Virus record (IMG/VR): IMGVR_UViG_3300025390_000524
Span: 6,365-70,364 of that record
DNA: 64,000 bases
Origin: a virus
Lineage: Duplodnaviria > Caudoviricetes
Strand: one strand, 5' to 3'
Part shown: positions 1 to 64,000 of the stretch, piece after piece
How the letters are laid out: every line of letters starts with the position of its first letter
Numbering within the stretch: position 1 is the first letter of the stretch
Translations under genes and position numbers: made by a program
The notes under the pieces: generated by a model
Told to the model about the DNA's origin: nothing
Seen by the model: only the letters and a program-made list of their open reading frames with translations
Database searches by the model: none

Positions 1-139
1 ATTCCAATTTTTGTATCAGGATGAGCAAAATCTAATCTAAATCTACGTTTAGGAATTGCTTTAAACTCTTGCTCTAGTGGAATATCTGGATAGGTTAAAT
101 TCCACAAGTTATTAAATTCTGCTTCAAGATGGCTAGGCA

Positions 140-3100
140 TTAATAATAGTAAATCTCCAAAGTTTCGCTAGTGTTGAGGGTTACCCCAGTCCAAGTTAAA
201 GTTGCTCCAGTTATGCTGTAATTGATTGAATATACAGCCTTGACGCCATTTAAAAACAATTCAGACATAGCTGGAGTAGTTGGGGTTTCACTCAAGGTAA
301 AACTTGTTTGCCCGTTGCTAGTAATTGTTAACAACTGATAATAGGTAGTAGCAGTATTTCCGCTACCTAAATTCACTGTACCACCAGAAGCTGTACCGCC
401 ATAAGCGCCAATAGTGTTATCTGGAGAATTGGCAGTTAAAACAATATTTTTGTAAGTACCCGTAGCTGCATAACCTAGCCCAACGTAGCTAGAATATTGC
501 TGTACTGTAAAAACATCCCCCACCGTTGGTGTATAGCCATCTGCAGTCATTTTAGACGCGCTGTAGGTAAAAGTAACATTACTAGCTTGATAAGTTTTGT
601 TATTGGGAGTGGTTATTAGATATTGAGACATTTCGCCAGCAGACCAGCCAATATCAGCATAATCAACCAAACCTCCTATTTGATAGGTTCTGCGTGTCCA
701 ATTTAAAATCAAATTACCAGAGCCGTCATTGCCAATTGTAAAATCAGCAGGAGCATAGGGTTTACAAGAATTTCCGCGATAGGTCAAACTAATCGTAGTC
801 GTAATATCGGTTTCTACTTGATTTAAAGGAACTAATTTAAATAAATAGGATTTATTGATATCACTTTGAGAAAGTTTAGCTTGAGCTAAAGTGCTATCTA
901 ATAAAACAAAATTTTCGTTGGCACTATGTGTAGCAATATAATTTTCAGTACCCCGACAGCCTCTAATCAAATAACTAATTTTGTATTGATTGTTGCCAAG
1001 CAGGGTAACATCTCTAAACGCTATAATCTCACTGCCAACTAAAATCAAATTCTGTCCAGCTAAAAATGTATCAGTAGTTACAGAATTTATAACATTGTTG
1101 CTAGTAATCGTAAAACTAGTTGAAGTATCAACAATATCTGGATTACCTACAGCCGATAAAGTTCCAGAAATTGTCCCAAGAGTAGCAGATTTAGTAATAG
1201 TGGTTAACAAGTAATAATTATTGCCATTATCGGTTGAATAGTAAACACTACCTCCATTAAAATTTGCTTGATTTTGTACAGCAAAATAAGGGCCAATTGG
1301 CGACCCATTATCGCTAACAAGATTAATATCATATACATTTAACAATCCGTAGGCTATAGCAGGATAGGGATTATAAACTACTGGAGATGGTGGGTTGATA
1401 TTTCCTGTAGATTGCAAACCAGCTTGATGGATTACATAACTTCTAGGATCGTAGATTGGAGAAACATAATTGGTAGTAATGGCGTAAGCTGAAGTTGGAG
1501 AAGGGTTAGAAATCCAAGGACTAGAAATTGAATAATTGCTAGAAACAGTATTAGGATCTATCTGTTCTCCAAATATGGAATAAATCTGTACATTGGTATA
1601 AAGAGAAGGATTAGCAGTACCCATTGGATAACCCCAAACCGCACCTTCAGGATTACTTAAAATTCCAGAAGGTGAAGTATAGACGTGAGGAATATTAACG
1701 CCATTAACATATTGGGGAGGAGCGTTAACGTTACCATAAGTACCAACTGGTGGAGAACTTAAAGGGATAAAACTACCATCACTAAACGATACACCCCAAA
1801 CTGGCGAGGTATAGAGAACTACACCAGAATAATTACCAACTAATTCAAATCCTTCTAATTGTTGAATTACGGGACAAGCCAACCTGATTGTAGCTCCAGC
1901 AGCAGTACCGTATTTGGGAACTTGAATAACTGTATATAGAGTTTGACCAACAAAAGTTTGATTTTGATTAGCACCAGCTATATTGAGAAAAACAGCAGGA
2001 TCGTTGCAAGTAAAACTACAAATTACCCAATGCCTTGTAATAGCAGGCACACTCAACGAACGATAATTAGTTCCTTCAATTTGACAAATAAAATCTTTAG
2101 TTAATAACAATTTGGTTAGTTGAATTTGAACTTGACGTTGTCCAATATTTACACCAATCACATCTCCAATATGCAATTTGTTAAACCAGCAAGGCAGTAA
2201 AGACATATTGCTAAAACTATTACGTTGCGTGATGATTTCACCAATTAATTTAGCAGCACAACCAGCCGCCATACCATTGGTGCTACCAGCCCATTGTCTA
2301 GTTTGAATAGATACTGGATTTTGTCCTTGAGATAATGGATTACGAGCATAGGCGGTAGTCTGGTCACCAAACCATGCTAAATCATGATAGGAAATTTGAA
2401 TTTCGCTTGCCATTTCTCTAATTGGCAAAATTGTTTCTTTAAACAAATCACTAGTTTTTCCAGCTTCGTTATTTAAATTAGTACCTAAATTGGCTAAACC
2501 AATATTTAAAGTAATCGATGGACGATTTTTATTAAGAAATTTAATGACACCATTTTCTTCTCTGATTACAATAAAAAATAACTTTTGTAGTTCTTCAATA
2601 TAATCGGCAAAAGTTTCCCCAGAACGCTGCAAGACCATGCCTTCACTAATACCAATACCCATGATATCGCTAACATCAATCTGGCTAGAACTCAAACCGC
2701 ATTGCAAACAAATATCAGTAATAATATCGGTAATTAAAGGATTAGGGCCAAGCTTTCCAAAAATTTCTACATCGATTTTAGGAAACCCATTACCATTAAA
2801 TTGAGCAATATTATAATTATTAAAAGTAATATAACTTCGATTGACAAATGCTGGAATATTATTGCCTTCTGCTGCTGAAATTATTGAAGATATGGTAGTT
2901 TGATTACCAATAAAAATTTCACTATGATCTGCAAAATATTGACTATGTTTATCGGTATAACTTCCACCACTACTAAAAGCAGCATTTAAACCAGCACCAC
3001 CATAGATTGGTTGTCCTTTAGGGGTAAATCCAGTAATGTAATTATAATCAGTTAAACCAGTGTAATTAGTAAGGTTAGTAGCACCAGCCCTAGAAGACTC

Positions 3101-3490
3101 TGCATTATAAATTTGAACATTATTTGCCCAAATTCTATTGATACCAGCAATTGGGCCACCAATCATAAAAGCAGCAGTCATATAATAATTGTAAATATTT
3201 TCTCGTGGCCCAAATCCTTTACCGCTTCCTGGATAAGCGGGATTACCAGCAATACCATTTTTAGCTGCTGTTTTACCAGAAGTTTGAGTTTGAGTTAAAG
3301 GTAATGCCCAAAACATTGGACAACCGTCTAAACGTACCCTGCCATAGGCTAATGGTAATGGAGAACCATAAGAAGCTCTTGGAGTTAAAACAGTAGCATC
3401 TAGTTTGCCGATTTTTTGAACTGGTGTAACTAAACTCAACAGAACATTTGACGCTAAACCAGCTACGGCTGGCACAATCATATTAGCCAT
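140..3490 (-). CDS. Tail tip / host-specificity protein (lambda J / GTA g15-like) with C-terminal beta-rich domain
   Basis: 1116 aa. N-terminal 'ASYGSPLPLAYGRVRL' and 'IPAFVNRSYITFNNY..FNGNGFPKIDVEI' are typical of J-like tip proteins, as is 'YKISYLIRGCRGTE'. It follows an NlpC/P60 and DUF2163-like gene in the GTA-like order. Confidence 0.75.
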   Translation of the reverse strand: MANMIVPAVAGLASNVLLSLVTPVQKIGKLDATVLTPRASYGSPLPLAYGRVRLDGCPMFWALPLTQTQTSGKTAAKNGIAGNPAYPGSGKGFGPRENIYNYYMTAAFMIGGPIAGINRIWANNVQIYNAESSRAGATNLTNYTGLTDYNYITGFTPKGQPIYGGAGLNAAFSSGGSYTDKHSQYFADHSEIFIGNQTTISSIISAAEGNNIPAFVNRSYITFNNYNIAQFNGNGFPKIDVEIFGKLGPNPLITDIITDICLQCGLSSSQIDVSDIMGIGISEGMVLQRSGETFADYIEELQKLFFIVIREENGVIKFLNKNRPSITLNIGLANLGTNLNNEAGKTSDLFKETILPIREMASEIQISYHDLAWFGDQTTAYARNPLSQGQNPVSIQTRQWAGSTNGMAAGCAAKLIGEIITQRNSFSNMSLLPCWFNKLHIGDVIGVNIGQRQVQIQLTKLLLTKDFICQIEGTNYRSLSVPAITRHWVICSFTCNDPAVFLNIAGANQNQTFVGQTLYTVIQVPKYGTAAGATIRLACPVIQQLEGFELVGNYSGVVLYTSPVWGVSFSDGSFIPLSSPPVGTYGNVNAPPQYVNGVNIPHVYTSPSGILSNPEGAVWGYPMGTANPSLYTNVQIYSIFGEQIDPNTVSSNYSISSPWISNPSPTSAYAITTNYVSPIYDPRSYVIHQAGLQSTGNINPPSPVVYNPYPAIAYGLLNVYDINLVSDNGSPIGPYFAVQNQANFNGGSVYYSTDNGNNYYLLTTITKSATLGTISGTLSAVGNPDIVDTSTSFTITSNNVINSVTTDTFLAGQNLILVGSEIIAFRDVTLLGNNQYKISYLIRGCRGTENYIATHSANENFVLLDSTLAQAKLSQSDINKSYLFKLVPLNQVETDITTTISLTYRGNSCKPYAPADFTIGNDGSGNLILNWTRRTYQIGGLVDYADIGWSAGEMSQYLITTPNNKTYQASNVTFTYSASKMTADGYTPTVGDVFTVQQYSSYVGLGYAATGTYKNIVLTANSPDNTIGAYGGTASGGTVNLGSGNTATTYYQLLTITSNGQTSFTLSETPTTPAMSELFLNGVKAVYSINYSITGATLTWTGVTLNTSETLEIYYY

Positions 3491-3884
3491 GGATTACCTC
3501 ATAGATTGCTGCAATTTTATTAAGATAAAAATTAATTGGTACTAATTGCACGCCATAATTCATATCAGCGTGAATTATTTGATTTTCGCCAATAGCAATA
3601 CCAACATGACCAGCAATTTTACCAACTTGAAAAACCATAACAGCTTCAGGTTCTACGGTATTAATTGGTTTTAAATAATTTTGTTGATTTAAAAATTCAA
3701 TAATATTATTTTGTCTTGGTATACGATCATAATTTGGCAAATAGAAATTATCAGGAATCACTCCATATTCTTTACCGATTCCTAAAATCAAACCGACACA
3801 ATCAGTACCAATTCCTTTTACTGCTTGATTGTGAACCCATGGTGTGCCAATCCATTCTGTAGCGATTTCTGTAATACTTTTCAT
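3483..3884 (-). CDS. NlpC/P60 family tail-associated peptidase
   Basis: 'WIGTPWVHNQAVKGIGTDCVGL' (catalytic Cys) and 'GHVGIAIGENQIIHA' (His). Confidence 0.85.
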   Translation of the reverse strand: MKSITEIATEWIGTPWVHNQAVKGIGTDCVGLILGIGKEYGVIPDNFYLPNYDRIPRQNNIIEFLNQQNYLKPINTVEPEAVMVFQVGKIAGHVGIAIGENQIIHADMNYGVQLVPINFYLNKIAAIYEVIHG

Positions 3885-5920
3885 TAGTTACCTGCTATTG
3901 GAGAGACAAAATAAAAATCATTACTTGGCATAAAACTTCCGCCTTGAGGTTCTCCACCAAAATTGATGTAGTTGTTATACAAAGTTTTACAAGTGGATTG
4001 GGTTTTATCACAACCTCCTTGGACAATCAAGGTATCGCCAATGGTTGTTTGATACATTAAATTAATTGAAAAAATCACTAAAGTCCCCCCATTATATGGA
4101 TAGCTATCCCAGATTGGATAGGCTACACCTTGATTAGCTCCACTAGTAAAAATACAAGTTCCATAAGCCAATCCATGTGACAGCATAGCAGTAGAACTAA
4201 TTACAATTTGACTAAGAGACAATCCATTACTAGATTGGTTATCACTAACAGAAGTAGTCCAGCGATAATTGGCAATATTTAAAGTGCAATTGCTATAGGG
4301 ATTAAATTTTTTATTAACATCACAAAAATCCCAACGGCATTGATAGCTAGTACGTTGTGTGCAGGATTGACGCAATAGGCTAGTACCTAGCGTTAAATTT
4401 TCCATTGTAAATTGGGTATCAGTCGAAGTTATTTGCCCAATTATGCCAATTTGTTCAGTTAACGCACCAGATAAAGTAGAGGGAGGATTGGTATAATCTA
4501 CGGCTGCTATTGTGATTGTGGCGTTGTCAAACATTCCACTAGCTAGCATTGCTTCAGTAATAGCAGTAGAGCTGATAATTGTTTTTATTTCTTCGTTATC
4601 TACTTGGATATTGATATTTCGTTGCAGTGCTGTAGGTTCAAATGCAGTATTAGCCAGATAGGTAACTCCAGCAATTACAATATTGCGGTCGTGTGTAGAA
4701 AAACCATAGACAGCCGTAGTTCCATCAGGTTTGGGTACAGTAATATTACAAATCCTTGCAATTTTAATCAAAGGAGTCGATAAAATATCAGCAGGAGAAC
4801 TCATTGGACTATCTAATATCAGCCCACCAGTTCTATATACTTTCATTTCTAGTGGCGCAACATCGTAGATTTGGTTGTTGGATTGCAAGGTATAGGTCAA
4901 ATCTTGCGTATTAAAACGAGCCAACAATAAACTATTGGAAACTCCAGTATCTTGGTAATAAAATAAAGACCCATTACCTTTGTTGGATAACCAAAAGTTT
5001 AATAGAGTATTTAGCAAAGATTGGGTGTAGGTCTTGCGTTCACCTTGAACGTGTTTATAAAATGGCACACTTTTTCTAGTAGTATTTTTACGAAACCCAG
5101 AAGATAACGTGATAATTTCTGTATCGTAAGTAGTAAAATCTTGATTACCTGCTAAAAAATCTAATTGCGTAGGAAATACAACTAGATCTGCATTGGCAAC
5201 TCCCGTATTTCCATAGATTGGTGTATCTGAAAGAATATCAATTGGCGTGATATAGGGTACTTGTTTAAATTCTTTTAAAATTAATTTATTAATTTGAAAA
5301 GTTGTAGGAGAAGCCAAACTATATTCAAATTCATCATTTTCAAACGTTACTGGCACGTAAAAACTAAATACAGCAGGAATTAAATAATAGCGTTGTGGAG
5401 TGCTATTAGCTGGCGCTGCTGGTGCTGTAGCAAAAGTTATTTGTCCATTGTTTCCTAACGTCCAACCAGTAGTAGAACCGTTGACGCTGGTAACTACATT
5501 GGGTTGAGTAATTGGTCTTAGGTGAGTATTGACACCAGAAAAATAGACTGGTTGCGAAGTATAGGAGCCATAGGTTCCAGAAGGATATTGATAGATTTTA
5601 CATAGCTGAAACGTGGTTCTAGTACCATCTGGCAAAGGATAAAGACAACCAGCACCTTGGTCGTTATAATCAGATTTATCGGTATAGAGAAAAGAAGCAC
5701 TAGCACCAGCTACTGAACCAAAAAAACTTTCTATAGTAGTGATATCGCTGGCAGTTAGAATTTTACGAGCAAAGTTAAAAGTTCTAATTGGATCTTCCCA
5801 ATAAACAATTCTTTGCTCAGCACCTACCGAATTGCTCAAAATAGAATTAGCAAAACTTAAAGTAACTTGTATACCAGCACTTTCGTTAATTGGAAAAACT
5901 TGATTGATATCGACGACCAT
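3884..5920 (-). CDS. Fused distal-tail/hub protein (two DUF2460-like repeats + DUF2163-like + BR0599-like C-terminus)
   Basis: 'AEQRIVYWEDPIRTF' and a second 'TEIITLSSGFRKNTTR..NFWLSNKG' unit. Then 'DGTTAVYGFSTHDRNIVIAGVTY', 'CRWDFCD' and 'GCDKTQSTCKTLYNNYINFGGEP'. Confidence 0.7.
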   Translation of the reverse strand: MVVDINQVFPINESAGIQVTLSFANSILSNSVGAEQRIVYWEDPIRTFNFARKILTASDITTIESFFGSVAGASASFLYTDKSDYNDQGAGCLYPLPDGTRTTFQLCKIYQYPSGTYGSYTSQPVYFSGVNTHLRPITQPNVVTSVNGSTTGWTLGNNGQITFATAPAAPANSTPQRYYLIPAVFSFYVPVTFENDEFEYSLASPTTFQINKLILKEFKQVPYITPIDILSDTPIYGNTGVANADLVVFPTQLDFLAGNQDFTTYDTEIITLSSGFRKNTTRKSVPFYKHVQGERKTYTQSLLNTLLNFWLSNKGNGSLFYYQDTGVSNSLLLARFNTQDLTYTLQSNNQIYDVAPLEMKVYRTGGLILDSPMSSPADILSTPLIKIARICNITVPKPDGTTAVYGFSTHDRNIVIAGVTYLANTAFEPTALQRNINIQVDNEEIKTIISSTAITEAMLASGMFDNATITIAAVDYTNPPSTLSGALTEQIGIIGQITSTDTQFTMENLTLGTSLLRQSCTQRTSYQCRWDFCDVNKKFNPYSNCTLNIANYRWTTSVSDNQSSNGLSLSQIVISSTAMLSHGLAYGTCIFTSGANQGVAYPIWDSYPYNGGTLVIFSINLMYQTTIGDTLIVQGGCDKTQSTCKTLYNNYINFGGEPQGGSFMPSNDFYFVSPIAGN

Positions 5921-5922
5921 TG

Positions 5923-6621
5923 TTAATAGAGTGGATAGGTTGAGGTTGAAATTGTCCTTAAAGCGTTAGTTAACCGTAATGCTTTAATAGAAAGGGTTTT
6001 GCCGTTGGTGGTAGATTGAATATTATGATCTCCGCCAATATATAGTGGAGAAGAGCTGTTGGTTGTCGTAGGATTTCCACCACCACTAGAAGGGCTATAG
6101 GAAGTGCCGTTAACGTACAGTGAAATTGTGCCAGCATTACTCAAGAACACTACATAGTAATCAGTATTAGCGCTATAGGCTGGTACTGAAGAAAATACAG
6201 CAGTTGAACGTCCAGAACTCGCATAAAAATAACCTAAATTGGCTGGACTATAACCAAACGCATATTCATCACTACCAGAAAACATACCGCTATTGCCTTT
6301 TACTAAAAAAGCAAAATTATCACCATAGACTGAGGTTGCTGAATAACTAACTTTGATCTCTAAAGTCCAACTAGAACCAAGACTATAACTAGCGTTAGTA
6401 CCATAACTGATCGAGGTATCACCAGCAGTCGAACTAAAATCTAAACTATTGTTACTAAGATTGGCTGATGCTCCAGCTCCAATTGAACTAATTGTGCCAA
6501 TTCCTCTAAGGTTGCCACAACTTCCATAGGTTTCTAAAATCACATTAGAGCCATAGGGGTCAGCACTCGTTCCAGACGAAGTTGCAGGATAGATGCCACC
6601 TAGCAAATTTACAGTTGTCAT
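5923..6621 (-). CDS. LamG/concanavalin-A-like virion protein
   Basis: 'SWTLEIKV', 'YYVVFLSNAGTISLYVNG', 'LYIGG' and 'IKALRLTNALR' form the LamG-like pattern; it lies in the tail operon. Confidence 0.6.
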   Translation of the reverse strand: MTTVNLLGGIYPATSSGTSADPYGSNVILETYGSCGNLRGIGTISSIGAGASANLSNNSLDFSSTAGDTSISYGTNASYSLGSSWTLEIKVSYSATSVYGDNFAFLVKGNSGMFSGSDEYAFGYSPANLGYFYASSGRSTAVFSSVPAYSANTDYYVVFLSNAGTISLYVNGTSYSPSSGGGNPTTTNSSSPLYIGGDHNIQSTTNGKTLSIKALRLTNALRTISTSTYPLY

Positions 6622-7280
6622 CGGCTAGCTCCTACTAAATCAAAATTTGTACCATTTAACCAAAGCTCTATCCAACCATAGGCTAAATTGATTGCTAGAT
6701 TATTTCCAGAACCCAAGTTTGCAATTGTATAACCGCTTGGTGGGCTAATAGTTAAACTATTGGTAGCAAATCCACTAGTTGAAGTAGTTGCCCCGCGATC
6801 GTAGAAATAATAACGACCGTTGGCGGTAGTAGGCAAGGTAATAGAAATTGCACCACTTGAGGTATTTACTGGATATTTATAACCAGAAACTGGAGTAAAG
6901 GTTGCAGTTTGAGTAGTACCTAGCGTCCATAATGCTGTTCCATTTGCTAGATAACTCCATGCTCCACTAGAATAATACGCCCATTGTTTTAAATCATTTG
7001 CCCAAACAATTAAACCTTCAAATGGGGTAAAAAAAGATAACGTACCTAAATAATACTGAGCAATATTGTTGGTTTGACCAGACCAAGTACCTGACGCTCC
7101 ACTTGGTACAATATATAGCGATTCACTAGCAGGACTAGTAGGTGGTGTAGTTAGGGTTGTGCTAGTTATCCCACGTCTTAGAGCACTGAGAGTTATAGCT
7201 AACGTATTTATAGTTTGTTCTTTAAATTCTTGAGATTTATCTACTAAAATCCCGTTGCCACTTAGAATAGTAGTCGTCAT
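6618..7280 (-). CDS. DUF2793-like tail fibre-associated protein
   Basis: 'TPPTSPASESLYIVPSGASGTWSGQTNNIAQYY..TPFEGLIVW' matches the DUF2793 motif. Confidence 0.7.
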   Translation of the reverse strand: MTTTILSGNGILVDKSQEFKEQTINTLAITLSALRRGITSTTLTTPPTSPASESLYIVPSGASGTWSGQTNNIAQYYLGTLSFFTPFEGLIVWANDLKQWAYYSSGAWSYLANGTALWTLGTTQTATFTPVSGYKYPVNTSSGAISITLPTTANGRYYFYDRGATTSTSGFATNSLTISPPSGYTIANLGSGNNLAINLAYGWIELWLNGTNFDLVGASR

Positions 7281-7380
7281 ATTTTTTATTTATACTTAAA
7301 CTATATTATACAAGCAATTAATATTAGTTAATTTTGTTTAATTTGGCTATAGTATAATAGTAAAAAATATATAAATAAAT

Positions 7381-8085
7381 ATGTTAATTCAAGCAGCGCA
7401 AATCTCTCAAAATTTGGCAGCTCCGATCTGGATTACTGGAGTAACAGTAACTGGTTCTTCAGCAAATATCACTTCACCTTTAACTACTGCCTTAAATAGT
7501 GCAGGAAATAATGGCGTTTCTGTACCTTTACAAGTTTCAACAAGTTCAGCCGTTGTTGGGGTAATTACAACAGGAACTAATGCTCAAGTTTCGGTTGTTA
7601 GTAACGTCAATGGTGCTCAATTTGACGATGCTAATGGCAACATGGTCTATGGGGTAATTAGCCAATCTTCTAGTACTTATACTTTATCGTTTTATACCAA
7701 CGTTAGTGGCACTCAAACTGCTTATAGTTTTGCTGGTTCTACTGTAATAAATTTTACGATTAACTACGTTTTTGATTTTTATCGTTTTCCAGCCTATGCC
7801 CTAATTGGGGTCAAAAACATTTTAGTTGACCAATTAACCTATCAAATTCCAGTACCCTTTACTCAAGCTTTGACAATCGGTACAGCTAATACAGTTCCTT
7901 CCTTGAGTTATACGCCAATTTCTACCTACGGTGTTAACTTTGTAGTAAATGGCGTTACATATAGTACATTATCTGGAATTGGAGAATTTGCAATAACTGG
8001 AACCTCAGTATCTTTTTCTAGTGTAAATGCTGGATTTACGTTACAAGCTGGCTGGGAAGTTTTCGCTCAATATTTCCACTATTAA
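7381..8085 (+). CDS. Putative virion structural protein (beta-rich)
   Basis: S/T/V/G-rich, with a C-terminal 'FVVNGV..FAITGTSVSF' beta domain. First gene of an oppositely oriented cassette. Confidence 0.5.
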   Translation: MLIQAAQISQNLAAPIWITGVTVTGSSANITSPLTTALNSAGNNGVSVPLQVSTSSAVVGVITTGTNAQVSVVSNVNGAQFDDANGNMVYGVISQSSSTYTLSFYTNVSGTQTAYSFAGSTVINFTINYVFDFYRFPAYALIGVKNILVDQLTYQIPVPFTQALTIGTANTVPSLSYTPISTYGVNFVVNGVTYSTLSGIGEFAITGTSVSFSSVNAGFTLQAGWEVFAQYFHY

Positions 8086-8090
8086 AATAA

Positions 8091-9143
8091 ATGGCAATCA
8101 ATTTCAACCAATTACAAAACCTTGATAACAATACTTTACTAGGCAACAATTCTGGTTCTGGATCTGCTCCTAGTCAATTAAGTATTAGCCAAATCAAAAC
8201 TTTATTGGCGTTATCTACTAGTGATATATCTGGATTGGCTGCCTATATAGCGTCTGCTAGTATTTCTGCTAGCCAAGTTACTGGCTTAGGTTCTTTGGCA
8301 ACAGCATCTAGTGTAAGTACTAGTCAAGTTACTGGTTTATCTACTTTAATCAATAGCAATATAGCTTCTGCTACCATTGCAGGTTCCCAAGTATCAGGAG
8401 CTTTGACTAGCTCGACATTATCTCCTAGTAGTTTATCTAGTGGAACGTTGGCTAGTGGAGTTACAGTCCCCTATAGTCAAATATCTGGTGCTCCTAGCAA
8501 TAGCACTTTAACTTTAGGAACAGGATTAACTGGTACTTCCTACAACGGCTCTAGTGCTGTAACTGCTGCTGTAGATACTAGTGTAGTTACAACACTTACT
8601 GGCACTCAAACTTTAACTAATAAAACTTTAACTAGCCCAACAATCAACACTAGTTTAACTTTGGGTAGTGGAGTAACTTTACCTGCTGGTAATTTAACTG
8701 GAACTTTACCAGCTATTAGTGGCGCTAGTTTAACTAGTATTACTTCTAGTCAAATATCTGGACTAGGTTCTTTGGCAACTTTATCTAGTGTAGCTTTAAC
8801 CAATATTGCTTCAATAGCCAACAACACTTTACTTGGAAATAATAGTGGTAGTTCGGCTTCTCCAACAGCACTATCAATAAGTAATGTTCAAACTTTATTG
8901 GGACTAGGAAGTGCTGCTTATTTAACTGCTGGAACAAGCGCTAATAACGTAGTTCAGTTAAATTCGTCAGGGTTTTTAGCAAGTGTTGTTGCAGGTAATG
9001 GTATTCACGAAAACCCTAATACAATTAGTTCTTCTTACACAATAGTGGGAACTAACAATGCTGTATCTATTGGCGATATTGCTATTTCGGGAGCATCTAC
9101 AACGTTAACGTTACAAACAAATAGTCAATGGAAAATAATATAA
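8091..9143 (+). CDS. Tail fibre-like Ser/Thr/Gly repeat protein
   Basis: Internal repeats 'NNTLLGNNSGS..P..LSIS..TLL.L' (twice) and 'SQ(V/I)(T/S)GLGSLAT', plus 'TLTGTQTLTNKTLTSPTI', typical of fibre proteins. Confidence 0.55.
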   Translation: MAINFNQLQNLDNNTLLGNNSGSGSAPSQLSISQIKTLLALSTSDISGLAAYIASASISASQVTGLGSLATASSVSTSQVTGLSTLINSNIASATIAGSQVSGALTSSTLSPSSLSSGTLASGVTVPYSQISGAPSNSTLTLGTGLTGTSYNGSSAVTAAVDTSVVTTLTGTQTLTNKTLTSPTINTSLTLGSGVTLPAGNLTGTLPAISGASLTSITSSQISGLGSLATLSSVALTNIASIANNTLLGNNSGSSASPTALSISNVQTLLGLGSAAYLTAGTSANNVVQLNSSGFLASVVAGNGIHENPNTISSSYTIVGTNNAVSIGDIAISGASTTLTLQTNSQWKII

Positions 9144-9153
9144 GGAGAAAATA

Positions 9154-9918
9154 ATGGCAACTTTAACTATCCAAAACGCTTCTGGTCAATCAACTTCTAT
9201 AACACCTAACGCATCAAATACTGGTACTTTAACTTTGCCTACTGGTACGGCAACAATATTAGCAACTCCTTTACCTAGTGGTACGGCAACTGTTGCTCCT
9301 TTGACTTTAACTACTGGAACTAACCTTACTACACCAGCGGCAGGTTCACTGGAATATAACGGATATTCGCCATATTTTACTCCCACTGGTACTCAGAGAG
9401 GGGTGATGCAGGCGGCACAGTATTATGCTCTTAACACTGCTTATACAGGTACTCAGGCAACAACTGCACAAAGTATTTTTGGGTTGACTAATGGTGTAAC
9501 TCTTACTAGTTCTACTATTTATGAATTTGAGATGGCAATTGCTTTAAGTAAATCGGCAGGCACAACTTCACATAATTTTTCAATGGGATTTGGAGGCACT
9601 GCAACACTAAATTCTATTGGATATTGGTTTATATACGACGGATTAACTACTAATTACAATACTGGACAAGCAACAAATCAATGGTTTATGTCATCGGCAT
9701 CGGCAGCTACAATTACCTCTGGAATAACAGGAGCAGCCTTTTATGCTTGGGGAGTTGTCAAAGGTATTGTATCAGTCAATGCTGGCGGAACTTTTAACCC
9801 ACAATATACGCTAAGTGCTGCTCCTGGTGGTGCATATACAACCGCCGTTGGAAGTTATATAAAAATTTCTTCACTTGCTGCCTCTGGTTCAAACGTAAGT
9901 ATAGGAGCATGGAGTTAA
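9154..9918 (+). CDS. Putative tail fibre / virion protein
   Basis: Thr/Gly-rich; 'APLTLTTGTNLTTPAAGSLEYNG' and 'GTFNPQYTLSAAPG' resemble freshwater phage fibre proteins. Confidence 0.5.
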   Translation: MATLTIQNASGQSTSITPNASNTGTLTLPTGTATILATPLPSGTATVAPLTLTTGTNLTTPAAGSLEYNGYSPYFTPTGTQRGVMQAAQYYALNTAYTGTQATTAQSIFGLTNGVTLTSSTIYEFEMAIALSKSAGTTSHNFSMGFGGTATLNSIGYWFIYDGLTTNYNTGQATNQWFMSSASAATITSGITGAAFYAWGVVKGIVSVNAGGTFNPQYTLSAAPGGAYTTAVGSYIKISSLAASGSNVSIGAWS

Positions 9919-9919
9919 T

Positions 9920-10933
9920 ATGCCGAATACATTTAATGGCAACGTTGGTGCAATTTTCCCTACATGGACAACAGTAACACGCTCTGCTACTGCCCAGACA
10001 GGCGAAACTGGTTATAACACTACTACTGGAACTTTAGAAGTTTATAACGGTACTGCTTGGATTGCAACAATTAATTATTCAACATCTTATCCAGTATCTT
10101 ACTTAGTAGTTGCTGGTGGTGGTGGTGGTGGAAATTATAATAGTGGTGGTGGTGGTGGAGCAGGCGGTTTATTAACTGGAACTGCTTTTCTTGTAACTGG
10201 AACTGTAAATACTATTACTGTTGGTGCTGGAGGTAATGGCGCTGTTGGTTATACTGCCGCTGTTAATGGCAGTAATTCGTCACTGATAGGCAATAGTATT
10301 ATTGCTACTGCTCTAGGGGGAGGGTATGGAGCATCTAATGGTTTGGGTAACAATGGAGGTTCTGGAGGTTCTGGAGGAGGAGCAGATCAACAAGGTGGGG
10401 CTGGTTCTGGAACTTTTGGACAAGGAAATGCAGGTGGTGCTAACAATGCTACGTACAACGTATCACCATATTATCCTGCCGCTGGAGGTGGAGGAGCAGG
10501 CGCTGTAGGGGGTTCTCAACTTTCCTCGTCTATTGCAGGAAATGGTGGAGTAGGTTTAACCACATCTATTATTACCACAACTCAAGCAACTAATTATTCC
10601 GTTGGACAAGTTGTCAGTTCGTCAATTTATTTTGCTGGCGGTGGAGGTGCTTCTACTCAAGGTGGAGGCGGCACTGGAGGTTCTGGAGGATATGGTGGAG
10701 GTGGGGCAGGTACTAGTAGCGTAGGCGCTGGTACATCTGGAACTGCTAATACTGGTGGCGGTGGTGGTGCTGGTTATAACGCTTTTAATGGCGGCAACGG
10801 CGGTTCTGGTGTTGTCATTCTATCTATGCCTACTACCAACTATTCAGGCAAAACCACTGGTTCTCCAATAGTCACAACAAATGGATCAAATACAGTTTTA
10901 ATTTATACATCATCTGGGAGTTATATAGCATAA
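9920..10933 (+). CDS. Glycine-rich virion/fibre protein
   Basis: 'VSYLVVAGGGGGG', repeated GGGG motifs and 'GGSGVVILS', the glycine-rich domain family common in aquatic phages. Confidence 0.6.
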   Translation: MPNTFNGNVGAIFPTWTTVTRSATAQTGETGYNTTTGTLEVYNGTAWIATINYSTSYPVSYLVVAGGGGGGNYNSGGGGGAGGLLTGTAFLVTGTVNTITVGAGGNGAVGYTAAVNGSNSSLIGNSIIATALGGGYGASNGLGNNGGSGGSGGGADQQGGAGSGTFGQGNAGGANNATYNVSPYYPAAGGGGAGAVGGSQLSSSIAGNGGVGLTTSIITTTQATNYSVGQVVSSSIYFAGGGGASTQGGGGTGGSGGYGGGGAGTSSVGAGTSGTANTGGGGGAGYNAFNGGNGGSGVVILSMPTTNYSGKTTGSPIVTTNGSNTVLIYTSSGSYIA

Positions 10934-11298
10934 TGTCGCACTACGCTAAAGTTCTTAATGGCACAGTTACACAGGTTATAGTCGCTGAACCTGAATTTTT
11001 TAATACCTTTGTTGATTCTTCACCAGGACAATGGATTCAAACATCTTACAATACTCGTGGTGGAATCCACTATCTTCCAAACTCTAACGAACCATCAGGA
11101 CAAGATGGACTTAGAGGTAACTACGCTGGTGTTGGTTATATCTACGATGCAACTCATGATGTTTTCTATCCTCCACAACCGTTTCCATCATGGACTATTA
11201 CAGAACCAGATTGGACATGGGCGGCACCGGTGCCCTATCCCACAGATGCTAAGTCCTATACTTGGGATGAGAGCACTAAGAGTTGGATTAGTACCTAA
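10933..11298 (+). CDS. Conserved phage protein that usually follows glycine-rich fibre genes
   Basis: 'MSHYAKV..WIQTSYNT..LRGNYAGVGYIYD..DVFYPPQPFPSW..WAAPVPYP..Y.WDE'; overlaps the upstream stop codon. Confidence 0.55.
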   Translation: MSHYAKVLNGTVTQVIVAEPEFFNTFVDSSPGQWIQTSYNTRGGIHYLPNSNEPSGQDGLRGNYAGVGYIYDATHDVFYPPQPFPSWTITEPDWTWAAPVPYPTDAKSYTWDESTKSWIST

Positions 11299-11974
11299 TA
11301 TAGGGTTTATACTTTCTAAAAGGTGCTAAGAGATAATCTGGTACTTGGTATGGTGATCCTTTTTGATTAAAACTAATATCAAATTCATCAAAAGGTACAG
11401 AAAGAGAACCAATACCAGCGTAGAGCTTAGACGTATAATATTTAATAATTTCACCAGCAGCCATCTTGAGATTATAGACAACTGGATCTGGATTGGACGT
11501 TAATGGTACGAGGTTAAATCCAGCATAGTAACTAGCCAACATTTCTGTAGCGATTGTTCTAATACTTTGGCTGAATTCTGGATAATTGTAAAAATAAGCT
11601 TGCGTTAAAAATAAACTAACTTGACTATCGTCGTCAATTTGAATCATTGTATTATCCAACGACAACCAAGGTTGGACAGGGACTGCTCTACCGTAATAGT
11701 TTAGAGCGTCCGCAATCCTAACTTTGAATGAGTACGGATAATTGGTTTGGTCGTTTAATATCAGTGGATGGTAGGCTAGGTAACAGTTTTGTAGTTTTAG
11801 AGTTAATCTGATTTTTTCTGTCCATTTGGTGATACCTAACGGTCGGTTAGCACCTTCTGGCGATTCAACCAAATAGTTGATATAGTTAACCATTGCTCCA
11901 AGTGTATTAGTATCTAAACTAGATAAACTTGGAACAAGTGTAGTGGCATCCGTAGTAGTTAGGATGCCTGCCAT
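11288..11974 (-). CDS. Putative head-tail connector/adaptor
   Basis: Two genes downstream of the capsid gene; its C-terminal 'VPDYLLAPFRKY' is typical of gp15/gp6-like adaptors. Confidence 0.4.
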   Translation of the reverse strand: MAGILTTTDATTLVPSLSSLDTNTLGAMVNYINYLVESPEGANRPLGITKWTEKIRLTLKLQNCYLAYHPLILNDQTNYPYSFKVRIADALNYYGRAVPVQPWLSLDNTMIQIDDDSQVSLFLTQAYFYNYPEFSQSIRTIATEMLASYYAGFNLVPLTSNPDPVVYNLKMAAGEIIKYYTSKLYAGIGSLSVPFDEFDISFNQKGSPYQVPDYLLAPFRKYKPYIRY

Positions 11975-12187
11975 CTATTTGATAAACTCACAATCAGGTA
12001 AATTGTTAGGACAACGTAGAGTAAACTCTTGATATCCTGTATTTTCACTGATTTTTTTAGAACCGCATTTTTTACAAATTGGAATTCCTAATGATTTCCA
12101 GATTTGTCCATCTTGAGTTTGGGAAAAATCCACAAACGGAATAGGAGCGTCAACGGGAACAGATATATTTTTGTCAGCAGCAGCCAT
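11975..12187 (-). CDS. Small Cys-containing hypothetical protein
   Basis: 70 aa with CKKC and CPNNLPDC; abuts its neighbours. Confidence 0.45.
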   Translation of the reverse strand: MAAADKNISVPVDAPIPFVDFSQTQDGQIWKSLGIPICKKCGSKKISENTGYQEFTLRCPNNLPDCEFIK

Positions 12188-12200
12188 GATTGTTTATCCT

Positions 12201-14051
12201 TTATAAAGCGCTATCAGTAGTATGTACAAGGAATACTCTTAACTGTTGAGGAACAGTAGAGGTGTCACTATAACCAGTTGGATCTACATCAAGAGCAGCA
12301 AAACCTTCTTCACTTCTCCAGATATAAGAATTCAAACGTTGGTAATTAGTGATTTCATTTTGTCTGATTTCCATTGGTGTACCAACTCCACGACCTACTG
12401 CACTATTACCAAAGGCATAACTAATACGAGTAAGTTTAGAACCACTAAGGATTGTTTCAGTTTGGACACCTTCATTTCCAGTAACACCAACGCTAAAACC
12501 GTTAGATTGGAAAATATGGAAACCATAATATGTACCAATATAACCTGAAATTCTAGATCCATTTTCTGGTGGAATTACAGTTGGGTTAAGAATATTGGAA
12601 AGAGCAGCAACATCTTCTACAGTGGTCATGCGGAAGATAGTTTGTAAGGATTGCATTAACTGTGAAACAGCTAAGGGATGCAATACTAAAGCGTAGTTGT
12701 TATCAGGGAAAGGTTCAACCAATAAGCTTCTCATGTAAGCGTTAAGGTTTAATAAGAACTCTTTAGTAATAATTCCAGAATCATTAGTAGCAGAAGAAGT
12801 AACGATAGCACTAGGTGAAGTTACAACGTTAGATGCTGAGTTATAAACTACAGCAGACGAACCGTTATATAAAGCTCTAATTGTACGTTCTTCAAACTGA
12901 GCATAGTTTTGTCCAAGGTTTTTTTCTAATACGCTTACCAAATCGATCATCGAATAAGCTAGAACAAAACTAGGTAAGGAAACTGGAGGCATTTCAGTGG
13001 TATATCCTGAACCTTTACCAAGACCAAATTCTTGCAAGACAATAGGAACAGTACCAGTAGAAATTTGTTGTAGGTTGGTATCGATAGCAGTAAAAGAACC
13101 ACCACCAGAAAGCAACCAGTCAGAAGGAACAATAGAACTTGGTTGATAAGCGGCTCTTTGGACTAAAACTGTAGTACCTTGTGATTTAAGGTAATTAAAT
13201 TCAGTTTGGGCAAATTGCCAGAAAACATAACCAGGTCTATGAGTAGTACGAATTATGCTACTGAGAGTTTGAAGAAAACCACCAGGAACGTCAGAAATTT
13301 GAGTAGCAGCTTCTTTTACTGCCATTCCGTTGACTGATCCACCTTGTAGTAAACCGTTTTTCTTAGCAAAAACCTCAAGGTCGTTCATAACCTGTTTGCG
13401 GTTTTCTCTAACAAAATGATCTACTGGTTTAAAATCTCTCATCCAGATTGGGTTACCTTGACTGGACTGCTTGAGGACTAATTGAGTAGAATTTTGAATG
13501 GACTCGAGATCTGATAAACTACCAAACACGCGGTCGCTATCAGTGGTAGTAACAGTATTTAATGCAGGGGTTTTTCTTTCTTTCACTGGGTTTGCACTTC
13601 CGTGTAATTTGAATAGATCAGCAATTCTTTTTTCGTTTTCTTTGGCTGTTTCCAATTCAGATTTGGTGGTTTTTAAAACTTCGTTAACTGCTGCAACTTG
13701 CTCATTAGAAGAAGCTTTGAGCTCTTCAACTACAGCTTTAAGTTCAGCAATTTCATCTTCTTTACGCTCTTCAATAGCTTTGATAGCAGCGTCAAGCTGT
13801 GCATCTTTGGCTTTGATAGCAGCGGTTAATTTAATTTCTTGTGCTTTGTTTGCCGCTTTAATTGCTTGCTGAACTACTGAAGCAACGTCAACTTGGGGCT
13901 CAACATTTTCTTTGACAACTTTTTTATTGTTGATTTCCGCTATCTTTTCAGCGGTTTCAACGATTTTTACTTGATCCGTGGGAAGCTTGCTAGAATCAAT
14001 TTCTGCAACTCTTACGAGTTCAGGAACTGCACTAGCTTTACGTCTAGCCAT
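12201..14051 (-). CDS. Major capsid protein with N-terminal coiled-coil scaffold-like region
   Basis: Likely start is ATG 14051 (MARRK). The first ~150 aa are a K/E/A-rich coiled coil, followed by 'VFWQFAQ..KSQGTTVLVQRAAY', 'YALVLHPLAVSQL' and 'GYIGTYYGFHIFQSN', consistent with an HK97-fold capsid protein. Confidence 0.7.
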   Translation of the reverse strand: MARRKASAVPELVRVAEIDSSKLPTDQVKIVETAEKIAEINNKKVVKENVEPQVDVASVVQQAIKAANKAQEIKLTAAIKAKDAQLDAAIKAIEERKEDEIAELKAVVEELKASSNEQVAAVNEVLKTTKSELETAKENEKRIADLFKLHGSANPVKERKTPALNTVTTTDSDRVFGSLSDLESIQNSTQLVLKQSSQGNPIWMRDFKPVDHFVRENRKQVMNDLEVFAKKNGLLQGGSVNGMAVKEAATQISDVPGGFLQTLSSIIRTTHRPGYVFWQFAQTEFNYLKSQGTTVLVQRAAYQPSSIVPSDWLLSGGGSFTAIDTNLQQISTGTVPIVLQEFGLGKGSGYTTEMPPVSLPSFVLAYSMIDLVSVLEKNLGQNYAQFEERTIRALYNGSSAVVYNSASNVVTSPSAIVTSSATNDSGIITKEFLLNLNAYMRSLLVEPFPDNNYALVLHPLAVSQLMQSLQTIFRMTTVEDVAALSNILNPTVIPPENGSRISGYIGTYYGFHIFQSNGFSVGVTGNEGVQTETILSGSKLTRISYAFGNSAVGRGVGTPMEIRQNEITNYQRLNSYIWRSEEGFAALDVDPTGYSDTSTVPQQLRVFLVHTTDSAL

Positions 14052-14358
14052 TATAAATACTCCAAATAATATACCCGTACTTAATACAGTTATATCATAG
14101 TTAGAGCATACATTGTACCAAAAATATACTAATTTGCTGAATAAATACAACAAAAAAGAGCCAAAATTTGCAAATGGCTCTAGGAATGGATTATTTGGTT
14201 TTAGGTAAGAAAAAAATAAGTAGTATAATTAAAGAAATGCGTTGGCATGTTCCTTTTGGTTAATTTATGTTTCGCTCTAGAAATAGGGCGTTAAGCTGCA
14301 CTTAAATACCTAGACCAAACTACACATAAATAGACAAATTATTTGTTATAATAATTTT

Positions 14359-14961
14359 ATGTCTAGTTTAACGCCACAGGAAGCAGCCACATTACTTGGT
14401 GTAACGGTTAGAACCTTGCACAGATGGGAACTTGATGGAAAAATTAAGTCTACACGTACAGCTGGAGGTCATCGTCGATATGACATAATAGATTTAATTA
14501 GTAATAAATCTGATACTCAATTAACAGTAGGCTATGCTCGAGTTTCTAGTCATGATCAGAAAGAAGATCTAACTAGACAAGTTATAGTTTTAGAAAGTTA
14601 CTGTGCTAAACATGGCTGGGGATTTGAAATAATTCAAGATCTTGGCAGTGGAATGAACTACAAAAAGAAAGGACTTATTAGGTTAATTAAGTTAATTACG
14701 TCCTATCAAGTTGAACGGCTAGTTTTAACTCATAAGGATAGGTTACTTAGATTTGGGTCAGATTTGATTTTCACACTGTGCGAACAATTTGGAACAGAGG
14801 TAATAATTATCAATCGTTCTGATGACAGTACTTTTGAAGAAGATTTAGCCTCAGACGTACTCGAAATCATCACTGTATTTTCTGCTCGTTTGTATGGTAG
14901 TCGTTCTCATAAGAATAAAAAAATAGTAGAAGAATTGAAGGAGGTAGCAAGACAGTTGTGA
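14359..14961 (+). CDS. tnpA: IS607 transposase (MerR-HTH + serine recombinase)
   Basis: 'LTPQEAATLLGVTVRTLHRWE', 'VGYARVSSHDQKEDL', 'DRLLRFG'. Confidence 0.92.
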   Translation: MSSLTPQEAATLLGVTVRTLHRWELDGKIKSTRTAGGHRRYDIIDLISNKSDTQLTVGYARVSSHDQKEDLTRQVIVLESYCAKHGWGFEIIQDLGSGMNYKKKGLIRLIKLITSYQVERLVLTHKDRLLRFGSDLIFTLCEQFGTEVIIINRSDDSTFEEDLASDVLEIITVFSARLYGSRSHKNKKIVEELKEVARQL

Positions 14962-16070
14962 GAATCAGTTTTAAAACCGAACTAAAACTGAATAACTATC
15001 AAAAAACTCAACTGGCTAAACATGCAGGTGTAGCTCGTCATGCTTGGAATTGGGGATTAGATATATGTAAAAAAATTCTCAACTACAATCAAGAAAACCC
15101 AACAGAGAAATTAAGATTTCCATCAGCAATTGATCTGCATAAACTTTTAGTCAACTTGGTGAAGGCTGAAAACCCTTGGTACTATGAAGTATCCAAAACT
15201 AGTCCTCAATATGCGCTGAAACACCTATCAAATGCATTTTCTGATTTTTTTAGAAAAAAAACTATGAATGGTCGGCGGATGGGGTTTCCTAGATTCAAAC
15301 GTAAAGGTCAGCAGGATAGTTTTACCTTGGAAGGAACTATTAAAGTTAAACATCGATGTCTTCAATTACCAAAAATAGGAATAGTCAAGACTTACGAACG
15401 ATTGCCGCAAGGATTAACACCTAAAACAGCAGTAATTAGTCGAACTGCAGACCGTTGGTTTGTTTCTTTTAGCTATGAAATAGAGCCAAACACTACAGCT
15501 AAACTATTTGGTGCTTGCGGTGTAGACTTAGGCATTAAAACACTAGCTACCATAAGCACAGGTGCAACGTTTCCTAACCCCCAACCTTACCGTCAATTGC
15601 AATCCAAGTTAGCTAGGCTTCAAAAAACAGCTAGTCGTAAAGTTAAAGGCTCAAACAATCGACAAAAAGCAAATCTAAAAGTAGCTAAACAGCATGCAAA
15701 AATTGCCAACATTCGTAAAGATACGCTCAATAAATTAACTACCTATTTGGCTAAGAACCACAGTCAAGTAGTAATTGAAGATTTAAATGTATCGGGAATG
15801 TTATCTAATCACTGTTTGGCTAAGTCAATTGCAGATTTAGGTATGTATGAATTTCGTCGTCAATTAACTTATAAGTGTGACCTATACGGTAGCAAATTAA
15901 TTACTGTAAGTCGCTTTTTTCCAAGTTCTAAAACCTGTTCTTTTTGTGGACACATTCAAGATATATCGCTCAAAGAACGTGTTTTTAACTGTCAGCAATG
16001 CAATATGACTATTGATCGTGATTTGAATGCTGCGCGTAATTTAGAACATCAAGCTCTTATAGTAGCTTAA
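14958..16070 (+). CDS. tnpB: RNA-guided endonuclease TnpB (IS607)
   Basis: RuvC residues in 'GVDLGIK', 'VIEDLNV' and 'DRDLNAARN'; Zn finger CSFC..CQQC; all catalytic acids present. Confidence 0.92.
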   Translation: MRISFKTELKLNNYQKTQLAKHAGVARHAWNWGLDICKKILNYNQENPTEKLRFPSAIDLHKLLVNLVKAENPWYYEVSKTSPQYALKHLSNAFSDFFRKKTMNGRRMGFPRFKRKGQQDSFTLEGTIKVKHRCLQLPKIGIVKTYERLPQGLTPKTAVISRTADRWFVSFSYEIEPNTTAKLFGACGVDLGIKTLATISTGATFPNPQPYRQLQSKLARLQKTASRKVKGSNNRQKANLKVAKQHAKIANIRKDTLNKLTTYLAKNHSQVVIEDLNVSGMLSNHCLAKSIADLGMYEFRRQLTYKCDLYGSKLITVSRFFPSSKTCSFCGHIQDISLKERVFNCQQCNMTIDRDLNAARNLEHQALIVA

Positions 16071-16215
16071 ACACTATACTGGGTGCAGCTTGCGCCTGGA
16101 AGCCTACAGAGGGATAGCCGCTCCTATGCCCCCGTTGAAGTAGGAAGTAGACATCAATCTAGCTTGTCTAGGTTTGTATAGGTTCTATAAAGCGGCGATT
16201 TTTGCGTATTAGCCA
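16030..16215 (+). ncRNA. Putative omegaRNA (reRNA) of IS607 TnpB, with flank-derived guide
   Basis: Structured ~125-nt right end after the tnpB stop. TnpB reRNAs derive from the right end, with the 3' flank as guide. Boundaries approximate. Confidence 0.55.
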
Positions 16216-19200
16216 AAACGTTTTAGAGAACGGTCGGTTTGCATTTGGTTATATGCTCGAACTTGGCTATCACTCATTCCACCAGCATTACCTTGATGGA
16301 TAGCTACATTCCAATTGTTGTTGATAGTATGATTAACGCTAGAGCTAACCTGTCCACCAATTCCACCAATTCCCATACTGGCGTTAGTAAAATCATTGAT
16401 TGCCATATTTTGTGGATTGAGCATGGCATTTACTTGGTTTTTAGGTACAACATATTCTCCTGGAGTTAAGGCTGCCAATACTGGAGTGATGCCCCCATTT
16501 TGCAATTGTTCAGTAGTCAATGCCGAGGCAGCTTGAGCACCGAGGTCAATCAATCCTCCACTGGCATAGTTGCGAACCATTCCTCCTTGATAAAAACCAA
16601 GTAAACCTTTAAAAAGATTTCCAACTATTGGAGCGCCAAAATTAGCAAATTCAGTTCCTAGCCCTGCTCCTAAAGCAACACCAGATTGCATTGTTTGAAC
16701 GTCGTTACCATTGACGTTATTAAAAGACAATCTATTATCTAACCTGAAATTAGAATCTGGATTGACTTGTTGTTTAATACCGTCCATGATGTTGGCAACA
16801 ATATTATTGTTGTTAGAACCAGTCCCTGTGCCAAATATTGAATCAGTTAATTGTTTAGCAAAATAATCACCAACGTTTTTAGCAATTGGTTGAAGAATTG
16901 CTTTTAATAATCCTTCCAAAGCTTGTAATGGAGTTTTGGAGCGGTCAATTAAACCAGTAATCCCATCGGCAAAACCTGTACTAAATCCAGATGCTACCTT
17001 ATTGCCATTGAGTTTAGCTTGTTCAATCTGGTCTTCTTGCACTGCTTGTAATTGTCTGCGCATTTCGTTAGCTTCTGGACCGTTGGGATCTATATTTAAT
17101 TTGGTTTTAATTTCTATTTCTAAATCCCGATCTTGCGCTTTAAAATCAGCTTTAAGTTTTTCAATTGACGCTGCTACATTGATTGAGCCAAAAGGATCAA
17201 AGGTTTTTCTAGATTGGGCAGCCGCATATTGAGAATTGAGATTAGCGCTATACTGCGCGTTAGCTATCCCCTGATCTAAATTAAATTTATTAGTAGTGTT
17301 GTTAATGATATTTTCTTCTGTGCCAGGAGCTTTAGCGTTGTTTCCTAAGTCTTTATAGGTTTTTGCTATTTGTTTATATTTAGCTTGATTGATGGTTGCT
17401 TGTGTAATATCATCAGTTAAATTTTTGATGGTTTCTTGATCTGCTCCTAATTGTTTGCTTAGTGCTAATCTTCTTTTTAATAGTTCAATATCTTTGGCTG
17501 AAGATTCAGATTTACGTTTAAATTCATTTTCTGTAGCTGTAATATTTTCTATATAGGAAGTGTATCCTGCCAAAGCGCTGTCAATAGCTTCTTGCCGTTG
17601 TTGATCCGCAGTAGAATAACTTTGCGATAATTGTGTTAATTTTTGATTATTTTGCGTAATAGTTAATTTAGATAAAAGTTTATCTAGTTTTATTTGTTCG
17701 TCTTGTTTAGCAAATAAATCTTGTTTGGTTATTTGGGCAATTTCTAAATTTTCTATTTCTTTTTTTAGTTTGTTGTCTTGCGTTTCAATTGCATTGCTAG
17801 CTAGTTGATTGGTTTTTATTTGATTAATTGAACCAGCGTAGGGTGATTTCATTTTGGCTGGATCAATATAATCGCCAATTTTTACGTTAGAAATATGTGG
17901 TCCAATTTGAGTAGTTGAAGTTGATTGAGCACTTGCTCCATAAGGATTAATGCCATTTTGTTTTAATAGTGAAACTATACTGGGAATATAATTAGGGTCT
18001 TCGGCATAACCACGTCTTTGAATATCTTGTATTGCAGCAAGAGGTGACACTCCACTTAATTTTCCGTTCCAATGATTAGCATGATCAATAAACGCCGCTT
18101 CATCACTAGAATAATTTTTAAAATATTGTTTACTTGGGTGCATAACTCCACCCGAATGCCAAACTCCACTATCTTTACCAGGAACGCCAGTTTGATTAAA
18201 CCAATTATGTGCGCCAATAACACTTGATTGATTACCTCCAGTTTCTTGGATGAATTGAGCAGCAGTGACGGCAGCTTGAGGATCTCCAGCAGCTTGAGCC
18301 AAGGCATAGGCTCTTTGGAACATTTGACGTTGTCTTTTTATTGGATCTTTTTGATCAAGTCCTTCTAAACTTATATTTCTGCCGTTACCAATTAAACCAC
18401 TAGCAGGTAAATTAGGACCTTGAACGTTGCCTGAAACATGGCTCTGGCTTGCTTCTAATTGAGCAGCAGCGCTAGAAAAAGTATTGACAATAGAATTTAC
18501 TGAATCGTTTATTTTGGTTAGATGGGCAGCGTTATTGGCAAAGGTTGAAACAATTTGTCCACCTAGATTGCGTTGCATTTCTACTTTTTGGCGTTCTAGT
18601 TCTTCGCTTTGCCTTGCTAGTTTGACAGCATTTTGTTCTATTGATAATTTATCGGTTCCTGATTTATCTTGCGCAGCATTAATTTGCCGCATTTTGGTTT
18701 CGTAATTATCAAGAATATTAAAGATACTATCAAAAGCTGAACCAGTACCAGCAGTTTTACCTGCTAAATAATCGCGTTTAAACTGATCTGCTTTTAAATT
18801 TTCCTTGGCTTCTTTTAATGCGTTTTGACTTTCTAATAAAGATTTTTTTAATTCAGTACCAAAGTCTGTAATTGAATTATTTAAACTTCTAAATTGCTCT
18901 TGCAATGAACGCATAGCATCTTCTGCTTGTGCTTGTGCCTGTGCCTGTCCAGTTTCTGCCCCCATCGCTCCAGCTTTAGCACCATATAGGTCTTGGATGA
19001 CATGCAAGAATGGTAAATAATTTTTATTGGCAGGGTTAGTGTCCTCGTTAATATGGCTGATAATGCCTTCTACGTTGGCGTTACCACTTAAAATATTGTT
19101 GCGATTTAAACCATATTGTTGGAGATATGCTAAAACTTGTTTTCCTTCTGTTGTGTCAAACTGACCAGCTAGTTTTCCTCTGGTAGAGCTAAATTGTTGT

Positions 19201-21542
19201 TGATATAATCCAGCAATCTGTCCTTGAGATGCACTTTCAGCTTGTGCAGTTAGAATACTAGCAGCAGATTTTCCAAGTGTTCTATTAGCTAAACCCTGTT
19301 CAATTTGTAGTTTGCTGGCTGATAATTGATTTTCGGTTAAAGATTTAAGTACACTTAATCTAGCGTTGTTTTTTTCAAAATCAGTTTGAAGATCTGTTAA
19401 AACTCCACGAGAACTTGAAACAACATCACTACTTGTTTCTGTTTTAGATTCAGTTTTTGCATTGCTACTTGGTGCTAAATGCAAATATTTTAAAACTCCT
19501 TCTAATTGAGGAGGAAGATTAAACCCTTTAAATAATCCAGCAATCGAGTTTTGAATTTTATGCAATAGTCCATCAAAACTTTGCATAGCTGAATACATTG
19601 CATCAATGTAAAATTTGTTTGCTTCAAAAATTGGTTTAATTATTGCAAATTTTAATAACTTTATTAAAACTTTATCAACTGAAATAGAAATTGAATTGAA
19701 TACTGAAAAAGCTCGTCCAATAATACTGCCAAGTTCTTGAAAAGTATCTTTATGACGTTCAAAAGCATCAAACATTCTATTGATTACTGAGGCAGCAGCT
19801 CCAGCCGCAGCTACTAACTGTGTACCGATTGCAGCTTGTAATCCTTTTATATGCATCTGCAAACGTTCAAGCTGAGCTGTAGTTGTTGATTGAGCTTCTT
19901 TAGCACCACCTTTGTTTTCTTTTTCTAATTGCGTACCAACTTTTTCTAGGAATTCGTAGGGGTCAAGTTCTTGTTTTCTTACCAGTTTTAATAACTGTTG
20001 TTGATTTACGCCATAGGCTCTAGATGCTGTACCAAGAAATCCTGGTAATATTCTTGGGATTTCTTTGGAAAGTACCCTAGAGTCCAATTCACCAGACATG
20101 GCTATGCGGTTGATATATTCTAAACCTTCTGCCTGTTCATCTTTAGTTAAACGTTTAGCAATAAAAGCAGTTTGAAATCCTCTAATTACCTGATCGCTGT
20201 TTTTAGAATTTGCTAAAGAAGTTCCGTAGGAGTTGACTTGTAAATTAGCAGAAGCCAACGCCAACTTGGATGCACTACCACCATATTCGTTGGTAAATTC
20301 TTTAAAATATTTAAGTTCATCAGTAGCTTTGGTTGTAGAACCAGTAATCTGTTCTAATTTAAATCTGATTCTTTCTAAACTTTCGGCAGTGTCATAGGCA
20401 TCAGTAATAATAGAATTAAACATCTGTGCAGCCGAGGTTGCCGCCATAGCAAAAGGTTGGGCTAACAGAGCGCCAATTGCTGCTGGACCAAGCATGCCAG
20501 TAACACTACTAAAACTTTGGGTAAATCCACTAATCAATCCACTTACAAAGCTAGAACCTTGAGATTGCCCTTGTTGTGGCGTCAAAATTGGTGGTGGTGT
20601 GATTTTATTGCTTGTTAAATTATTTAAAGCAGCCTGGACAGAACCAGTACCGTTTTTTATTGATTGCACAACACTATTAACCATTCCATTTTGTTGTGGA
20701 TTGGTAGTAGTGGGTGAAGTATGGGTGATTTGATTTAACGCATTTTGGACAAGCGCTGTACCTTTTCTAATTCCAATTGCTAAACCAGCAGCTATATCTT
20801 CTCCAATCTTTTCAAATATTTTTGATGGTGATTGTGTTTGAGTAGCTTTTCTGGTAGCTTGTTCTGCCGCTATACCCAAATCTGCAGCAGCTTTGGAAAC
20901 ATCAACTTTTCCTTTGTTTATACCCTGTGATAGACCTTCACTGATTTCTTTACCAACTCTCTGCCAAGTTTGGTCTGCTTGATTGGTAAATTTACTAAGG
21001 TTTTTGACAATCGATAATGAATCTTCTATTTCTTGATCAAAAAGCTGGGCTGAAGCTGGTTTTATCTTTTTAGAACGGCTTTTAGAAGTAGTTGTAGTAG
21101 TAGAACTAGAATCAATATCTAATCCAGTAAATTCACCCTTGATTTGTTTAAACTTGGCACTGAGAGCGTCAAGCTGAAGATTGATTTTAGTTAAGCTAGC
21201 ATCATTTACCTTGATTTCTAATGGCGCACTATTAAAATAATTTCTAACTTGGGCATAGTGGCTTTGTTTTAAAGTTAAATGCTGATTTAACGCAGTTAGA
21301 GCTTTGTCGTCTACTTTAAGTACCAGTGGATTGCTAAACTGGCTTTCAAGCTTAGTGTAAATATTAGAAATGGCTTCCAGTTTGGATTTGATGTTAGCGC
21401 CATCACCCATTGAGATATTAACTTTAAACTTAATATCCTTAGCACCAAGCCCAGCTAAATCATCCTGTGCTTTCTTTAATGAAGCGTCAAACTCAGAACG
21501 ATTTAACTTTAACCCAACCTCTAAAGAACCTAAGCTTGCCAT
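16209..21542 (-). CDS. Tape measure protein with internal GH73-like glucosaminidase domain
   Basis: 1777 aa. 'MASLGSLEVGLKLNRSEF' start; tape-measure core 'LEQITGSTTKATDELKYF..GELDSRVLSKEIPRILPG'; muralytic insert 'AAQFIQETG..HNWFN..GYAEDPNY'. Confidence 0.88.
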   Translation of the reverse strand: MASLGSLEVGLKLNRSEFDASLKKAQDDLAGLGAKDIKFKVNISMGDGANIKSKLEAISNIYTKLESQFSNPLVLKVDDKALTALNQHLTLKQSHYAQVRNYFNSAPLEIKVNDASLTKINLQLDALSAKFKQIKGEFTGLDIDSSSTTTTTSKSRSKKIKPASAQLFDQEIEDSLSIVKNLSKFTNQADQTWQRVGKEISEGLSQGINKGKVDVSKAAADLGIAAEQATRKATQTQSPSKIFEKIGEDIAAGLAIGIRKGTALVQNALNQITHTSPTTTNPQQNGMVNSVVQSIKNGTGSVQAALNNLTSNKITPPPILTPQQGQSQGSSFVSGLISGFTQSFSSVTGMLGPAAIGALLAQPFAMAATSAAQMFNSIITDAYDTAESLERIRFKLEQITGSTTKATDELKYFKEFTNEYGGSASKLALASANLQVNSYGTSLANSKNSDQVIRGFQTAFIAKRLTKDEQAEGLEYINRIAMSGELDSRVLSKEIPRILPGFLGTASRAYGVNQQQLLKLVRKQELDPYEFLEKVGTQLEKENKGGAKEAQSTTTAQLERLQMHIKGLQAAIGTQLVAAAGAAASVINRMFDAFERHKDTFQELGSIIGRAFSVFNSISISVDKVLIKLLKFAIIKPIFEANKFYIDAMYSAMQSFDGLLHKIQNSIAGLFKGFNLPPQLEGVLKYLHLAPSSNAKTESKTETSSDVVSSSRGVLTDLQTDFEKNNARLSVLKSLTENQLSASKLQIEQGLANRTLGKSAASILTAQAESASQGQIAGLYQQQFSSTRGKLAGQFDTTEGKQVLAYLQQYGLNRNNILSGNANVEGIISHINEDTNPANKNYLPFLHVIQDLYGAKAGAMGAETGQAQAQAQAEDAMRSLQEQFRSLNNSITDFGTELKKSLLESQNALKEAKENLKADQFKRDYLAGKTAGTGSAFDSIFNILDNYETKMRQINAAQDKSGTDKLSIEQNAVKLARQSEELERQKVEMQRNLGGQIVSTFANNAAHLTKINDSVNSIVNTFSSAAAQLEASQSHVSGNVQGPNLPASGLIGNGRNISLEGLDQKDPIKRQRQMFQRAYALAQAAGDPQAAVTAAQFIQETGGNQSSVIGAHNWFNQTGVPGKDSGVWHSGGVMHPSKQYFKNYSSDEAAFIDHANHWNGKLSGVSPLAAIQDIQRRGYAEDPNYIPSIVSLLKQNGINPYGASAQSTSTTQIGPHISNVKIGDYIDPAKMKSPYAGSINQIKTNQLASNAIETQDNKLKKEIENLEIAQITKQDLFAKQDEQIKLDKLLSKLTITQNNQKLTQLSQSYSTADQQRQEAIDSALAGYTSYIENITATENEFKRKSESSAKDIELLKRRLALSKQLGADQETIKNLTDDITQATINQAKYKQIAKTYKDLGNNAKAPGTEENIINNTTNKFNLDQGIANAQYSANLNSQYAAAQSRKTFDPFGSINVAASIEKLKADFKAQDRDLEIEIKTKLNIDPNGPEANEMRRQLQAVQEDQIEQAKLNGNKVASGFSTGFADGITGLIDRSKTPLQALEGLLKAILQPIAKNVGDYFAKQLTDSIFGTGTGSNNNNIVANIMDGIKQQVNPDSNFRLDNRLSFNNVNGNDVQTMQSGVALGAGLGTEFANFGAPIVGNLFKGLLGFYQGGMVRNYASGGLIDLGAQAASALTTEQLQNGGITPVLAALTPGEYVVPKNQVNAMLNPQNMAINDFTNASMGIGGIGGQVSSSVNHTINNNWNVAIHQGNAGGMSDSQVRAYNQMQTDRSLKRFG

Positions 21543-21588
21543 GCCAAAACCTCTATACTAATATTAGTATTATAGACTGAGGCATCTA

Positions 21589-21765
21589 ATGAATTTACAA
21601 ATAATTAAAGCATTAACGCCGTTAATCTTGGCGTTTTTAGGTTCTGGTTTAGAAGCCTATGCGGTTGCTGTCAAAAACGAATCTGTGCAGCCTGTAGCAA
21701 TGGTTTTAGTTGGAGCAGCAGCTGGTTTAGCTAATCCAATTAATAAAAATGATGAACCAAAATAA
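21589..21765 (+). CDS. Small two-helix membrane protein (holin-like), missing from the ORF track
   Basis: My translation is MNLQIIKALTPLILAFLGSGLEAYAVAVKNESVQPVAMVLVGAAAGLANPINKNDEPK (58 aa): two hydrophobic stretches and a charged tail. Confidence 0.45.
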   Translation: MNLQIIKALTPLILAFLGSGLEAYAVAVKNESVQPVAMVLVGAAAGLANPINKNDEPK

Positions 21766-21767
21766 TA

Positions 21768-22058
21768 TTAAGTTTTCTTGGTAATCAGTTTAAAAAGAAA
21801 AATAGAATCAATTATCAAATAAAACCAACTCAAGACAACATATTCAAAATATAGTTTACGCAAGCTTGGCAAAAACAAAACATCAGAAACAAATCTACAG
21901 ATGATACCCCAATCTGGTTGGTCTCCTAGCAAAAGAAAATAGCCAAAAACATTTAAAAACAATGCTATTTTGTTGAGCATTAACCAATTTGTAGATATGG
22001 TGTAACAACCGATTCTTCCACACCATAATCTAATAATCTCAATAACCAAGCATTCCAA
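21768..22058 (-). CDS. Hypothetical membrane protein
   Basis: Hydrophobic ORF; true start probably at the internal M ('MLNKIALF'). Confidence 0.35.
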   Translation of the reverse strand: MECLVIEIIRLWCGRIGCYTISTNWLMLNKIALFLNVFGYFLLLGDQPDWGIICRFVSDVLFLPSLRKLYFEYVVLSWFYLIIDSIFLFKLITKKT

Positions 22059-22636
22059 AATCCATTAAGTTGCTCTTTATCTAATACAAATAACTGTTTA
22101 CCATTGGGGGTCAAGGCAATAATTAAACCCTGTTCTACTTTAAGCTCTGGTCTGGCATATTCTATAGCACCAGCATAGGCGGCTAATTGCGTAAAATCAT
22201 CTTCCAACCAAGTTTCTAATACTGGTTTAGATTTGGTTTTAAAATCAATAATTGTCAATTTACCTTCCCAGTAAGCCAGTAAATCAAACCTTCCTTGATA
22301 ATCCAATTCTCCATGAATTACTGGTTGTTCAATTGCAAATGGATATTCAATTTTTGGAAGCAATAAATCCATCTGCTCCCAATATTTAAAAACTTCTAAA
22401 GTTTCTAGATATTCAGTGTCGTATCGTTGCTGGATGGCAGGTTCATTGCCTTTCAAACGCTCTTCAATTAAGGCATGGATAACTTCACCACGAACCTTAG
22501 AATTGGCAATAATTGCCTCGGCTTCAGATTCACCTACCCTTGCTCTCCAGTTGGCTAGCATTGTCTTTTTTTCGATTGATTGTGTTTTGTTTAGAATTTT
22601 AGATACCGAAGGTAGTTTAGGATAAGCCATAATCAC
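21980..22636 (-). CDS. PD-(D/E)XK exonuclease (Cas4-like phage recombination nuclease)
   Basis: 'LPSVSKIL', 'RGEVIH', 'YQGRFDLL', 'IIDFKT', 'QLAAYAGA'. Confidence 0.82.
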   Translation of the reverse strand: MIMAYPKLPSVSKILNKTQSIEKKTMLANWRARVGESEAEAIIANSKVRGEVIHALIEERLKGNEPAIQQRYDTEYLETLEVFKYWEQMDLLLPKIEYPFAIEQPVIHGELDYQGRFDLLAYWEGKLTIIDFKTKSKPVLETWLEDDFTQLAAYAGAIEYARPELKVEQGLIIALTPNGKQLFVLDKEQLNGFWNAWLLRLLDYGVEESVVTPYLQIG

Positions 22637-22691
22637 AACTAGGGAAATTAAATTTGAAAGCTATATCTGGTAAGCGTTTTAAGCCTGTCCC

Positions 22692-23642
22692 TTAGCAAGG
22701 TAAACTTATTTGTTTTAAAGTTTCACTATGGTTATGGTTAGGAGAATGTCCATTGCTATAGGGTTTAATTTCTTGCTTTTTAGGTTCGTTGGAAATAGAT
22801 TTTGCAAAATAATCAGTTGAATATTCAAAGCCAAAACATTCACGAAAAACTCTAGCTCTAGCTTTTATGGCAACGTCTAAAGTTGAATAATTTGCCGTAG
22901 GAAATTTAATACGGGTACTTTCTTTATCCGTTGCTATTATCTGTAATATGTAAGGTGAAATACATTTGTATCTATTATTATAAATAAATGGTTCCTTTGT
23001 AGATTTTGGATAGCTTTCCAGAAAATTTAGTGAACCTTTAAGTCCCAATATTTTATCTTTAATTGCATTAATTAGATTATTAGTTCTAATTGTTTCTTTT
23101 TGAGTCAAAACTGATTCAATTTTATCTAAATAAAATTTGTTTTCTACCTTGTTTGTCGTAACAATAGACGAAGGAGAAAAATCATGAATCGACTTTAAAT
23201 TTAATATTGAAGGTGTACCCACCTTTTTCAAGATATAGCTAGTATCTGCATAAAAAGCATGGGGAACGAAACTATAAAATTTTTTTTTATGTTCTTCTAG
23301 ATCATTTTTGTGGATGACCTCGACTATTGCTATAAGTTCGTTATTTTGAATGATGGCAATATCGGCTACACAAAATACGTTAAAACCCAATTCTATTAAC
23401 TGGTCATACGAAGGACTTTGATTAAATAGCATTGAAATTTTGCCATTTTCAACCTTGGTAAGATTTGTCCAAGGTCTATGTCCAGTATCTTTATCGGTTT
23501 TTAATAATGGATATTCACAATAGGCTTTGCAGGTAGAATTTAAAGTCAATCCTTGAATTTGTATACCTTCATTAATCCATTTACAAATATCTTGTTTAGC
23601 GTGAAAATGAGCACGAGATTCGTTATTTGTATAATCAGCCAT
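22692..23642 (-). CDS. Putative PD-(D/E)XK (CoiA-like) nuclease with AP2-like C-terminal DNA-binding segment
   Basis: 'ESRAHFHAK', 'VADIAII..AIVEVIHKN' and C-terminal 'YSTLDVAIKARARVFRECFG'. Confidence 0.45.
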   Translation of the reverse strand: MADYTNNESRAHFHAKQDICKWINEGIQIQGLTLNSTCKAYCEYPLLKTDKDTGHRPWTNLTKVENGKISMLFNQSPSYDQLIELGFNVFCVADIAIIQNNELIAIVEVIHKNDLEEHKKKFYSFVPHAFYADTSYILKKVGTPSILNLKSIHDFSPSSIVTTNKVENKFYLDKIESVLTQKETIRTNNLINAIKDKILGLKGSLNFLESYPKSTKEPFIYNNRYKCISPYILQIIATDKESTRIKFPTANYSTLDVAIKARARVFRECFGFEYSTDYFAKSISNEPKKQEIKPYSNGHSPNHNHSETLKQISLPC

Positions 23643-23786
23643 GTTATTTTTAGTTGCATCTACAAGACAACTATACCAAAGTTGCTAGAACCCTTATTTG
23701 CCCCAATTTCTGACCATATCTTTATCTAAGTACTTGTGAGAATATAGTACAAATACTCTATAATTAAGGTAAATTATATAGGGTGT

Positions 23787-24536
23787 TTGGCGATGGGTAA
23801 AGATTATCCTGCTAGTGGTAAGAAGTCCAAGAAGGCTGAAACTATAACTGAAGCCAAGCACCAGCAAGATTTTTTTAATGACCCAGATTACAAGAATTCT
23901 AAATACAAGGTGTTGCACCCCAAGAATGACCACCAACGGCAATACCTCGAATCACTAGCCACCAATACCATTACTATTGCTATAGGACCGCCAGGAACAG
24001 CTAAAACTCTCCTGGCTCTTTATTATGGATTTGTCCAACGGCAACAGGGGAATCTAGAAAAAATATATTATTTAAAACCTCATGTTGGCTGTTCTTGGGA
24101 ACGAGATATTGGAGCTACTCCAGGTACGCTGAAAGAAAAACTAGGAGATGTTTTGCTTGACCCAGTAAAAGATAATCTGCCAGTATTTATGAGTGCTGGA
24201 GAAGCAGCTTACCACCTAGATAAAGGTACAGTTGAAGCCAAGTTGTTTGCTAATATTCGTGGTGCAACTTTTAGGGATTGTTTGGTTTTGTTAGACGAAG
24301 CGCAAAATCTACCACCAGAGGCAGTTAAAACTTTTTTAACTAGACTTGGTTCTAACTGCACAATGGTAATCTGTGGAGATCCTAACCAACAAGATGTCAA
24401 ATTAATCAACAATGGACTGCTCGATTGTGCCCATCGGCTCTACAACCTCAAGGGTGTTGGTATTGTTGAGTTTACTAGAGAAGATGTTGTCAGGCATGGT
24501 CTGATCAAGCATATTTTGGATAGGTACGAAACTTAG
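23787..24536 (+). CDS. phoH: PhoH-family ATPase
   Basis: 'AIGPPGTAKT', 'IRGATF', 'LLDEAQN', 'TRLG', 'CGDPNQQD', 'EDVVRH'. Confidence 0.92.
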   Translation: MAMGKDYPASGKKSKKAETITEAKHQQDFFNDPDYKNSKYKVLHPKNDHQRQYLESLATNTITIAIGPPGTAKTLLALYYGFVQRQQGNLEKIYYLKPHVGCSWERDIGATPGTLKEKLGDVLLDPVKDNLPVFMSAGEAAYHLDKGTVEAKLFANIRGATFRDCLVLLDEAQNLPPEAVKTFLTRLGSNCTMVICGDPNQQDVKLINNGLLDCAHRLYNLKGVGIVEFTREDVVRHGLIKHILDRYET

Positions 24537-25000
24537 ATTTTGCTATCAGTAGAGCCAAAACCACCACGTTTGACTGTTCTAGGGTCAATGTCAACTTCTT
24601 GTAACGTCTGGTTAATTCTTGGATGAATTACCAATTGCGCTACCCTTTCTCCTGCTCTTAATAAAACTGGTTGGTGGTGAGCATAGAGAGCCAAGAGGAT
24701 TTCACCAGTATAGGCAGGATCTATTACACCTACAAAATTTGCTAGTCCTATACCCTTTTTGCTATTACTAGAACGGCTATAAATTCCATACCAATAATCG
24801 TAATTATCTGGAATTAACACTATGCCAGTTTTAGCGTGTTTTAATTCGTATTTTTCAGTTTCAATATTAAATGGAATTTGATTATACGGCAATACCAAAT
24901 GGTCTTCGGCTAAATGGATATCGTAACCAGCATCGGATTTGTGCCCAGGTTTGGTTAATTGTAATGTGGGACAATGAGGTAAGCGTAAAAATTTCAACAT
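24533..25000 (-). CDS. dut: dUTPase
   Basis: All five motifs present: DAGYD, RSS, GVIDPAYTGE, GERVAQ, RGGFGST. Likely start ATG 25000. Confidence 0.92.
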   Translation of the reverse strand: MLKFLRLPHCPTLQLTKPGHKSDAGYDIHLAEDHLVLPYNQIPFNIETEKYELKHAKTGIVLIPDNYDYWYGIYSRSSNSKKGIGLANFVGVIDPAYTGEILLALYAHHQPVLLRAGERVAQLVIHPRINQTLQEVDIDPRTVKRGGFGSTDSKI

Positions 25001-25025
25001 AAACCAAAATAATTGCTTGATTATT

Positions 25026-25763
25026 ATGATTATAAACGACCTGTATTTCAAAGCTAGAACACTATCTTCTACACCCAATCCATACTCTACAATTTGGACA
25101 GCAGCACATGGCGATTATTGTGAAGATTTTATTGGAGATGAATGGGCTCAAGAACTCTGGCCAGATGAACATCGATCTTGGGCATTGATTGAAAAAAATC
25201 TATTACATAACCATCGTCCGCATGCAGGCCCGTTAGAACATGCACAGATAGTAATTGCTATTGGGGGGTTTCCGCATGATGTTATGGTTCAGCATAGAAC
25301 CCACAGGCTAGCTAGTTTTGATGTGCAATCTCAACGCTATACAGGACAAAGGGTGGTTGATATGGTCGAAAATCAACGAGAAATTGAAGAGGTTTTTTAT
25401 TTTAGACCAGTTGGTAAATATAAAGATAGAGTTGGTCATTATTTTGAATATACCGATGATATGCGCCAAAACGATATCTGGAATACTCGTCAATCTGCAA
25501 TAACCTATACCAACAATATTGCATTAGGTATGCCTCCAGAAATGGCGCGTCAATACCTTAGCCAAAATATTAGGCAAAACTACACCTTTAGTTGCAATGC
25601 CAGGTCAATATTGCATTTTTTCAATATGCGTACAGCCAAAGATGCCCAGATAGAAATTCAAACACTCTGTGAATATATTTTTATTGAATTTACTAAGTGG
25701 ATGCCAGAACTTGCTGAATATTATCGCAACAAATACTGGGGGAAATCTAGTTTAGGGTTTTAA
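25026..25763 (+). CDS. thyX: Flavin-dependent thymidylate synthase
   Basis: 'PLEHAQI', 'RTHRLASFDVQSQRY' (ThyX motif), 'PEMARQYL', 'AQIEIQ'. Likely start ATG 25026. Confidence 0.88.
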   Translation: MIINDLYFKARTLSSTPNPYSTIWTAAHGDYCEDFIGDEWAQELWPDEHRSWALIEKNLLHNHRPHAGPLEHAQIVIAIGGFPHDVMVQHRTHRLASFDVQSQRYTGQRVVDMVENQREIEEVFYFRPVGKYKDRVGHYFEYTDDMRQNDIWNTRQSAITYTNNIALGMPPEMARQYLSQNIRQNYTFSCNARSILHFFNMRTAKDAQIEIQTLCEYIFIEFTKWMPELAEYYRNKYWGKSSLGF

Positions 25764-25767
25764 AACT

Positions 25768-25965
25768 ATGCAGACTGGTGATTTTGTCAGGTTAAAATAC
25801 AGCATTCCACTAGCTGGGTTGACCAAGGGAGATGTAGGCGTGATTGTCTTGGTCAGAGCCAATTACCTGCATTATGATGTGGAGTTCGATATAGGCAAAA
25901 TATTAACGTTGTTGGAAGAAGATTTAGAATTGGTTACCTCTTTGCAACTTTGTAAAGAAACCTAA
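25768..25965 (+). CDS. DUF4926-like small protein
   Basis: 'GDFVRL..GLTKGDVGVIV..YDVEF'. Confidence 0.55.
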   Translation: MQTGDFVRLKYSIPLAGLTKGDVGVIVLVRANYLHYDVEFDIGKILTLLEEDLELVTSLQLCKET

Positions 25966-26162
25966 ATTAAGTCCAAATATTTTATGCAGAGCACAAAAAC
26001 TTTACTGTGACTTGATTTGAAGCATTTAGCCTTTGTTGTATTTAACCTGGGCTTTTGTTTTTACAAGAATTTGGCAATAAATACTTGCGCATATAAGATA
26101 TTGTGTGCTAACTTAGTAGAAAGTCAATCACTACATGACTGAACTCTACAAGGACAAACCAA

Positions 26163-26606
26163 ATGTACGCTACACACGCCGCAATCGACAACATCATCTT
26201 CGCTCCCTTCATGTACGCTTTCGTTATAATCGCAGTTTTAGCCCTTGCTGGCAAAAAACCAGCCGCTTCTGCTACTTCCGCTTCAGCACCAGCTCCAACT
26301 CCAGCTCCTATCGCTCCAGCACCAACTACTTCTGCTATTGTTGTAGCCCCCGCTTCAACTCCAGAACCTACTGCAATTGTTATTGCACCCAAGCAAACTA
26401 TTGCTACTTTAATTACCGAAGCAGTGCAAGCACCTGCTAGACCACAATTAACTCAAATTGACAGCAAAACTCTAGCCTGCATTTTTGTAGATAGAGAAGA
26501 ACCTGTCAAACTTTCAACACCTGTCAACACAAATAAAAAAGGAGGGAAAACTAAGCGCAACAAGCGCAGTATCAAGAACCTTATCGCAGAGCAAATGCTC
26601 ACCTAA
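26163..26606 (+). CDS. Membrane-anchored Ala/Pro/Thr-rich hypothetical protein
   Basis: N-terminal TM segment, an 'APAPTPAPIAPAPT' linker and a basic C-terminus. Confidence 0.5.
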   Translation: MYATHAAIDNIIFAPFMYAFVIIAVLALAGKKPAASATSASAPAPTPAPIAPAPTTSAIVVAPASTPEPTAIVIAPKQTIATLITEAVQAPARPQLTQIDSKTLACIFVDREEPVKLSTPVNTNKKGGKTKRNKRSIKNLIAEQMLT

Positions 26607-26615
26607 AATAAACAA

Positions 26616-26648
26616 AGACCCTTTCCAATAGCGGAAGGGGTCTAACTT
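26616..26648. terminator. Hairpin terminator between convergent genes
   Basis: AGACCCTTTCC-AATAGC-GGAAGGGGTCT imperfect inverted repeat between converging ORFs. Confidence 0.6.
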
Positions 26649-26971
26649 TAATGAGTAGAGACGCTTTTAGCATCAAAGTTTATTCTACTCGATATCAAAT
26701 TTACATAATAATCAAGAATTTTCTCGGTCGGCTCTCCTTTTTTTATACTGGAGATAGTACCGAGCATTGTTGTGTGTTCGTTTGGATTGGATAGCCAACG
26801 TATTCCTAGATTTTCGTCAATATAAATCATAGTAGAAGAATTCCAATTGCGTTCAAAGCAATCGGTAACGATTCCTAGTAAGGTTTTAGCAGCTTCATTT
26901 ATCAATGCTTGTTTCAAGGTGTTCGATATTTGCCTGTTGCAATATAGATTCATAGAGGTCGGGTACTCCAA
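26648..26971 (-). CDS. Hypothetical protein
   Basis: 107-aa ORF only. Confidence 0.45.
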   Translation of the reverse strand: MEYPTSMNLYCNRQISNTLKQALINEAAKTLLGIVTDCFERNWNSSTMIYIDENLGIRWLSNPNEHTTMLGTISSIKKGEPTEKILDYYVNLISSRINFDAKSVSTH

Positions 26972-27389
26972 TAATTTCTCTTAAAATGTTGGGTGGTAGA
27001 TTTCCAGAATTCCTAGCTTTGATGATGATGATTGCGGTTTCCTGGTCAATTTTTTCTGATTGTTTAGCAGATTTGAGATCGTATGGTAAAAAGTCCCATA
27101 GTGTTTTCTGGACAGATTTATCGTGGTCTCGGATATATTCGTAAACCATCCAAGCGATGTTAGCTGCTGCCATAGAATGGGCATTGGCTTCGGTTGCTTT
27201 GGTTTTTTTTACGCCTTGCCAAACTTTGAGGATTAAACTAGCAGGATAATTATAAAAATCATCAAGTGGTAGTCCCCAAGCTACCCATTCATAAAATATT
27301 TGTTCCCAATCTGGTTGATTACCTGTATAGTATTCAATCTGAGCATTGAGGACTATATCTAGGGTTTGGGCTTCCCCGTGCGTTCCCAA
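26895..27389 (-). CDS. Tail assembly chaperone, gpT-like segment (probably reached by -1 frameshift)
   Basis: Lies in the -1 frame overlapping the end of the upstream ORF, with only a TTG start; contains 'WEQIFYEWVAWGLPLDDFYNYP'. Confidence 0.5.
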   Translation of the reverse strand: MGTHGEAQTLDIVLNAQIEYYTGNQPDWEQIFYEWVAWGLPLDDFYNYPASLILKVWQGVKKTKATEANAHSMAAANIAWMVYEYIRDHDKSVQKTLWDFLPYDLKSAKQSEKIDQETAIIIIKARNSGNLPPNILREIIGVPDLYESILQQANIEHLETSIDK

Positions 27390-28042
27390 CCGTTAATTTC
27401 TTGGGTAACAAAGTTGGCAAGTGCTCCTCTTAGCCCACTATGTAAAGCACGAACATTATCTATAGTAAAATTTACTTTTTCTTCTGAACGTTTACCTGAA
27501 AGAAACTTGGCAATCAAAGCTACATAATATTCGTCGTAGGCATTAGAATAAGCTTCTTGAACTTGGTTGTAATGCTCAGTATGGTCAGCCAAAAGGTCAG
27601 CAATTGCTAGATTTTCGCTTTTGATTTCATTGCGGATATTAGCTAGCTGTTCACTATATTCTAAATAGGATTCATTGTTTTTTTTAGCTTTAGCAATGCT
27701 TTCTAAAATATCTGCTTCATTTTCTTTGAGACCTTGATTGGTTCTGGTAGTAACTTCAGATGGAGTTAATCCAGTGATTTCTGCAATGTTTTTTATGGCA
27801 TTGAAATAATTTTTAGCAGAATCTAGATAGGTAGTATGTTGTTCTTTGACGGCTTCATCTTCGCTTGGATGGATACCATTGCGTTTTAAAAGTTTGATAC
27901 CAACATTGCCGTCTTCCTCGGAGACAATCTTTTCTAATAGTTTAATTTCTGGAGAATCGAAACTAAATTCTATCCACTCTGGCTCTAACTGTAAAAAATA
28001 ATAGGTTGGTTTAAATTTAGCTAAAAGTGAAGTGGTTGTCAT
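27359..28042 (-). CDS. Tail assembly chaperone, gpG-like
   Basis: Downstream of the tail-tube genes; helical and acidic; ends just after a G GGG AAG run. Confidence 0.5.
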   Translation of the reverse strand: MTTTSLLAKFKPTYYFLQLEPEWIEFSFDSPEIKLLEKIVSEEDGNVGIKLLKRNGIHPSEDEAVKEQHTTYLDSAKNYFNAIKNIAEITGLTPSEVTTRTNQGLKENEADILESIAKAKKNNESYLEYSEQLANIRNEIKSENLAIADLLADHTEHYNQVQEAYSNAYDEYYVALIAKFLSGKRSEEKVNFTIDNVRALHSGLRGALANFVTQEINGWERTGKPKP

Positions 28043-28308
28043 AGTAAGTCCAATTCTAAATATTGCACAATCCTAGAAGAATTCATTTTAATTAACTCTT
28101 CTGGTAATACTATTTTAATACAATTGCTTTTCTGTTCATTTGGGTAAACTTGGACAATTGAATTAGTAATACCCGTGCCAAAATAACAAAAATTAGCTAA
28201 TAGTTTACGTCGATGGATTGTAGCATTTGCTATCCAAACTAAATCCCCTTGAGTCCAGTGTGAACGCAAGAGGTTAAATTTTGTCCTTTGTTTGTTAACA
28301 GTAGGCAC
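28039..28308 (-). CDS. Hypothetical protein
   Basis: 89-aa ORF within the operon. Confidence 0.4.
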   Translation of the reverse strand: MPTVNKQRTKFNLLRSHWTQGDLVWIANATIHRRKLLANFCYFGTGITNSIVQVYPNEQKSNCIKIVLPEELIKMNSSRIVQYLELDLL

Positions 28309-28341
28309 AATGATTAGCCCCCATTGCTGAGGGCATTAATT

Positions 28342-29298
28342 TTAGTAATCGAAATAGCTGATAGTACCAGAGCGATCTAGATTACAAGTTTGTTGAATAT
28401 ATTGGTTTTTCTGGATAGATTCAGGTAAACCAGAAATTACAGCAGCAAAATCATGTCCACCACGTTGTGAACCTTTAAGTACTGTAACGCGGACCAACTG
28501 GGCGTTGAGCACGGCTGCATTTAAAATCGCTAATCCAGGATCTTGATAAACTTGAATACCTTGAGTAGTAGATTTCCCATCAAGTTGGGTAACCGCTTTT
28601 TGAGTATCAAGTCCAGCACTGAAATTTTGTTCAGCAATTACTGTAGCAGATTGTTCTAAACTAACTTGGTTTGCACTAAATAAAGGAATCCAAGCGTTGA
28701 TTGTAGCAGTAGCACCAGAAGTTATAGCAGCAGTTGCAGGCAAGATAAAAACACCTTGTGCGCCAATTGGAGCATAGGCAGATACATATACTGGTTTGAT
28801 TACACCAGCATCGTTAAATGGTAATCTAGTTCCTTCGTATAGAGCAACAGTTAAAGGAGCACTTAAAGTGATTTCAGTAGCGCCGATTGCAACAGCTCCA
28901 GAAGCGTTAGTAAAAGGAGTAATAGCAGCAGTAGTTCCAGAAGAAGGATAACCAGAACCAGGAGCAGTAATAACGTAACCAGTAACCACACCACCAACTA
29001 CCAAGAGAGTAGCAGCAGCTCCAGTTCCACCAGTTCCAGTAAAAGCAATTGAAGCTCCATTAATATAACCAGAACCACCAGCAGTAATTTGGATAGCAGT
29101 GATAGCTCCAGCAGTTACTGTAACAGTAGCAGTAGCACCAGAACCAGCAGTATCAGTTCCAAGAGTGCCTAAAGTAAAAGATTGAGAAGGTACAGAATCT
29201 CCACGATTATAAGCAGTAGAGATCAGAATTTTAGTATCTTGACCTGGAGTGAAGTTAGTGGTGTTAGCCACTAAAGTTGAATAATTGAGAACAGCCAT
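28342..29298 (-). CDS. Tail tube (major tail) protein paralog 1 with GSGY-repeat insert
   Basis: N-terminal 'NFTPGQDTKI', C-terminal 'WIPLFSAN..QRGGHDFAAVISGLPES..CNLDRSG', and an inserted 'ITAGGSGY' repeat region. Confidence 0.6.
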   Translation of the reverse strand: MAVLNYSTLVANTTNFTPGQDTKILISTAYNRGDSVPSQSFTLGTLGTDTAGSGATATVTVTAGAITAIQITAGGSGYINGASIAFTGTGGTGAAATLLVVGGVVTGYVITAPGSGYPSSGTTAAITPFTNASGAVAIGATEITLSAPLTVALYEGTRLPFNDAGVIKPVYVSAYAPIGAQGVFILPATAAITSGATATINAWIPLFSANQVSLEQSATVIAEQNFSAGLDTQKAVTQLDGKSTTQGIQVYQDPGLAILNAAVLNAQLVRVTVLKGSQRGGHDFAAVISGLPESIQKNQYIQQTCNLDRSGTISYFDY

Positions 29299-29356
29299 TA
29301 ATTTTATCCTTTATGCATAAAGTATAGTTGTATTATACTATAAAGCTTTATTTTAT

Positions 29357-30712
29357 CTAAAAATAAGTAGTAGGGCCTGTGCGCTCTAAATTTATTGTTT
29401 GCTGATTGAATTTATCTTTGGCGTAGGAAGCAGGCAAGCTAGAAACATAGGCAGCAAAACTACAACCACCTCTTTGATTACCTCTAAGCACCACAAAATT
29501 AACTAGCTGAGCGTTTGTATAGGCATTTTGTAAAATATAAAACCCTGGGTCATTATAAACCTGTATACCTTGGATGGTTGCTTTGCTATCAATACCAATT
29601 GCAGCTTTAATGGCGTTGATATCGCCGTCCATGACCTGTTCACTGATGATTGTAGAGTTTTGTTCTAGGTTGATAGAATTAGCGCTAAAAAGAGGAATCC
29701 AAGCCGTAGTATTGACCGCTACTGAATTTAAAGGTGCTCCTATATATTCGGTTAACAGTGGAATGTTGTAACTACCGACGGGAATATATTGAGGCACTAC
29801 CACAGCAAAATTATTATTGATAGTCAATCTAGTGCCTTCGTATATTGGATAGGTTGTAGGACTAGATAAATCAAACGAAATATTACCAGAGAGCAATCTT
29901 CCAGCATCTATAGAAGTTCCACCAGAATAACTAGCGCTGGTTGCTCCTTTGATATTTAAAATATATGTGCCATTAGGTATTCCAGAGCCTGCATTGCTAA
30001 TTGTAAATCCAGTAACCACACCATTGGAATTGGTGGTTCCATAGCCTGAAAAAGTATTATTACCGGGATAACCTGCAAAAAATCCAATCTTGGCATAAGG
30101 ATAGGAACTATTGCCAGAGAAATAAGAATAACCACTAGTTCCATACCAATAATTAGTACCACCATTTAAAACCGTAGCACTAGTTACTGAACCTCCGCTT
30201 ACCGTCAATTGGACTATAGCCCCGTTTCCTACTGGAACTGAACAGGCATAGGTAGAAGAAATTTGAGCATATGCCCCAGCAGGAGTTAAAGCGCCATAGC
30301 CATATTGTCTAACTTGAGATGGTGGATTATAACCAGAACCACCATAGAGGTTGCTATAACCTGTAATTATTCCATTTGTAACAATTAAATTAGCACCAGC
30401 AGGATCTACGCCAGTTTCATCATCTCCACCAGAGCCACCTTGTGATAAATTTAAAAATCTGATATTTACTCCACGGTTATAACCAGATCCACCATTGTTG
30501 ATAATTAAATCTACAATTGAGCCATTATTGACCACAGGCGTAATTACAGCTCCAGATCCTGCCGTAACACCAGATGGAGGACTGCCCATCGTTAAGCTCA
30601 AATTTGGTGGAGTTGCTCCATAATTGTAGGCGGTACTAACAAAGATTTTAGTATCTTGTCCTGGAGTAAAGTTAGTATTATTGCCAACTAAAGCAGAATA
30701 ATTTAAAGCCAT
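29357..30712 (-). CDS. Tail tube protein paralog 2 with longer insert
   Basis: Same N- and C-terminal blocks as 28342-29298, with a larger GSGY/Gly-Tyr-rich insert. Confidence 0.6.
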   Translation of the reverse strand: MALNYSALVGNNTNFTPGQDTKIFVSTAYNYGATPPNLSLTMGSPPSGVTAGSGAVITPVVNNGSIVDLIINNGGSGYNRGVNIRFLNLSQGGSGGDDETGVDPAGANLIVTNGIITGYSNLYGGSGYNPPSQVRQYGYGALTPAGAYAQISSTYACSVPVGNGAIVQLTVSGGSVTSATVLNGGTNYWYGTSGYSYFSGNSSYPYAKIGFFAGYPGNNTFSGYGTTNSNGVVTGFTISNAGSGIPNGTYILNIKGATSASYSGGTSIDAGRLLSGNISFDLSSPTTYPIYEGTRLTINNNFAVVVPQYIPVGSYNIPLLTEYIGAPLNSVAVNTTAWIPLFSANSINLEQNSTIISEQVMDGDINAIKAAIGIDSKATIQGIQVYNDPGFYILQNAYTNAQLVNFVVLRGNQRGGCSFAAYVSSLPASYAKDKFNQQTINLERTGPTTYF

Positions 30713-31266
30713 TAGCTCCTCTTGTATAGCGCACCGTAAGATACTTTAATCAAAGTAGATTCAAAAGCTATACCAGTAGTCAATTCTGTATAGGGTACAG
30801 TTCTTGGCGTATCTAAAATCGTAAAAGCTTCTGAAGCAATAATTTTCATGGTTGCCAATTGGGTAGAAAGTTCAGGATTAAACTGTCTAAGTTGAATTGA
30901 ATATTTTGTATAGATTTCAACGCCTAGGTTAAAACTAGCAAAACTGGTTAAATCCACAGTTCTAGAAATAATACATTCTATGCCAGACTTTGGCGCCATT
31001 CTAAACTGGGTATCTAGTGTTGGTGGTTCTACCCTAATCGAAGGGATGGTAGCAGAAACCACATTGTTTTTCATCAGTTGATATTGTCCCAAATCATCAG
31101 CCAAAATTAACAGCAAAGTCTGATTGATTGCTAGTAAAGTATTGTCTAAATCAGCTTGAGTAGGCAGCGATAAAGGACTGAAATTCATGATTTTATAATC
31201 AACTGTATTACTTGATAGTATAACAAAAACGCTCTTTCTAAAAAGAAAAAGCGCATATAAACACAA
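30712..31266 (-). CDS. Putative tail terminator/completion protein
   Basis: Immediately upstream of the tail tube genes; size fits. Real start probably 'MNFSPLS'. Confidence 0.4.
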   Translation of the reverse strand: MCLYALFLFRKSVFVILSSNTVDYKIMNFSPLSLPTQADLDNTLLAINQTLLLILADDLGQYQLMKNNVVSATIPSIRVEPPTLDTQFRMAPKSGIECIISRTVDLTSFASFNLGVEIYTKYSIQLRQFNPELSTQLATMKIIASEAFTILDTPRTVPYTELTTGIAFESTLIKVSYGALYKRS

Positions 31267-31298
31267 TCTAAAAGGGGTTAAGACTATTATCTCATACC

Positions 31299-32231
31299 TT
31301 AAAATGGCATGATATCTTCCGCATTATCCAACTCCTCAACAGCTTCTTTGACGGCTGCTGGTATTGGTTGAGTAGGTTTTTCACCATAGCCTTTGTTGGG
31401 TAAAGCAAAATAATTATATTCCTTAAAGTAAGAAATAATTTGTTTACCTAATGGTGTTTCTATTGGTATTACCAAATCTTTTATGTCAGCTCCGACATAT
31501 TTTATAGCTTTACCCAAAGTTGTAGTAAAGTCCTTGTGTGCTCCTTTTTCTAAGGTTGGTTGAGATACCGTGCCAGCATAGATACTAGGACTATTGCTTT
31601 CATGTCTGTGCAACGTCAAGCCAAAATCTACTACTAACCTAGCTCTGCCTTCAGCTTTGATGGTTTTAGCTGGAGCGTTAAACTGTGCATAAAACGCTTT
31701 TTCAAGGTCTTTGTAGTATTCGGTTAATTGTTTTCCTATTGCGGTAGCAAACGCGCCTCTAAGCGAAATTTGCAGCACTCCATTATGCAATGCTTGATTG
31801 TTGCTATCTAGGAAAATTACTAAGAATCTAGAAAGAGTACGATAATTCTTTTTCTCGATTGGTGGCATGCTTTTTAATTTATCCACCCAACCATTATTGA
31901 AAAATAAATCTAAGTATTCCCAACGTGAACCGTTGTATTTTTGCACTTCAGTAGCGGCTCTATGCAAAACTACCATTCTTAGCTTGTTAGTAATAAACCC
32001 AGGTTTAGGTTCGTTCTCCACAAATTCTATAGAAGTTTCAGTCCAGTTATCATCTGGCTTAAATCCTAATTGCGTGGCTTGGTCTCCTGCAATAAAAATT
32101 CCCCAAGGGAGTTTAAATTTTCTAATATCAGCCAAGCTCATGTTTTTTGGATTTACCACCTGTGCCCAAGGAATTATATTTGCACTAGATTCTTGATCCG
32201 CGAATTCAGTTAGACGTAATGTCGAGTTCAT
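31299..32231 (-). CDS. Conserved cyanobacterial protein (DUF5895-like; possible ssDNA-binding/recombination factor)
   Basis: 'IIPWAQVVNP..GIFI..LGFKPDDNW', with an acidic C-terminal tail ending 'EDIMPF' like SSB clamp/partner-binding tails. Confidence 0.45.
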   Translation of the reverse strand: MNSTLRLTEFADQESSANIIPWAQVVNPKNMSLADIRKFKLPWGIFIAGDQATQLGFKPDDNWTETSIEFVENEPKPGFITNKLRMVVLHRAATEVQKYNGSRWEYLDLFFNNGWVDKLKSMPPIEKKNYRTLSRFLVIFLDSNNQALHNGVLQISLRGAFATAIGKQLTEYYKDLEKAFYAQFNAPAKTIKAEGRARLVVDFGLTLHRHESNSPSIYAGTVSQPTLEKGAHKDFTTTLGKAIKYVGADIKDLVIPIETPLGKQIISYFKEYNYFALPNKGYGEKPTQPIPAAVKEAVEELDNAEDIMPF

Positions 32232-32334
32232 TTTATTTTTTGTTCAAGTAAATTACAGGATTTAATGATTTCTCATTGATCTAATACTATCAAACCTGCC
32301 GAACCGCCAAAAACAACTAAAATCCACCATTCTT

Positions 32335-32614
32335 GTTACACATTTACACTTTGCGTTGTAAACATGTAAACCCCTATGGATAATAGGTTGTAGCCCTCTT
32401 TTTTACTTACTTTACACTTTTACATTAAAAATAAAAATATATATATATAAGAAATAAAGGGGTATCTCCATGAGCACTTGGTTTTCTTTCTCGCGCATGC
32501 ATATATAAATTTATTTAAAAAAAGTGTAAAAGTGTAAACCCTGCATTTTTGGGTACTCAAACCCATATGCAGTAATGGTTTACATGTTTACAGTAACAGG
32601 TGTAAAACTGTAAC
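32335..32614. repeat. Nested inverted repeats of tandem TGTAA motifs around an AT-rich core (candidate replication origin)
   Basis: Perfect 16-bp IR 32357-32372/32577-32592; perfect 14-bp IR 32411-32424/32525-32538; 13/15 IR 32335-32349/32600-32614. Confidence 0.7.
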
Positions 32615-32693
32615 GGATTCTGTAAAAACAGAAGAAAAAGTCAATTGAACAGAAATGGGATAATAGACAAAACACAAATATTTCGCATTACCT

Positions 32694-33791
32694 ATGGAAT
32701 TTGTCATTGCTCAAAGTATTTTGAAGGAAACCTTAAATTTGGTTGGCGCTGCTGTTCCTGGCAATCCAACGCATCCAATTTTAGGGAATATCCTAATTAA
32801 CGTAAAAGACAATCAAGCGACCTTTACAGGCTTTGACCTTGTTACTTCTATAACTGCTACAGTGGCGGTAGAATCGGCTGTAGACGGCACAATTACGTTG
32901 CCTGCTGCTACTTTAAAAAGTTTAATTACCAAACTAGAACCACAGGTATTGTCGTTAAAGTTAACCGACAACGATGAATTTACGATATATAGTAATTCTG
33001 GTGAATTTGTCTTGCGTGGATTGGCGGCATACAATTATCCAGCTTTACCAAGTTTTGCTGATGCTGAAGCTTTTGAAATTCAAACGAAAGATTTTGCTGC
33101 TGGAATAGACCTAGTAAGTTTCTGTTGCTCTAAAGAAGAAATGAAACAGATTTTAACTGGTGTAAATATCAAAAAAACTGGCAATACAATAACCTTTGCT
33201 GCTACCGATAGTCATAGATTGGCAACTGCAAGCTTTTTGATAGATGGAGTAGAGGATTTTACAGCGACAATCCACGGTAAAGGAATCAAAGAAATTTCAA
33301 AGATTATCAAAAACCAAACCAGTTTTACTTTGAAACTAATCAAGGATTCAATGGTCGAGGTGACGGCAGGCAACATGGTTGTAACTACCAGATGTCTAGC
33401 TGGTGGCTATCCAGCATATCAAAATATCCTTCCTAACAGCTTTAAAATCCAAGGGATATGTAATCGCCAAGAATTGATAAATAAAAGCGCAATAGTCAAT
33501 ATTGTGTCTGATGCTTTGCGCAATGTAGTCAAATGGGATTTTGCTTTTGGTAGTTTGTATTTAAGCGCTTCGACTGAAGGTAACAATGCTAAAGAAATGC
33601 TCAAAGTTGAAGGTATTGAACAGGCTTTTGAAATTGCGTTTAATTCCAAATATCTACTGGATGGTTTAAAAATCATTCCTGGTGAACGTATAACAATCAA
33701 TGCCAATGATTCGAATCAACCAATTATTTTTACACCACAATCTGGAATTGATTTTACTTATTTAGTTATGCCTGTACAAATAGTCAAATGA
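32694..33791 (+). CDS. dnaN: DNA polymerase III beta sliding clamp
   Basis: 'HPILGNILI', 'GFDL', 'ILTGV..AATDSHRLA', 'GGYPAYQNILP', 'IAFNSKYLLDGL', 'YLVMPVQ'. Confidence 0.92.
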   Translation: MEFVIAQSILKETLNLVGAAVPGNPTHPILGNILINVKDNQATFTGFDLVTSITATVAVESAVDGTITLPAATLKSLITKLEPQVLSLKLTDNDEFTIYSNSGEFVLRGLAAYNYPALPSFADAEAFEIQTKDFAAGIDLVSFCCSKEEMKQILTGVNIKKTGNTITFAATDSHRLATASFLIDGVEDFTATIHGKGIKEISKIIKNQTSFTLKLIKDSMVEVTAGNMVVTTRCLAGGYPAYQNILPNSFKIQGICNRQELINKSAIVNIVSDALRNVVKWDFAFGSLYLSASTEGNNAKEMLKVEGIEQAFEIAFNSKYLLDGLKIIPGERITINANDSNQPIIFTPQSGIDFTYLVMPVQIVK

Positions 33792-34483
33792 TGACCAACA
33801 AACCAATTCTCAAAGCTCCAGTAACACCAGAAGACCAACTATATTACCAAGGAGTTGGTTATCTTTTTGCTTTGGTTAAAGGCAAATTAGTTAAAGGTGC
33901 TAAATATAAATTTATGCAATTTCACGTAATGGTTGATGGCGTGGAACATCTGTTAACGTTTAAATCCAATCTAGTAAAAACTGCCATAATTCAACAACTC
34001 AAAGCTTATCCTGAAACGCCATTGTGGTTAAGATGTTATCCACAATATTCGCAAACAATAAAAAATCATTATTTTTGTTGTATTTATTTCAGCTTGACCC
34101 GTCCAGAAAATGCAAGAGATCGCCAGTTTTTACTAAAAGGGATTTGGCAATATATTGCACCATTCAAAGGAAATTATTTTACAATTTACCGCAACCAACG
34201 AAAACAAGACGAATCTATCCGCAACCACCACGTGCCAATAGTTTGGGCTAAACGCGCTTGGAAACCTACCGATAAACTACCAAAGTTTTCAGTAATTAAT
34301 GCTTATTTTGGTGATGGTCAAATGTCCCACCTTCAAACAATATCTGAATCTGAAAAAATCCCAGTAAAAGTAAGGAAAGGGAAAAAAACTAAAACTGCAT
34401 TGAAACCAGGTTTGCCGCCAGCATTCTTGCCGCCTCATCAACCCAAGGTCTTGAAGGAATCACCGTCCCAGTGCTCAATGTAG
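33788..34483 (+). CDS. Hypothetical protein (cyanobacterial mobile-element type)
   Basis: 231 aa with 'LWLRCYPQ' and 'LKGIWQYI'; overlaps the dnaN stop. Confidence 0.5.
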   Translation: MMTNKPILKAPVTPEDQLYYQGVGYLFALVKGKLVKGAKYKFMQFHVMVDGVEHLLTFKSNLVKTAIIQQLKAYPETPLWLRCYPQYSQTIKNHYFCCIYFSLTRPENARDRQFLLKGIWQYIAPFKGNYFTIYRNQRKQDESIRNHHVPIVWAKRAWKPTDKLPKFSVINAYFGDGQMSHLQTISESEKIPVKVRKGKKTKTALKPGLPPAFLPPHQPKVLKESPSQCSM

Positions 34484-34763
34484 CCCCTTGATGGACAATC
34501 ATGGCATGGTCAACATTGTAGCTATAGAGTGCTTCGTTGGGATTGATTCGCTCGACATTTAAACTATCAAACAATTCTTGAGTATCGATAATATCACGTG
34601 GACCAGCAGGAGTTAACCCTCTTGCTTTTCGCATGGTATCTCTGGGCCAATTCCATTTTTCTGCTTGCATTTGTGCTTGTTGTTCAGTTTTAAACTGTTC
34701 AACTATTTGGCTAAATGCGTTTTCTATATGAGTTTCTAAAATAGTCCAATCAAGTGTTGACAT
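34389..34763 (-). CDS. Tail completion/neck protein (HK97 gp10-like)
   Basis: 'PRDIIDTQELFDS', 'IVHQGATL', 'IPSRPWVDEA'. Confidence 0.65.
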   Translation of the reverse strand: MSTLDWTILETHIENAFSQIVEQFKTEQQAQMQAEKWNWPRDTMRKARGLTPAGPRDIIDTQELFDSLNVERINPNEALYSYNVDHAMIVHQGATLSTGTVIPSRPWVDEAARMLAANLVSMQF

Positions 34764-35010
34764 TTTCCAAAATCCTTTTAAGTTGAATTCTTTGTTCTTT
34801 GGTCAATAACTTGGCTGCTTCTTGTAAAGTTTGATTCCCAAAACTAGTTTTATAAACATCACGCAATATTTTTATCTGTTCATTAATATCTAGTTTGATA
34901 TCATCGGTTGAATCCTTATAAGCAACAAACGGACTAAAAAATTCAATCTTTTCAGTCATGCTTAAAACATCAATAAAATCTTGCGCAATTGCTTCAATGA
35001 TACCGATCAT
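34750..35010 (-). CDS. Hypothetical protein
   Basis: 86-aa ORF. Confidence 0.4.
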   Translation of the reverse strand: MIGIIEAIAQDFIDVLSMTEKIEFFSPFVAYKDSTDDIKLDINEQIKILRDVYKTSFGNQTLQEAAKLLTKEQRIQLKRILENVNT

Positions 35011-35088
35011 TGTCCTGAAGTAACTCTAAAGCCAAAAAGGCAATCATTATGGCAATAATTGTTAAAGTCAGTTGAGCAACCATAATTA

Positions 35089-35604
35089 TTATTTAGCTTT
35101 ATTTTCTATTGTACCAACTTCACTAAAATCATAAATCTTAGGAGGTTGTGCTGTTCCTACAATTAACGATTGTGTCAAGACATCATTAGAATCTTTGATA
35201 GAACGTTCAATAATTTCTTTTTGAGTTTTGCTCAGTCCTTCCAATGCCAAAAATCCACAACCAACAGCTTCGATTAAAACAGCATAGAGGTTGTTTAAGT
35301 CCCAAGAGAAAGTATCAATATTATCTAATGAACGGATTTTAAAAGATTCTGGAATACTATCTTTATTATTGCGTTTAAAAAATGTAGCAACCTTTCCAGA
35401 ACGAAATACTATAGAAGGTTTAATGTTTTCTGTAATTTTATAACTCAATATAAAATCATCTAGCAATTGCTTTAACGTTCCAGCTTTCTTAAAACCAATT
35501 AATGTAAAACTTTTATCTTCACTATTAAACGTAAAGGCAGCAGCCCCCACAATATTTATATTTTGAGATGACGTGCCAATACCAAAAATTAAAGCTTGCG
35601 ACAT
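35089..35604 (-). CDS. Hypothetical protein
   Basis: Likely start ATG 35604 (MSQALIFG); the longer ORF-track start runs into the last CRISPR repeat. Confidence 0.5.
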   Translation of the reverse strand: MSQALIFGIGTSSQNINIVGAAAFTFNSEDKSFTLIGFKKAGTLKQLLDDFILSYKITENIKPSIVFRSGKVATFFKRNNKDSIPESFKIRSLDNIDTFSWDLNNLYAVLIEAVGCGFLALEGLSKTQKEIIERSIKDSNDVLTQSLIVGTAQPPKIYDFSEVGTIENKAK

Positions 35605-35654
35605 AAAAAAAATAACCTTCCAAAGCTTGAAAGGTTTTGTTAATAAAATTGTAT

Positions 35655-36207
35655 CAAAAAAATAGGTCAAGAAGGCAACAGGTTAGAAACTCGCCTGCCT
35701 TAGCACGATCCGTTAACCAAGACCTATAGGCAGTTGCAAATAGGTTAAGAAGGCAACAGGTTGGAAACCAATCAACCTAGTTCTATAGATGCACTTTTGG
35801 CTAGGTTGCAAAAAGGTTAAGAAGGCAACAGGTTAGAAACTTTCTTTTGATTTGATTATTAGTTTCCTCATATTGGCTGTTGCAAAAAGGTTAAGAAGGC
35901 AACAGGTTAGAAACTCTATCATTGTCAGAGAAGTTGAACGTTCTAGTTCTTTAGTTGCAAATAGGTTAAGAAGGCAACAGGTTAGAAACGGTAGGATGTT
36001 GTCAATCTTGACATTATCTGATCCTGTTGCAAATAGGTCAAGAAGGCAACAGGTTAGAAACTATAATGCCAGGTTGGGGAATCTATCGATGAATAGCGTT
36101 GCAAATAGGTTAAGAAGGCAACAGGTTAGAAACTAGATGTTTTTTTTACAGATTGAGACTGAGTAGCAAGGGTTGCAAATAGGTCAAGAAGGCAACAGGT
36201 TGGAAAC
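35655..36207 (-). CRISPR. CRISPR array A: 8 repeats (36 bp; minus-strand consensus GTTTCTAACCTGTTGCCTTCTTAACCTATTTGCAAC), 7 spacers of 36-42 nt
   Basis: Repeats at 35655 (degenerate trailer), 35733, 35805, 35879, 35954, 36026, 36098 and 36172; spacers 42, 36, 38, 39, 36, 36, 38 nt. The degenerate repeat on the left and the leader on the right give minus orientation. Confidence 0.97.
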
Positions 36208-36345
36208 AGGGCAACATTTTCAAAAGCCATTTCCGAGGGGTAAGTTTTTAGATCGCTGAAATGAACTTTTAACTTTTTTAAAATGGCATCAAAGCCAGTC
36301 TGGGTAAAGAGTCGAGGGCTAGCACGAAAGAATAATAGTTTCATA
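36208..36345 (-). promoter_or_regulatory. Leader of array A
   Basis: Non-coding region adjacent to the undegenerated terminal repeat; minus strand '..TTTCAGCGATCTAAAAACTTACCCCTCGGAAATGGCTTTTGAAAATGTTGCCCT|GTTTC' resembles cyanobacterial chromosomal CRISPR leaders (from memory, not searched). Confidence 0.65.
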
Positions 36346-36377
36346 GGTTTAATTTGTTAAATTGATTGAGCTGTTAG

Positions 36378-36610
36378 CCCCTCTCTAAGAGAGTAAAGTG
36401 TGCCTCGTCAATGTTAAAAAAGTTTGTCATGTTAATTACACTGTTCCTACCTTAAAAGAACTGTTTAATAATTAACCATAGGGCTGGGGACTGGCTTGTA
36501 TCCCAAGGTATGATAGCTTTTTTAACGTAGTCAATTAAGACTTAGACTGGGATCCATAGTTCGTTAATAGCCGTTTGATTAGCTAAAAGAACTTTGCCTT
36601 CTTAACTTAT
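36378..36610 (-). ncRNA. omegaRNA/HEARO-derived tracrRNA-like scaffold, copy A (anti-repeat 36594-36610)
   Basis: Minus strand carries IscB omegaRNA hallmarks (CAGTCTAAG, CTACGTT, ACCTTGGGA..GCCAGTCCC, TTAAACAG, AACAGTG, TAACATTGACGAGGCACACTTTAC). Its 5' end ATAAGTTAAGAAGGCAA is complementary to the repeat; GATAAT -10 box at 36615-36620. Confidence 0.85.
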
Positions 36611-36660
36611 ACTTATTATCCCATAGTCAAAATTTGTACAAAAACCCTATTTTTTCACAT

Positions 36661-36685
36661 AAAAAAACCACCTATTAAAAGGTGG
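36661..36685 (-). terminator. Rho-independent terminator downstream of iscB
   Basis: Minus strand CCACCT-TTTAAT-AGGTGG followed by T7. Confidence 0.8.
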
Positions 36686-36708
36686 AGTTAGGTCAAGAAG
36701 GCAACAAG

Positions 36709-38082
36709 TTAGAAACTTGGAGGCGGTGACACAACTGGAGTTAAATTGATAGGTGGTTTGAAAGTATAAGCATAGCCATCTTTATGATGTAAAACTTGGC
36801 AGTATTCGTATTTAACGGCTTCAACTTTGCATCCTTTAGGTAAAGTAAAATTACCATCTTTTTTAATGGTGACTTTTCCTATTGCAGTTTTACCAGCGTA
36901 TTTGTTTTTTAAGTGAGCTGGAACAACGGCTTTAACTATATCCCCAGTTCTAAACTCAAAATATTTTCCTGTTTTGTTGTCAATAGCACTAAATGGACCT
37001 CTAAGTTTAGGTTTGGATATTGGTGTGCCATAAGCGTTGTTGCGTACCATTTGTCTACAACCATGCCCAAATGCTTTGATTTGTAATGGCTGAGTAGTCA
37101 AGAATGTTAGATTATCTATTTTTTTACCAACACAGGCAGCGTCTATCCAATGAGTTTTTGGTAACTTCAAAGTAATTCTGTTGAATTTGGTTTGTCCGCC
37201 TGAACCTACTTTTAAAGTTAATCCAGTTTCTTTTAATGAATTAAACAAAGCCCATCTGGTAGAGTTAACGGCTGCGGCATCTCTTAATGGAGCTTTAGCT
37301 TGTGCTTTTATCTTTTTTAGTAGTTCTGGTTTCTTTGCCAAAAATTCTTCAATTGGTCTATTGCTTTTAGTTTGATTGCATTTAACACAAGCCAACAATA
37401 AATTTGCTACTCGATTACTTCCACCTTTTGATTTTGGATGAATATGATCCACGTCAAACGGTACGTTTTTGATTCCACAATAGGCGCAAGTACGATTCCA
37501 TTTTTCTAAAAGGTATTCTTTGGTTTCGTATCCCGCCAAAGTGCCATGTTGATATTCAACTCCAGAAATTTCAGCATTTTCCATTTTTTGAGTATCAAAC
37601 TTGATTAATTCTTGAAAAAGAGCAGTGATTGGCGCAATTCTTCTTAGGCGTTCAACCCAAGTCATAGTGGTATAAACACGATGTTTTAAACTTGGTGCTA
37701 ACCAACCTTTGACTTCTGCTCTTTTCCTATTAAGAAAACGAGCTTTACGATATCTGGTTTTACGTCCCCTACGTCCACTTCTAATCGCTCTACGTTTTTG
37801 TAAAGCATCTTTTATAGCAAAACCACGATGCTCAATTTCAGCACCCCAAATAACATCTTTGCCATTGAGAATTGCCAATCCAGTAAACTTTGAACCTGGG
37901 TCTATTTTTAATGCCAATTCTGTTTTAACTTCATAAGTGATAGCTTGTTTTAAAATGATTGTAAAAGGATACAATTTTAAAACTGCAGCTTTACCAGAAT
38001 TTAGTAACTTTCGTGCGCGTGAAGGTTTAACTGGTGCTAATGGTTTTTTATTAGCGTCAACACAAAATATATAGTTAGACAT
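36709..38082 (-). CDS. iscB: IscB RNA-guided endonuclease (RRXRR/PLMP + split RuvC + HNH), CRISPR-associated
   Basis: PLMP 'KKPLAPVKPSRARKLL'; RuvC-I 'KIDPGSKFTG'; Arg-rich bridge helix 'RRAIRSGRRGRKTRYRKARFLNR'; RuvC-II 'FQELIKFD'; HNH 'CAYCG..DHIHPKSKGGSNRVANLLLACVKCNQTK'; RuvC-III 'THWIDAACVG'. Confidence 0.95.
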   Translation of the reverse strand: MSNYIFCVDANKKPLAPVKPSRARKLLNSGKAAVLKLYPFTIILKQAITYEVKTELALKIDPGSKFTGLAILNGKDVIWGAEIEHRGFAIKDALQKRRAIRSGRRGRKTRYRKARFLNRKRAEVKGWLAPSLKHRVYTTMTWVERLRRIAPITALFQELIKFDTQKMENAEISGVEYQHGTLAGYETKEYLLEKWNRTCAYCGIKNVPFDVDHIHPKSKGGSNRVANLLLACVKCNQTKSNRPIEEFLAKKPELLKKIKAQAKAPLRDAAAVNSTRWALFNSLKETGLTLKVGSGGQTKFNRITLKLPKTHWIDAACVGKKIDNLTFLTTQPLQIKAFGHGCRQMVRNNAYGTPISKPKLRGPFSAIDNKTGKYFEFRTGDIVKAVVPAHLKNKYAGKTAIGKVTIKKDGNFTLPKGCKVEAVKYEYCQVLHHKDGYAYTFKPPINLTPVVSPPPSF

Positions 38083-38098
38083 TTGCTGAAATCAATTG

Positions 38099-38525
38099 GT
38101 TGCATTTAGGTCAAAAAGGCAACAGGTTGGAAACTTGGTTATTTTGGAAACTTGTTTGTGTTGCATTTAAGGTCAAAAAGGCAACAGGTTGGAAACGGCA
38201 GCAATACTGAAAGAATAAGTGTTTGGTTTTTAAGTTGCAAATAGGTCAAAAAGGCAACAGGTTGGAAACTTCGTGAACAGCTGGTTGCAAATAGGTCAAA
38301 AAGGCAACAGGTTGGAAACTGGGTTCAGTTGTCAACCGTTTTATCCAAAAATTTGCTAGTTGCAAATAGGTTAAGAAGGCAACAGTTTGGAAACTTTTAT
38401 CTCGTGGAGAATTAACCCTCGTGATTTATCAAGTTGCAAATAGGTCAAAAAGGCAACAGGTTGGAAACATTTTCAGTGATAAAGATCACGTTGCAAATAG
38501 GTTAAGAAGGCAACAGGTTGGAAAC
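38099..38525 (-). CRISPR. CRISPR array B: 7 repeats, 6 spacers (25, 37, 14, 39, 38, 21 nt), directly upstream of iscB
   Basis: Repeats at 38099, 38160, 38234, 38284, 38359, 38433 and 38490; dominant minus-strand variant GTTTCCAACCTGTTGCCTTTTTGACCTATTTGCAAC. Confidence 0.95.
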
Positions 38526-38555
38526 CTCTTAAAAAAAATTGATTGAGCTTTTGGC

Positions 38556-38787
38556 TCCTCTCTAAGAGAGTAAAGTGTGCCTCGTCAATGTTAAAAAAGT
38601 TTGTCATGCTAATTACACTGTTCCTACCTTGAAAGAACTGTTTAATAATTAACCATAGGGCTTGGAACTGGCTTGTATCCCAAGGTATGATAGCTTTTTT
38701 AACGTAGTCAGTTAAGACTTAGACTGATTTCCCTAGTTCGTTAATAGCCGTTTAATTAGCTAAAAGAACTTTGCCTTTTCAACCTAT
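38556..38787 (-). ncRNA. omegaRNA/HEARO-derived tracrRNA-like scaffold, copy B (anti-repeat 38771-38787)
   Basis: Near-identical to copy A. 5' ATAGGTTGAAAAGGCAA pairs with array-B repeats; GGAAAT (38727-38732) pairs with the repeat 5' GTTTCC; GATAAT -10 box at 38792-38797. Confidence 0.88.
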
Positions 38788-38837
38788 ACTTATTATCTCA
38801 TAGTCAAAAATTGCACAAAACACACCATTTTTCACAT

Positions 38838-38861
38838 AAAAAAACCACCTACAAAGGGTGG
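38838..38861 (-). terminator. Rho-independent terminator after array C
   Basis: CCACC..GGTGG hairpin followed by T7; paralog of 36661-36685. Confidence 0.7.
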
Positions 38862-38864
38862 AGT

Positions 38865-39087
38865 TAGGTTAAAAAGGCAACAGGTTGGAAATATCCTTCT
38901 CGTTGCAAATAGGTCAAAAAGGCAACGGTTGAAAACTGGGTGTCCCACCAGAATTTTTACACTGTCCGTTGCAAATAGGTTAAGAAGGCAACAGGTTGGA
39001 AATATCCTTCTCGTTGCAAATAGGTCAAAAAGACAACGGTTGGAAACTAATAATCGTTAATAGGTCAAGAAGGCAACGGTTGGAAAT
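38865..39087 (-). CRISPR. Degenerate CRISPR array C: 5 repeats/partial repeats, spacers of 9, 31, 9 and ~8 nt
   Basis: Repeats at ~38865 (partial), 38902, 38968, 39013 and ~39056; the 9-nt spacer ATCCTTCTC occurs twice. Confidence 0.8.
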
Positions 39088-39114
39088 TACTCTAGAAAGA
39101 ATACTATTTTAATT

Positions 39115-40560
39115 TTAACCAAAAATCCCCCTAGTAGCAGTTAAAGCAAATGCCAAGCTCATAATAATATCGTCATGTCCACCAGCTTGTGCTTCTAGTT
39201 TATTTTCAAGTTGTCTAAAACTTAAAAGTTCTTCAATGATTATTCTATCTGGAGGCAAAATTAAAACATTGCGTTCCATTGCCAATAGTAGTTTATTGAT
39301 CATTACTGGTTTACTAACACCAGTGGTTTTTATCTGATCAATGTTGACGTTAGGATTGATTTTAATTAACTGTTCATAGTAAATAATCCCACCAGAATTA
39401 ACTTCAATTCCTACTGCTACTGGTTGGTATTTTTGCAATAATAAACTGAGGTTATGAATTTGTAATTCATTGGTAAGTTTACGTTTGCGGTAAAGGTCAA
39501 CCAGATACAATTTATCGCCAATAGATTTTAAAACAGTAGCTACCGTATAGTCAGCACCCATCAAACTGGTATCAATACCAAGATAGTAAGAAGCGTTAGG
39601 ATCTGGTTCGCGTTCCCATTCTCCAACGGTAGTTAACCTGATCAATTCTGCACTAAATACACTGGTCGCAGCATCAGTAAAGTTTAAATTATATTCTTGT
39701 TCTACAATTTCTTGGGTCAATCCAAATCTATCTTTGAGGGTTTCTAGATAGGTTTCTTTTTGTTTACCAAATTTTGGATGATCGTACCAGTGGGTAACAA
39801 ATTTACAAATACCTTTACTATCAGTCCAATATTGAGTAGGCGGTACTTTATTATTTCTGATACCTTCACAGATTGCTAAAAAATCATGACCATCATTGCC
39901 ATCTGCCAGCTGGTTATAATACCAACCAGTTTGACCATTTGGTGTGCTTAAAATTATTACTTTGGCTTTATCGCCTACCATTGTTGTACAGGGTATAGCA
40001 GATTTATAAATATCTTCAATCCCATCCACAAAGGCAGCTTCGTCAAACAACAACATATGGACTGATTCTATTCCCCTTGCACCATTGGCGGTAGAATTAC
40101 GAAACAACAACCTAGAACCGTTAGGAAAAGATATATCAGTTAAACTATCGGTTACTGGTTCTCCATATTGATGCAAAAATTCTAAAGTTTTACGTAATCG
40201 TTTAGCTAAGCTGGAGGTATCCTGTTGGGTTTTACTAAAAGCTACACAGAGAAAACCAGGATCTTTTAACGCTCTCCACAACGCATAATTGATGCAGGTT
40301 TCGGTTAGACCCAATTGTCTAGTTTTGGCAACAACAGTGGTTATATGACCTTCTATCTGCTCTACCAGTCGTTCTTGATAGGGGTAGGGAACAAAATGGA
40401 CAATACCATCACCAGAACGGATTTTACAAAGCTTGGCAAACTCCACCCAAGTATCAGGCACGTCAAGTTTACCAGGATCTTTTACTATACCTACAATTTT
40501 GTGGTGATCTCTTTGGTTCCGTTCTTCAATGATTGCTCTAAATTTCGACCTGTTGCTCAC
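39115..40560 (-). CDS. terL: Terminase large subunit
   Basis: 'AKTRQLGLT' (Walker A variant), 'LLFDEAAF', 'ILSTPNG', nuclease 'LGIDTS' and 'GHDDIIMSLA'. Confidence 0.9.
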   Translation of the reverse strand: MSNRSKFRAIIEERNQRDHHKIVGIVKDPGKLDVPDTWVEFAKLCKIRSGDGIVHFVPYPYQERLVEQIEGHITTVVAKTRQLGLTETCINYALWRALKDPGFLCVAFSKTQQDTSSLAKRLRKTLEFLHQYGEPVTDSLTDISFPNGSRLLFRNSTANGARGIESVHMLLFDEAAFVDGIEDIYKSAIPCTTMVGDKAKVIILSTPNGQTGWYYNQLADGNDGHDFLAICEGIRNNKVPPTQYWTDSKGICKFVTHWYDHPKFGKQKETYLETLKDRFGLTQEIVEQEYNLNFTDAATSVFSAELIRLTTVGEWEREPDPNASYYLGIDTSLMGADYTVATVLKSIGDKLYLVDLYRKRKLTNELQIHNLSLLLQKYQPVAVGIEVNSGGIIYYEQLIKINPNVNIDQIKTTGVSKPVMINKLLLAMERNVLILPPDRIIIEELLSFRQLENKLEAQAGGHDDIIMSLAFALTATRGIFG

Positions 40561-41104
40561 GTAGTTTCTCCAGCATCAGATCTCGCAATCCAGTAAGCTC
40601 GACATATTGATTTAATGCTTTTTCGTTGGATTCAGTCAAAGCAGCATCAATTTTGGCTACATTCAAGGCATCTGCAGTTTTCTCGTAGTCTAACGACTGG
40701 CTACCATAGTTATGTTTAAACTGTTTTGCTAAAATCTCTTGGCGCTCTAACGTGGATTTTACTAATTCTAAACGCCGTTGAACAATATCAAAAATCACTT
40801 CTTTTTCGGCTGCTAATAAACGTTCAGCTTGTGCCTGTTTAAAAGCTTCAGTTCTTTCTCGCCACTTCCACTTGGTAGAAATATTGATCCATTCTTTGGG
40901 TGTAATTATATTTCCAGAAGCTATCTTCTTGGCAGCATTGCTATCACCTTTTTCTTTCTGGGCTTTGAGGTAACGATGATATGCGCTATTGAGAGTACCA
41001 GCATCTAAAAAACCAGGCAAATAAAATTCAACTAGACGCAAATACCAATCTATTGGCTCGCCTTCTAATTGTCCCCAATGCTCCAGTGTAGTGCTTACTG
41101 CCAT
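40538..41104 (-). CDS. Terminase small subunit (putative)
   Basis: Immediately upstream of and overlapping terL; 'WGQLEGEP..W..WRER..AF' helical pattern. Confidence 0.6.
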   Translation of the reverse strand: MAVSTTLEHWGQLEGEPIDWYLRLVEFYLPGFLDAGTLNSAYHRYLKAQKEKGDSNAAKKIASGNIITPKEWINISTKWKWRERTEAFKQAQAERLLAAEKEVIFDIVQRRLELVKSTLERQEILAKQFKHNYGSQSLDYEKTADALNVAKIDAALTESNEKALNQYVELTGLRDLMLEKLREQQVEI

Positions 41105-41138
41105 TAAAAATAGGTAATATGATACTAATTGTAGTATA

Positions 41139-41402
41139 TCACTGACTATTCATAACTTTTTCCCATTGCTCTACATTGATTTGGATTAAGTTAGGAGAAG
41201 GTTGTCGCCAATGGATACCTTTCTGGTAAATTGCTTTTTGCGGAAAACGTTTAGCTTCGACAATTGCTTTGTAGATAACAGAACGATCGAAATTAAAATA
41301 ATCGGCAGCAATCGATACCCGCACCCATTCTTTCAAAACAAATCTTGTACTCATGATTACATTTGATATTTCTGTAGTTAAAAGATAGAATATCACAATC
41401 AA
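41139..41402 (-). CDS. Excisionase-like winged-helix protein
   Basis: 'WVRVSIAADYFNFDRSVIY..YQKGIHWR..IQINVEQWE'; divergent from the integrase. Confidence 0.55.
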   Translation of the reverse strand: MIVIFYLLTTEISNVIMSTRFVLKEWVRVSIAADYFNFDRSVIYKAIVEAKRFPQKAIYQKGIHWRQPSPNLIQINVEQWEKVMNSQ

Positions 41403-41414
41403 TGAGTAGCCAAA

Positions 41415-42521
41415 ATGGACGAAAAATTAAGCAAAATCAACCAAAAACTCAACAAAATTAAACTCAGAATAAAAGGAAATCGAATTTATTTACGTGGTAC
41501 GCTTCCTCCCAAACCACAAGATGGTGAACTACCACGTCAATATGACCTGTCAACTGGATTACCAGCCAATAACGAAGGAATCAATATAGCCTACGGTAGA
41601 GCGCTAGAAATGGAATCTAGATTGATTTTAGATAGGTTCTCCTGGGCAGATTATCTGGGTGAAGGGATAATGGGAATTAAACCAATATCTTTGTGGATTG
41701 AAGAATTTACTGAATACTATTGGAATATCAACGTTAAAACCGTTAAGAAAGAACATTATTTTAACAACGCCTACTACCTGCACCTACGGCAATTGCCTTT
41801 AGACCAACCACTAAGCGAAAAAATCATTATTGAATATTTAACAAAACTAGAACCATCTTCGGCTATCAGACAAAAACGCTATCTGGTCTATAAAAAATTA
41901 TTAAGTTTTGCAAATATCAAGCATGACCTGAGCCACCTACATACTAAATATACGCCAGCTATTGAACGTGATATTCCTACTGACAGGCAGATTGAAAAGT
42001 TTATAGCAAAAGTTTCTCCAGAATACCGTTGGATTTTTGGGATGCTTGCCGCCTATGGCTTGCGTGGACATGAATTGATGGAACTAGATACCAGTAAAAT
42101 CAATTCTAAAGTGCCAGTAGTCTATGTTAATTCAGATACTAAAACAGGTTCACGGTCGGTCTATCCAATGTTGCCAGAATGGGTAAGCAAATTTAATCTA
42201 GCCGAGCGCTACATTCCAGAATCTATTACCAAATATACCAACGTCATAGATTTTGGCAATGTTTTAAGCTGGTATTGTAAAAGAGAAATGCGTAAAAAAT
42301 TTAATCAAAAGATGACCGCCTACTATTTTAGGGATGCCTATGCAATTAGGTGCGCTCTCCAGGGCGTAGATTCAACTACTGCTTCCAAATGGATGGGACA
42401 TTCAATTACTATGCACCAAAAATCCTATCTGAAATTCTTTGATGAAAACCACCATGAACAACTCTGGCTAAACGCACAAAAAAAGGATACAAAAACTGCA
42501 CCCTTTACAAACAACCAATAG
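41415..42521 (+). CDS. int: Tyrosine integrase (cyanobacterial phage type)
   Basis: 'IYLRGTLPPK' N-terminus, 'AYGLRGHE', 'YYFRDAYAIR', 'WMGHS', 'HQKSY'. Confidence 0.88.
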   Translation: MDEKLSKINQKLNKIKLRIKGNRIYLRGTLPPKPQDGELPRQYDLSTGLPANNEGINIAYGRALEMESRLILDRFSWADYLGEGIMGIKPISLWIEEFTEYYWNINVKTVKKEHYFNNAYYLHLRQLPLDQPLSEKIIIEYLTKLEPSSAIRQKRYLVYKKLLSFANIKHDLSHLHTKYTPAIERDIPTDRQIEKFIAKVSPEYRWIFGMLAAYGLRGHELMELDTSKINSKVPVVYVNSDTKTGSRSVYPMLPEWVSKFNLAERYIPESITKYTNVIDFGNVLSWYCKREMRKKFNQKMTAYYFRDAYAIRCALQGVDSTTASKWMGHSITMHQKSYLKFFDENHHEQLWLNAQKKDTKTAPFTNNQ

Positions 42522-42556
42522 TATCAGTGTATCATTTTTGGTATTAAAAAAAGTAC

Positions 42557-42770
42557 TAGGGAAGAATTAGGGAAGTCAATTTTGAGAAGCTTTATAGATA
42601 AGGGGTTACGAGAATTTACCAGTTCTTTTCAAAAGAAAATTTCAGACCATCTTGAAACCTAGCATTTTAGAACAAATCCTTACATATTAAGCTCTTTGGC
42701 GTTTCAATTTTATTGTTGTAGTTTTAAAAACAAGGGAAAAACAGTTTTATTTAGGGAAGGATTAGGGAAG
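42557..42770. promoter_or_regulatory. Candidate attP with arm-type direct repeats
   Basis: TAGGGAAGAATTAGGGAAG (42557-42575) and TAGGGAAGGATTAGGGAAG (42752-42770) flank ~175 bp of non-coding DNA right after int. Confidence 0.55.
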
Positions 42771-42865
42771 AATTTTGCACACTTTTTCCATACCGACAAA
42801 ATATTTTTGCCAAGGTATACTGTTTTACAAACAAACGGAGAACCCTTATGCTAGAACAAATGTTC

Positions 42866-42884
42866 GGGGGGGGGGGGGGGGGGG
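42866..42884. repeat. G19 homopolymer
   Basis: 19 consecutive G in an AT-rich intergenic region. Confidence 0.85.
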
Positions 42885-43134
42885 TAACGCTTCTTTTCCT
42901 ATTAAATTTTGGCTGTATTATTGGCAATGGTGCAAAAGTAAGTTATTTTAAAATAGTCTTCACAAAATAATTACTTTGAACTAAACCTATAAAAAATGTC
43001 AACAGCCATTAATTGTTACAAAATTGAAGCATTGCTCAAGACGTCTATTGAGCAGATAAAAGAAAACAAGGACACTACAGAAGCCCTTGTAAAACTAGAA
43101 ACAGCGTTGAAATTAATTCAACATGAAACTGGAT

Positions 43135-43515
43135 CTAAATATCTTTCAGATCATCAACATTGATTGGTGGTTCGCCTAACAGCTCTTCCTTCAGTTCAGG
43201 TTGAGCTGCAACCACGCTGTCAAACTTCAATAGCATATCGTGCCAAGTATAGAAAAATTCAACCCGCATCGATTCTGGAATAGCGGTTAAAATCTTGGCA
43301 AGAACCGAAACTTTCATATCACCCTGCTTGCCGTTTTTGATATTGGAAACGTTATTAGCAGTGACGTGAGCATGGTCTGCTAATTGTTTGTTAGTAAACC
43401 ATGACTGATCGTTCAATACTTTCCGTAGAATCCGATAGGGATCTGGATAACCACCATGATTCTTGATTAACCCGATTTTTGCGTACAACTCGTCATCTAT
43501 TGGTGTTTTTAACAT
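43135..43515 (-). CDS. XRE-family HTH regulator
   Basis: 'FTNKQLADHAHVTANNVSNIKNGKQGDMKVSVLAKIL'. Confidence 0.75.
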   Translation of the reverse strand: MLKTPIDDELYAKIGLIKNHGGYPDPYRILRKVLNDQSWFTNKQLADHAHVTANNVSNIKNGKQGDMKVSVLAKILTAIPESMRVEFFYTWHDMLLKFDSVVAAQPELKEELLGEPPINVDDLKDI

Positions 43516-43615
43516 TTCTTTTGCTTTCTACTCATTATCTTTAGTGTAAGCAATTTTACTCAATACCACAAGATATTTTTATGGTACGTAATAGACAAAA
43601 CACCAAGAATAAGGT

Positions 43616-43951
43616 CTATTTAAGTTCCAATAGATCAGAAAGTTCACATTGGAAGTAATTGCATAAAATTTCAATAGTGGAACTACTAATAGCTTGAAAT
43701 TTATTGAGGTAAAGAGCATTGATAGTAGTAGGTGACAATCCAGTCTCCTTAGCCAATCGGGCTTGATTTAAAGGAGGCTCATGTATTGCCATCAAAAGCC
43801 GAATTTTAGATTTTAATTTTTTCATAAGACAATTATACAATTTTAAAAATATTGAAAAAATAACACAATAGCTTGTTAATTTCTTACAATAGCTTGTAAG
43901 ATTATAAACAAAGAAAAGTAGCCACCAAGGACTACCTGTATCAAAAAGCAA
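43616..43951 (-). CDS. Cro/C1-type HTH repressor
   Basis: 'LNQARLAKETGLSPTTINALY..TIEILCNYFQCELSDLL'; real start probably 'MKKLKSK'. Confidence 0.8.
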   Translation of the reverse strand: MLFDTGSPWWLLFFVYNLTSYCKKLTSYCVIFSIFLKLYNCLMKKLKSKIRLLMAIHEPPLNQARLAKETGLSPTTINALYLNKFQAISSSTIEILCNYFQCELSDLLELK

Positions 43952-44266
43952 CTAGATTTTAGCATGAATAAAACAAAAATCCATCTCATTGGACAATATA
44001 CCCGTCCAAGATAATCTTTGTTACTAAACTTTATTTTTTGTATATTGCTTTCTCACGATATTCAGGATAAAGTTTAATAGCCGAGATTAAATCAGGCTAT
44101 ATTTATATATACAAACAAAAAAGGAGTAGCCCTTGAGCCCTCCTTCGGAGATAACTTGTTTATTAACTAAACATTATGCCACACAACTACAGAAATCAGG
44201 CTTCCACGCGGTTTATAAAAAACATTATTAAAAATATAAATACTGTCATTAGAACAGAGTTATTGT

Positions 44267-47200
44267 ATGGCAGATAGAAATTTTAGCTCAGACCAGTTTG
44301 TACGCCAACTAAAATATCTCGGTTATTCCGAGAAGGAAAATATTTACCTAAGAGAATTCGCTGGAAAGAATCCTAAGGCAGACGATTTTAGGGAAGCAGG
44401 TATAGAAAGTAAAGATTTTTTTAAAGGTGTTAAGCCTTCTGTTTCTTGCACTCAGTTTTATCATGTTGCCAAGGGAAAAGAATGGGAACATGACGAGCAG
44501 AGGGGATTGTATTTTGTCGTTAATGGTCAAGGCAACACTGATAAAGAGGTTAAATGGGCACGTGCTATTTTTGTCGAACACGACCATAAGGAAGGCTTAA
44601 GCCGACAAGAACAAATCGATCTTTGGCAAACTCTAGGACTACCTGAACCTACTTTTCAGATTGAGTCAAGGAATGGAATTCAACAATACTGGTCCAGTAG
44701 AGAGCAGATTGGATTAGACGAGTGGCGAGAGCTTCAGGAGGACATGATCGCCTTTACTGGTTCAGATCCTAAAAACAAAAACCCAAGTAGAGTATTTAGG
44801 GTTGCTGGTAGTTACCACGTCCAAAAAGATATTAATGGTGATTTGTTGCCTGATTTCCAATGTAATATTATCAATGAATCTGGTGTTAGGTATTCTTACG
44901 ATGAATTACGGGCTGCTATACCCTCTCGGAACGCTAGCTTACCAGTTTTAACTGCTAATGAGTTTGCTGGTCAAGAAGTCCAATATGGAGCGCTTAAAGA
45001 ATCTAACAGTGGACCAGTTCCTATTGAGAAATTATTATCTGTAGCCCATCGAGGAATTTTAGATAATGGTATCTCCGAAGGTGGGAGAAATAATGGGTTA
45101 GCAGAGTTTGTTAGGGATGCCATTGGTGTTGAGAATTGGTTGTTAAATCAAGGGATTCAATACGAGGGTAATGCCAGACAATTATTGGATCAAGCCAATT
45201 CCAGATGCTCACCGTCATTAAATGACAGCGAAGTAGACACAATATGGAAAAGTGCAGAAAAATCAAATCCTACACCCTGCCTAGATCAAGGAAAACTGCA
45301 AACTTGTCTTGATGCTTGGATTAAACCATCTCCATACAAGCAGTCCCAGAACAGCACTATTGAAACACCTGTAACTGTTGACCAAAGCAATATTTACACT
45401 GCCAATAAAATCTATTCAATTAATGGCAGGCTAGGTAGAAAAATTAAACTTAAAAGCAAAAAAGAAGACGAAGATAAAGAACTTTTTGAACCTTTAACTG
45501 ATTTTGATTTTGATGTTATTGATATTTTTGGCGATATTCATGGTCTGGGCAATTCTGGAGTTTTGCTTGAAGTAAAGCAGGTAGGCAACGGCGATATCAG
45601 GAAAGTATTAATTCTTGATAAGGATTTAAAATCATTAGCCGAATTTTGCTCAGCAATTAGAACCAAGTTTGGTTATACCTTAGCAATAGATCTCAAGATT
45701 GGACAAATCAACCAGATTATTGGCGACAAGATTGAAGCCTACATTAAACGTGGAGGCGAACGTCATCTTCTAGCACCACTAAGAGGTAGACAACCTAATG
45801 GCTTTTGGGTATTCGAAGATATCCAATTTGACGCGCTAGGGAACGTTTGTAAACCTGAGCAATCAGGTATGGTTTTTAATGCACAGCAGGATGATGGGGA
45901 CGCCATACCCAGTCCTAAAATATTAAAACCAAATCCAGAAGCTTTAGGCAAAGTATTGACCTTAGCTAGAGAGTATGTAGGGAATACTAATATTTTTCCT
46001 ACCTTGTTTGTAATAGCTGGACAGGTAATGGGGGTGCATTATCACGCCATTAGAGATAACGGCTATACAATTTTCCCTTTTGTCAATGCTACTGGAGATC
46101 CTGGTACTGGAAAATCTACAGCAGCCAGTATAGCGCAGGCTTTGGTAGGTATGCATGAAGCTGGATTTGGGGATACCAGCCACAGTGCCATTATGCAAAG
46201 GTTGAAAATATTATCTGGTATATCTTTGAATTGGGATGATCCCAAGAAAGATAAAACCCTAGATGAATGCTTAAAATCAATTGCATCTGGAGAAGCGCGT
46301 ATTAGACGTGGAAACGTCCAAACCCCTCAGAGTAGTGTAATTGTTACCTCTAATCATTTTATTGGAGAAGATAAAGCAGCCGTAGAATCCCGTTCAGTTG
46401 CTATTTCCTTTTTTAAAACCAACGATATTAACGACAACCTGAGATTAAAACTAAAAACTGCTTTAAAAACCGCTAGTGCTGCTTTTAGTACTCTTATAGG
46501 ATTTGGTTTTGATGCTGAAGAAGTTAACAATCTTGCTTTAAAACTAAAACCAGAATTAAAAAAATCACATTCTAGAACGCAGGACAATTTAGCCTTAATT
46601 ACTTTCTATGCGCTCAAACTTGCTCCCTATGCTGGTTTAACTTGCGAGCAGATTATGGATTATGTAATCAACGTCTTGTGTCCAGCAGCCAATCAATCTG
46701 AATCCAATAAACCTTCGCATTTGGATCTAGTAGAAAAATTAGAGATTCTAGCTAACCGTTCTCTAATTGGCGATTGGAACTATCGAGTTATTAAAAAAGA
46801 TAATTACTTAGGAGTAAAGCAAAAAGCAGTTTCTTTCAAGCTGGAATCTATCTGGAATATTTTAATTAACAATTTTGATGTTTCCTATTCCAAGAAAGTA
46901 ATTTTAAATCTAATAAAACAATCTGGAAACAGTATTAGTGATGTTCAGCATTTTGCTAAAGACCAAAGAGAATGGCAAGCATGGCAAATACGTCAAAACG
47001 ATAAAGATGTAGCTGAACGCAATCCTCAACCAGAACGCAAAGCATATCGTTGTGTCACTATTTTTATTGACGATGAACTCGAGGTTGAACGCGAGCCCAC
47101 ACCACCTCCAGTAAAAAAAATTGAACCTGAACCTGTAGTAGAACCAACAGTAACAGTAGTTCAACCAGAAATTGCATCAGCAGTTATAGCCGAACCTCAA

Positions 47201-47662
47201 GTTGTAGAGCAGGTTGTAGTGATTGATGAAGAACTTGAAAACGAAATTTATGATTACTTGGATTGTTTAACTACAGCCCAAGAATATAAGGAATTTTTGC
47301 AAAGATGGGCAAGCTCTGGAGATTCTGTTAAAGAAAAAGCAGCTCATAGAGCATGGCAAAGACTACCAGACTTTGTGATTTTACGATTGAAAGCGTTAAT
47401 ACAGCGCGAAGACGTAGGACAGTTGAAAATGCTGCCTCCATTTAACCGACCTGAATGGTGTCCATATCAAGCTGGAGAGTTGATTGTAGATAAAAACGAC
47501 AATCTATTCTATGTGAAAAACTATATAAAACCGACTGACAAGGATGTACCAAGGTCGGTAGCAGAAGGTCGTTATCTGTGGATAGTACCAATTAACAAAA
47601 AAATCAATAACGGTATGGAACGGCATATTCCAATTGACGAGGTAAGAGCATGGTCAGCTTAG
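44267..47662 (+). CDS. Primase-helicase (RepB-like primase + PriCT + DUF927-like/P-loop)
   Basis: 'LYFVVNG..AIFVEHD', 'GIQQYW', 'DPKNKNPSRVFRVAGSYH', PriCT 'GGRNNGL..CSPSLNDSEVDTIWKSA', Walker A 'GDPGTGKS'. Confidence 0.82.
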   Translation: MADRNFSSDQFVRQLKYLGYSEKENIYLREFAGKNPKADDFREAGIESKDFFKGVKPSVSCTQFYHVAKGKEWEHDEQRGLYFVVNGQGNTDKEVKWARAIFVEHDHKEGLSRQEQIDLWQTLGLPEPTFQIESRNGIQQYWSSREQIGLDEWRELQEDMIAFTGSDPKNKNPSRVFRVAGSYHVQKDINGDLLPDFQCNIINESGVRYSYDELRAAIPSRNASLPVLTANEFAGQEVQYGALKESNSGPVPIEKLLSVAHRGILDNGISEGGRNNGLAEFVRDAIGVENWLLNQGIQYEGNARQLLDQANSRCSPSLNDSEVDTIWKSAEKSNPTPCLDQGKLQTCLDAWIKPSPYKQSQNSTIETPVTVDQSNIYTANKIYSINGRLGRKIKLKSKKEDEDKELFEPLTDFDFDVIDIFGDIHGLGNSGVLLEVKQVGNGDIRKVLILDKDLKSLAEFCSAIRTKFGYTLAIDLKIGQINQIIGDKIEAYIKRGGERHLLAPLRGRQPNGFWVFEDIQFDALGNVCKPEQSGMVFNAQQDDGDAIPSPKILKPNPEALGKVLTLAREYVGNTNIFPTLFVIAGQVMGVHYHAIRDNGYTIFPFVNATGDPGTGKSTAASIAQALVGMHEAGFGDTSHSAIMQRLKILSGISLNWDDPKKDKTLDECLKSIASGEARIRRGNVQTPQSSVIVTSNHFIGEDKAAVESRSVAISFFKTNDINDNLRLKLKTALKTASAAFSTLIGFGFDAEEVNNLALKLKPELKKSHSRTQDNLALITFYALKLAPYAGLTCEQIMDYVINVLCPAANQSESNKPSHLDLVEKLEILANRSLIGDWNYRVIKKDNYLGVKQKAVSFKLESIWNILINNFDVSYSKKVILNLIKQSGNSISDVQHFAKDQREWQAWQIRQNDKDVAERNPQPERKAYRCVTIFIDDELEVEREPTPPPVKKIEPEPVVEPTVTVVQPEIASAVIAEPQVVEQVVVIDEELENEIYDYLDCLTTAQEYKEFLQRWASSGDSVKEKAAHRAWQRLPDFVILRLKALIQREDVGQLKMLPPFNRPEWCPYQAGELIVDKNDNLFYVKNYIKPTDKDVPRSVAEGRYLWIVPINKKINNGMERHIPIDEVRAWSA

Positions 47663-47946
47663 AAGAATTATTACAAAAAGCCACTCCCAGTCAATTAGAA
47701 CAATACGAATATCTACAGAAAACCTATGCAACTACGGTAGATATCGATGTTGGCTATCGGTATTTACACGTTGCAATTTTAAGAAAACTACCCAACCAAA
47801 AATATGCTTGCAATCCAACAACCAATCCTTTTTACGTTAGAGAGTTCTATCCCCAGTCGCAGGAAGAATTCACGAATTCAGCTGGTAGACCGTCCAAAAA
47901 ACTTTCCAAAATCCAGCAAGCCTGGGCCGCATTTGCTGACAATTAA
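47650..47946 (+). CDS. Hypothetical protein
   Basis: ORF overlapping the primase stop. Confidence 0.45.
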   Translation: MVSLEELLQKATPSQLEQYEYLQKTYATTVDIDVGYRYLHVAILRKLPNQKYACNPTTNPFYVREFYPQSQEEFTNSAGRPSKKLSKIQQAWAAFADN

Positions 47947-48562
47947 ACAACTATTAGCAAAGTCGACTATAGGACAACAACAAGAAGCTAGTAGGTTACA
48001 ACAATATGGTAATGACGTCTTCCATCGTTATCTCCAGGTTAGTGTTACCCGCAAACCTATCGCCAATTTAAAAATTAACAATAATTCAACTTGGGATAAA
48101 AACGAACTTCTGGATGAATTTCCAGATTATTGGGAAGAATTAGCTAACGAATTTTTAATAGGCAAACCATCAATTACAGCTTTTGCTCTCTATGAATTTC
48201 TGTTTCCCGATTGTCATCAAGTTTACGAAAATCTAGAAGGCGAAACTGAAATTGTACCGATGATTGACCCCTATGATGCCGAGCGTACCATAGCGTTTTT
48301 GGCAGGCAAACTAAAAGAATGGAATTGGACTACTCTCAATAATCCTCGTATTTTCTTTAACCCAAGCTTGAAATATGAGACAATTGTACTAAAGGCTAAA
48401 GAAGAAAAAGAATTTAAATTAACTTCTTTTGCCCACAAATTAGGATTTGAATGTAATCAAGAGCTGATAAGGTTTTTGAAAGTTATTTTAGATCGGGCTG
48501 GGTTTGAATCTTACCTAATTGGTAGAGATTTTTTTTATCGCACACCATTATTTTTTATTTAG
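47804..48562 (+). CDS. Hypothetical protein
   Basis: 252-aa ORF; start uncertain. Confidence 0.5.
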   Translation: MLAIQQPILFTLESSIPSRRKNSRIQLVDRPKNFPKSSKPGPHLLTIKQLLAKSTIGQQQEASRLQQYGNDVFHRYLQVSVTRKPIANLKINNNSTWDKNELLDEFPDYWEELANEFLIGKPSITAFALYEFLFPDCHQVYENLEGETEIVPMIDPYDAERTIAFLAGKLKEWNWTTLNNPRIFFNPSLKYETIVLKAKEEKEFKLTSFAHKLGFECNQELIRFLKVILDRAGFESYLIGRDFFYRTPLFFI

Positions 48563-48563
48563 C

Positions 48564-50753
48564 ATGACCACTGTAATCCATCGTGACGGGAATATTACGC
48601 CTGTAGATATTTCCAGAATTAAACAGGTAGTTGATTGGGCTTGTTTTGGTTTAACGCCTATTAACCCTTTGGAATTAGAAGCGGTATTTTCTGCCAGACT
48701 CAAAGGAGAAATCAGCACCAACCAAATTCAAGAAAACTTGATTAACCATGCCTTAGAATTATGCTCACCTACTGAACCCAATTGGCGTTATGTCGCAGGT
48801 AGGCTGTACATTTGGAATCTATGGAAACAGGTTAGGATAGCCCGTTCGATGGAAAACTACGAAGATATTTATCAAAATAGTTTTATTGAAATCAAACGGA
48901 AAATTGTAGCTGGTATTTATTCTCCAGTTTTGTTAGAAGGTTATAGTCTAGATGAAATCAAAGAATCTGTGGGTTGGATTGACCAGGAACTAGATAAGGA
49001 TTACGACTATGCTGGAGCTAAACTACTGCATGACCGTTATTTATTAGCGAACGAACTACCCCAAGAAGCTTTTTTAGTATCAGCCCTGATTGCTGCTAGT
49101 AATTCTAAAGAACCCTTGGTCTTTGCTAAAAAAATCTATCAAGCAATTGCTCAACGTAAAATCTCGTTGGCAACTCCAATGCTGGCAAATCTCCGCCGTC
49201 CTAATACTTCTGTTACCAGTTGTTTTATTATTGACGCTGACGATAGCTTAGAAAGTATTGCCTATAGTTGGACACAAAGTGCTAAAATTTCTGCCCAAGG
49301 TGGTGGTATTGGAATTAGGCTATCCAGAATTAGAGCAATAGGTGCTACCGTCAATGGTCGTCCTAATTCTTCGGGTGGAGTAGTACCTTGGATCAAGATT
49401 TTAAACGATATTGTTTTGGCAGTAAACCAAGGTGGCAAGAGAGCAGGAGCTATGACTGTCGCTTTAGATTCTTGGCACTTAGACCTGCCAGCGTTTTTAG
49501 ATATGCAAACCGAGCATGGCGACCAGAGGTTAAAAGCTTTTGATATTTTTCCTCAAGTAGTTTGTTCAGATCTGTTCATGACCAGGGTAATTAACAACGA
49601 TACTTGGACACTAGTAGATCCACACGAGGTTAAAACCCAGTTAGGAATTGAATTAGCAGGATTATGGGGTTGGAGTTTTCAAAACGCTTATAACGAAATT
49701 GAAGCGCATCTAGGTAGCAAGCTTAAATTATATAAAACCGTAAAAGCTAAGGAATTATTTAAAGAAATCATGCGCCTCCAGCTTGAAACTGGACTGCCTT
49801 ATCTTTCGTTTAAAGATACCATCAACCAAGCCAATCCCAACAAAGATTCAGGTACAATTCCTAGCGTTAATCTCTGTACAGAATCCTTTAGCAACGTTAG
49901 TGTAACTGAAGCTCACTGTTGCGATCTTGTTTCGCTCAATCTAGCCAACATTTATGATGACGAACTAGAAGAAATCACCGCTATTGCTGTTGAATTGCTA
50001 GATAACGCTTTAGATATTGCTACCCCATCGATACCAGAAGCCGCTAAACATCATAAAAAATATCGTGTATTGGGTGTAGGAGCAATGGGTCTAGCTGATT
50101 GGTTGGCTAGTCGCAAATTATCTTATAAAAACAATCAACAAGAAATCAATGATTTGTTTGAAAATATTGCCTATGCTGCCTACAAAACGTCAATAGACCT
50201 AGCTTCAGAACGTGGAGCATTTGCCGCCTATAAAAAATCTGAATATAACAAGGATTTAATTAACTGCAAACCCTACAGCTGGTATGAGCAAAATTCAAAT
50301 CAACCAGACCGTTGGCGTAGATTGTTTGAAAAATTAGCAGAATATGGCATTAGAAATAGTCAATTATTGGCAATTGCACCCAATACTTCATCTTCACTAA
50401 TTCAAGGCTGTACAGCGTCAATTTTACCTACCTACAATCGCTTTTTCTTTGATAAAGCAAAAGGTAATTTACCAATAGCACCACCTTTTATCGACGAATA
50501 TTTTTGGTATTACGAAGAAAACCGTAATCTTGACCAACAGATAATAATTAATACGGTAGCTAATATCCAAAAATGGATAGATACTGGTATTTCTATGGAG
50601 TTGCTTTTTAACCTAAATCACGGGTTAACTGGAAAGGATATATTTAGAATATTAACCTCAGCTTGGCAACAAAAAATAAAAGCTATTTACTATGTGCGAA
50701 CCGTGCAAAAAGATAATTTTATTGAAGCTGAATGTAGCGCTTGTGCAAATTAA
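48564..50753 (+). CDS. nrdA: Class I ribonucleotide reductase alpha subunit with ATP-cone
   Basis: 'MTTVIHRDG' ATP-cone, 'LATPMLANL..TSCF', 'NLCTE', 'AIAPNTSSS', 'YYVRT', C-terminal CSAC. Confidence 0.93.
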   Translation: MTTVIHRDGNITPVDISRIKQVVDWACFGLTPINPLELEAVFSARLKGEISTNQIQENLINHALELCSPTEPNWRYVAGRLYIWNLWKQVRIARSMENYEDIYQNSFIEIKRKIVAGIYSPVLLEGYSLDEIKESVGWIDQELDKDYDYAGAKLLHDRYLLANELPQEAFLVSALIAASNSKEPLVFAKKIYQAIAQRKISLATPMLANLRRPNTSVTSCFIIDADDSLESIAYSWTQSAKISAQGGGIGIRLSRIRAIGATVNGRPNSSGGVVPWIKILNDIVLAVNQGGKRAGAMTVALDSWHLDLPAFLDMQTEHGDQRLKAFDIFPQVVCSDLFMTRVINNDTWTLVDPHEVKTQLGIELAGLWGWSFQNAYNEIEAHLGSKLKLYKTVKAKELFKEIMRLQLETGLPYLSFKDTINQANPNKDSGTIPSVNLCTESFSNVSVTEAHCCDLVSLNLANIYDDELEEITAIAVELLDNALDIATPSIPEAAKHHKKYRVLGVGAMGLADWLASRKLSYKNNQQEINDLFENIAYAAYKTSIDLASERGAFAAYKKSEYNKDLINCKPYSWYEQNSNQPDRWRRLFEKLAEYGIRNSQLLAIAPNTSSSLIQGCTASILPTYNRFFFDKAKGNLPIAPPFIDEYFWYYEENRNLDQQIIINTVANIQKWIDTGISMELLFNLNHGLTGKDIFRILTSAWQQKIKAIYYVRTVQKDNFIEAECSACAN

Positions 50754-51088
50754 TGAACGAAACCATACTATATAGTATTTCAAGTTTGATTTGGTTGTTA
50801 TTTGGTTTTGCTATCAAAGCCTATATCGACTATCAATTTAAACAATTTGAAAAAGATACAAACGCTTTGTTGGCAGCTCCAGAAAACGTTGATTATGTCA
50901 GTGTTCGACAAGTTGACGCTTTAAAAGATGAAATTATTAATTTGGTAGAATTGTTGTTAAGTGATGCAGTTTCCATGGAAGATCAAGGAGATATATTTTC
51001 TTATAAAATATCTTCGGCATTGATTCATAAATTAGACACGTTGTTTGCACAATTAGGGGATATGGGAGATGATTCAAACCTTTATTGA
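50741..51088 (+). CDS. Hypothetical membrane-anchored protein
   Basis: N-terminal hydrophobic helix. Confidence 0.45.
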   Translation: MCKLMNETILYSISSLIWLLFGFAIKAYIDYQFKQFEKDTNALLAAPENVDYVSVRQVDALKDEIINLVELLLSDAVSMEDQGDIFSYKISSALIHKLDTLFAQLGDMGDDSNLY

Positions 51089-51097
51089 TTTAGTAAA

Positions 51098-51442
51098 ATG
51101 CACAACTTTCCACCCAAGATTATCCCGTTAGAACCTCACCAAGAATTACAAATAATCAAGCTAAAACAACAGGCTCAATTACTTAGTAAATATACGTTAG
51201 TTGAAATGATTGCCAAAAATGCAAGGCAGGCATACGTTAATCAAAACAGGATTGAAAGTCGATTAGATTTAACGTTTGAACAGGAATTGCACCTCAAGGC
51301 AGTTGACAAATATTACCAAGAATATCCACACGAAGTATTAGCTCAAGCCGCCATATTTTATTTGCACAGAAACCTCTTGTTTGAAAATATGGTGATTCAT
51401 CAAGAACAACAAAGAAACCATGAAAAATACAATTCTTTTTAA
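51098..51442 (+). CDS. Tandem NblA-like (phycobilisome degradation) protein
   Basis: Two ~45-aa units ('IPLEPHQELQIIKLKQQAQLLS..' and 'LDLTFEQELHLKAVDKYYQEYP..') resembling NblA 'LSLEQQF.IR....VQ.MS'. Confidence 0.5.
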   Translation: MHNFPPKIIPLEPHQELQIIKLKQQAQLLSKYTLVEMIAKNARQAYVNQNRIESRLDLTFEQELHLKAVDKYYQEYPHEVLAQAAIFYLHRNLLFENMVIHQEQQRNHEKYNSF

Positions 51443-52442
51443 TCCCAACGGTCAAGATAAGGCTAAACAAATATTTGAAGGCAATAGCACTGGAATGTGC
51501 CAGTTAAATAATATTGCATATCCTTGGGCTTCTAGACTATGGGATCAAATGCGGTCACAATTTTGGCAACATCAGAAAATAGATCTTACCCCAGATGTGG
51601 TTGATTACAACAATTTAACTAAATCTGAACGCAATGCCTACAACAAAACTTTAGGGTTTTTGGTATTTTTAGATTCAATACAAATCAATAATATTCCCTA
51701 TCTCAAAAGTCCAATTACTGCTCCAGAAGTTGGATTATGTTTAGCCGAACAAACAGCACAAGAAGCGCTGCATAGTGCTAGTTATCAATACATCATTGAA
51801 ACTGTAATTCCCAAAGAAGATCGTGATGCAATGTACGAACTTTGGCGAGAAGATTTGATATTACAAGAGCGCTGCAAGCTGATTGCTGGAGTTTATCAAA
51901 ATTATATTGATGATCCTAGTTTAGATAATTATTTGAAATCGTTGGTTTCTGATTATATTTTGGAGGGAATATATTTTTATGCTGGTTTTAATTACTTCTA
52001 TACCCTTGCTAGCCGTTCTCTTATGCCTGGGACTGCAGATATTATTAAACTTATCCACCGAGATGAATTAAGTCATGTCAGGTTGTATCAAGAGCTAGTA
52101 ATTGAAGCCAAACAACAATATCCAGAAAATCCAATTTGGCAACAGGTTCAAGATATGTTTAGCCAAGCAATAGCCCATGAAATTGACTGGAATTTTTCAA
52201 TTTGTAAAGATGATATTCTAGGTATAACAGCACGTTCTACTAGCGATTACGTTTATTATCTTGCTGATTTACGTTTAAGAGCAATAGGTTTAACTGGTAT
52301 AGCAAATGTGCCCAAGAACCCCTATGCACACCTTGAACGCTTTAGTGATCTTTCTAGTGGAGCTACCACCAAAACCAATTTCTTTGAATCTACTGTTACC
52401 AGTTATCAAACTTCTTCTACTGTAGAGAATTGGGATTTTTAA
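51420..52442 (+). CDS. nrdB: Ribonucleotide reductase beta subunit
   Basis: Metal ligands 'LDSIQ', 'EALHSASY' (radical Tyr), 'LEGIYFY', 'RDELSH'. Confidence 0.93.
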   Translation: MKNTILFNPNGQDKAKQIFEGNSTGMCQLNNIAYPWASRLWDQMRSQFWQHQKIDLTPDVVDYNNLTKSERNAYNKTLGFLVFLDSIQINNIPYLKSPITAPEVGLCLAEQTAQEALHSASYQYIIETVIPKEDRDAMYELWREDLILQERCKLIAGVYQNYIDDPSLDNYLKSLVSDYILEGIYFYAGFNYFYTLASRSLMPGTADIIKLIHRDELSHVRLYQELVIEAKQQYPENPIWQQVQDMFSQAIAHEIDWNFSICKDDILGITARSTSDYVYYLADLRLRAIGLTGIANVPKNPYAHLERFSDLSSGATTKTNFFESTVTSYQTSSTVENWDF

Positions 52443-52688
52443 ATGAGGGATAGACTCAATCTTAATTTTGATTTGATTCAACATAATTTTAATTATGCCA
52501 ATATCCTAAATTTTCTAGAAATCATTTTAGAAAAAGTAGAAAAAGAATACATGTTGTGTGCCAATGATGTAGCAGAAGAAAACGGATATAGTCGTAGTTT
52601 GCACGAAGAAATTTACAATTTAACCTTGGTTAAAGGTCGCAAAGATTTGTTGGATAACTTGATTGAAGAAATCAAAAAAATAATTTAA
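52443..52688 (+). CDS. Hypothetical protein
   Basis: 81-aa ORF abutting nrdB. Confidence 0.45.
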   Translation: MRDRLNLNFDLIQHNFNYANILNFLEIILEKVEKEYMLCANDVAEENGYSRSLHEEIYNLTLVKGRKDLLDNLIEEIKKII

Positions 52689-53315
52689 TTGGAAAGTATT
52701 ATGACAACCATATTTGAGCAGGACATAGATCAAGAAACGTTAGATTATCTTCTAACTAAAGAAGCAATTGCGGTAGATACTGAAACTCGTGGACTATTAC
52801 CAGCTCGTGATAGATTATGCCTAGTGCAAATTGCAGATGATGATGGAAATTTCTATTTAATAAAAATCAATCCAGACCAAAAAGAAGCAGTCAATCTCAA
52901 AGCACTATTAGAAAACACTAGTGTATTGAAAATCTTTCATTTTGCTAGGTTTGATATTGCTTTCTTACTAAGACAACTTCACATCAATACTCACAATATA
53001 TTTTGCACCTACGTAGCCAGTAAACTTGCTAGAACCTATAGCTCGAGCCATAGCTTAAAAACATTGGTTGGAGAATTTGAAGGCATCGAATTAGATAAAA
53101 GCAAACAAACATCAGATTGGGGTAATCCAGAATTATCAGAAGAGCAATTAAATTATGCTGCTGGCGACGTTGAATATTTGCATAGTATTTCAGCAAAGCT
53201 TGCCAAGATTTTAGAAAGAGAAAATATTTTACCACTTGCCTTTAGTTGTTTTGCCAGTATTAGAACTTTGGCTTATTTAGATATTTGTGGATATCAAAAT
53301 TTATTTGAACATTAA
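52689..53315 (+). CDS. rnd: RNase D-like DEDDy 3'-5' exonuclease
   Basis: 'AVDTETRGL..RDRLCLVQI', 'FHFARFD', 'LDKSKQTSDWG', 'YAAGDV'. Confidence 0.85.
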   Translation: MESIMTTIFEQDIDQETLDYLLTKEAIAVDTETRGLLPARDRLCLVQIADDDGNFYLIKINPDQKEAVNLKALLENTSVLKIFHFARFDIAFLLRQLHINTHNIFCTYVASKLARTYSSSHSLKTLVGEFEGIELDKSKQTSDWGNPELSEEQLNYAAGDVEYLHSISAKLAKILERENILPLAFSCFASIRTLAYLDICGYQNLFEH

Positions 53316-53364
53316 ATAACTTGACCTGAGCATGTCAATAAAAGGTTCGGTTCTTGGTCTGTAG

Positions 53365-53667
53365 TTGAAAATAGTGCGTAGTGAAAACTGCGCATTTTTG
53401 TTAGGAGAATTTATGGCAAGACAAGTATGTCCAGTCTGCAGTGTATGTATTGAAAATGGTATTGTTAAAACAAGTTTAGGTAAACCATTATCTAAACAAG
53501 AATTAAAATCTAGAGTTTGTATATATGCAAAATATCACGGTTGTATTAACGACTTTATTGGAGAAGTTGATCCATATTTTAAATCCTACGAGACCTTCAC
53601 GGGAGGAGCTTTTAAACATTATCAAGGACTTGGAAAAACTCTACAAGAAAACCCAAGCCAAGATTGA
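53365..53667 (+). CDS. Cys-rich hypothetical protein
   Basis: 'VCPVCSVCI..SRVCIYAK..GCIN'. Confidence 0.5.
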   Translation: MKIVRSENCAFLLGEFMARQVCPVCSVCIENGIVKTSLGKPLSKQELKSRVCIYAKYHGCINDFIGEVDPYFKSYETFTGGAFKHYQGLGKTLQENPSQD

Positions 53668-53923
53668 TGAATTAAAAACTTTAGAAAAAGATCGACCAAA
53701 AATTGTAGTTGGAGAATCGGTAATTAATGCCAAATTAGAATTTGAGATAATGGTAGAAGAAGATACTAAAAACGTAATTTTGTTGATTCAAAAATACGAC
53801 GTTTTTAAAGAAGGAAAATATTTGACTCAGCTTAATCAATTTATTCTTCCACCAACAGCAGCCCAATCACTTTCTACTCTGTTATTTAAAAATTCTTTAA
53901 AGGAGGAAACAACCCTTGAATGA
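53525..53923 (+). CDS. Hypothetical protein
   Basis: 132-aa ORF; start uncertain. Confidence 0.4.
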   Translation: MQNITVVLTTLLEKLIHILNPTRPSREELLNIIKDLEKLYKKTQAKIDELKTLEKDRPKIVVGESVINAKLEFEIMVEEDTKNVILLIQKYDVFKEGKYLTQLNQFILPPTAAQSLSTLLFKNSLKEETTLE

Positions 53924-54052
53924 GTATCTAAAAACCATTTGTGCAACCTTTACTGGAGTAACTTTAGCTTTGTATTTGCATAGTTATCTAGAAAAAACAT
54001 TAATACCTCCAGCTAATTCTAATCAATTAATCAACCTACCTACTATTATCAA

Positions 54053-54655
54053 ATGACCAGTATTTTAATTGAAGGAATCGACGGCACTGGTAAAACTTCT
54101 TTAGCAATTGCTCTAGCTGCCAAACTGAACTATACCTACCTTAAACATCCAAGCGCTTGGTATTACGACAACGAAACAACTTCAGCCTATTCTAATGCCC
54201 ACCTGCATGTTGCTGATTTCTATATTAATAGTGATTTTATTGCTACTAACAATGTAGTAATAGATCGCTATTTACCGAGCCACATGGCTTACGAAATCCT
54301 AACGCCTAATGCCTCTAATGCGGTAGATTGGTATAGAGTTGCCCAAAACGTAGCAATTCCAGATATTGTGTTTTACTTGGATTGTTCGGTGCAAGAATCT
54401 TGTAAACGTCTTGAAACCAGAATTAAAAAAGATTGGCAAGAGACCACAATGCAATTAAATATTGTGCGCCGAAATTATCTAGAAAACGTTATCCCTTTAC
54501 TAAAAATAAAAGGCTGGAAAATCTATACAATCGATGCCCACCAACCAATTGATGTAATCGTCAATAAGTGTATAGAGTTTTTGTATCGTCATAACGAATC
54601 TTTGCAATTGCCAGAACTTCCAAAAGGTAAAAGCTATTATGTCGCAAGGGTATAG
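54053..54655 (+). CDS. tmk: Thymidylate kinase
   Basis: 'ILIEGIDGTGKT', 'VVIDRY', 'PDIVFYLD'. Confidence 0.85.
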   Translation: MTSILIEGIDGTGKTSLAIALAAKLNYTYLKHPSAWYYDNETTSAYSNAHLHVADFYINSDFIATNNVVIDRYLPSHMAYEILTPNASNAVDWYRVAQNVAIPDIVFYLDCSVQESCKRLETRIKKDWQETTMQLNIVRRNYLENVIPLLKIKGWKIYTIDAHQPIDVIVNKCIEFLYRHNESLQLPELPKGKSYYVARV

Positions 54656-54968
54656 AGGAATTGTAATCAATTCTCCAATTAGAGATTATCTAGAAACAAG
54701 TGCTGGTAACTGGCATAGTCAACGTCGTTATCATTATCTAACTACAGGCAAGATTGAAGAAGTTGAATCTAAGTTATCAATAGATTTTTTAAACTGGGAA
54801 GCCCAAGAGCTATTGGACTTGGCAACCAACTTTACTAAAGATAACGGCAGTAATCCAATATTTCTATGTGGTGCAATATTGTCCTGGGATAGCGTCAACG
54901 CTCAAGGGCACAATTTATCTAGCGGTAAAATCACACTAGGAGCTACCGAAAATCATCAAAAAATTGGG

Positions 54969-56341
54969 TAGAAACCCCGTCGTTCACGACGGCTTTATAG
55001 AAGTGGATGAAATCTGCCAGTATGAACTGTCACTAAATACTAGCAATCTTACAAAAGATATTTTAGAATGTAAACATGGAAAAAGCCTATCGCTACCGTT
55101 TCTATCCCACTAGCGAGCAAGAATCACTCTTGCGCAGGACAATGGGTTGTGCACGGCTAGTCTATAACAAGGCTCTAGCTGTTCGGACTGAGGCTTGGTA
55201 CGAACGACAAGAGCGAGTTGGCTATAGCCAAACGTCCTCCATGTTGACAAATTGGAAACAAGACTCCGCTCTTGAGTTTCTGAATGAAGTTAGCTGTGTT
55301 CCTCTTCAGCAAGGACTTAGACATCTCCAAGCCGCATTTACTAACTTCTTTTCTGGTCGGGCAAAATATCCCAACTTTAAGAACAAACATAATGGCGGTA
55401 GTGCTGAATTTACTAAGTCTGCTTTTCGGTGGAGAGATGGGCAAGTCTTTTTGGCTAAATGTGCTGAGGCTTTGCCAATTCGTTGGAGTCGCAAGATTCC
55501 CGAAGGTTGCACACCCTCGACTATTACCGTCAAGCTGACACCATCTGGTCGCTGGTTTGTATCCTTGAGGGTGGATGACCATACTGTTAAGCCATTTCCA
55601 AAGGTCGATGTCTTGAATGGACCGCTCATGGGAGAAACCACCAAGACTTTGCCTGTCCACAAATCGATTGGTTTGGACGTTGGCATAAATAGTTTGATTG
55701 CCACTAGTGACGGTGATAAGATAGCCAATCCCAAGCACTTTAAACAGCTTCGGAAGAAGCTGAGACGGGTACAGAAAGCACTGTCTCGAAAGCAAAAGGG
55801 AAGTAACAACAGACACAAAACTAGATTGCAAGTAGCTAAAGTCCATGCACAGATAACTGATGCTAGAAAAGATTTTTTGCATAAGCTGACAACTCAACTG
55901 GTTCGTGAAAACCAAACGATCGTAGTTGAAGATCTGGCTATCAAAAACATGGTCAAGAACCATAAACTTGCACTTGCGATTAGCGATGCAAGTTGGGGAG
56001 AATTGATTCGTCAACTTGCATATAAATGCGAATGGTATGGGCGAGAATTGATTAAAATTGACCGATGGTTTCCTAGTTCTAAAAGGTGTGGAAACTGTGG
56101 ACATATCGTAAATAAGCTGTCGCTGAATATCAGAGAGTGGGAATGTCCGAAATGTGGAACTAACCATGACAGAGATGTGAATGCGGCAAATAACATTTTG
56201 GCGGCAGGGCTTGCCGTTTCAGTCTGTGGAGCAACTGTAAGACCCGAAGAGAGTAAGTCTCGGAAGGCTGGTGTTTTGAAGCAGAAACCTAAATAGCGAT
56301 GTTTAGGAATCCCCGTACCTTTAGGTCGGGGAGGATGTCAA
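54969..56341 (+). mobile_element. Non-autonomous IS200/IS605-family (IS1341-like) element, tnpB only
   Basis: Left-end hairpin CCGTCG-TTCA-CGACGG; right end 'GGAATCCCCG..CGGGGAGGATGTCAA'; no tnpA. Confidence 0.88.
55076..56296 (+). CDS. tnpB: RNA-guided endonuclease TnpB (IS200/IS605)
   Basis: 'AYRYRFYPT', 'GLDVGI', 'VVEDLA', Zn finger CGNC..CPKC, 'DRDVNAANN'. Confidence 0.93.
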   Translation: MEKAYRYRFYPTSEQESLLRRTMGCARLVYNKALAVRTEAWYERQERVGYSQTSSMLTNWKQDSALEFLNEVSCVPLQQGLRHLQAAFTNFFSGRAKYPNFKNKHNGGSAEFTKSAFRWRDGQVFLAKCAEALPIRWSRKIPEGCTPSTITVKLTPSGRWFVSLRVDDHTVKPFPKVDVLNGPLMGETTKTLPVHKSIGLDVGINSLIATSDGDKIANPKHFKQLRKKLRRVQKALSRKQKGSNNRHKTRLQVAKVHAQITDARKDFLHKLTTQLVRENQTIVVEDLAIKNMVKNHKLALAISDASWGELIRQLAYKCEWYGRELIKIDRWFPSSKRCGNCGHIVNKLSLNIREWECPKCGTNHDRDVNAANNILAAGLAVSVCGATVRPEESKSRKAGVLKQKPK

Positions 56342-56718
56342 CTATATAGGAATCAAGGTTATGCTACTCAAGCGCCTGTTAAAAGCGATTATACGGTTGA
56401 TATACACCAATTAAAAATGGTTTCTAATTACAACAGTACAGTGTATATAGAAACCATTAAATTACTGAGTGAAAATCATCGTAGTAGGCAAACTGAAGCC
56501 TATAAAAATGATCAATTGGTGCTGGTTGGACAATATCTAGAGACTAGGCTCTGATTCTTTTTCATCGATAGTAGGTTCAATGGTTTTAACACCATCTTCT
56601 ACTTCAATATTTTCTTTGATAGGAACGGTGCAAAAGCCATCAAGACAACGGGATTTTGGGAGTTTTGTTTTGCGTGAACCTAAAGCTATTTCAAGATTGA
56701 TTGGTACTTTTTCCATGA

Positions 56719-57393
56719 TTAATATAATAGTAATTTATTTGCATCTAGAGAGTTTAGCACCTTGGCTGATGGGCAGTTTCCAGACATAACCATCGATAGT
56801 TCCATAGTGGCTTGATAACCTCCACGAATCCAATAGGGTGCTGCCTGTTGTTGTTGTACTGATGTTAACGGTCCACTGGGAATATAATGCGGACAATCGG
56901 CATGTTCAAAAGGAGTTTGACATAGGGGGCAGGTCATTGCTCCAGTAGATAATCCACCAATACTGGCGTAAATTTTTCGACCATAGTTGAGGTCATTGGT
57001 AATTGGATGGCTAGTTTCAGTCATACATTGACAAACCAATTGATAGATGCCTTCTCGATCCATAATTGCGTTATCAATAGCTTTGTTTGGACTGGTTGCC
57101 AGATAATATGACCTGATTTCAGGATTGGGGTTAGGATAATGTAGTAATTTAGCATCATAAATCATGCCAACTTGATTTAATACATTTTCCCAATCGTGGT
57201 TAAGCATCAATGGTTTACCAGGATAGGTATTAGCCATTGTTTTTAAAGATTGCAAATCCCATTGAAACATGGACGAGTGCAATAAATTGTTAGAAGCCAA
57301 TATAGAAAATGTACTAATGTCACCGTCAGAATAATCTGGTGCATTGACTGGCTTATAACGATTAATTTTATCCAGCGTAGCTTGATCTAACAT
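56719..57393 (-). CDS. Prohead protease (putative)
   Basis: 'GKPLMLNHDW', 'ASIGG..TCPLC..CPHYIP..ELSMV'; downstream of the portal and head morphogenesis genes. Confidence 0.7.
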   Translation of the reverse strand: MLDQATLDKINRYKPVNAPDYSDGDISTFSILASNNLLHSSMFQWDLQSLKTMANTYPGKPLMLNHDWENVLNQVGMIYDAKLLHYPNPNPEIRSYYLATSPNKAIDNAIMDREGIYQLVCQCMTETSHPITNDLNYGRKIYASIGGLSTGAMTCPLCQTPFEHADCPHYIPSGPLTSVQQQQAAPYWIRGGYQATMELSMVMSGNCPSAKVLNSLDANKLLLY

Positions 57394-58555
57394 GTTTAGA
57401 ATTTATCATAGTATATAAATTAGTATAGAACCTTTCTTGTGGTTTTCCGCTACTTTGGCTAAATTCGAAATAACATTTACAATTGACTTTGCACGTACAT
57501 TTTTCACCGATTTTAGGTAGAGTACCGATTGGTTGCCAACCAGCTTCGGCATAGCCTGGGCATTCTGGACAGGGGTGTTTAGAACCAATAAACCTGCGTT
57601 CCCAACTGTAACCTGCTTCCTGGTGTGAATCTCTGGTAGCTTCACTGTAAAATGACCAGACCGATTGAATATAGAGATCTGCTCTAGCGTCAATTTGCGC
57701 TAAACTCAAAGCACCTTTTTGGATTTGTTTAGTAAAGTTACGCAAATAGACAAATTGTTTTCTCAATTCAGTTTCAACCTTAGCCCAATCCTGTGTAGTA
57801 GCTTTGGGATTAGCAATTCTATAGGCGTTGATAGCAGCAGAACGCAAGGATTCTACTACCTTTAATTCCCACTGGGCAATATTTATTTCACCGTTGGCTA
57901 GTTGATTGTGAATGGTAGATAATTCGTTTTTATGAGCGTTTAAATAACTTTGGACGGTTTCTCTGACTTGGGTTTTTCCAATAAATTGCCCTTTTTTTGG
58001 ACCGTCTAGATAGTGATAGCGTTGCGAATTTTGATTAAATCCAAACTGTGGTCCAGCTACTGGTTCTACTACTGGTTCTGTAGCAGTAATGTTGCTATCA
58101 GTATTGTCGGTAGTGGTATCGGTTGGGGTTGGTTTTATTGGAGAAGTTTTTTTAACCTGTTTAGAAATAGCATGCACCTTCGCCAATAGAGTTGACGATT
58201 GATCTGCTAATTCATCCAAATCAAACTTACCAGCCGCCAATTGCTGGGTGACTTTGCGTAGGTCTTGTAAATGTTTAGTTAACTGCAACTCTAGCGCTTT
58301 GTAATCGTTTTCTGTAGCAGTTGGATTGATTAACCTAAAGTTGGTGACCAGAGCATCTCTAAGAGCCAATGCCATAGCCATTTCCCAATCAGCACAAGAA
58401 CCACCATTTTCTATAATTTCTAGGGTGCTTTCAAGTGTAGCGGCAGTATGCTGTTTTTCGTAATAATCAAAATATTCTTGTAATTTCTCAAGCGGGACTA
58501 CCTGACCATTTTGATCATAGAAATAACCATTGCTATAGGTAAAGCTATTGTCCAT
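57368..58555 (-). CDS. Head morphogenesis protein (Mu gpF-like), duplicated N-terminal unit
   Basis: Two similar helical units ('ALRDALVTNFR..LRKVTQQLAAG' and 'SLRSAAINAYR..LRNFTKQIQKG'), followed by 'HPCPECPGYA..CTCKVNCKC'. Confidence 0.7.
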   Translation of the reverse strand: MDNSFTYSNGYFYDQNGQVVPLEKLQEYFDYYEKQHTAATLESTLEIIENGGSCADWEMAMALALRDALVTNFRLINPTATENDYKALELQLTKHLQDLRKVTQQLAAGKFDLDELADQSSTLLAKVHAISKQVKKTSPIKPTPTDTTTDNTDSNITATEPVVEPVAGPQFGFNQNSQRYHYLDGPKKGQFIGKTQVRETVQSYLNAHKNELSTIHNQLANGEINIAQWELKVVESLRSAAINAYRIANPKATTQDWAKVETELRKQFVYLRNFTKQIQKGALSLAQIDARADLYIQSVWSFYSEATRDSHQEAGYSWERRFIGSKHPCPECPGYAEAGWQPIGTLPKIGEKCTCKVNCKCYFEFSQSSGKPQERFYTNLYTMINSKHVRSSYAG

Positions 58556-58763
58556 CTACTTTGGCAATAATTAAATTTTCAAAACCTTTGGGCGCGTATT
58601 TTTGCCAAGATTCTATAGCTGCTTGTTTAGCGGCATCGTCAATTTTGGCGTTATTACTTAGTTCGTTAAAAGGAGGGAGAGTTGAACTGGTTGGTTTGAT
58701 TTTCTGCCCCGTAGCCTCCTTGGTATCCGCCGCCGCCGCCGCCATCATTTCCTTCTTGTCCAT
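58545..58763 (-). CDS. Hypothetical protein
   Basis: 72-aa ORF between portal and gpF-like genes. Confidence 0.45.
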   Translation of the reverse strand: MDKKEMMAAAAADTKEATGQKIKPTSSTLPPFNELSNNAKIDDAAKQAAIESWQKYAPKGFENLIIAKVDGQ

Positions 58764-59970
58764 TGTTAATTACTCCAGTGTAGGTATCGTCCCAAAGTGG
58801 CCATTCAATTCTATAATGACCAAATTCTCTGTACCAATCGTAACCCATCCGCAATACCAGTTCAGTATCGCAAACCTGTTTGATTGCTTTAGAGAGCATG
58901 GCACACCAAGAATGGCGCATCCTTGCGTATTTTTTAGCAGGTTCTCCAGCGATTTCCTGTGCGCCTGTAGTATCTAGTCCAGGAAAGAACCAAACAGGAT
59001 AACCTACTGGAATTATTTGAAATTTCCAATAATTACAGGTATCAATCAAAGGTTGCAAATTAGGAAAATCTGATTGTAATTTTTTTAAATCAGTATTATT
59101 CCAAAGAAATAAATCAGTAATAATCCCGTCTAGTTGACGGTTTTGATAAGATTGAATATAAATTTGACGTTCGCGTTCATCGGTTTCTGGTGGCAAAATA
59201 TGCAGTGTTGGATTGATTCCAAGGGTAACTGCTGCCTGTGCTAAAGAAAGTGTGGCTTGTTTGAGATTACCCCAAGCTTGCATTGATTGTTGAAAGATAC
59301 TTTGCCCATAAAGAAATTGACGGTCATGCCTGATATGGACTACTTGGCAGGGGTCAAACTCGGCATCAGCTTTTCGAGAAGACATAAAACGCCGTTGGTC
59401 AAAGCCTTCTAGCAATCCTTGGTCAGATTCACGTCGAAACATCTCCCAAGTTGGCAAGTACATCAGGTTGGATACGCCGTAGGATTTGCCATCTTTTTGA
59501 ATACCCAGTTCTAAAAAACTATCACCGTAACCAAGGGCTTGTTTTAATGCTTTTTCTAGTTTGTCTCCACCTATCACCCATTGGTCTATATTTTCTTTGC
59601 GGTTGATTAAATCGTTTAAAATTACCTTGGTATCTGGATGGATTGGAATAGTTTGTTGTTTATCTTGCCAATCCGATATTGTCCAACCCAGATCGTCTCC
59701 ATCGGCTGCTGCAAACACGTCATCTACCGCTACACCTAAACAATGACGAGCTTCGTAACACCAGTTAACGATTTCGATTAGCTCTTTACCCATATTGGGA
59801 TCTCTAATACTGGATTCTGGAATTTCTGTATCGTAACTACGCAGAACTGAAGCGTAAATCTGCGATAGTGGACGCTGTGAACCAGTCAAGTCTGTATTGT
59901 TTTTTTGACCTTGACTGGAATTATTGGCTAAGCCAAATTGGTTAAGTAATTTCTTTATTATTGGGTTCAT
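58666..59970 (-). CDS. Portal protein
   Basis: 'ALGYGDSFLE', 'YLPTWEMFR', 'VVHIRHD..LYGQSIF'; size and context fit. Confidence 0.72.
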   Translation of the reverse strand: MNPIIKKLLNQFGLANNSSQGQKNNTDLTGSQRPLSQIYASVLRSYDTEIPESSIRDPNMGKELIEIVNWCYEARHCLGVAVDDVFAAADGDDLGWTISDWQDKQQTIPIHPDTKVILNDLINRKENIDQWVIGGDKLEKALKQALGYGDSFLELGIQKDGKSYGVSNLMYLPTWEMFRRESDQGLLEGFDQRRFMSSRKADAEFDPCQVVHIRHDRQFLYGQSIFQQSMQAWGNLKQATLSLAQAAVTLGINPTLHILPPETDERERQIYIQSYQNRQLDGIITDLFLWNNTDLKKLQSDFPNLQPLIDTCNYWKFQIIPVGYPVWFFPGLDTTGAQEIAGEPAKKYARMRHSWCAMLSKAIKQVCDTELVLRMGYDWYREFGHYRIEWPLWDDTYTGVINNGQEGNDGGGGGGYQGGYGAENQTNQFNSPSF

Positions 59971-60229
59971 TGTTTTTTAAAATTCTTTTAGGAGAGTGTC
60001 CATTCAAATCAAAAATGTAATGAACATCCTCATTTAAATCTTCTAACTTGGTTTGTGTAGTTTTTAAATAATAAGAAATATCGCGAATATTATCAGCATT
60101 TTTTTGACTGATTTCGTAAAGTCGCTCGATCTTTTGATTTTGCTCGTCAGTCTGCTTAGTAAACCGAGAATCCAAGGTAAACGCTATACCAAATACCGAG
60201 AACAAAATCGTTAGCATTTCGTAATTCAC
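59942..60229 (-). CDS. Small TM + coiled-coil protein (holin-like)
   Basis: Single N-terminal TM; divergent from the endolysin. Confidence 0.4.
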   Translation of the reverse strand: MNYEMLTILFSVFGIAFTLDSRFTKQTDEQNQKIERLYEISQKNADNIRDISYYLKTTQTKLEDLNEDVHYIFDLNGHSPKRILKNNEPNNKEIT

Positions 60230-60307
60230 GACCTTACCTCAAAAATAAGAAAAAATATAGTATATATGAATTTAGTATAATATAATTTATCTACTCTTTA
60301 TACTACT

Positions 60308-61117
60308 ATGGTTACTATTTCGCAAGTTATAGCCGATAAATCTACTTTTCCTATCAATCAAGCGGATTCAGGGTTCTTAACAGAGCTACAAACTAAATTA
60401 AAAGAATTAAATTATTATTTTGTACCAGTCGACGGGCTTTATGGTCCAAGTACAGCAGGAGCATGGGCGCAGTTTAAATCTGATTACAGCCAAAGTTCTC
60501 CAGAAATTGTAGGTCCAGGTTCACTAGGATTGTTGGCAAATGCCAAACCTAGAAACTTATCCAACAATGCTGCTTTTTATAATCGCTTGTGGAACGGGGC
60601 TCAAATCCAAGACCATGCAGCCTGTGACCAAGTAATAGATCGTTCTTTCATTCCGCATCGTGGTACTTATCAAGAAATTCAAGGGGAATTATCGATTCCT
60701 TGGTACGTGATTGCCTGTCTTCATTACAGGGAATCTGATTGTGATTTTCGTACTCACCTATTTAACGGAGACCCTCTATCACACAGAACCGTAAATGTGC
60801 CAGCTGGTCAACCAGTTCATGGTAATCCTCCTTTTACTTGGGCTTATAGCGCTAAGTGTGCTTTGGAATACGACGGATTAAATCGAGTAAATAATTGGTC
60901 TATTGAATCTTTACTATATGAATGCGAAAAATTCAACGGCATGGGTTATCACCATCTTGGTATTAATAGCCCTTATCTTTGGGCTAATACTAATCGCTAT
61001 CAAGCTGGAAAATACATTGCCGATGGTCGTTTTTCCGCAACCGCTGTTGACCAGCAATTAGGTATTGCTTCTCTATTGAAACGTATGCAAGAAAGGCAAT
61101 TAATTTCTATTTATTAA
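60308..61117 (+). CDS. Endolysin: peptidoglycan-binding domain + lysozyme-like domain
   Basis: 'LQTKLKELNY..VDGLYGPST'; 'IPWYVIACLHYRES..HLFNGDPL..PPFTW..SA..AL..EKFNGMGY'. Confidence 0.82.
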   Translation: MVTISQVIADKSTFPINQADSGFLTELQTKLKELNYYFVPVDGLYGPSTAGAWAQFKSDYSQSSPEIVGPGSLGLLANAKPRNLSNNAAFYNRLWNGAQIQDHAACDQVIDRSFIPHRGTYQEIQGELSIPWYVIACLHYRESDCDFRTHLFNGDPLSHRTVNVPAGQPVHGNPPFTWAYSAKCALEYDGLNRVNNWSIESLLYECEKFNGMGYHHLGINSPYLWANTNRYQAGKYIADGRFSATAVDQQLGIASLLKRMQERQLISIY

Positions 61118-61157
61118 TCTTGGTAGAATTAAATCAAGATTGATTTTTTAAAAAATT

Positions 61158-61496
61158 ATGTTGCAAACTCCCGCAGACGATACTGTAGAAAATTTAGCTG
61201 CTCTTTGTCGCACTCAGGGAACAGTCATAGAAGCTTGTCCTGCTGCTTCTCCAGAACCCTATCTAGCAATTCACAACGATAGTAAAATCTATTGTTGTTT
61301 TAAAAAAATTCCTAAGATTTTGTTAAATCAAATCAACAAAGAAGTTTATTTTAAAGGTTTGTTTATCAATACTAAACTTACTGAATTTGCACCCACAGAA
61401 TTTTCGTTTAACGGGTTTATTTATAAACTGATTGACGATGAATTTGTTAGCTCAGTTTTTGATAGTTTCCAAATGATTAACGAAGATGACCTATAA
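61158..61496 (+). CDS. Hypothetical protein
   Basis: 112-aa ORF. Confidence 0.45.
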   Translation: MLQTPADDTVENLAALCRTQGTVIEACPAASPEPYLAIHNDSKIYCCFKKIPKILLNQINKEVYFKGLFINTKLTEFAPTEFSFNGFIYKLIDDEFVSSVFDSFQMINEDDL

Positions 61497-62214
61497 TTTT
61501 GACTTCAGCCAAGAATCTGCTTTTTTCGGTAGTGTAATCAACACAGTACCTAACGCTACAATTACTTTTCAGTGCTTGGAAGATGGCGTGACTTTGGGTC
61601 TAACTACCGATAGTGTAGGCAATCCAGTAATTCCTACTGGTGAATTTGTTACAGTTTCTTTGCAATGTTATCTCAATCAAAAAGGTTTATCTGGAGCGAT
61701 TTTAGACGTACCTCCAGGGGCTGACATGGAGACGGTTTATTTTGAAGGAAGACTGATCAATCCTAAAATCTATCCAATGCCCATTCAAGCACAAGGAGAT
61801 ATTCTGGCAGTAATTAACGGGCAAACTGGACGGATTATGGCACACAGGGCGTTTAGTTCGCCTGCTGCTGCAGTTTATGGTCTTGACGCTACTTTAGGTC
61901 AAAAACTGGCAGTATACGTCCAATTCCAGCAAGGTTTGGCTTCTACTGGTGCACCTTCTGGTAATCAAGGTTCTAATGGTGGAGCTTACTCTACGCTAAC
62001 CGAAGGCACAGTCTATCAAGTTTTACCAATCGATAGCGCTGGTCAAACAATATTTGCTTTAAAATCAATTCCTACCGTTCCAAGTGACAGCGAAGTTTAC
62101 CTCAACGGGGTCAAAGCTCAGTATGGCGTAAATTACGCTATCAATGGACAAAATCTAACTTGGTTGGGATTGACCCTGCAACCGACCTATTTATTGGAAA
62201 TTTACTACTTTTAA
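61486..62214 (+). CDS. Putative head-closure-like virion protein with C-terminal beta domain
   Basis: 'TDSVGNP..VSLQCYL..GAD..YFEGRLINP'; its C-terminus is homologous to that of the tail tip protein. Confidence 0.45.
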   Translation: MTYNFDFSQESAFFGSVINTVPNATITFQCLEDGVTLGLTTDSVGNPVIPTGEFVTVSLQCYLNQKGLSGAILDVPPGADMETVYFEGRLINPKIYPMPIQAQGDILAVINGQTGRIMAHRAFSSPAAAVYGLDATLGQKLAVYVQFQQGLASTGAPSGNQGSNGGAYSTLTEGTVYQVLPIDSAGQTIFALKSIPTVPSDSEVYLNGVKAQYGVNYAINGQNLTWLGLTLQPTYLLEIYYF

Positions 62215-62227
62215 AGTATATTAAAAA

Positions 62228-62433
62228 AAAAGTACTTGACATTTCACGATAATTTAGTTATATTATTAATAGGCGAGCAGGGGTCCCTCCTGTGGTGCTG
62301 GGGAGAAATCCCAGCCATCGTCGTCCCCCCAGGAGGAGGAGGGCTCTGAGCGGTTCACGGTTGGGGATAGAAATAGAATCCCAAAGCAGACAACCAATCA
62401 TCCAAAAATAAACCAAAACACAAACCAAAAGGA
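62228..62433 (+). promoter_or_regulatory. 206-bp repeat copy 1: sigma70 promoter + structured GC-rich RNA + CA-rich RBS leader
   Basis: TTGACA-17 nt-TATATT, then stems CTCCTG/CAGGAG, GCTGGG/CCCAGC and TTGGG/CCCAA, then an AAGGAG RBS. Confidence 0.85.
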
Positions 62434-62441
62434 GAAATAAA

Positions 62442-62873
62442 ATGGATTTAATAACTAAACAATCAATTGAAACTTATCTTGGGAAAAAAATTAACAAGTT
62501 TGAAGTATGGGCAAAAGTTTTATTTGTAGTTCCAGTAAAAGGTAAAGCTACTTTTGTTAGCAAAACCAAATACGAAGCTGCTCAAGCACCGAAACCACCA
62601 AAATTTCCAACGATCCTTGTTGGATTTTCCAGCACAGGTTTAAAAAAATTAGGTTATAAAACTTGTCCATTTGTTTGGACAAAAGGAGAATTGATTGAGC
62701 AATTGCTCAAAATTAAAACCAAACAACCAAAGCTTAACTTGTTGCAATTCCAGACCGACAAAGAAAATTTTATTCATTACACGATTGAAAACGAAACTGG
62801 ATTATACGAAGATAAATTTGGTAATCAAATTCAAGTTAGTCCAGAAGGAAAAGCATACAAAATCAATGGATAG
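62442..62873 (+). CDS. Early-type hypothetical protein
   Basis: Strong RBS; 'INKFEVWAKVLFVVPVKGKATFVSK'. Confidence 0.6.
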   Translation: MDLITKQSIETYLGKKINKFEVWAKVLFVVPVKGKATFVSKTKYEAAQAPKPPKFPTILVGFSSTGLKKLGYKTCPFVWTKGELIEQLLKIKTKQPKLNLLQFQTDKENFIHYTIENETGLYEDKFGNQIQVSPEGKAYKING

Positions 62874-63084
62874 ACCCAACTGCCCTATTTGCCAAGGCAA
62901 AGTTAATAAGGATGGTAAGAACGCCAATGGAGACCAAAAATGGCGATGCCTTCGTTGTCCACATTATTTTGTGGATAGCAATAAAAATGTTGGCAGACCA
63001 ACAATTTTGCCAGATAGACCATTAACTCCATATGAAAAACTAAAACGCCATACAGAAAAGAACAAAAAGCAATTTGAGAAATAA
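62866..63084 (+). CDS. Zn-ribbon protein (InsA-like)
   Basis: Start ATG 62866: 'CPICQG..KDGK..GDQKWRCLRC..GRP'. Confidence 0.6.
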   Translation: MDRPNCPICQGKVNKDGKNANGDQKWRCLRCPHYFVDSNKNVGRPTILPDRPLTPYEKLKRHTEKNKKQFEK

Positions 63085-63090
63085 TTTTCA

Positions 63091-63296
63091 AAAAGTACTT
63101 GACATTTCACGATAATTTAGTTATATTATTAATAGGCGAGCAGGGGTCCCTCCTGTGGTGCTGGGGAGAAATCCCAGCCATCGTCGTCCCCCCAGGAGGG
63201 GGAGGGCTCTGAGCGGTTCACGGTTGGGGATAGAAATAGAATCCCAAAGCAGACAACCAATCATCCAAACATAAACCAAAACACAAACCAAAAGGA
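63091..63296 (+). promoter_or_regulatory. 206-bp repeat copy 2
   Basis: Differs from 62228-62433 at two positions by my reading. Confidence 0.85.
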
Positions 63297-63306
63297 AATA
63301 CACACC

Positions 63307-63498
63307 ATGACAAAACGCACAATTGAAATTTTTGAAAATGAATTCTCTGGACCCAATTTTTTAACCATCGCTTACGAAGTGGTGGTTGTAGTCAACCCTA
63401 ACAATCCATACGCAGACATTGATCTCGGCTGGTACGAAACTAGAGAAAAAGCCGAAGAGGTAGTTGCCAAAGCCAAAATCAAATACAGAATCAAATAA
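63307..63498 (+). CDS. Small early-type hypothetical protein
   Basis: 63 aa downstream of the repeat promoter. Confidence 0.55.
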   Translation: MTKRTIEIFENEFSGPNFLTIAYEVVVVVNPNNPYADIDLGWYETREKAEEVVAKAKIKYRIK

Positions 63499-63504
63499 AC
63501 CACC

Positions 63505-63528
63505 AAGGGGCTAACCACCCCTTTTTTT
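63505..63528 (+). terminator. Hairpin terminator GGGG-CTAACCA-CCCC-T7
   Basis: Same hairpin recurs at 63724-63740 without the T-run. Confidence 0.65.
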
Positions 63529-63552
63529 ACTAACCAAAAGGAGAAAATAAAA

Positions 63553-63717
63553 ATGGATTTAACCCCAGAACAATTAGCCGTATCTGTTCCAGACCCTTAT
63601 TGGGTATCTCTTCTTCCACCAGATGTTTCAGAAGAAGAAGAATTCGATTACAAATATGCTGAACATTTAAACGAAGCAGAAGACGACGACGACAGCGACC
63701 TATTTGATCACGAATAA
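63553..63717 (+). CDS. Very acidic 54-aa protein (missing from the ORF track)
   Basis: MDLTPEQLAVSVPDPYWVSLLPPDVSEEEEFDYKYAEHLNEAEDDDDSDLFDHE; preceded by an AAGGAG RBS. Confidence 0.65.
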   Translation: MDLTPEQLAVSVPDPYWVSLLPPDVSEEEEFDYKYAEHLNEAEDDDDSDLFDHE

Positions 63718-63766
63718 TTACCAGGGGGCTAACCACCCCCATTACATAAACCAAAAGGAGAAAATC

Positions 63767-64000
63767 ATGGCACACGAACGCTCACAAAGTTTAGTTTTAG
63801 GAACAGCCTACAATCACATCAATTTTGCTGTTGGAGAAACAGTTACAGCAGAGATGGTTACTAGGAAAGCTTACCGCGCCTATAACGCGTTGCGGTCCTT
63901 GGACATGATTGATACTTGCGATGTCAACATGCACCAGGTTATCCAAAGTTTACTTTATCAATATAACCACTGGATAGATTCAGGGTACGTAATCAAGTAA
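63767..64000 (+). CDS. Small hypothetical protein
   Basis: ATG 63767 after an AAGGAG RBS. Confidence 0.55.
   Translation: MAHERSQSLVLGTAYNHINFAVGETVTAEMVTRKAYRAYNALRSLDMIDTCDVNMHQVIQSLLYQYNHWIDSGYVIK

Follow-up and report, generated by a model that had tools for sequence, protein, structure and literature searches.

A phage-borne, CRISPR-associated IscB locus with two tracr-like omegaRNA scaffolds and a co-resident type IV module

Anatomy of the locus

We analysed a window of 64,000 nt from the 70-kb record IMGVR_UViG_3300025390_000524, which IMG/VR classes as a provirus and which is only 81% complete. Tail, tape-measure, terminase, integrase, RNR and DnaN genes fill the window, and the carrier of the locus is probably a temperate phage of a filamentous cyanobacterium. 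Between two conserved genes (the terminase gene and a conserved ORF), the window holds an iscB gene together with three repeat arrays and two scaffold RNAs:

35614-35636, minus strand: terminator-like hairpin T3, downstream of array A
35655-36207, minus strand: array A, with 7 spacers of 36-42 nt among 8 repeats, of which the last is degenerate
36208-36392, minus strand: leader of 185 nt between scaffold A and array A
36393-36620, minus strand: scaffold A, second tracr-like omegaRNA, with GATAAT box (36615-36620), anti-repeat (36594-36610) and HEARO core (36393-36555)
36668-36685, minus strand: terminator-like hairpin T2
36681-36716, minus strand: degenerate repeat, overlapping iscB at its 3' end and providing the stop codon
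36709-38082, minus strand: iscB, 457 aa, with PLMP-like N-terminus, split RuvC, Arg-rich bridge helix and HNH
37931-37965, plus strand: site within iscB that matches an array-B spacer of variant L024 (32/35 in the window)
38099-38525, minus strand: array B, 7 repeats and 6 spacers of 14-39 nt, with 16 nt between its end and the iscB ATG
38570-38797, minus strand: scaffold B, tracr-like omegaRNA, with GATAAT box (38792-38797), anti-repeat (38771-38787) and HEARO core (38570-38769)
38845-38861, minus strand: terminator-like hairpin T1, CCACCCTTTGTAGGTGG followed by a T run
38857-39089, minus strand: array C, five degenerate repeats with 'spacers' of 4-29 nt, in the 3' UTR of the terminase gene

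A sequence-only reading had described a phage-encoded, CRISPR-associated IscB of 457 aa with all RuvC and HNH catalytic residues, three arrays of one 36-bp repeat, two omegaRNA-like scaffolds and a set order of elements including terminators. Its anatomy holds: phage genes run across the window, in line with the provirus class, each element was located at its place, the three hairpins are terminator-like, and protein and scaffolds are confirmed by the matches given below.

The iscB product matches Pfam families RRXRR (PF14239, 8e-68, residues 5-180) and HNH (PF01844, 1e-12), as well as IscB entries in the PDB (1e-34 to 1e-23). Residues D61, E158 and H213/N236 of RuvC and H311/D314 of HNH align with the catalytic residues of OgeuIscB (7xht). 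The ORF is intact and under purifying selection, with a dN/dS of 0.29 relative to the copy in variant L016. Y1 TnpA (PF01797), a mark of an IS200/IS605 context, has no match anywhere in the 70-kb record. It had also been claimed that no tnpA lies nearby; this is correct close to the locus, but the window does carry an IS607 tnpA/tnpB pair (14359-16070) and a solo tnpB (55076-56296).

All three arrays are built from the same 36-nt repeat, GTTTCyAACCTGTTGCCTTyTTrACCTATTTGCAAC (minus strand), and lie on the same strand as iscB, with array A beginning ~500 nt downstream of the gene. Scaffold B, array B and iscB are co-stranded, with no terminator predicted before iscB, and would be transcribed as one unit; a second unit would comprise scaffold A, the leader and array A. 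The promoters that had been proposed can be inferred from the conserved GATAAT box, although a consensus scan did not single them out. The final repeat of array C extends into T1, and this array is both conserved and degenerate in variants L022, L024 and L016. Arrays B and C contain very short spacers and degenerate repeats, and part of the locus therefore appears to be decaying.

Two scaffolds that begin with an anti-repeat

Both scaffolds match the Rfam HEARO model (RF02033) with scores of 119 bits (38570-38769) and 118 bits (36393-36555), above the gathering score of 83. They lie in a duplicated module of ~300 nt (36359-36658 and 38536-38835) with 92% identity between the copies, and are near-identical across variants of the locus. 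The canonical P1 stem is deleted or degenerate in both: in place of model positions 2-51, the 5' P1 domain, scaffold A has 4 nt, and scaffold B aligns poorly over this region. Each scaffold begins with an anti-repeat, an inverted partial repeat that sits exactly at the 5' end and is kept in all variants.

The predicted repeat:anti-repeat duplex comprises 17 bp, with energies of -24.1 kcal/mol for scaffold B and -21.0 kcal/mol for scaffold A, compared with -10 +/- 3 for shuffles (z about -4). In variants L025 and L026, the anti-repeat of scaffold A is a perfect 17/17 complement of the array A repeats. When repeat and scaffold are folded together, the model shows an outer helix, a long helix and an inner hairpin, resembling the three-way junction of the HEARO P1 domain; the outer helix has just 4 bp in scaffold A, and most of the 12 repeat nucleotides that separate the guide from the long duplex remain unpaired. 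The locus combines two hallmarks of a CRISPR-associated IscB, an adjoining array on the same strand and a scaffold anti-repeat complementary to the direct repeat.

A role of the scaffolds as tracrRNA-like partners of the repeats is supported by this complementarity. The omegaRNA would consist of two parts, namely a P1-less HEARO scaffold with a 17-nt anti-repeat and an array-derived crRNA in which the spacer precedes the repeat. Repeat nucleotides 13-29 would pair with the anti-repeat and nucleotides 1-6 with the strand just before the pseudoknot. Both pairings would rebuild the three-way P1 domain of a canonical omegaRNA, and the 3' end of the spacer would thereby be placed as the guide.

Spacer turnover in natural variants

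We sampled six variants of the locus, including contigs from Trout Bog Lake. Its architecture is conserved in five metagenome contigs, and scaffold B and array B are lost in L016. The window, L025 and L026 have no array A spacer in common, and array A of L023 likewise shares none with that of the window. The flanks of array A in the window, L025 and L026 are 98.3-99.5% identical, and the 470-nt stretch of scaffold A plus leader is 98-99% identical in L025 and L026. Because all array A spacers differ between variants with such similar flanks, spacers turn over in nature, and the arrays gain and lose them. In array B, the iscB-proximal spacers are common to the window, L022 and L024, and the scaffold-proximal ones differ. 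The earlier description of a multi-spacer system is borne out by arrays that are live and hold many spacers; the locus represents a natural population sample whose arrays are clearly live although adaptation genes are missing.

Spacer targets

A 35-nt spacer from array B of L024 matches iscB itself, with 34/35 identities to the gene of L016, 32/35 to that of the window and 31/35 to L024's own copy. Judged by these identities, the spacer derives from the iscB of a sister phage. This fits the suggested use against competing phages, but searches of phage, plasmid, IMG/VR and cyanobacterial genome collections returned no protospacer for the window's own spacers. Host arrays with this repeat were also sought: an exact 22-mer search of 185,579 species genomes, BLAST against 401 genomes of the order and a pattern search of 144 genomes of the family all came back empty.

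The origin of this spacer raises the alternative of a selfish homing or marker-exclusion cassette, which would mainly cut co-infecting sister phages that carry a different copy or none, and would spread itself and its neighbouring genes rather than provide broad defence. Homing by phage nucleases is well established (PMC13565253), the sole identified protospacer is the iscB of sister phages, the locus sits between conserved genes in L016 as in the window, and in G520, a related phage, the interval that holds the IscB locus in our phage shows no match to it. Two observations nevertheless make this reading unlikely: some 35 further regular spacers have no match in this phage or in the relatives sampled, and the iscB-derived spacer is mismatched close to its 3' end against every sampled target. 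We favour a wider use of the CRISPR-associated IscB, in conflict with other mobile elements, which would include sister phages.

Phylogenetic position and relation to known IscB systems

The IscB lies on a long branch within IS-type IscBs of filamentous cyanobacteria, with 55-60% identity to its relatives and an SH-aLRT support of 95% for the clade. Only one protein, a metagenome copy, was found to exceed 60% identity to it. The inspected loci of close relatives have an ordinary single omegaRNA and no array. As members of the same family and clade with the same HEARO core RNA, IS200/IS605-type IscB-omegaRNA (OMEGA) elements were taken for comparison (Microcoleus, Nostoc, Scytonema and Nodularia phage vB_NspS-kac68v162, with OgeuIscB, 7XHT/7UTN, as structural reference). 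These elements use one cis omegaRNA with its own 5' guide, have no arrays and often carry TnpA, whereas in the phage locus P1 appears to be split off into the repeat, guides would come from arrays and there is no Y1 TnpA.

CRISPR-associated IscBs are proposed intermediates between transposon-borne IscB and Cas9, and were reportedly described by Altae-Tran et al. in 2021. The kind is thus not new, having been known since 2021 and tested in the case of DelIscB (PMC12660989). DelIscB is likewise a compact IscB of 457 aa without adaptation genes, and the ncRNA upstream of its ORF contains repeats, spacers and an anti-repeat, joined to a scaffold of the omegaRNA type, with the DR:anti-repeat duplex taking the place of the P1 stem-loop (Zhang et al. 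2025, PMC12660989). The phage protein is not a close relative. Its locus differs in having two scaffolds and three arrays, in being carried by a phage, and in its documented natural spacer turnover and co-resident type IV module. Not one of the 18 residue identities published for DelIscB fits, and none of the 270 nearest proteins agrees with its published residues. With this result, the nesting among IS-type cyanobacterial IscBs and the canonical loci of the inspected relatives, an origin separate from that of DelIscB, as in the suggested independent transition to CRISPR, is plausible. What is new is the spacer turnover between variants, the iscB-derived spacer, the long cyanobacterial branch and the co-resident type IV module. 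The locus also contributes a compact nuclease of 457 aa whose crRNA/tracr design is defined and whose lineage is separate from that of DelIscB, and it bears on the route by which an omegaRNA with a single guide took up an array, and on the source of that array's spacers.

Like type II CRISPR-Cas9, the phage system has a RuvC and HNH effector and arrays with many spacers, and its spacer-then-repeat crRNA is predicted to pair with the 5'-terminal anti-repeat of a trans RNA. In contrast to Cas9, the effector has only 457 aa, no REC lobe and a large RNA scaffold, and cas1, cas2 and csn2 are missing. Phage-borne CRISPR components include the array of cyanophage N-1, the type I-F system of ICP1 and CasPhi of huge phages, in all of which a phage carries spacers, presumably against competitors or host elements. 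The effector of this phage differs from these in being an IscB with an omegaRNA-derived tracr. IscB thereby joins the list of phage-carried CRISPR-type weapons, and is not mentioned in a 2024 review of CRISPR in mobile elements.

A type IV module and the origin of the arrays

The absence of other cas genes noted previously applies to the window, but not to the 6.4 kb of the record lying outside it (L018). Located ~38 kb from iscB in this 70-kb provirus record, that stretch carries the genes of a type IV module: Csf1, Csf2, Csf3, Cas6 and a CysH-like protein. PADLOC matches of the L018 ORFs are 3.5e-24 for Csf1, 7e-42 for Csf2 and 3e-44 for Csf3; Cas6 matches at 2e-56, above the NCBIfam cut-off, and the PAPS-reductase/CysH-like protein (PAPS_reduct) is encoded at L018:3386-4075. 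No array is found within the 6.4 kb holding the csf genes; the record has none other than those next to IscB. The module is phage-borne; related phages G520 and G523 share it together with most of the genome. The reading of the locus as a stand-alone system is unsupported or incomplete, as the same phage record has a type IV effector module with Cas6 and no adjoining array.

The module resembles type IV systems (subtype IV-B-like; PMC7038947, PMC8175902, PMC11656645) in its Csf1, Csf2, Csf3 and CysH-like proteins on a mobile element, the absence of any adaptation module and a presumed role in inter-element conflict. IV-B normally lacks Cas6 and an array, whereas the phage module has a Cmx6-type Cas6, and the arrays of the record lie next to IscB at a distance of ~38 kb. 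Spacers of type IV systems are acquired via host type I machinery (PMC11656645; bioRxiv 10.1101/2023.06.23.546257), and IV-A3 is known to borrow the host's adaptation machinery. No cas1, cas2 or cas4 was found in the 70-kb record, and since the phage has neither cas1 nor cas2, its spacers would most likely be loaded in trans by host adaptation proteins. Similarity of the repeat to that of the G523 array and to I-MYXAN repeats is weak (p 0.01-0.05) and does not discriminate orientation.

One could argue that the arrays serve only the type IV system via Cas6, and that IscB and its omegaRNA are an IS-derived passenger that arrived in the array region and makes no use of the spacers, the anti-repeat being an accident or a regulator or decoy of crRNAs. 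Such a passenger would suit a Cas6-containing module that has no adjoining array, spacer lengths of 35-42 nt and a repeat of 36 nt, both typical of class 1 arrays, ordinary IS elements as the nearest IscB relatives, and the combination in the related phage G523 of this type IV module with a CRISPR array and no IscB. It is harder to reconcile with the loss of P1 in both scaffolds, which only the repeat can rebuild, with the conserved position of the inverted partial repeat at both 5' ends in all variants, and with scaffold, array and iscB lying on one strand without a predicted intervening terminator. Selection on iscB and the missing Y1 TnpA also count against it, and DelIscB shows that such an RNA design works. 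We regard the passenger reading as improbable. Although arrays B and C are degenerate, with spacers of 4-27 nt, L016 lacks scaffold B and array B, and adaptation genes are absent, a decaying relic with no present function is very improbable in light of the intact iscB ORF (dN/dS 0.29), two scaffolds with 92% mutual identity that hardly differ between variants, regular array A spacers and their complete turnover between near-identical genomes.

We consider it probable that the locus is a phage-borne CRISPR-associated IscB with a split guide RNA, spacers loaded in trans, likely co-opted type IV arrays and a role in inter-element conflict; RNA processing, cleavage and a TAM are presumed in this scheme. 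Since the type IV Csf complex has Cas6 and no adjoining array, the arrays are probably class 1 (type IV) arrays, which an incoming IscB element would have co-opted by evolving an anti-repeat, and they may still serve both effectors. The locus thus suggests a route for the transition in which an IscB element arrives beside a phage class 1 (type IV) array and the anti-repeat evolves afterwards. Only tentatively do we suggest the full version, in which one phage array set, arising by class 1 array capture, is read by two effectors (Csf via Cas6 and IscB via the tracr-like omegaRNA) while host type I proteins supply spacers in trans. If true, it would represent an IscB-to-CRISPR transition via a captured class 1 array and not via an array grown from an omegaRNA. 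Cas6 enzymes usually cut 8 nt before the 3' end of the repeat. A cut at this position would yield a crRNA in which the spacer is preceded by a handle of 8 nt and followed by 28 nt of repeat, and this 3' tag would hold nearly all of the segment (nucleotides 13-29) that is predicted to pair with the anti-repeat.

Architecture of the iscB locus

Every element of the order given in the sequence-only reading (array C, scaffold B, array B, iscB, scaffold A, leader, array A) is in place on the minus strand.

Elements of the iscB locus (window positions)
38857–39089, minus strand: array C, degenerate
38861–38845, minus strand: terminator T1, after array C
38797–38570, minus strand: scaffold B with conserved GATAAT box
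38525–38099, minus strand: array B
38082–36709, minus strand: iscB
36716–36681, minus strand: degenerate repeat supplying the iscB stop codon
36685–36668, minus strand: terminator T2
36620–36393, minus strand: scaffold A with GATAAT box
between scaffold A and array A, minus strand: leader, 185 nt
36207–35655, minus strand: array A
35636–35614, minus strand: terminator T3, after array A

Three terminator-like hairpins (T1–T3) are present, and we infer the promoters, which a consensus scan missed, solely from the conserved GATAAT box. Placing the arrays on the plus strand, by the rule that GAAAC lies at the 3′ end of the repeat, was rejected as the main reading, because the minus strand is the one indicated by iscB, both scaffolds, the leader and the degenerate terminal repeat alike.

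Array C occupies the 3′ UTR of the large terminase gene (38857–39089), so that terminase transcripts would carry repeat copies able to pair with the scaffolds; a regulatory effect is possible. As annotated, the listed 193-aa ORF at 35089–35670 runs into the final repeat of array A. Its start is most likely the ATG near 35604, as in the syntenic metagenome scaffold L016, and the overlap would then be gone.

IscB and its relatives

IscB has Pfam matches to RRXRR (8e-68) and HNH (1e-12) and also matches solved IscB structures. The RuvC and HNH catalytic residues that had been claimed are kept: D61, E158, H213, N236, H311 and D314 correspond to the catalytic positions of OgeuIscB. The dN/dS of iscB is 0.29, and the gene is thus under purifying selection.

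The sole close homologue (93% identity) is encoded on L016, where the arrays belong to the same repeat family but a deletion has removed scaffold B along with array B. Before iscB in this scaffold (L016:900–1075), only a promoter box and a decayed anti-repeat are left (duplex energy of −5 kcal/mol), and the region after iscB is hidden by a 100-N scaffolding gap. The remaining matches are at most 60% identical and 421–434 aa long, and the majority are attributed by name to filamentous cyanobacteria. In our tree, the window IscB and its L016 homologue sit on a long branch (0.44) within a clade of 95% support, which also includes these 421–434-aa proteins as well as IscBs encoded by a Microcoleus phage and by a Nodularia phage. 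Ten relatives were inspected (four phage records, one IMG/VR contig and five genome loci); none has an array adjoining iscB, and eight carry one cis HEARO. Neither L027 (an Okeania MAG) nor L028 has a HEARO match that exceeds the gathering score.

Identity with DelIscB, a published CRISPR-associated IscB of 457 aa, was rejected: its published residues (C12, Y37, Q85, S97, W117 and others) fit neither the window IscB nor its 270 nearest relatives. This mismatch and the nesting of the window IscB among proteins whose inspected loci are free of arrays make an origin separate from that of DelIscB likely. With DelIscB as the comparator among CRISPR-associated IscBs, the suggested independent IscB-to-CRISPR transition is plausible.

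Two relatives deserve mention. Nodularia phage vB_NspS-kac68v162 (L012:3819–5664) encodes an IscB of 55% identity, likewise accompanied by a P1-less HEARO (82.7 bits, just below the gathering score). Downstream of this IscB is a Y1-type transposase gene and upstream an IS607; this locus is without an array. In the Okeania MAG, host-type CRISPR repeats (GTTTCAATCCCTAAGTAGGAATTTGGTTTGGGAAAGA; L027:406–519) precede an IS-type IscB by 2 kb, which is probably a coincidence.

A probable split guide RNA

Both scaffolds match the Rfam family HEARO (119 and 118 bits; gathering score of 83), and in A and B alike its first domain, P1, is deleted or degenerate. The first 17 nt of each scaffold are reverse-complementary to repeat nt 13–29. 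Duplex energies are −24.1 kcal/mol when repeat and scaffold both come from B and −21.0 kcal/mol for the A pair, as against approximately −10 ± 3 kcal/mol for shuffled controls. The A anti-repeat is also a perfect complement (17/17) of the A repeats in L025 and L026, two metagenome contigs with variants of the locus.

When a repeat is co-folded with scaffold B's 5′ domain, three elements form: an outer helix, the long duplex of repeat and anti-repeat, and an internal hairpin. In the outer helix, which is weaker in scaffold A (4 bp), repeat nt 1–6 pair with the segment immediately preceding the pseudoknot strand CAGUCUAAG; about 6–9 nt of the repeat are unpaired in the model. Since this topology is that of the HEARO P1 domain, the omegaRNA would have been cut in two at the loop of the inner P1 hairpin, with the crRNA giving the guide and the 5′ half and the scaffold giving the 3′ half and the remainder. 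The same split design was described and truncated for DelIscB by Zhang et al. (PMC12660989).

Spacer turnover and targets

A repeat-based scan of JGI metagenomes yielded five further contigs (L022–L026), some from Trout Bog Lake, which span overlapping parts of the locus, jointly reproduce its architecture and all carry the same scaffolds. Array A holds seven spacers in the window, nine in L023 and eight each in L025 and L026, all 35–42 nt long, with none in common among the four. Its flanks (470 nt upstream and 600 nt downstream) are 98.3–99.5% identical among the window, L025 and L026. In array B, the iscB-proximal spacers are kept in the window, L022 and L024 and the scaffold-proximal end differs, a polarity that would be expected of leader-end acquisition. 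Judged by these sequences, the arrays are alive, with spacer turnover documented in nature without adaptation genes.

One 35-nt spacer, in array B of L024, is a copy of the iscB antisense strand. It matches L016 at 34 of 35 positions, the window at 32 (37931–37965), and both the iscB of L024 itself and L026 at 31; on its 3′ side the protospacer is flanked by AGGATAC. The phage DNA of this lineage is therefore a source of spacers, in line with a conflict between sister phages.

No other spacer was placed on a target in searches of phages, plasmids, IMG/VR and cyanobacterial genomes. BLAST gave chance-level matches only, both when window arrays A and B and the arrays of L023, L025 and L026 were compared with 50,697 phage records and when arrays A and B were compared with 72,556 plasmids. 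Spacers A2 and A3 have exact 20-mer matches in IMG/VR at their 3′ ends (L019 and L020/L021), which we read as chance: the other 16 nt match at 2/16 and 3/16 positions, and L020 is a phage of 52% GC. Spacer A7 has no exact 20-mer there. Among 401 cyanobacterial genomes of the order, matches were partial (the best was 30/33 with a gap, approximately 0.07 expected), and 144 Microcoleaceae genomes gave no match. We found no self-targeting within the record and no host array with this repeat in viral_contigs or 185,579 species genomes. A pattern-match cluster in G252 was rejected as a CRISPR array; its units recur in tandem with a period of 102 nt.

A type IV module on the same phage

Genes of a type IV system lie in a 6.4-kb part of the record outside the window (L018).

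Type IV module (positions in L018, G000:C1)
1–1158: Csf2/Cas7 (PADLOC, 7e-42)
1155–1763: Cas6, Cmx6-type (Pfam, 6e-53; NCBIfam TIGR02807 above cut-off)
1760–2443: Csf3/Cas5 (3e-44)
2417–3079, minus strand: Csf1 (3.5e-24)
3386–4075, minus strand: CysH/PAPS-reductase-like gene

By gene content, this is an IV-B-like type IV effector module, for which the presence of Cas6 is unusual. No array was found within the 6.4 kb, and the arrays beside iscB are the sole ones in the record. The module is genuinely phage-borne: Csf2 occurs at 48–72% identity on six IMG/VR phage contigs, and two near-complete ones among them, the related phages G520 and G523, share genes with the window phage along most of its length. 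IscB and the window's repeat are absent from both. G523 (complete, 89.7 kb) has its own five-repeat array (GTCACCTAACACATCACTTGTCATAGCTTTGGTAAC; L064:17193–17512) with spacers of approximately 35 nt, and its csf genes lie about 30 kb away. In cyanobacterial genomes, homologues of Cas6 sit in I-MYXAN loci with Cas4-Cas1 and Cas2. Homology of the window's repeat with I-MYXAN repeats or with the array of G523 was set aside, the similarity being too weak.

That tnpA and other cas genes are lacking holds near the locus, and Cas1, Cas2, Cas4 and Y1 TnpA were found nowhere in the record; farther away lie an IS607 tnpA with its tnpB (14359–16070) and, outside the window, the csf genes and Cas6. Type IV systems lack adaptation genes, and IV-A3 uses host type I machinery (PMC11656645; bioRxiv 10.1101/2023.06.23.546257).

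The most economical reading would be that the phage first held type IV arrays, filled in trans by the host, that an IscB element next came in from a cyanobacterial genome, and that its omegaRNA then turned into a tracr for the resident repeat. IscB and the type IV complex may both still draw on these arrays. Taken as a whole, the sequence-only reading is confirmed in its observation and supported in part in its interpretation. CRISPR-associated IscB as a kind has reportedly been known since the work of Altae-Tran in 2021; new relative to this kind are the probable independent cyanobacterial lineage, the twin scaffolds, the spacer turnover without adaptation genes and the co-residence with type IV.

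Phage and host

The entire window is phage-like, with genes for tail, baseplate, a 1777-aa tape measure, PhoH, dUTPase, ThyX, DnaN, large terminase, RNR, exonuclease and thymidylate kinase. The solo TnpB is 80–86% identical to Microcoleus TnpBs, and the nearest terminases are those of Nodularia and Cylindrospermopsis phages; no terminase relatives were found in IMG/VR. Together with the placement of IscB, TnpB and terminase indicate that the host is probably a filamentous cyanobacterium, in line with the proposed cyanophage. The phage is probably temperate. Its IMG/VR record is that of a provirus (70,364 bp; CheckV completeness of 81%), and the window has a weak tyrosine-integrase match.

An IS607-type serine-recombinase TnpA with a TnpB is located at 14359–16070, and the second, solo TnpB at 55076–56296 has 95–99% identical copies in metagenomes. 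With two TnpBs and IscB, the phage carries three OMEGA-class nuclease genes.

Follow-up and report, generated by a model that had tools for sequence, protein, structure and literature searches.

A freshwater cyanophage locus pairing a compact IscB with two omegaRNA-derived scaffolds and CRISPR arrays points to a split guide RNA

The carrier of this locus is a freshwater cyanophage with an IscB, a small Cas9-ancestor nuclease. We refer to the whole stretch of DNA that was analysed, 64,000 nucleotides (64 kb), as the window. Within it, iscB, two guide RNA-like scaffolds (A and B) and three repeat arrays (A, B and C) occupy the region beside a terminase gene (39115-40560), with every feature on the minus strand. 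In minus-strand order, these are:

38858..39088, minus strand: array C, five degenerate repeats with spacers of 4-31 nt
38838..38861, minus strand: terminator-like hairpin and T7 run between array C and scaffold B, conserved in relatives
38792..38800, minus strand: extended -10 box TGnGATAAT 5' of scaffold B, a consensus match only
38771..38787, minus strand: anti-repeat B at the 5' end of scaffold B, recognized by complementarity to the repeat
38735..38770, minus strand: internal stem-loop AGTTC...GAACT, by position the second hairpin of the omegaRNA 5' region (Rfam model, cofold)
38727..38732, minus strand: hexamer GGAAAT, complementary to the repeat 5' hexamer and corresponding to the 3' strand of the first omegaRNA stem
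38541..38787, minus strand: scaffold B, tracrRNA-like and omegaRNA-derived (HEARO match, alignment), with small hairpins and a T8 run at its 3' end
38099..38525, minus strand: array B, seven 36-nt repeats (A and B types intermixed) and spacers of 14-39 nt
36709..38082, minus strand: iscB, 457 aa, RRXRR/RuvC and HNH (Pfam, PDB matches, alignment)
36689..36716, minus strand: lone 3'-truncated repeat overlapping the iscB stop codon
36661..36685, minus strand: terminator-like hairpin and T7 run 3' of iscB
36615..36623, minus strand: extended -10 box TGnGATAAT 5' of scaffold A, a consensus match only
36594..36610, minus strand: anti-repeat A, recognized by complementarity to the repeat
36364..36610, minus strand: scaffold A, paralogue of B (HEARO match)
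36208..36363, minus strand: array A leader with a promoter-like TTAACA, 17 nt, TATTAT at 36360-36332, a consensus match only
35655..36207, minus strand: array A, eight 36-nt repeats and seven spacers of 36-42 nt, terminal repeat degenerate
35606..35636, minus strand: terminator-like hairpin and T8 run 3' of array A

The locus is syntenic across all related phage contigs, and the A and B modules, at 300 nt each, are 92% identical. All three arrays consist of direct repeats with unique spacers: array A is regular, array B has seven repeats, several of them degenerate with indels, and array C is degenerate. Array B ends 16 nt from the iscB start codon. Array C contains a 111-nt two-repeat duplication, a unit absent from the contigs of runs X1 and X4; its last spacer is a conserved 8-9 nt, and its final repeat is truncated at the 3' end and abuts the terminator-like hairpin at 38838..38861.

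The encoded protein has the composition of an IscB, namely an RRXRR/PLMP-RuvC architecture with an inserted HNH domain (Pfam RRXRR, 8e-68; HNH, 1.3e-12) in a chain within the range of about 400-500 aa and without a REC lobe. In a PDB search, the top matches were IscB structures, followed by weaker matches to Cas9, IsrB and HNH-domain chains. Pairwise alignment showed that it is 58% identical to, and collinear with, a 423-aa cyanobacterial transposon IscB; the gaps are small C-terminal insertions only, none of them REC-like. The catalytic motifs IDPGS (D61, RuvC-I), DHIHP (HNH) and HWIDAA (RuvC-III H/D) are identical in an active-family homologue. At 457 aa and collinear with transposon IscB, the protein is not the Cas9-size effector with a REC lobe that marks type II systems. 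Nor is it part of an IS200/IS605 element, which would have TnpA and transposon ends, and no IS200/605 TnpA-like ORF was found between the terminase gene and the phage ORFs downstream of array A.

Both scaffolds are recognized by the Rfam HEARO model (RF02033; gathering cut-off, 83 bits), a search proposed in an earlier reading of this DNA, hereafter the original prediction. Scaffold B scored 119.2 bits (38769-38570) and scaffold A 118.0 bits (36555-36393), and in each the model's first 5' stem strand was unmatched or deleted, leaving no first stem in cis. Uninterrupted copies in relatives scored 111.8-117.5 bits, the sole lower score coming from a copy broken by an N gap; the related contig L001 has no HEARO match, since it has lost the upstream scaffold and an N gap covers the downstream one. 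In the canonical relatives, which come from cyanobacteria and a Microcoleus phage, the 5' stem strand is present in cis. Judged by these matches, the scaffolds are genuine homologues of the omegaRNA (HEARO) family whose 5' strand is missing in cis, and this difference from the canonical relatives supports the original proposal that the repeat has replaced that strand.

Each scaffold begins with an anti-repeat. Transcripts had been predicted to start near 38786 and 36609, and the anti-repeats indeed lie there, although their first bases are 38787 and 36610, one position off. A GATAAT -10 box stands 4 nt upstream of each (38797-38792 and 36620-36615), as had been noticed, and TGn precedes it in 14/14 aligned copies, making an extended -10 element. 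When the 17-mer anti-repeat was searched against the 64-kb window, its minus-strand matches were anti-repeats A and B only, and its 19 plus-strand matches were the repeats themselves (shuffle mean, 0.45 matches). Copy B pairs with the B-type repeat at all 17 positions, by 15 Watson-Crick and two G-U pairs, and a 17-bp helix arose in 0 of 2000 shuffles. Copy A pairs at 16/17 with the A-type repeat, leaving one uncompensated mismatch in the duplex of the window's scaffold A; in the related contigs L003, L025 and L029, the dominant array-A repeat matches anti-repeat A by 17/17 Watson-Crick pairs. The complementarity expected of a tracrRNA is present in both modules (17/17 in B, 16-17/17 in A), on the same strand as the scaffolds and arrays. 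Furthermore, a G/A difference between scaffolds A and B faces a C/T difference in the repeats, giving a truly compensatory pair that is C-G in A modules and U-A in B modules. Strict compensation is limited to this pair, fixed between the paralogous modules, and to one G-C variant in L030. The anti-repeats had been described as co-varying with their arrays; the compensatory pair bears this out, but the repeats are not array-specific, array B being a mixture of A and B types.

A second segment of the repeat is also complementary to the scaffold. In copy B, the hexamer GGAAAT (38732-38727) lies directly 5' of CAGTCTAAG and is complementary to repeat bases 1-6, and the AGTTC/GAACT inner stem-loop was predicted in every cofold, both as originally described. 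Cofolding of repeat and scaffold predicted the 17-bp duplex in 4/4 pairings; the minimum free energy cofold missed the 6-bp pre-nexus helix when the spacer self-folds, and RNAduplex, given repeat B and scaffold B, recovered the two helices together (-23.6 kcal/mol). Repeat bases 13-29 are complementary to the scaffold 5' end and the repeat 5' hexamer to the pre-nexus hexamer, in fitting order and polarity. This two-helix arrangement stands for the B copies, all six of which form 6/6 pre-nexus pairs, but not for the eight A copies, which form 3-4/6. The window's scaffold A carries GGATCC (36555-36550), with no match to the repeat 5' end, and inspection by eye found no other register that pairs the A hexamer with the repeat. 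A 17-bp duplex is short for RNase III, a point that we count against a split guide RNA.

The scaffold layout, TGnGATAAT box and anti-repeat are kept in 14 copies in 11 related lake-metagenome contigs. Three unrelated CRISPR-linked IscB loci (L016, L014 and L011; 41-46% IscB identity) have the same two predicted helices formed by other sequences, a recurrence that is, at the level of predicted pairing, cross-lineage covariation. This recurrence, the two complementary repeat segments and the position of the arrays 3' of the scaffolds all support the split into crRNA and tracrRNA that the original prediction put forward. With turning-over spacers located 3' of the scaffolds, the arrays cannot serve as contiguous cis guides.

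The partial repeat found about 70-75 nt 5' of each scaffold raises the question of whether an intact omegaRNA might instead form in cis, as in the published DelIscB system. One transcript would then run from the upstream repeat (the last of array C, or the lone repeat 3' of iscB) through a weak hairpin into the scaffold and form an intramolecular repeat/anti-repeat hairpin, with the downstream arrays accessory or inactive. These upstream repeats form 15-16/17 pairs with their anti-repeats and bear the same module-specific C-G or U-A pair. The DelIscB RNA combines spacer, repeat and anti-repeat in one molecule, and a truncated hairpin version of it is active (PMC12660989); the final repeat of L011 is likewise in cis with its scaffold. 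Still, we consider this arrangement unlikely for the phage. A terminator-like hairpin and T7 run separate each scaffold from its upstream repeat, and the cis "spacer" would be a conserved 8-9 nt for scaffold B and fixed iscB 3' coding sequence for scaffold A. In L025, L031 and L032 the lone repeat upstream has degenerated, with a decayed 5' hexamer, and in L030 it is truncated, its whole 3' half being gone, while scaffolds and downstream arrays are intact. Spacer turnover in arrays A and B would also be left unexplained.

Alternatively, there may be no separate tracrRNA at all. A single long transcript from the TGnGATAAT promoter could carry the scaffold and the downstream array and fold back as a circularly permuted omegaRNA, the 5' anti-repeat pairing with a repeat further 3' and cutting into two molecules being optional. 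The same-strand order of scaffold, array and terminator in both modules fits this arrangement, as does the spacing of about 15 nt between scaffold B and the first repeat of array B. A simple promoter scan called no promoter-like site between scaffold B and array B/iscB, so their expression would need read-through of the T8 run. The proposed scaffold promoters were themselves not called in a simple sigma-70 scan because they lack a good -35 element, a point that also tells against the split reading. On the other hand, scaffold B ends with small hairpins and T8, and array A has its own leader of about 155 nt with a promoter-like site. In L016 and L014 the array is upstream of the scaffold, and scaffold-then-array co-transcription is therefore no general requirement. 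Spacers past the first would in any case still need intermolecular or long-range pairing, equivalent to pairing in trans. We regard a single long transcript as fairly unlikely.

The arrays bear signs of recent activity. The window, L003, L024, L025 and L029 each have an entirely different set of array-A spacers; array B varies at its scaffold-proximal end and has iscB-proximal spacers that are common to relatives; and lake-metagenome contigs (DNA) show alternative spacers at the arrays. Beyond this turnover, some spacers have protospacers in foreign DNA: two sites in sibling phages, one of which lies inside iscB, are matched by three spacers that two relatives carry. A spacer of L004 matches iscB at 34/35 bases in L030 and L001 and at 31/35 in its own copy, and spacers of L029 match window positions 54470-54507. 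In both matches the mismatches lie near the repeat-proximal end, and the flanks, AGGATA and AAAAGG, are with n=2 too few to define a target-adjacent motif (TAM). These matches suggest that the phages use CRISPR-IscB against sibling phages. The window's own spacers had no match outside arrays among the related loci compared; its seven array-A spacers found no target among GenBank phages (one 87% match to a Lactobacillus phage is at chance level), and three 25-mers from its spacers had no exact match in IMG/VR. A search for Cas1 found no match in the 70,364-bp virus record (81% complete). A host array with the same repeat was sought in genome representatives, where one scan gave only single chance matches, and in IMG/VR, where there was none. 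Spacer acquisition is unexplained because neither a cas1 in the record of about 70 kb nor an array with the same repeat in the genome representatives was found.

The missing cas1, together with the degeneracy at the locus, might instead mark a decaying relic, in which a phage captured an IscB transposon and recombination spread duplicated omegaRNA pieces and arrays that have no present RNA-guided function. Degeneracy and very short spacers affect array C and parts of array B, L001 and L030 no longer have scaffold B or array B, scaffold A lacks the pre-nexus pairing, and adaptation genes were not found in the Cas1 search of the virus record. Such a history is nonetheless very unlikely. About 20 members of the cluster (at least 90% identity) keep an intact iscB ORF, the RuvC (D61), HNH and RuvC-III H/D motifs are conserved as described above, and the scaffolds score 112-119 bits in every locus, bar the one N-gap copy. 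Array A spacers are a regular 36-42 nt, unique per relative, and some spacers match sibling phages.

Taken together, the sequence evidence indicates that this is most likely, and in our judgment probably, a working dual-RNA CRISPR-IscB, in which the ancestral single omegaRNA exists as two RNAs, engaged in phage-versus-phage conflict. Under this dual-RNA reading, each scaffold (about 245 nt) would be transcribed from its own extended -10 promoter and would retain the omegaRNA nexus, pseudoknot and 3' body, the anti-repeat at its 5' end taking the place of the 5' guide-adaptor strand. Downstream, arrays A and B run in the same orientation and would yield crRNAs consisting of spacer then repeat. 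Repeat bases 13-29 would form a 17-bp duplex with the scaffold 5' end and, in B scaffolds only, repeat bases 1-6 would pair as well, with the hexamer that precedes the CAG nexus. This pairing would restore the three-way junction found at the 5' side of the omegaRNA and put the 3' part of the spacer at the omegaRNA guide position; IscB would then cleave matching DNA, chiefly that of sibling phages. The sequences themselves show homology, base complementarity, conservation, turnover of spacers and protospacer matches; from them we infer the transcript ends, assembly in trans and processing (for example by host RNase III), as well as the TAM, cleavage and the source of new spacers.

A more ambitious version, which we offer tentatively as somewhat doubtful, is that the OMEGA-to-CRISPR transition of the Cas9 branch is caught under way here, in a virus rather than a cell. 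The virus would combine an unmodified compact IscB, separately transcribed tracrRNA and crRNAs, arrays that gain spacers (presumably by host Cas1-Cas2), exclusion of sibling phages including by targeting of iscB, and two tracrRNA paralogues tuned to two repeat types. If true, RNA splitting came before any protein enlargement, and the locus is the IscB counterpart of TranC. Arguments about the route from omegaRNA to crRNA:tracrRNA have so far drawn mostly on structures and on a small number of CRISPR-linked IscB loci. With its eleven variant contigs, its pair of paralogous scaffolds and a variant in which one scaffold is missing, this phage family is a natural example that has been sampled well, and it adds a compact 457-aa nuclease with a predicted, naturally dual RNA. 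The locus layout argues for trans pairing and the protein appears unchanged; the question is therefore testable by simple reconstitution.

The system is not categorically new. The locus joins an IscB-size effector, an array and an omegaRNA-like RNA, the combination that defines CRISPR-associated IscB (PMC12660989, PMC10734277). Such systems go back to Altae-Tran et al. 2021 (Science 374:57), as relayed by PMC12660989, PMC11610941, PMC10734217 and PMC10734277; on these secondary accounts they resemble the phage system in having a compact IscB without a REC lobe beside an array and an omegaRNA-like RNA with repeat and anti-repeat, and were interpreted, as here, as OMEGA-Cas9 intermediates. DelIscB, a CRISPR-associated IscB with a repeat/anti-repeat RNA, has been published (PMC12660989), and so has a model in which the crRNA replaced the ascending strand of the omegaRNA 5' stem (PMC9581776). 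The idea in the original prediction is thus less new than it implied (PMC12660989, PMC9581776, PMC10734277). What is new is the phage carrier, the scaffolds upstream of active arrays and the two scaffold paralogues.

DelIscB is coincidentally also 457 aa long. We considered whether the phage IscB belongs to its lineage and rejected this: by an indirect comparison confined to the residues named in PMC12660989, 0/18 match by position, and 0/18 match in any related locus compared. The DelIscB RNA is one molecule with its array upstream, whereas the phage has turning-over arrays downstream of its scaffolds; each scaffold has a promoter-like box of its own, and a terminator-like hairpin stands between it and the upstream repeat. 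Two scaffold paralogues, three arrays and a phage carrier further set the phage system apart. Whether the DelIscB-type RNA is processed into, or works as, two parts is stated as unknown in PMC12660989.

Canonical IS200/IS605 IscBs with a HEARO/omegaRNA (L061 and L063, cyanobacterial; L066, Microcoleus phage) are 55-58% identical to the phage protein. Their omegaRNA has the same nexus, pseudoknot and 3' body as the phage scaffold, with the guide expected 5' of the first stem; unlike the phage scaffold, it supplies in cis the strand of the first stem as well as both inner hairpins, and it has one guide set by the transposon flank and no array. The IscB locus of a Nodularia phage (L065) has an adjacent transposase, whereas the locus here is without TnpA. 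Type II CRISPR-Cas9 shares with the phage system a dual RNA, a repeat:anti-repeat duplex followed by a nexus, and a crRNA spacer 5' of the repeat. In contrast to type II, the phage effector is of IscB size and lacks a REC lobe, the scaffold retains the full length of an omegaRNA, about 245 nt, and the search of the phage record turned up no cas1. The B copies are moreover predicted to build the junction from two intermolecular helices on either side of an internal hairpin, in place of a single continuous duplex.

The closest parallel outside this branch is TranC, the TnpB-to-Cas12 intermediates, for which PMC13565253, in outline, describes the same step: a guide RNA split into tracrRNA and crRNA with a protein near the transposon nuclease. 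TranC belongs to the TnpB/Cas12 family and was, on that account, tested experimentally, whereas the phage locus belongs to the IscB/Cas9 branch and its split RNA is a prediction from sequence. Among viruses, vB_AphaS-CL131 (a type V-U2 TnpB-like effector with an array, PMC6293099) and Nostoc phage N-1 (an array) are likewise phages of filamentous cyanobacteria without adaptation genes. In those loci the effector is TnpB-like or absent and no tracrRNA was found, whereas the phage described here carries an IscB and two omegaRNA-derived scaffolds.

All relevant features lie on the minus strand within positions 35600-39100 of the window, where three repeat arrays (A, B and C) surround iscB and two omegaRNA-derived, tracrRNA-like paralogues form scaffolds A and B.

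Features of the CRISPR-IscB locus in 5'-to-3' order (window positions, all minus strand)
39088-38858: array C, degenerate, first in order
38861-38838: hairpin and T7 run between array C and scaffold B
38800-38792: TGnGATAAT box preceding scaffold B
38787-38541: scaffold B
38787-38771: anti-repeat B, 17 nt
38525-38099: array B
38082-36709: iscB ORF, 457 aa
36716-36689: lone truncated repeat, overlapping the iscB stop codon
36685-36661: second hairpin and T7 run
36623-36615: second TGnGATAAT box, preceding scaffold A
36610-36364: scaffold A
36610-36594: anti-repeat A, 17 nt
between scaffold A and array A: leader, 155 nt
36207-35655: array A
35636-35614: third terminator-like hairpin, after array A

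Both scaffolds matched HEARO, the Rfam model of omegaRNA, with 119.2 (B) and 118.0 bits (A) against a cut-off of 83. The CAG nexus, pseudoknot and 3' body align well, and the first stem strand of the model is unmatched or deleted in both copies. Each scaffold starts just after its TGnGATAAT box; here the original prediction described the arrangement accurately, with coordinates off by one base. The two anti-repeats are the sole minus-strand matches to the 17-nt word in the window. The proposed pairing of anti-repeat B with the B-type repeat held at 17 of 17 positions (15 Watson-Crick, two G-U), a helix reached by none of 2000 shuffles, and that of anti-repeat A at 16 of 17, with the C/T difference between the repeats sitting opposite a G/A difference between the scaffolds. 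As also proposed, GGAAAT stands immediately 5' of the nexus in copy B and is complementary to the first six repeat bases. For this copy RNAduplex recovered both helices together (-23.6 kcal/mol), and the AGTTC/GAACT internal stem-loop was predicted in all cofolds. The claim that anti-repeats co-vary with their arrays proved real but modest, resting on few events, because array B contains repeats of both the A and the B type and cross pairings between repeat and scaffold types cost just ~3-5 kcal/mol.

We extended the comparison to eleven related contigs, from which 14 scaffold copies were aligned. The synteny from terminase through the CRISPR-IscB block to downstream phage genes is kept in all eleven, module order is the same wherever sequence is present, and the TGnGATAAT box, anti-repeat and scaffold body are conserved. 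Anti-repeat A pairs 17/17 by Watson-Crick pairs with the dominant array-A repeat in three lake-metagenome relatives (L003, L025 and L029), and the window and L024 carry one uncompensated change; anti-repeat B of L029 pairs 17/17 with its own array-B repeats. At the position distinguishing the two types, all A modules have C-G and all B modules U-A, the partial repeat 5' of each scaffold included. Another relative, L030, carries a G-C pair at a position that is A-U or G-U elsewhere. In each of the six B copies the pre-nexus hexamer is fully complementary (6/6) to the 5' end of the repeat; the eight A copies, with GGATCC or a variant of it, reach only 3-4/6. In L001 (800-1075) and L030 (4770-5000) a deletion has removed both scaffold B and array B, leaving only a degenerate anti-repeat remnant 5' of iscB; the A-type scaffold and array downstream of iscB persist, so the short helix would be dispensable if the system works in these phages.

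Three further, unrelated metagenomic IscB loci (41-46% identity) each have arrays and HEARO scaffolds. In L016 (4843-5684), the array is followed by a gap with a promoter-like site and then the scaffold, whose 5' end is complementary to an inner repeat segment (10 bp) and whose hexamer 5' of the CAG nexus is complementary to the first six repeat bases. Both helices can also be drawn in L014 (1967-2396), where the duplex is 12 bp and a gap with a promoter-like site again separates array and scaffold, and in L011 (1063-1633), where the scaffold is contiguous with the last repeat and both form in cis. Because the helix sequences differ in each lineage, this covariation supports both helices, and it is the strongest evidence for the predicted two-helix model. 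At the sequence level, it shows the putative design to be shared by CRISPR-linked IscBs in general rather than special to this phage.

A partial repeat stands ~70-75 nt 5' of each scaffold and could fold with it into one intramolecular hairpin, as in the published RNA of DelIscB, a CRISPR-associated IscB, which would supply the guide in cis. Several features speak against that form operating here. A hairpin and T7 run intervene between partial repeat and scaffold, and the "spacer" 5' of the cis repeat measures a conserved 8-9 nt in B and consists of fixed iscB coding sequence in A. Moreover, three relatives have a decayed 5' hexamer in the cis repeat and L030 lacks half of that repeat, all with intact scaffolds. 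As the locus is laid out, a guide from an array 3' of the scaffolds could meet a scaffold only by acting in trans, or through long-range fold-back if both sit on one transcript. Sequence and comparative evidence supports the original reading that the repeat has replaced the omegaRNA 5' strand.

The arrays 3' of the scaffolds show signs of being active. Five close relatives differ in their entire set of array-A spacers (36-42 nt); in array B, spacers near the scaffold vary and those near iscB are shared, which puts the leader at the scaffold end. Alternative spacers at repeat borders also turn up in contigs of four lake metagenomes. A 111-nt two-repeat unit of array C (38873-38985) is polymorphic, being absent from contigs of two lake runs (X1 and X4), and this is a tandem duplication, not spacer acquisition. 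The iscB-proximal array-B spacer of L004 (L004:3414-3448) matches iscB in antisense (window 37931-37965; L030:5136-5170), at 34/35 positions in the L030/L001 variant versus 31/35 in its own copy, and may serve against the iscB of rival phages or in autoregulation. Two L029 spacers, one from each of arrays A and B, match 54470-54507 within an ORF (54053-54655, plus strand) with 3-5 mismatches when whole spacers are compared. All targets recovered are thus in sibling phages, as would fit competitor exclusion. One and the same spacer occurs in both L029 arrays, and a 406-aa ORF (55076-56296, plus strand) lies immediately 3' of the protospacer gene. The source record, an IMG/VR virus of 70,364 bp (~81% complete), contains no cas1, and no arrays with the phage repeat were found elsewhere among the genome representatives and IMG/VR.

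The 457-aa ORF is an IscB by Pfam (RRXRR, 8e-68, and HNH), and among solved structures IscBs score best, with Cas9, IsrB and HNH-domain chains weaker. It belongs to a tight cluster of ~20 proteins (at least 90% identity), all from lake metagenomes; the closest IscBs outside are 58% identical. Alignment to 423-aa cyanobacterial transposon IscBs (58% identity) is collinear, with catalytic motifs conserved and no REC-like insertion. These homologues terminate earlier, and the 16-aa C-terminal tail of the phage protein (last 16 codons plus stop, 36709-36760) is read into the lone repeat. DelIscB is also 457 aa, but the shared length is a coincidence: judged by named residues alone, 0 of 18 DelIscB residues named in PMC12660989 match, and identity was rejected.

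The phage terminase resembles those of Nodularia (39% identity) and Cylindrospermopsis phages (32%), which identifies it as a phage of filamentous cyanobacteria in freshwater lakes. A 368-aa ORF (41415-42521, plus strand) is syntenic in all relatives, where its orthologues carry precomputed Pfam XisAC_N and XisAC_2nd domains; such a putative XisA/XisC-type recombinase fits a temperate phage and heterocyst-forming cyanobacterial hosts.

Closest to this IscB are canonical transposon IscBs whose omegaRNAs are complete, one of them in a Microcoleus phage (L066). The isolate Nodularia phage vB_NspS-kac68v162 (record 62017-67288) has a 55% identical iscB beside a small transposase gene, and an IS607-type element, with no HEARO match at the gathering threshold. 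CRISPR association of IscB has several independent origins (PMC10734277). The DelIscB RNA comprises spacer, repeat and anti-repeat, and a form with a shortened repeat/anti-repeat hairpin is active; its authors left processing into two RNAs unresolved (PMC12660989). The IsrB structure paper proposed that crRNA replaced the ascending strand of the omegaRNA 5' stem (PMC9581776), and TranC, TnpB intermediates, are reported to have an analogous guide-RNA split (summarised in PMC13565253). The observation is confirmed, with sequence data and comparisons across loci both favouring its split-RNA interpretation. CRISPR-associated IscB was already known; what is new is its phage carrier, the two scaffold paralogues, each with its own promoter-like box 5' of apparently active arrays, the apparent spacer turnover without adaptation genes, and the spacers putatively directed at sibling phages.
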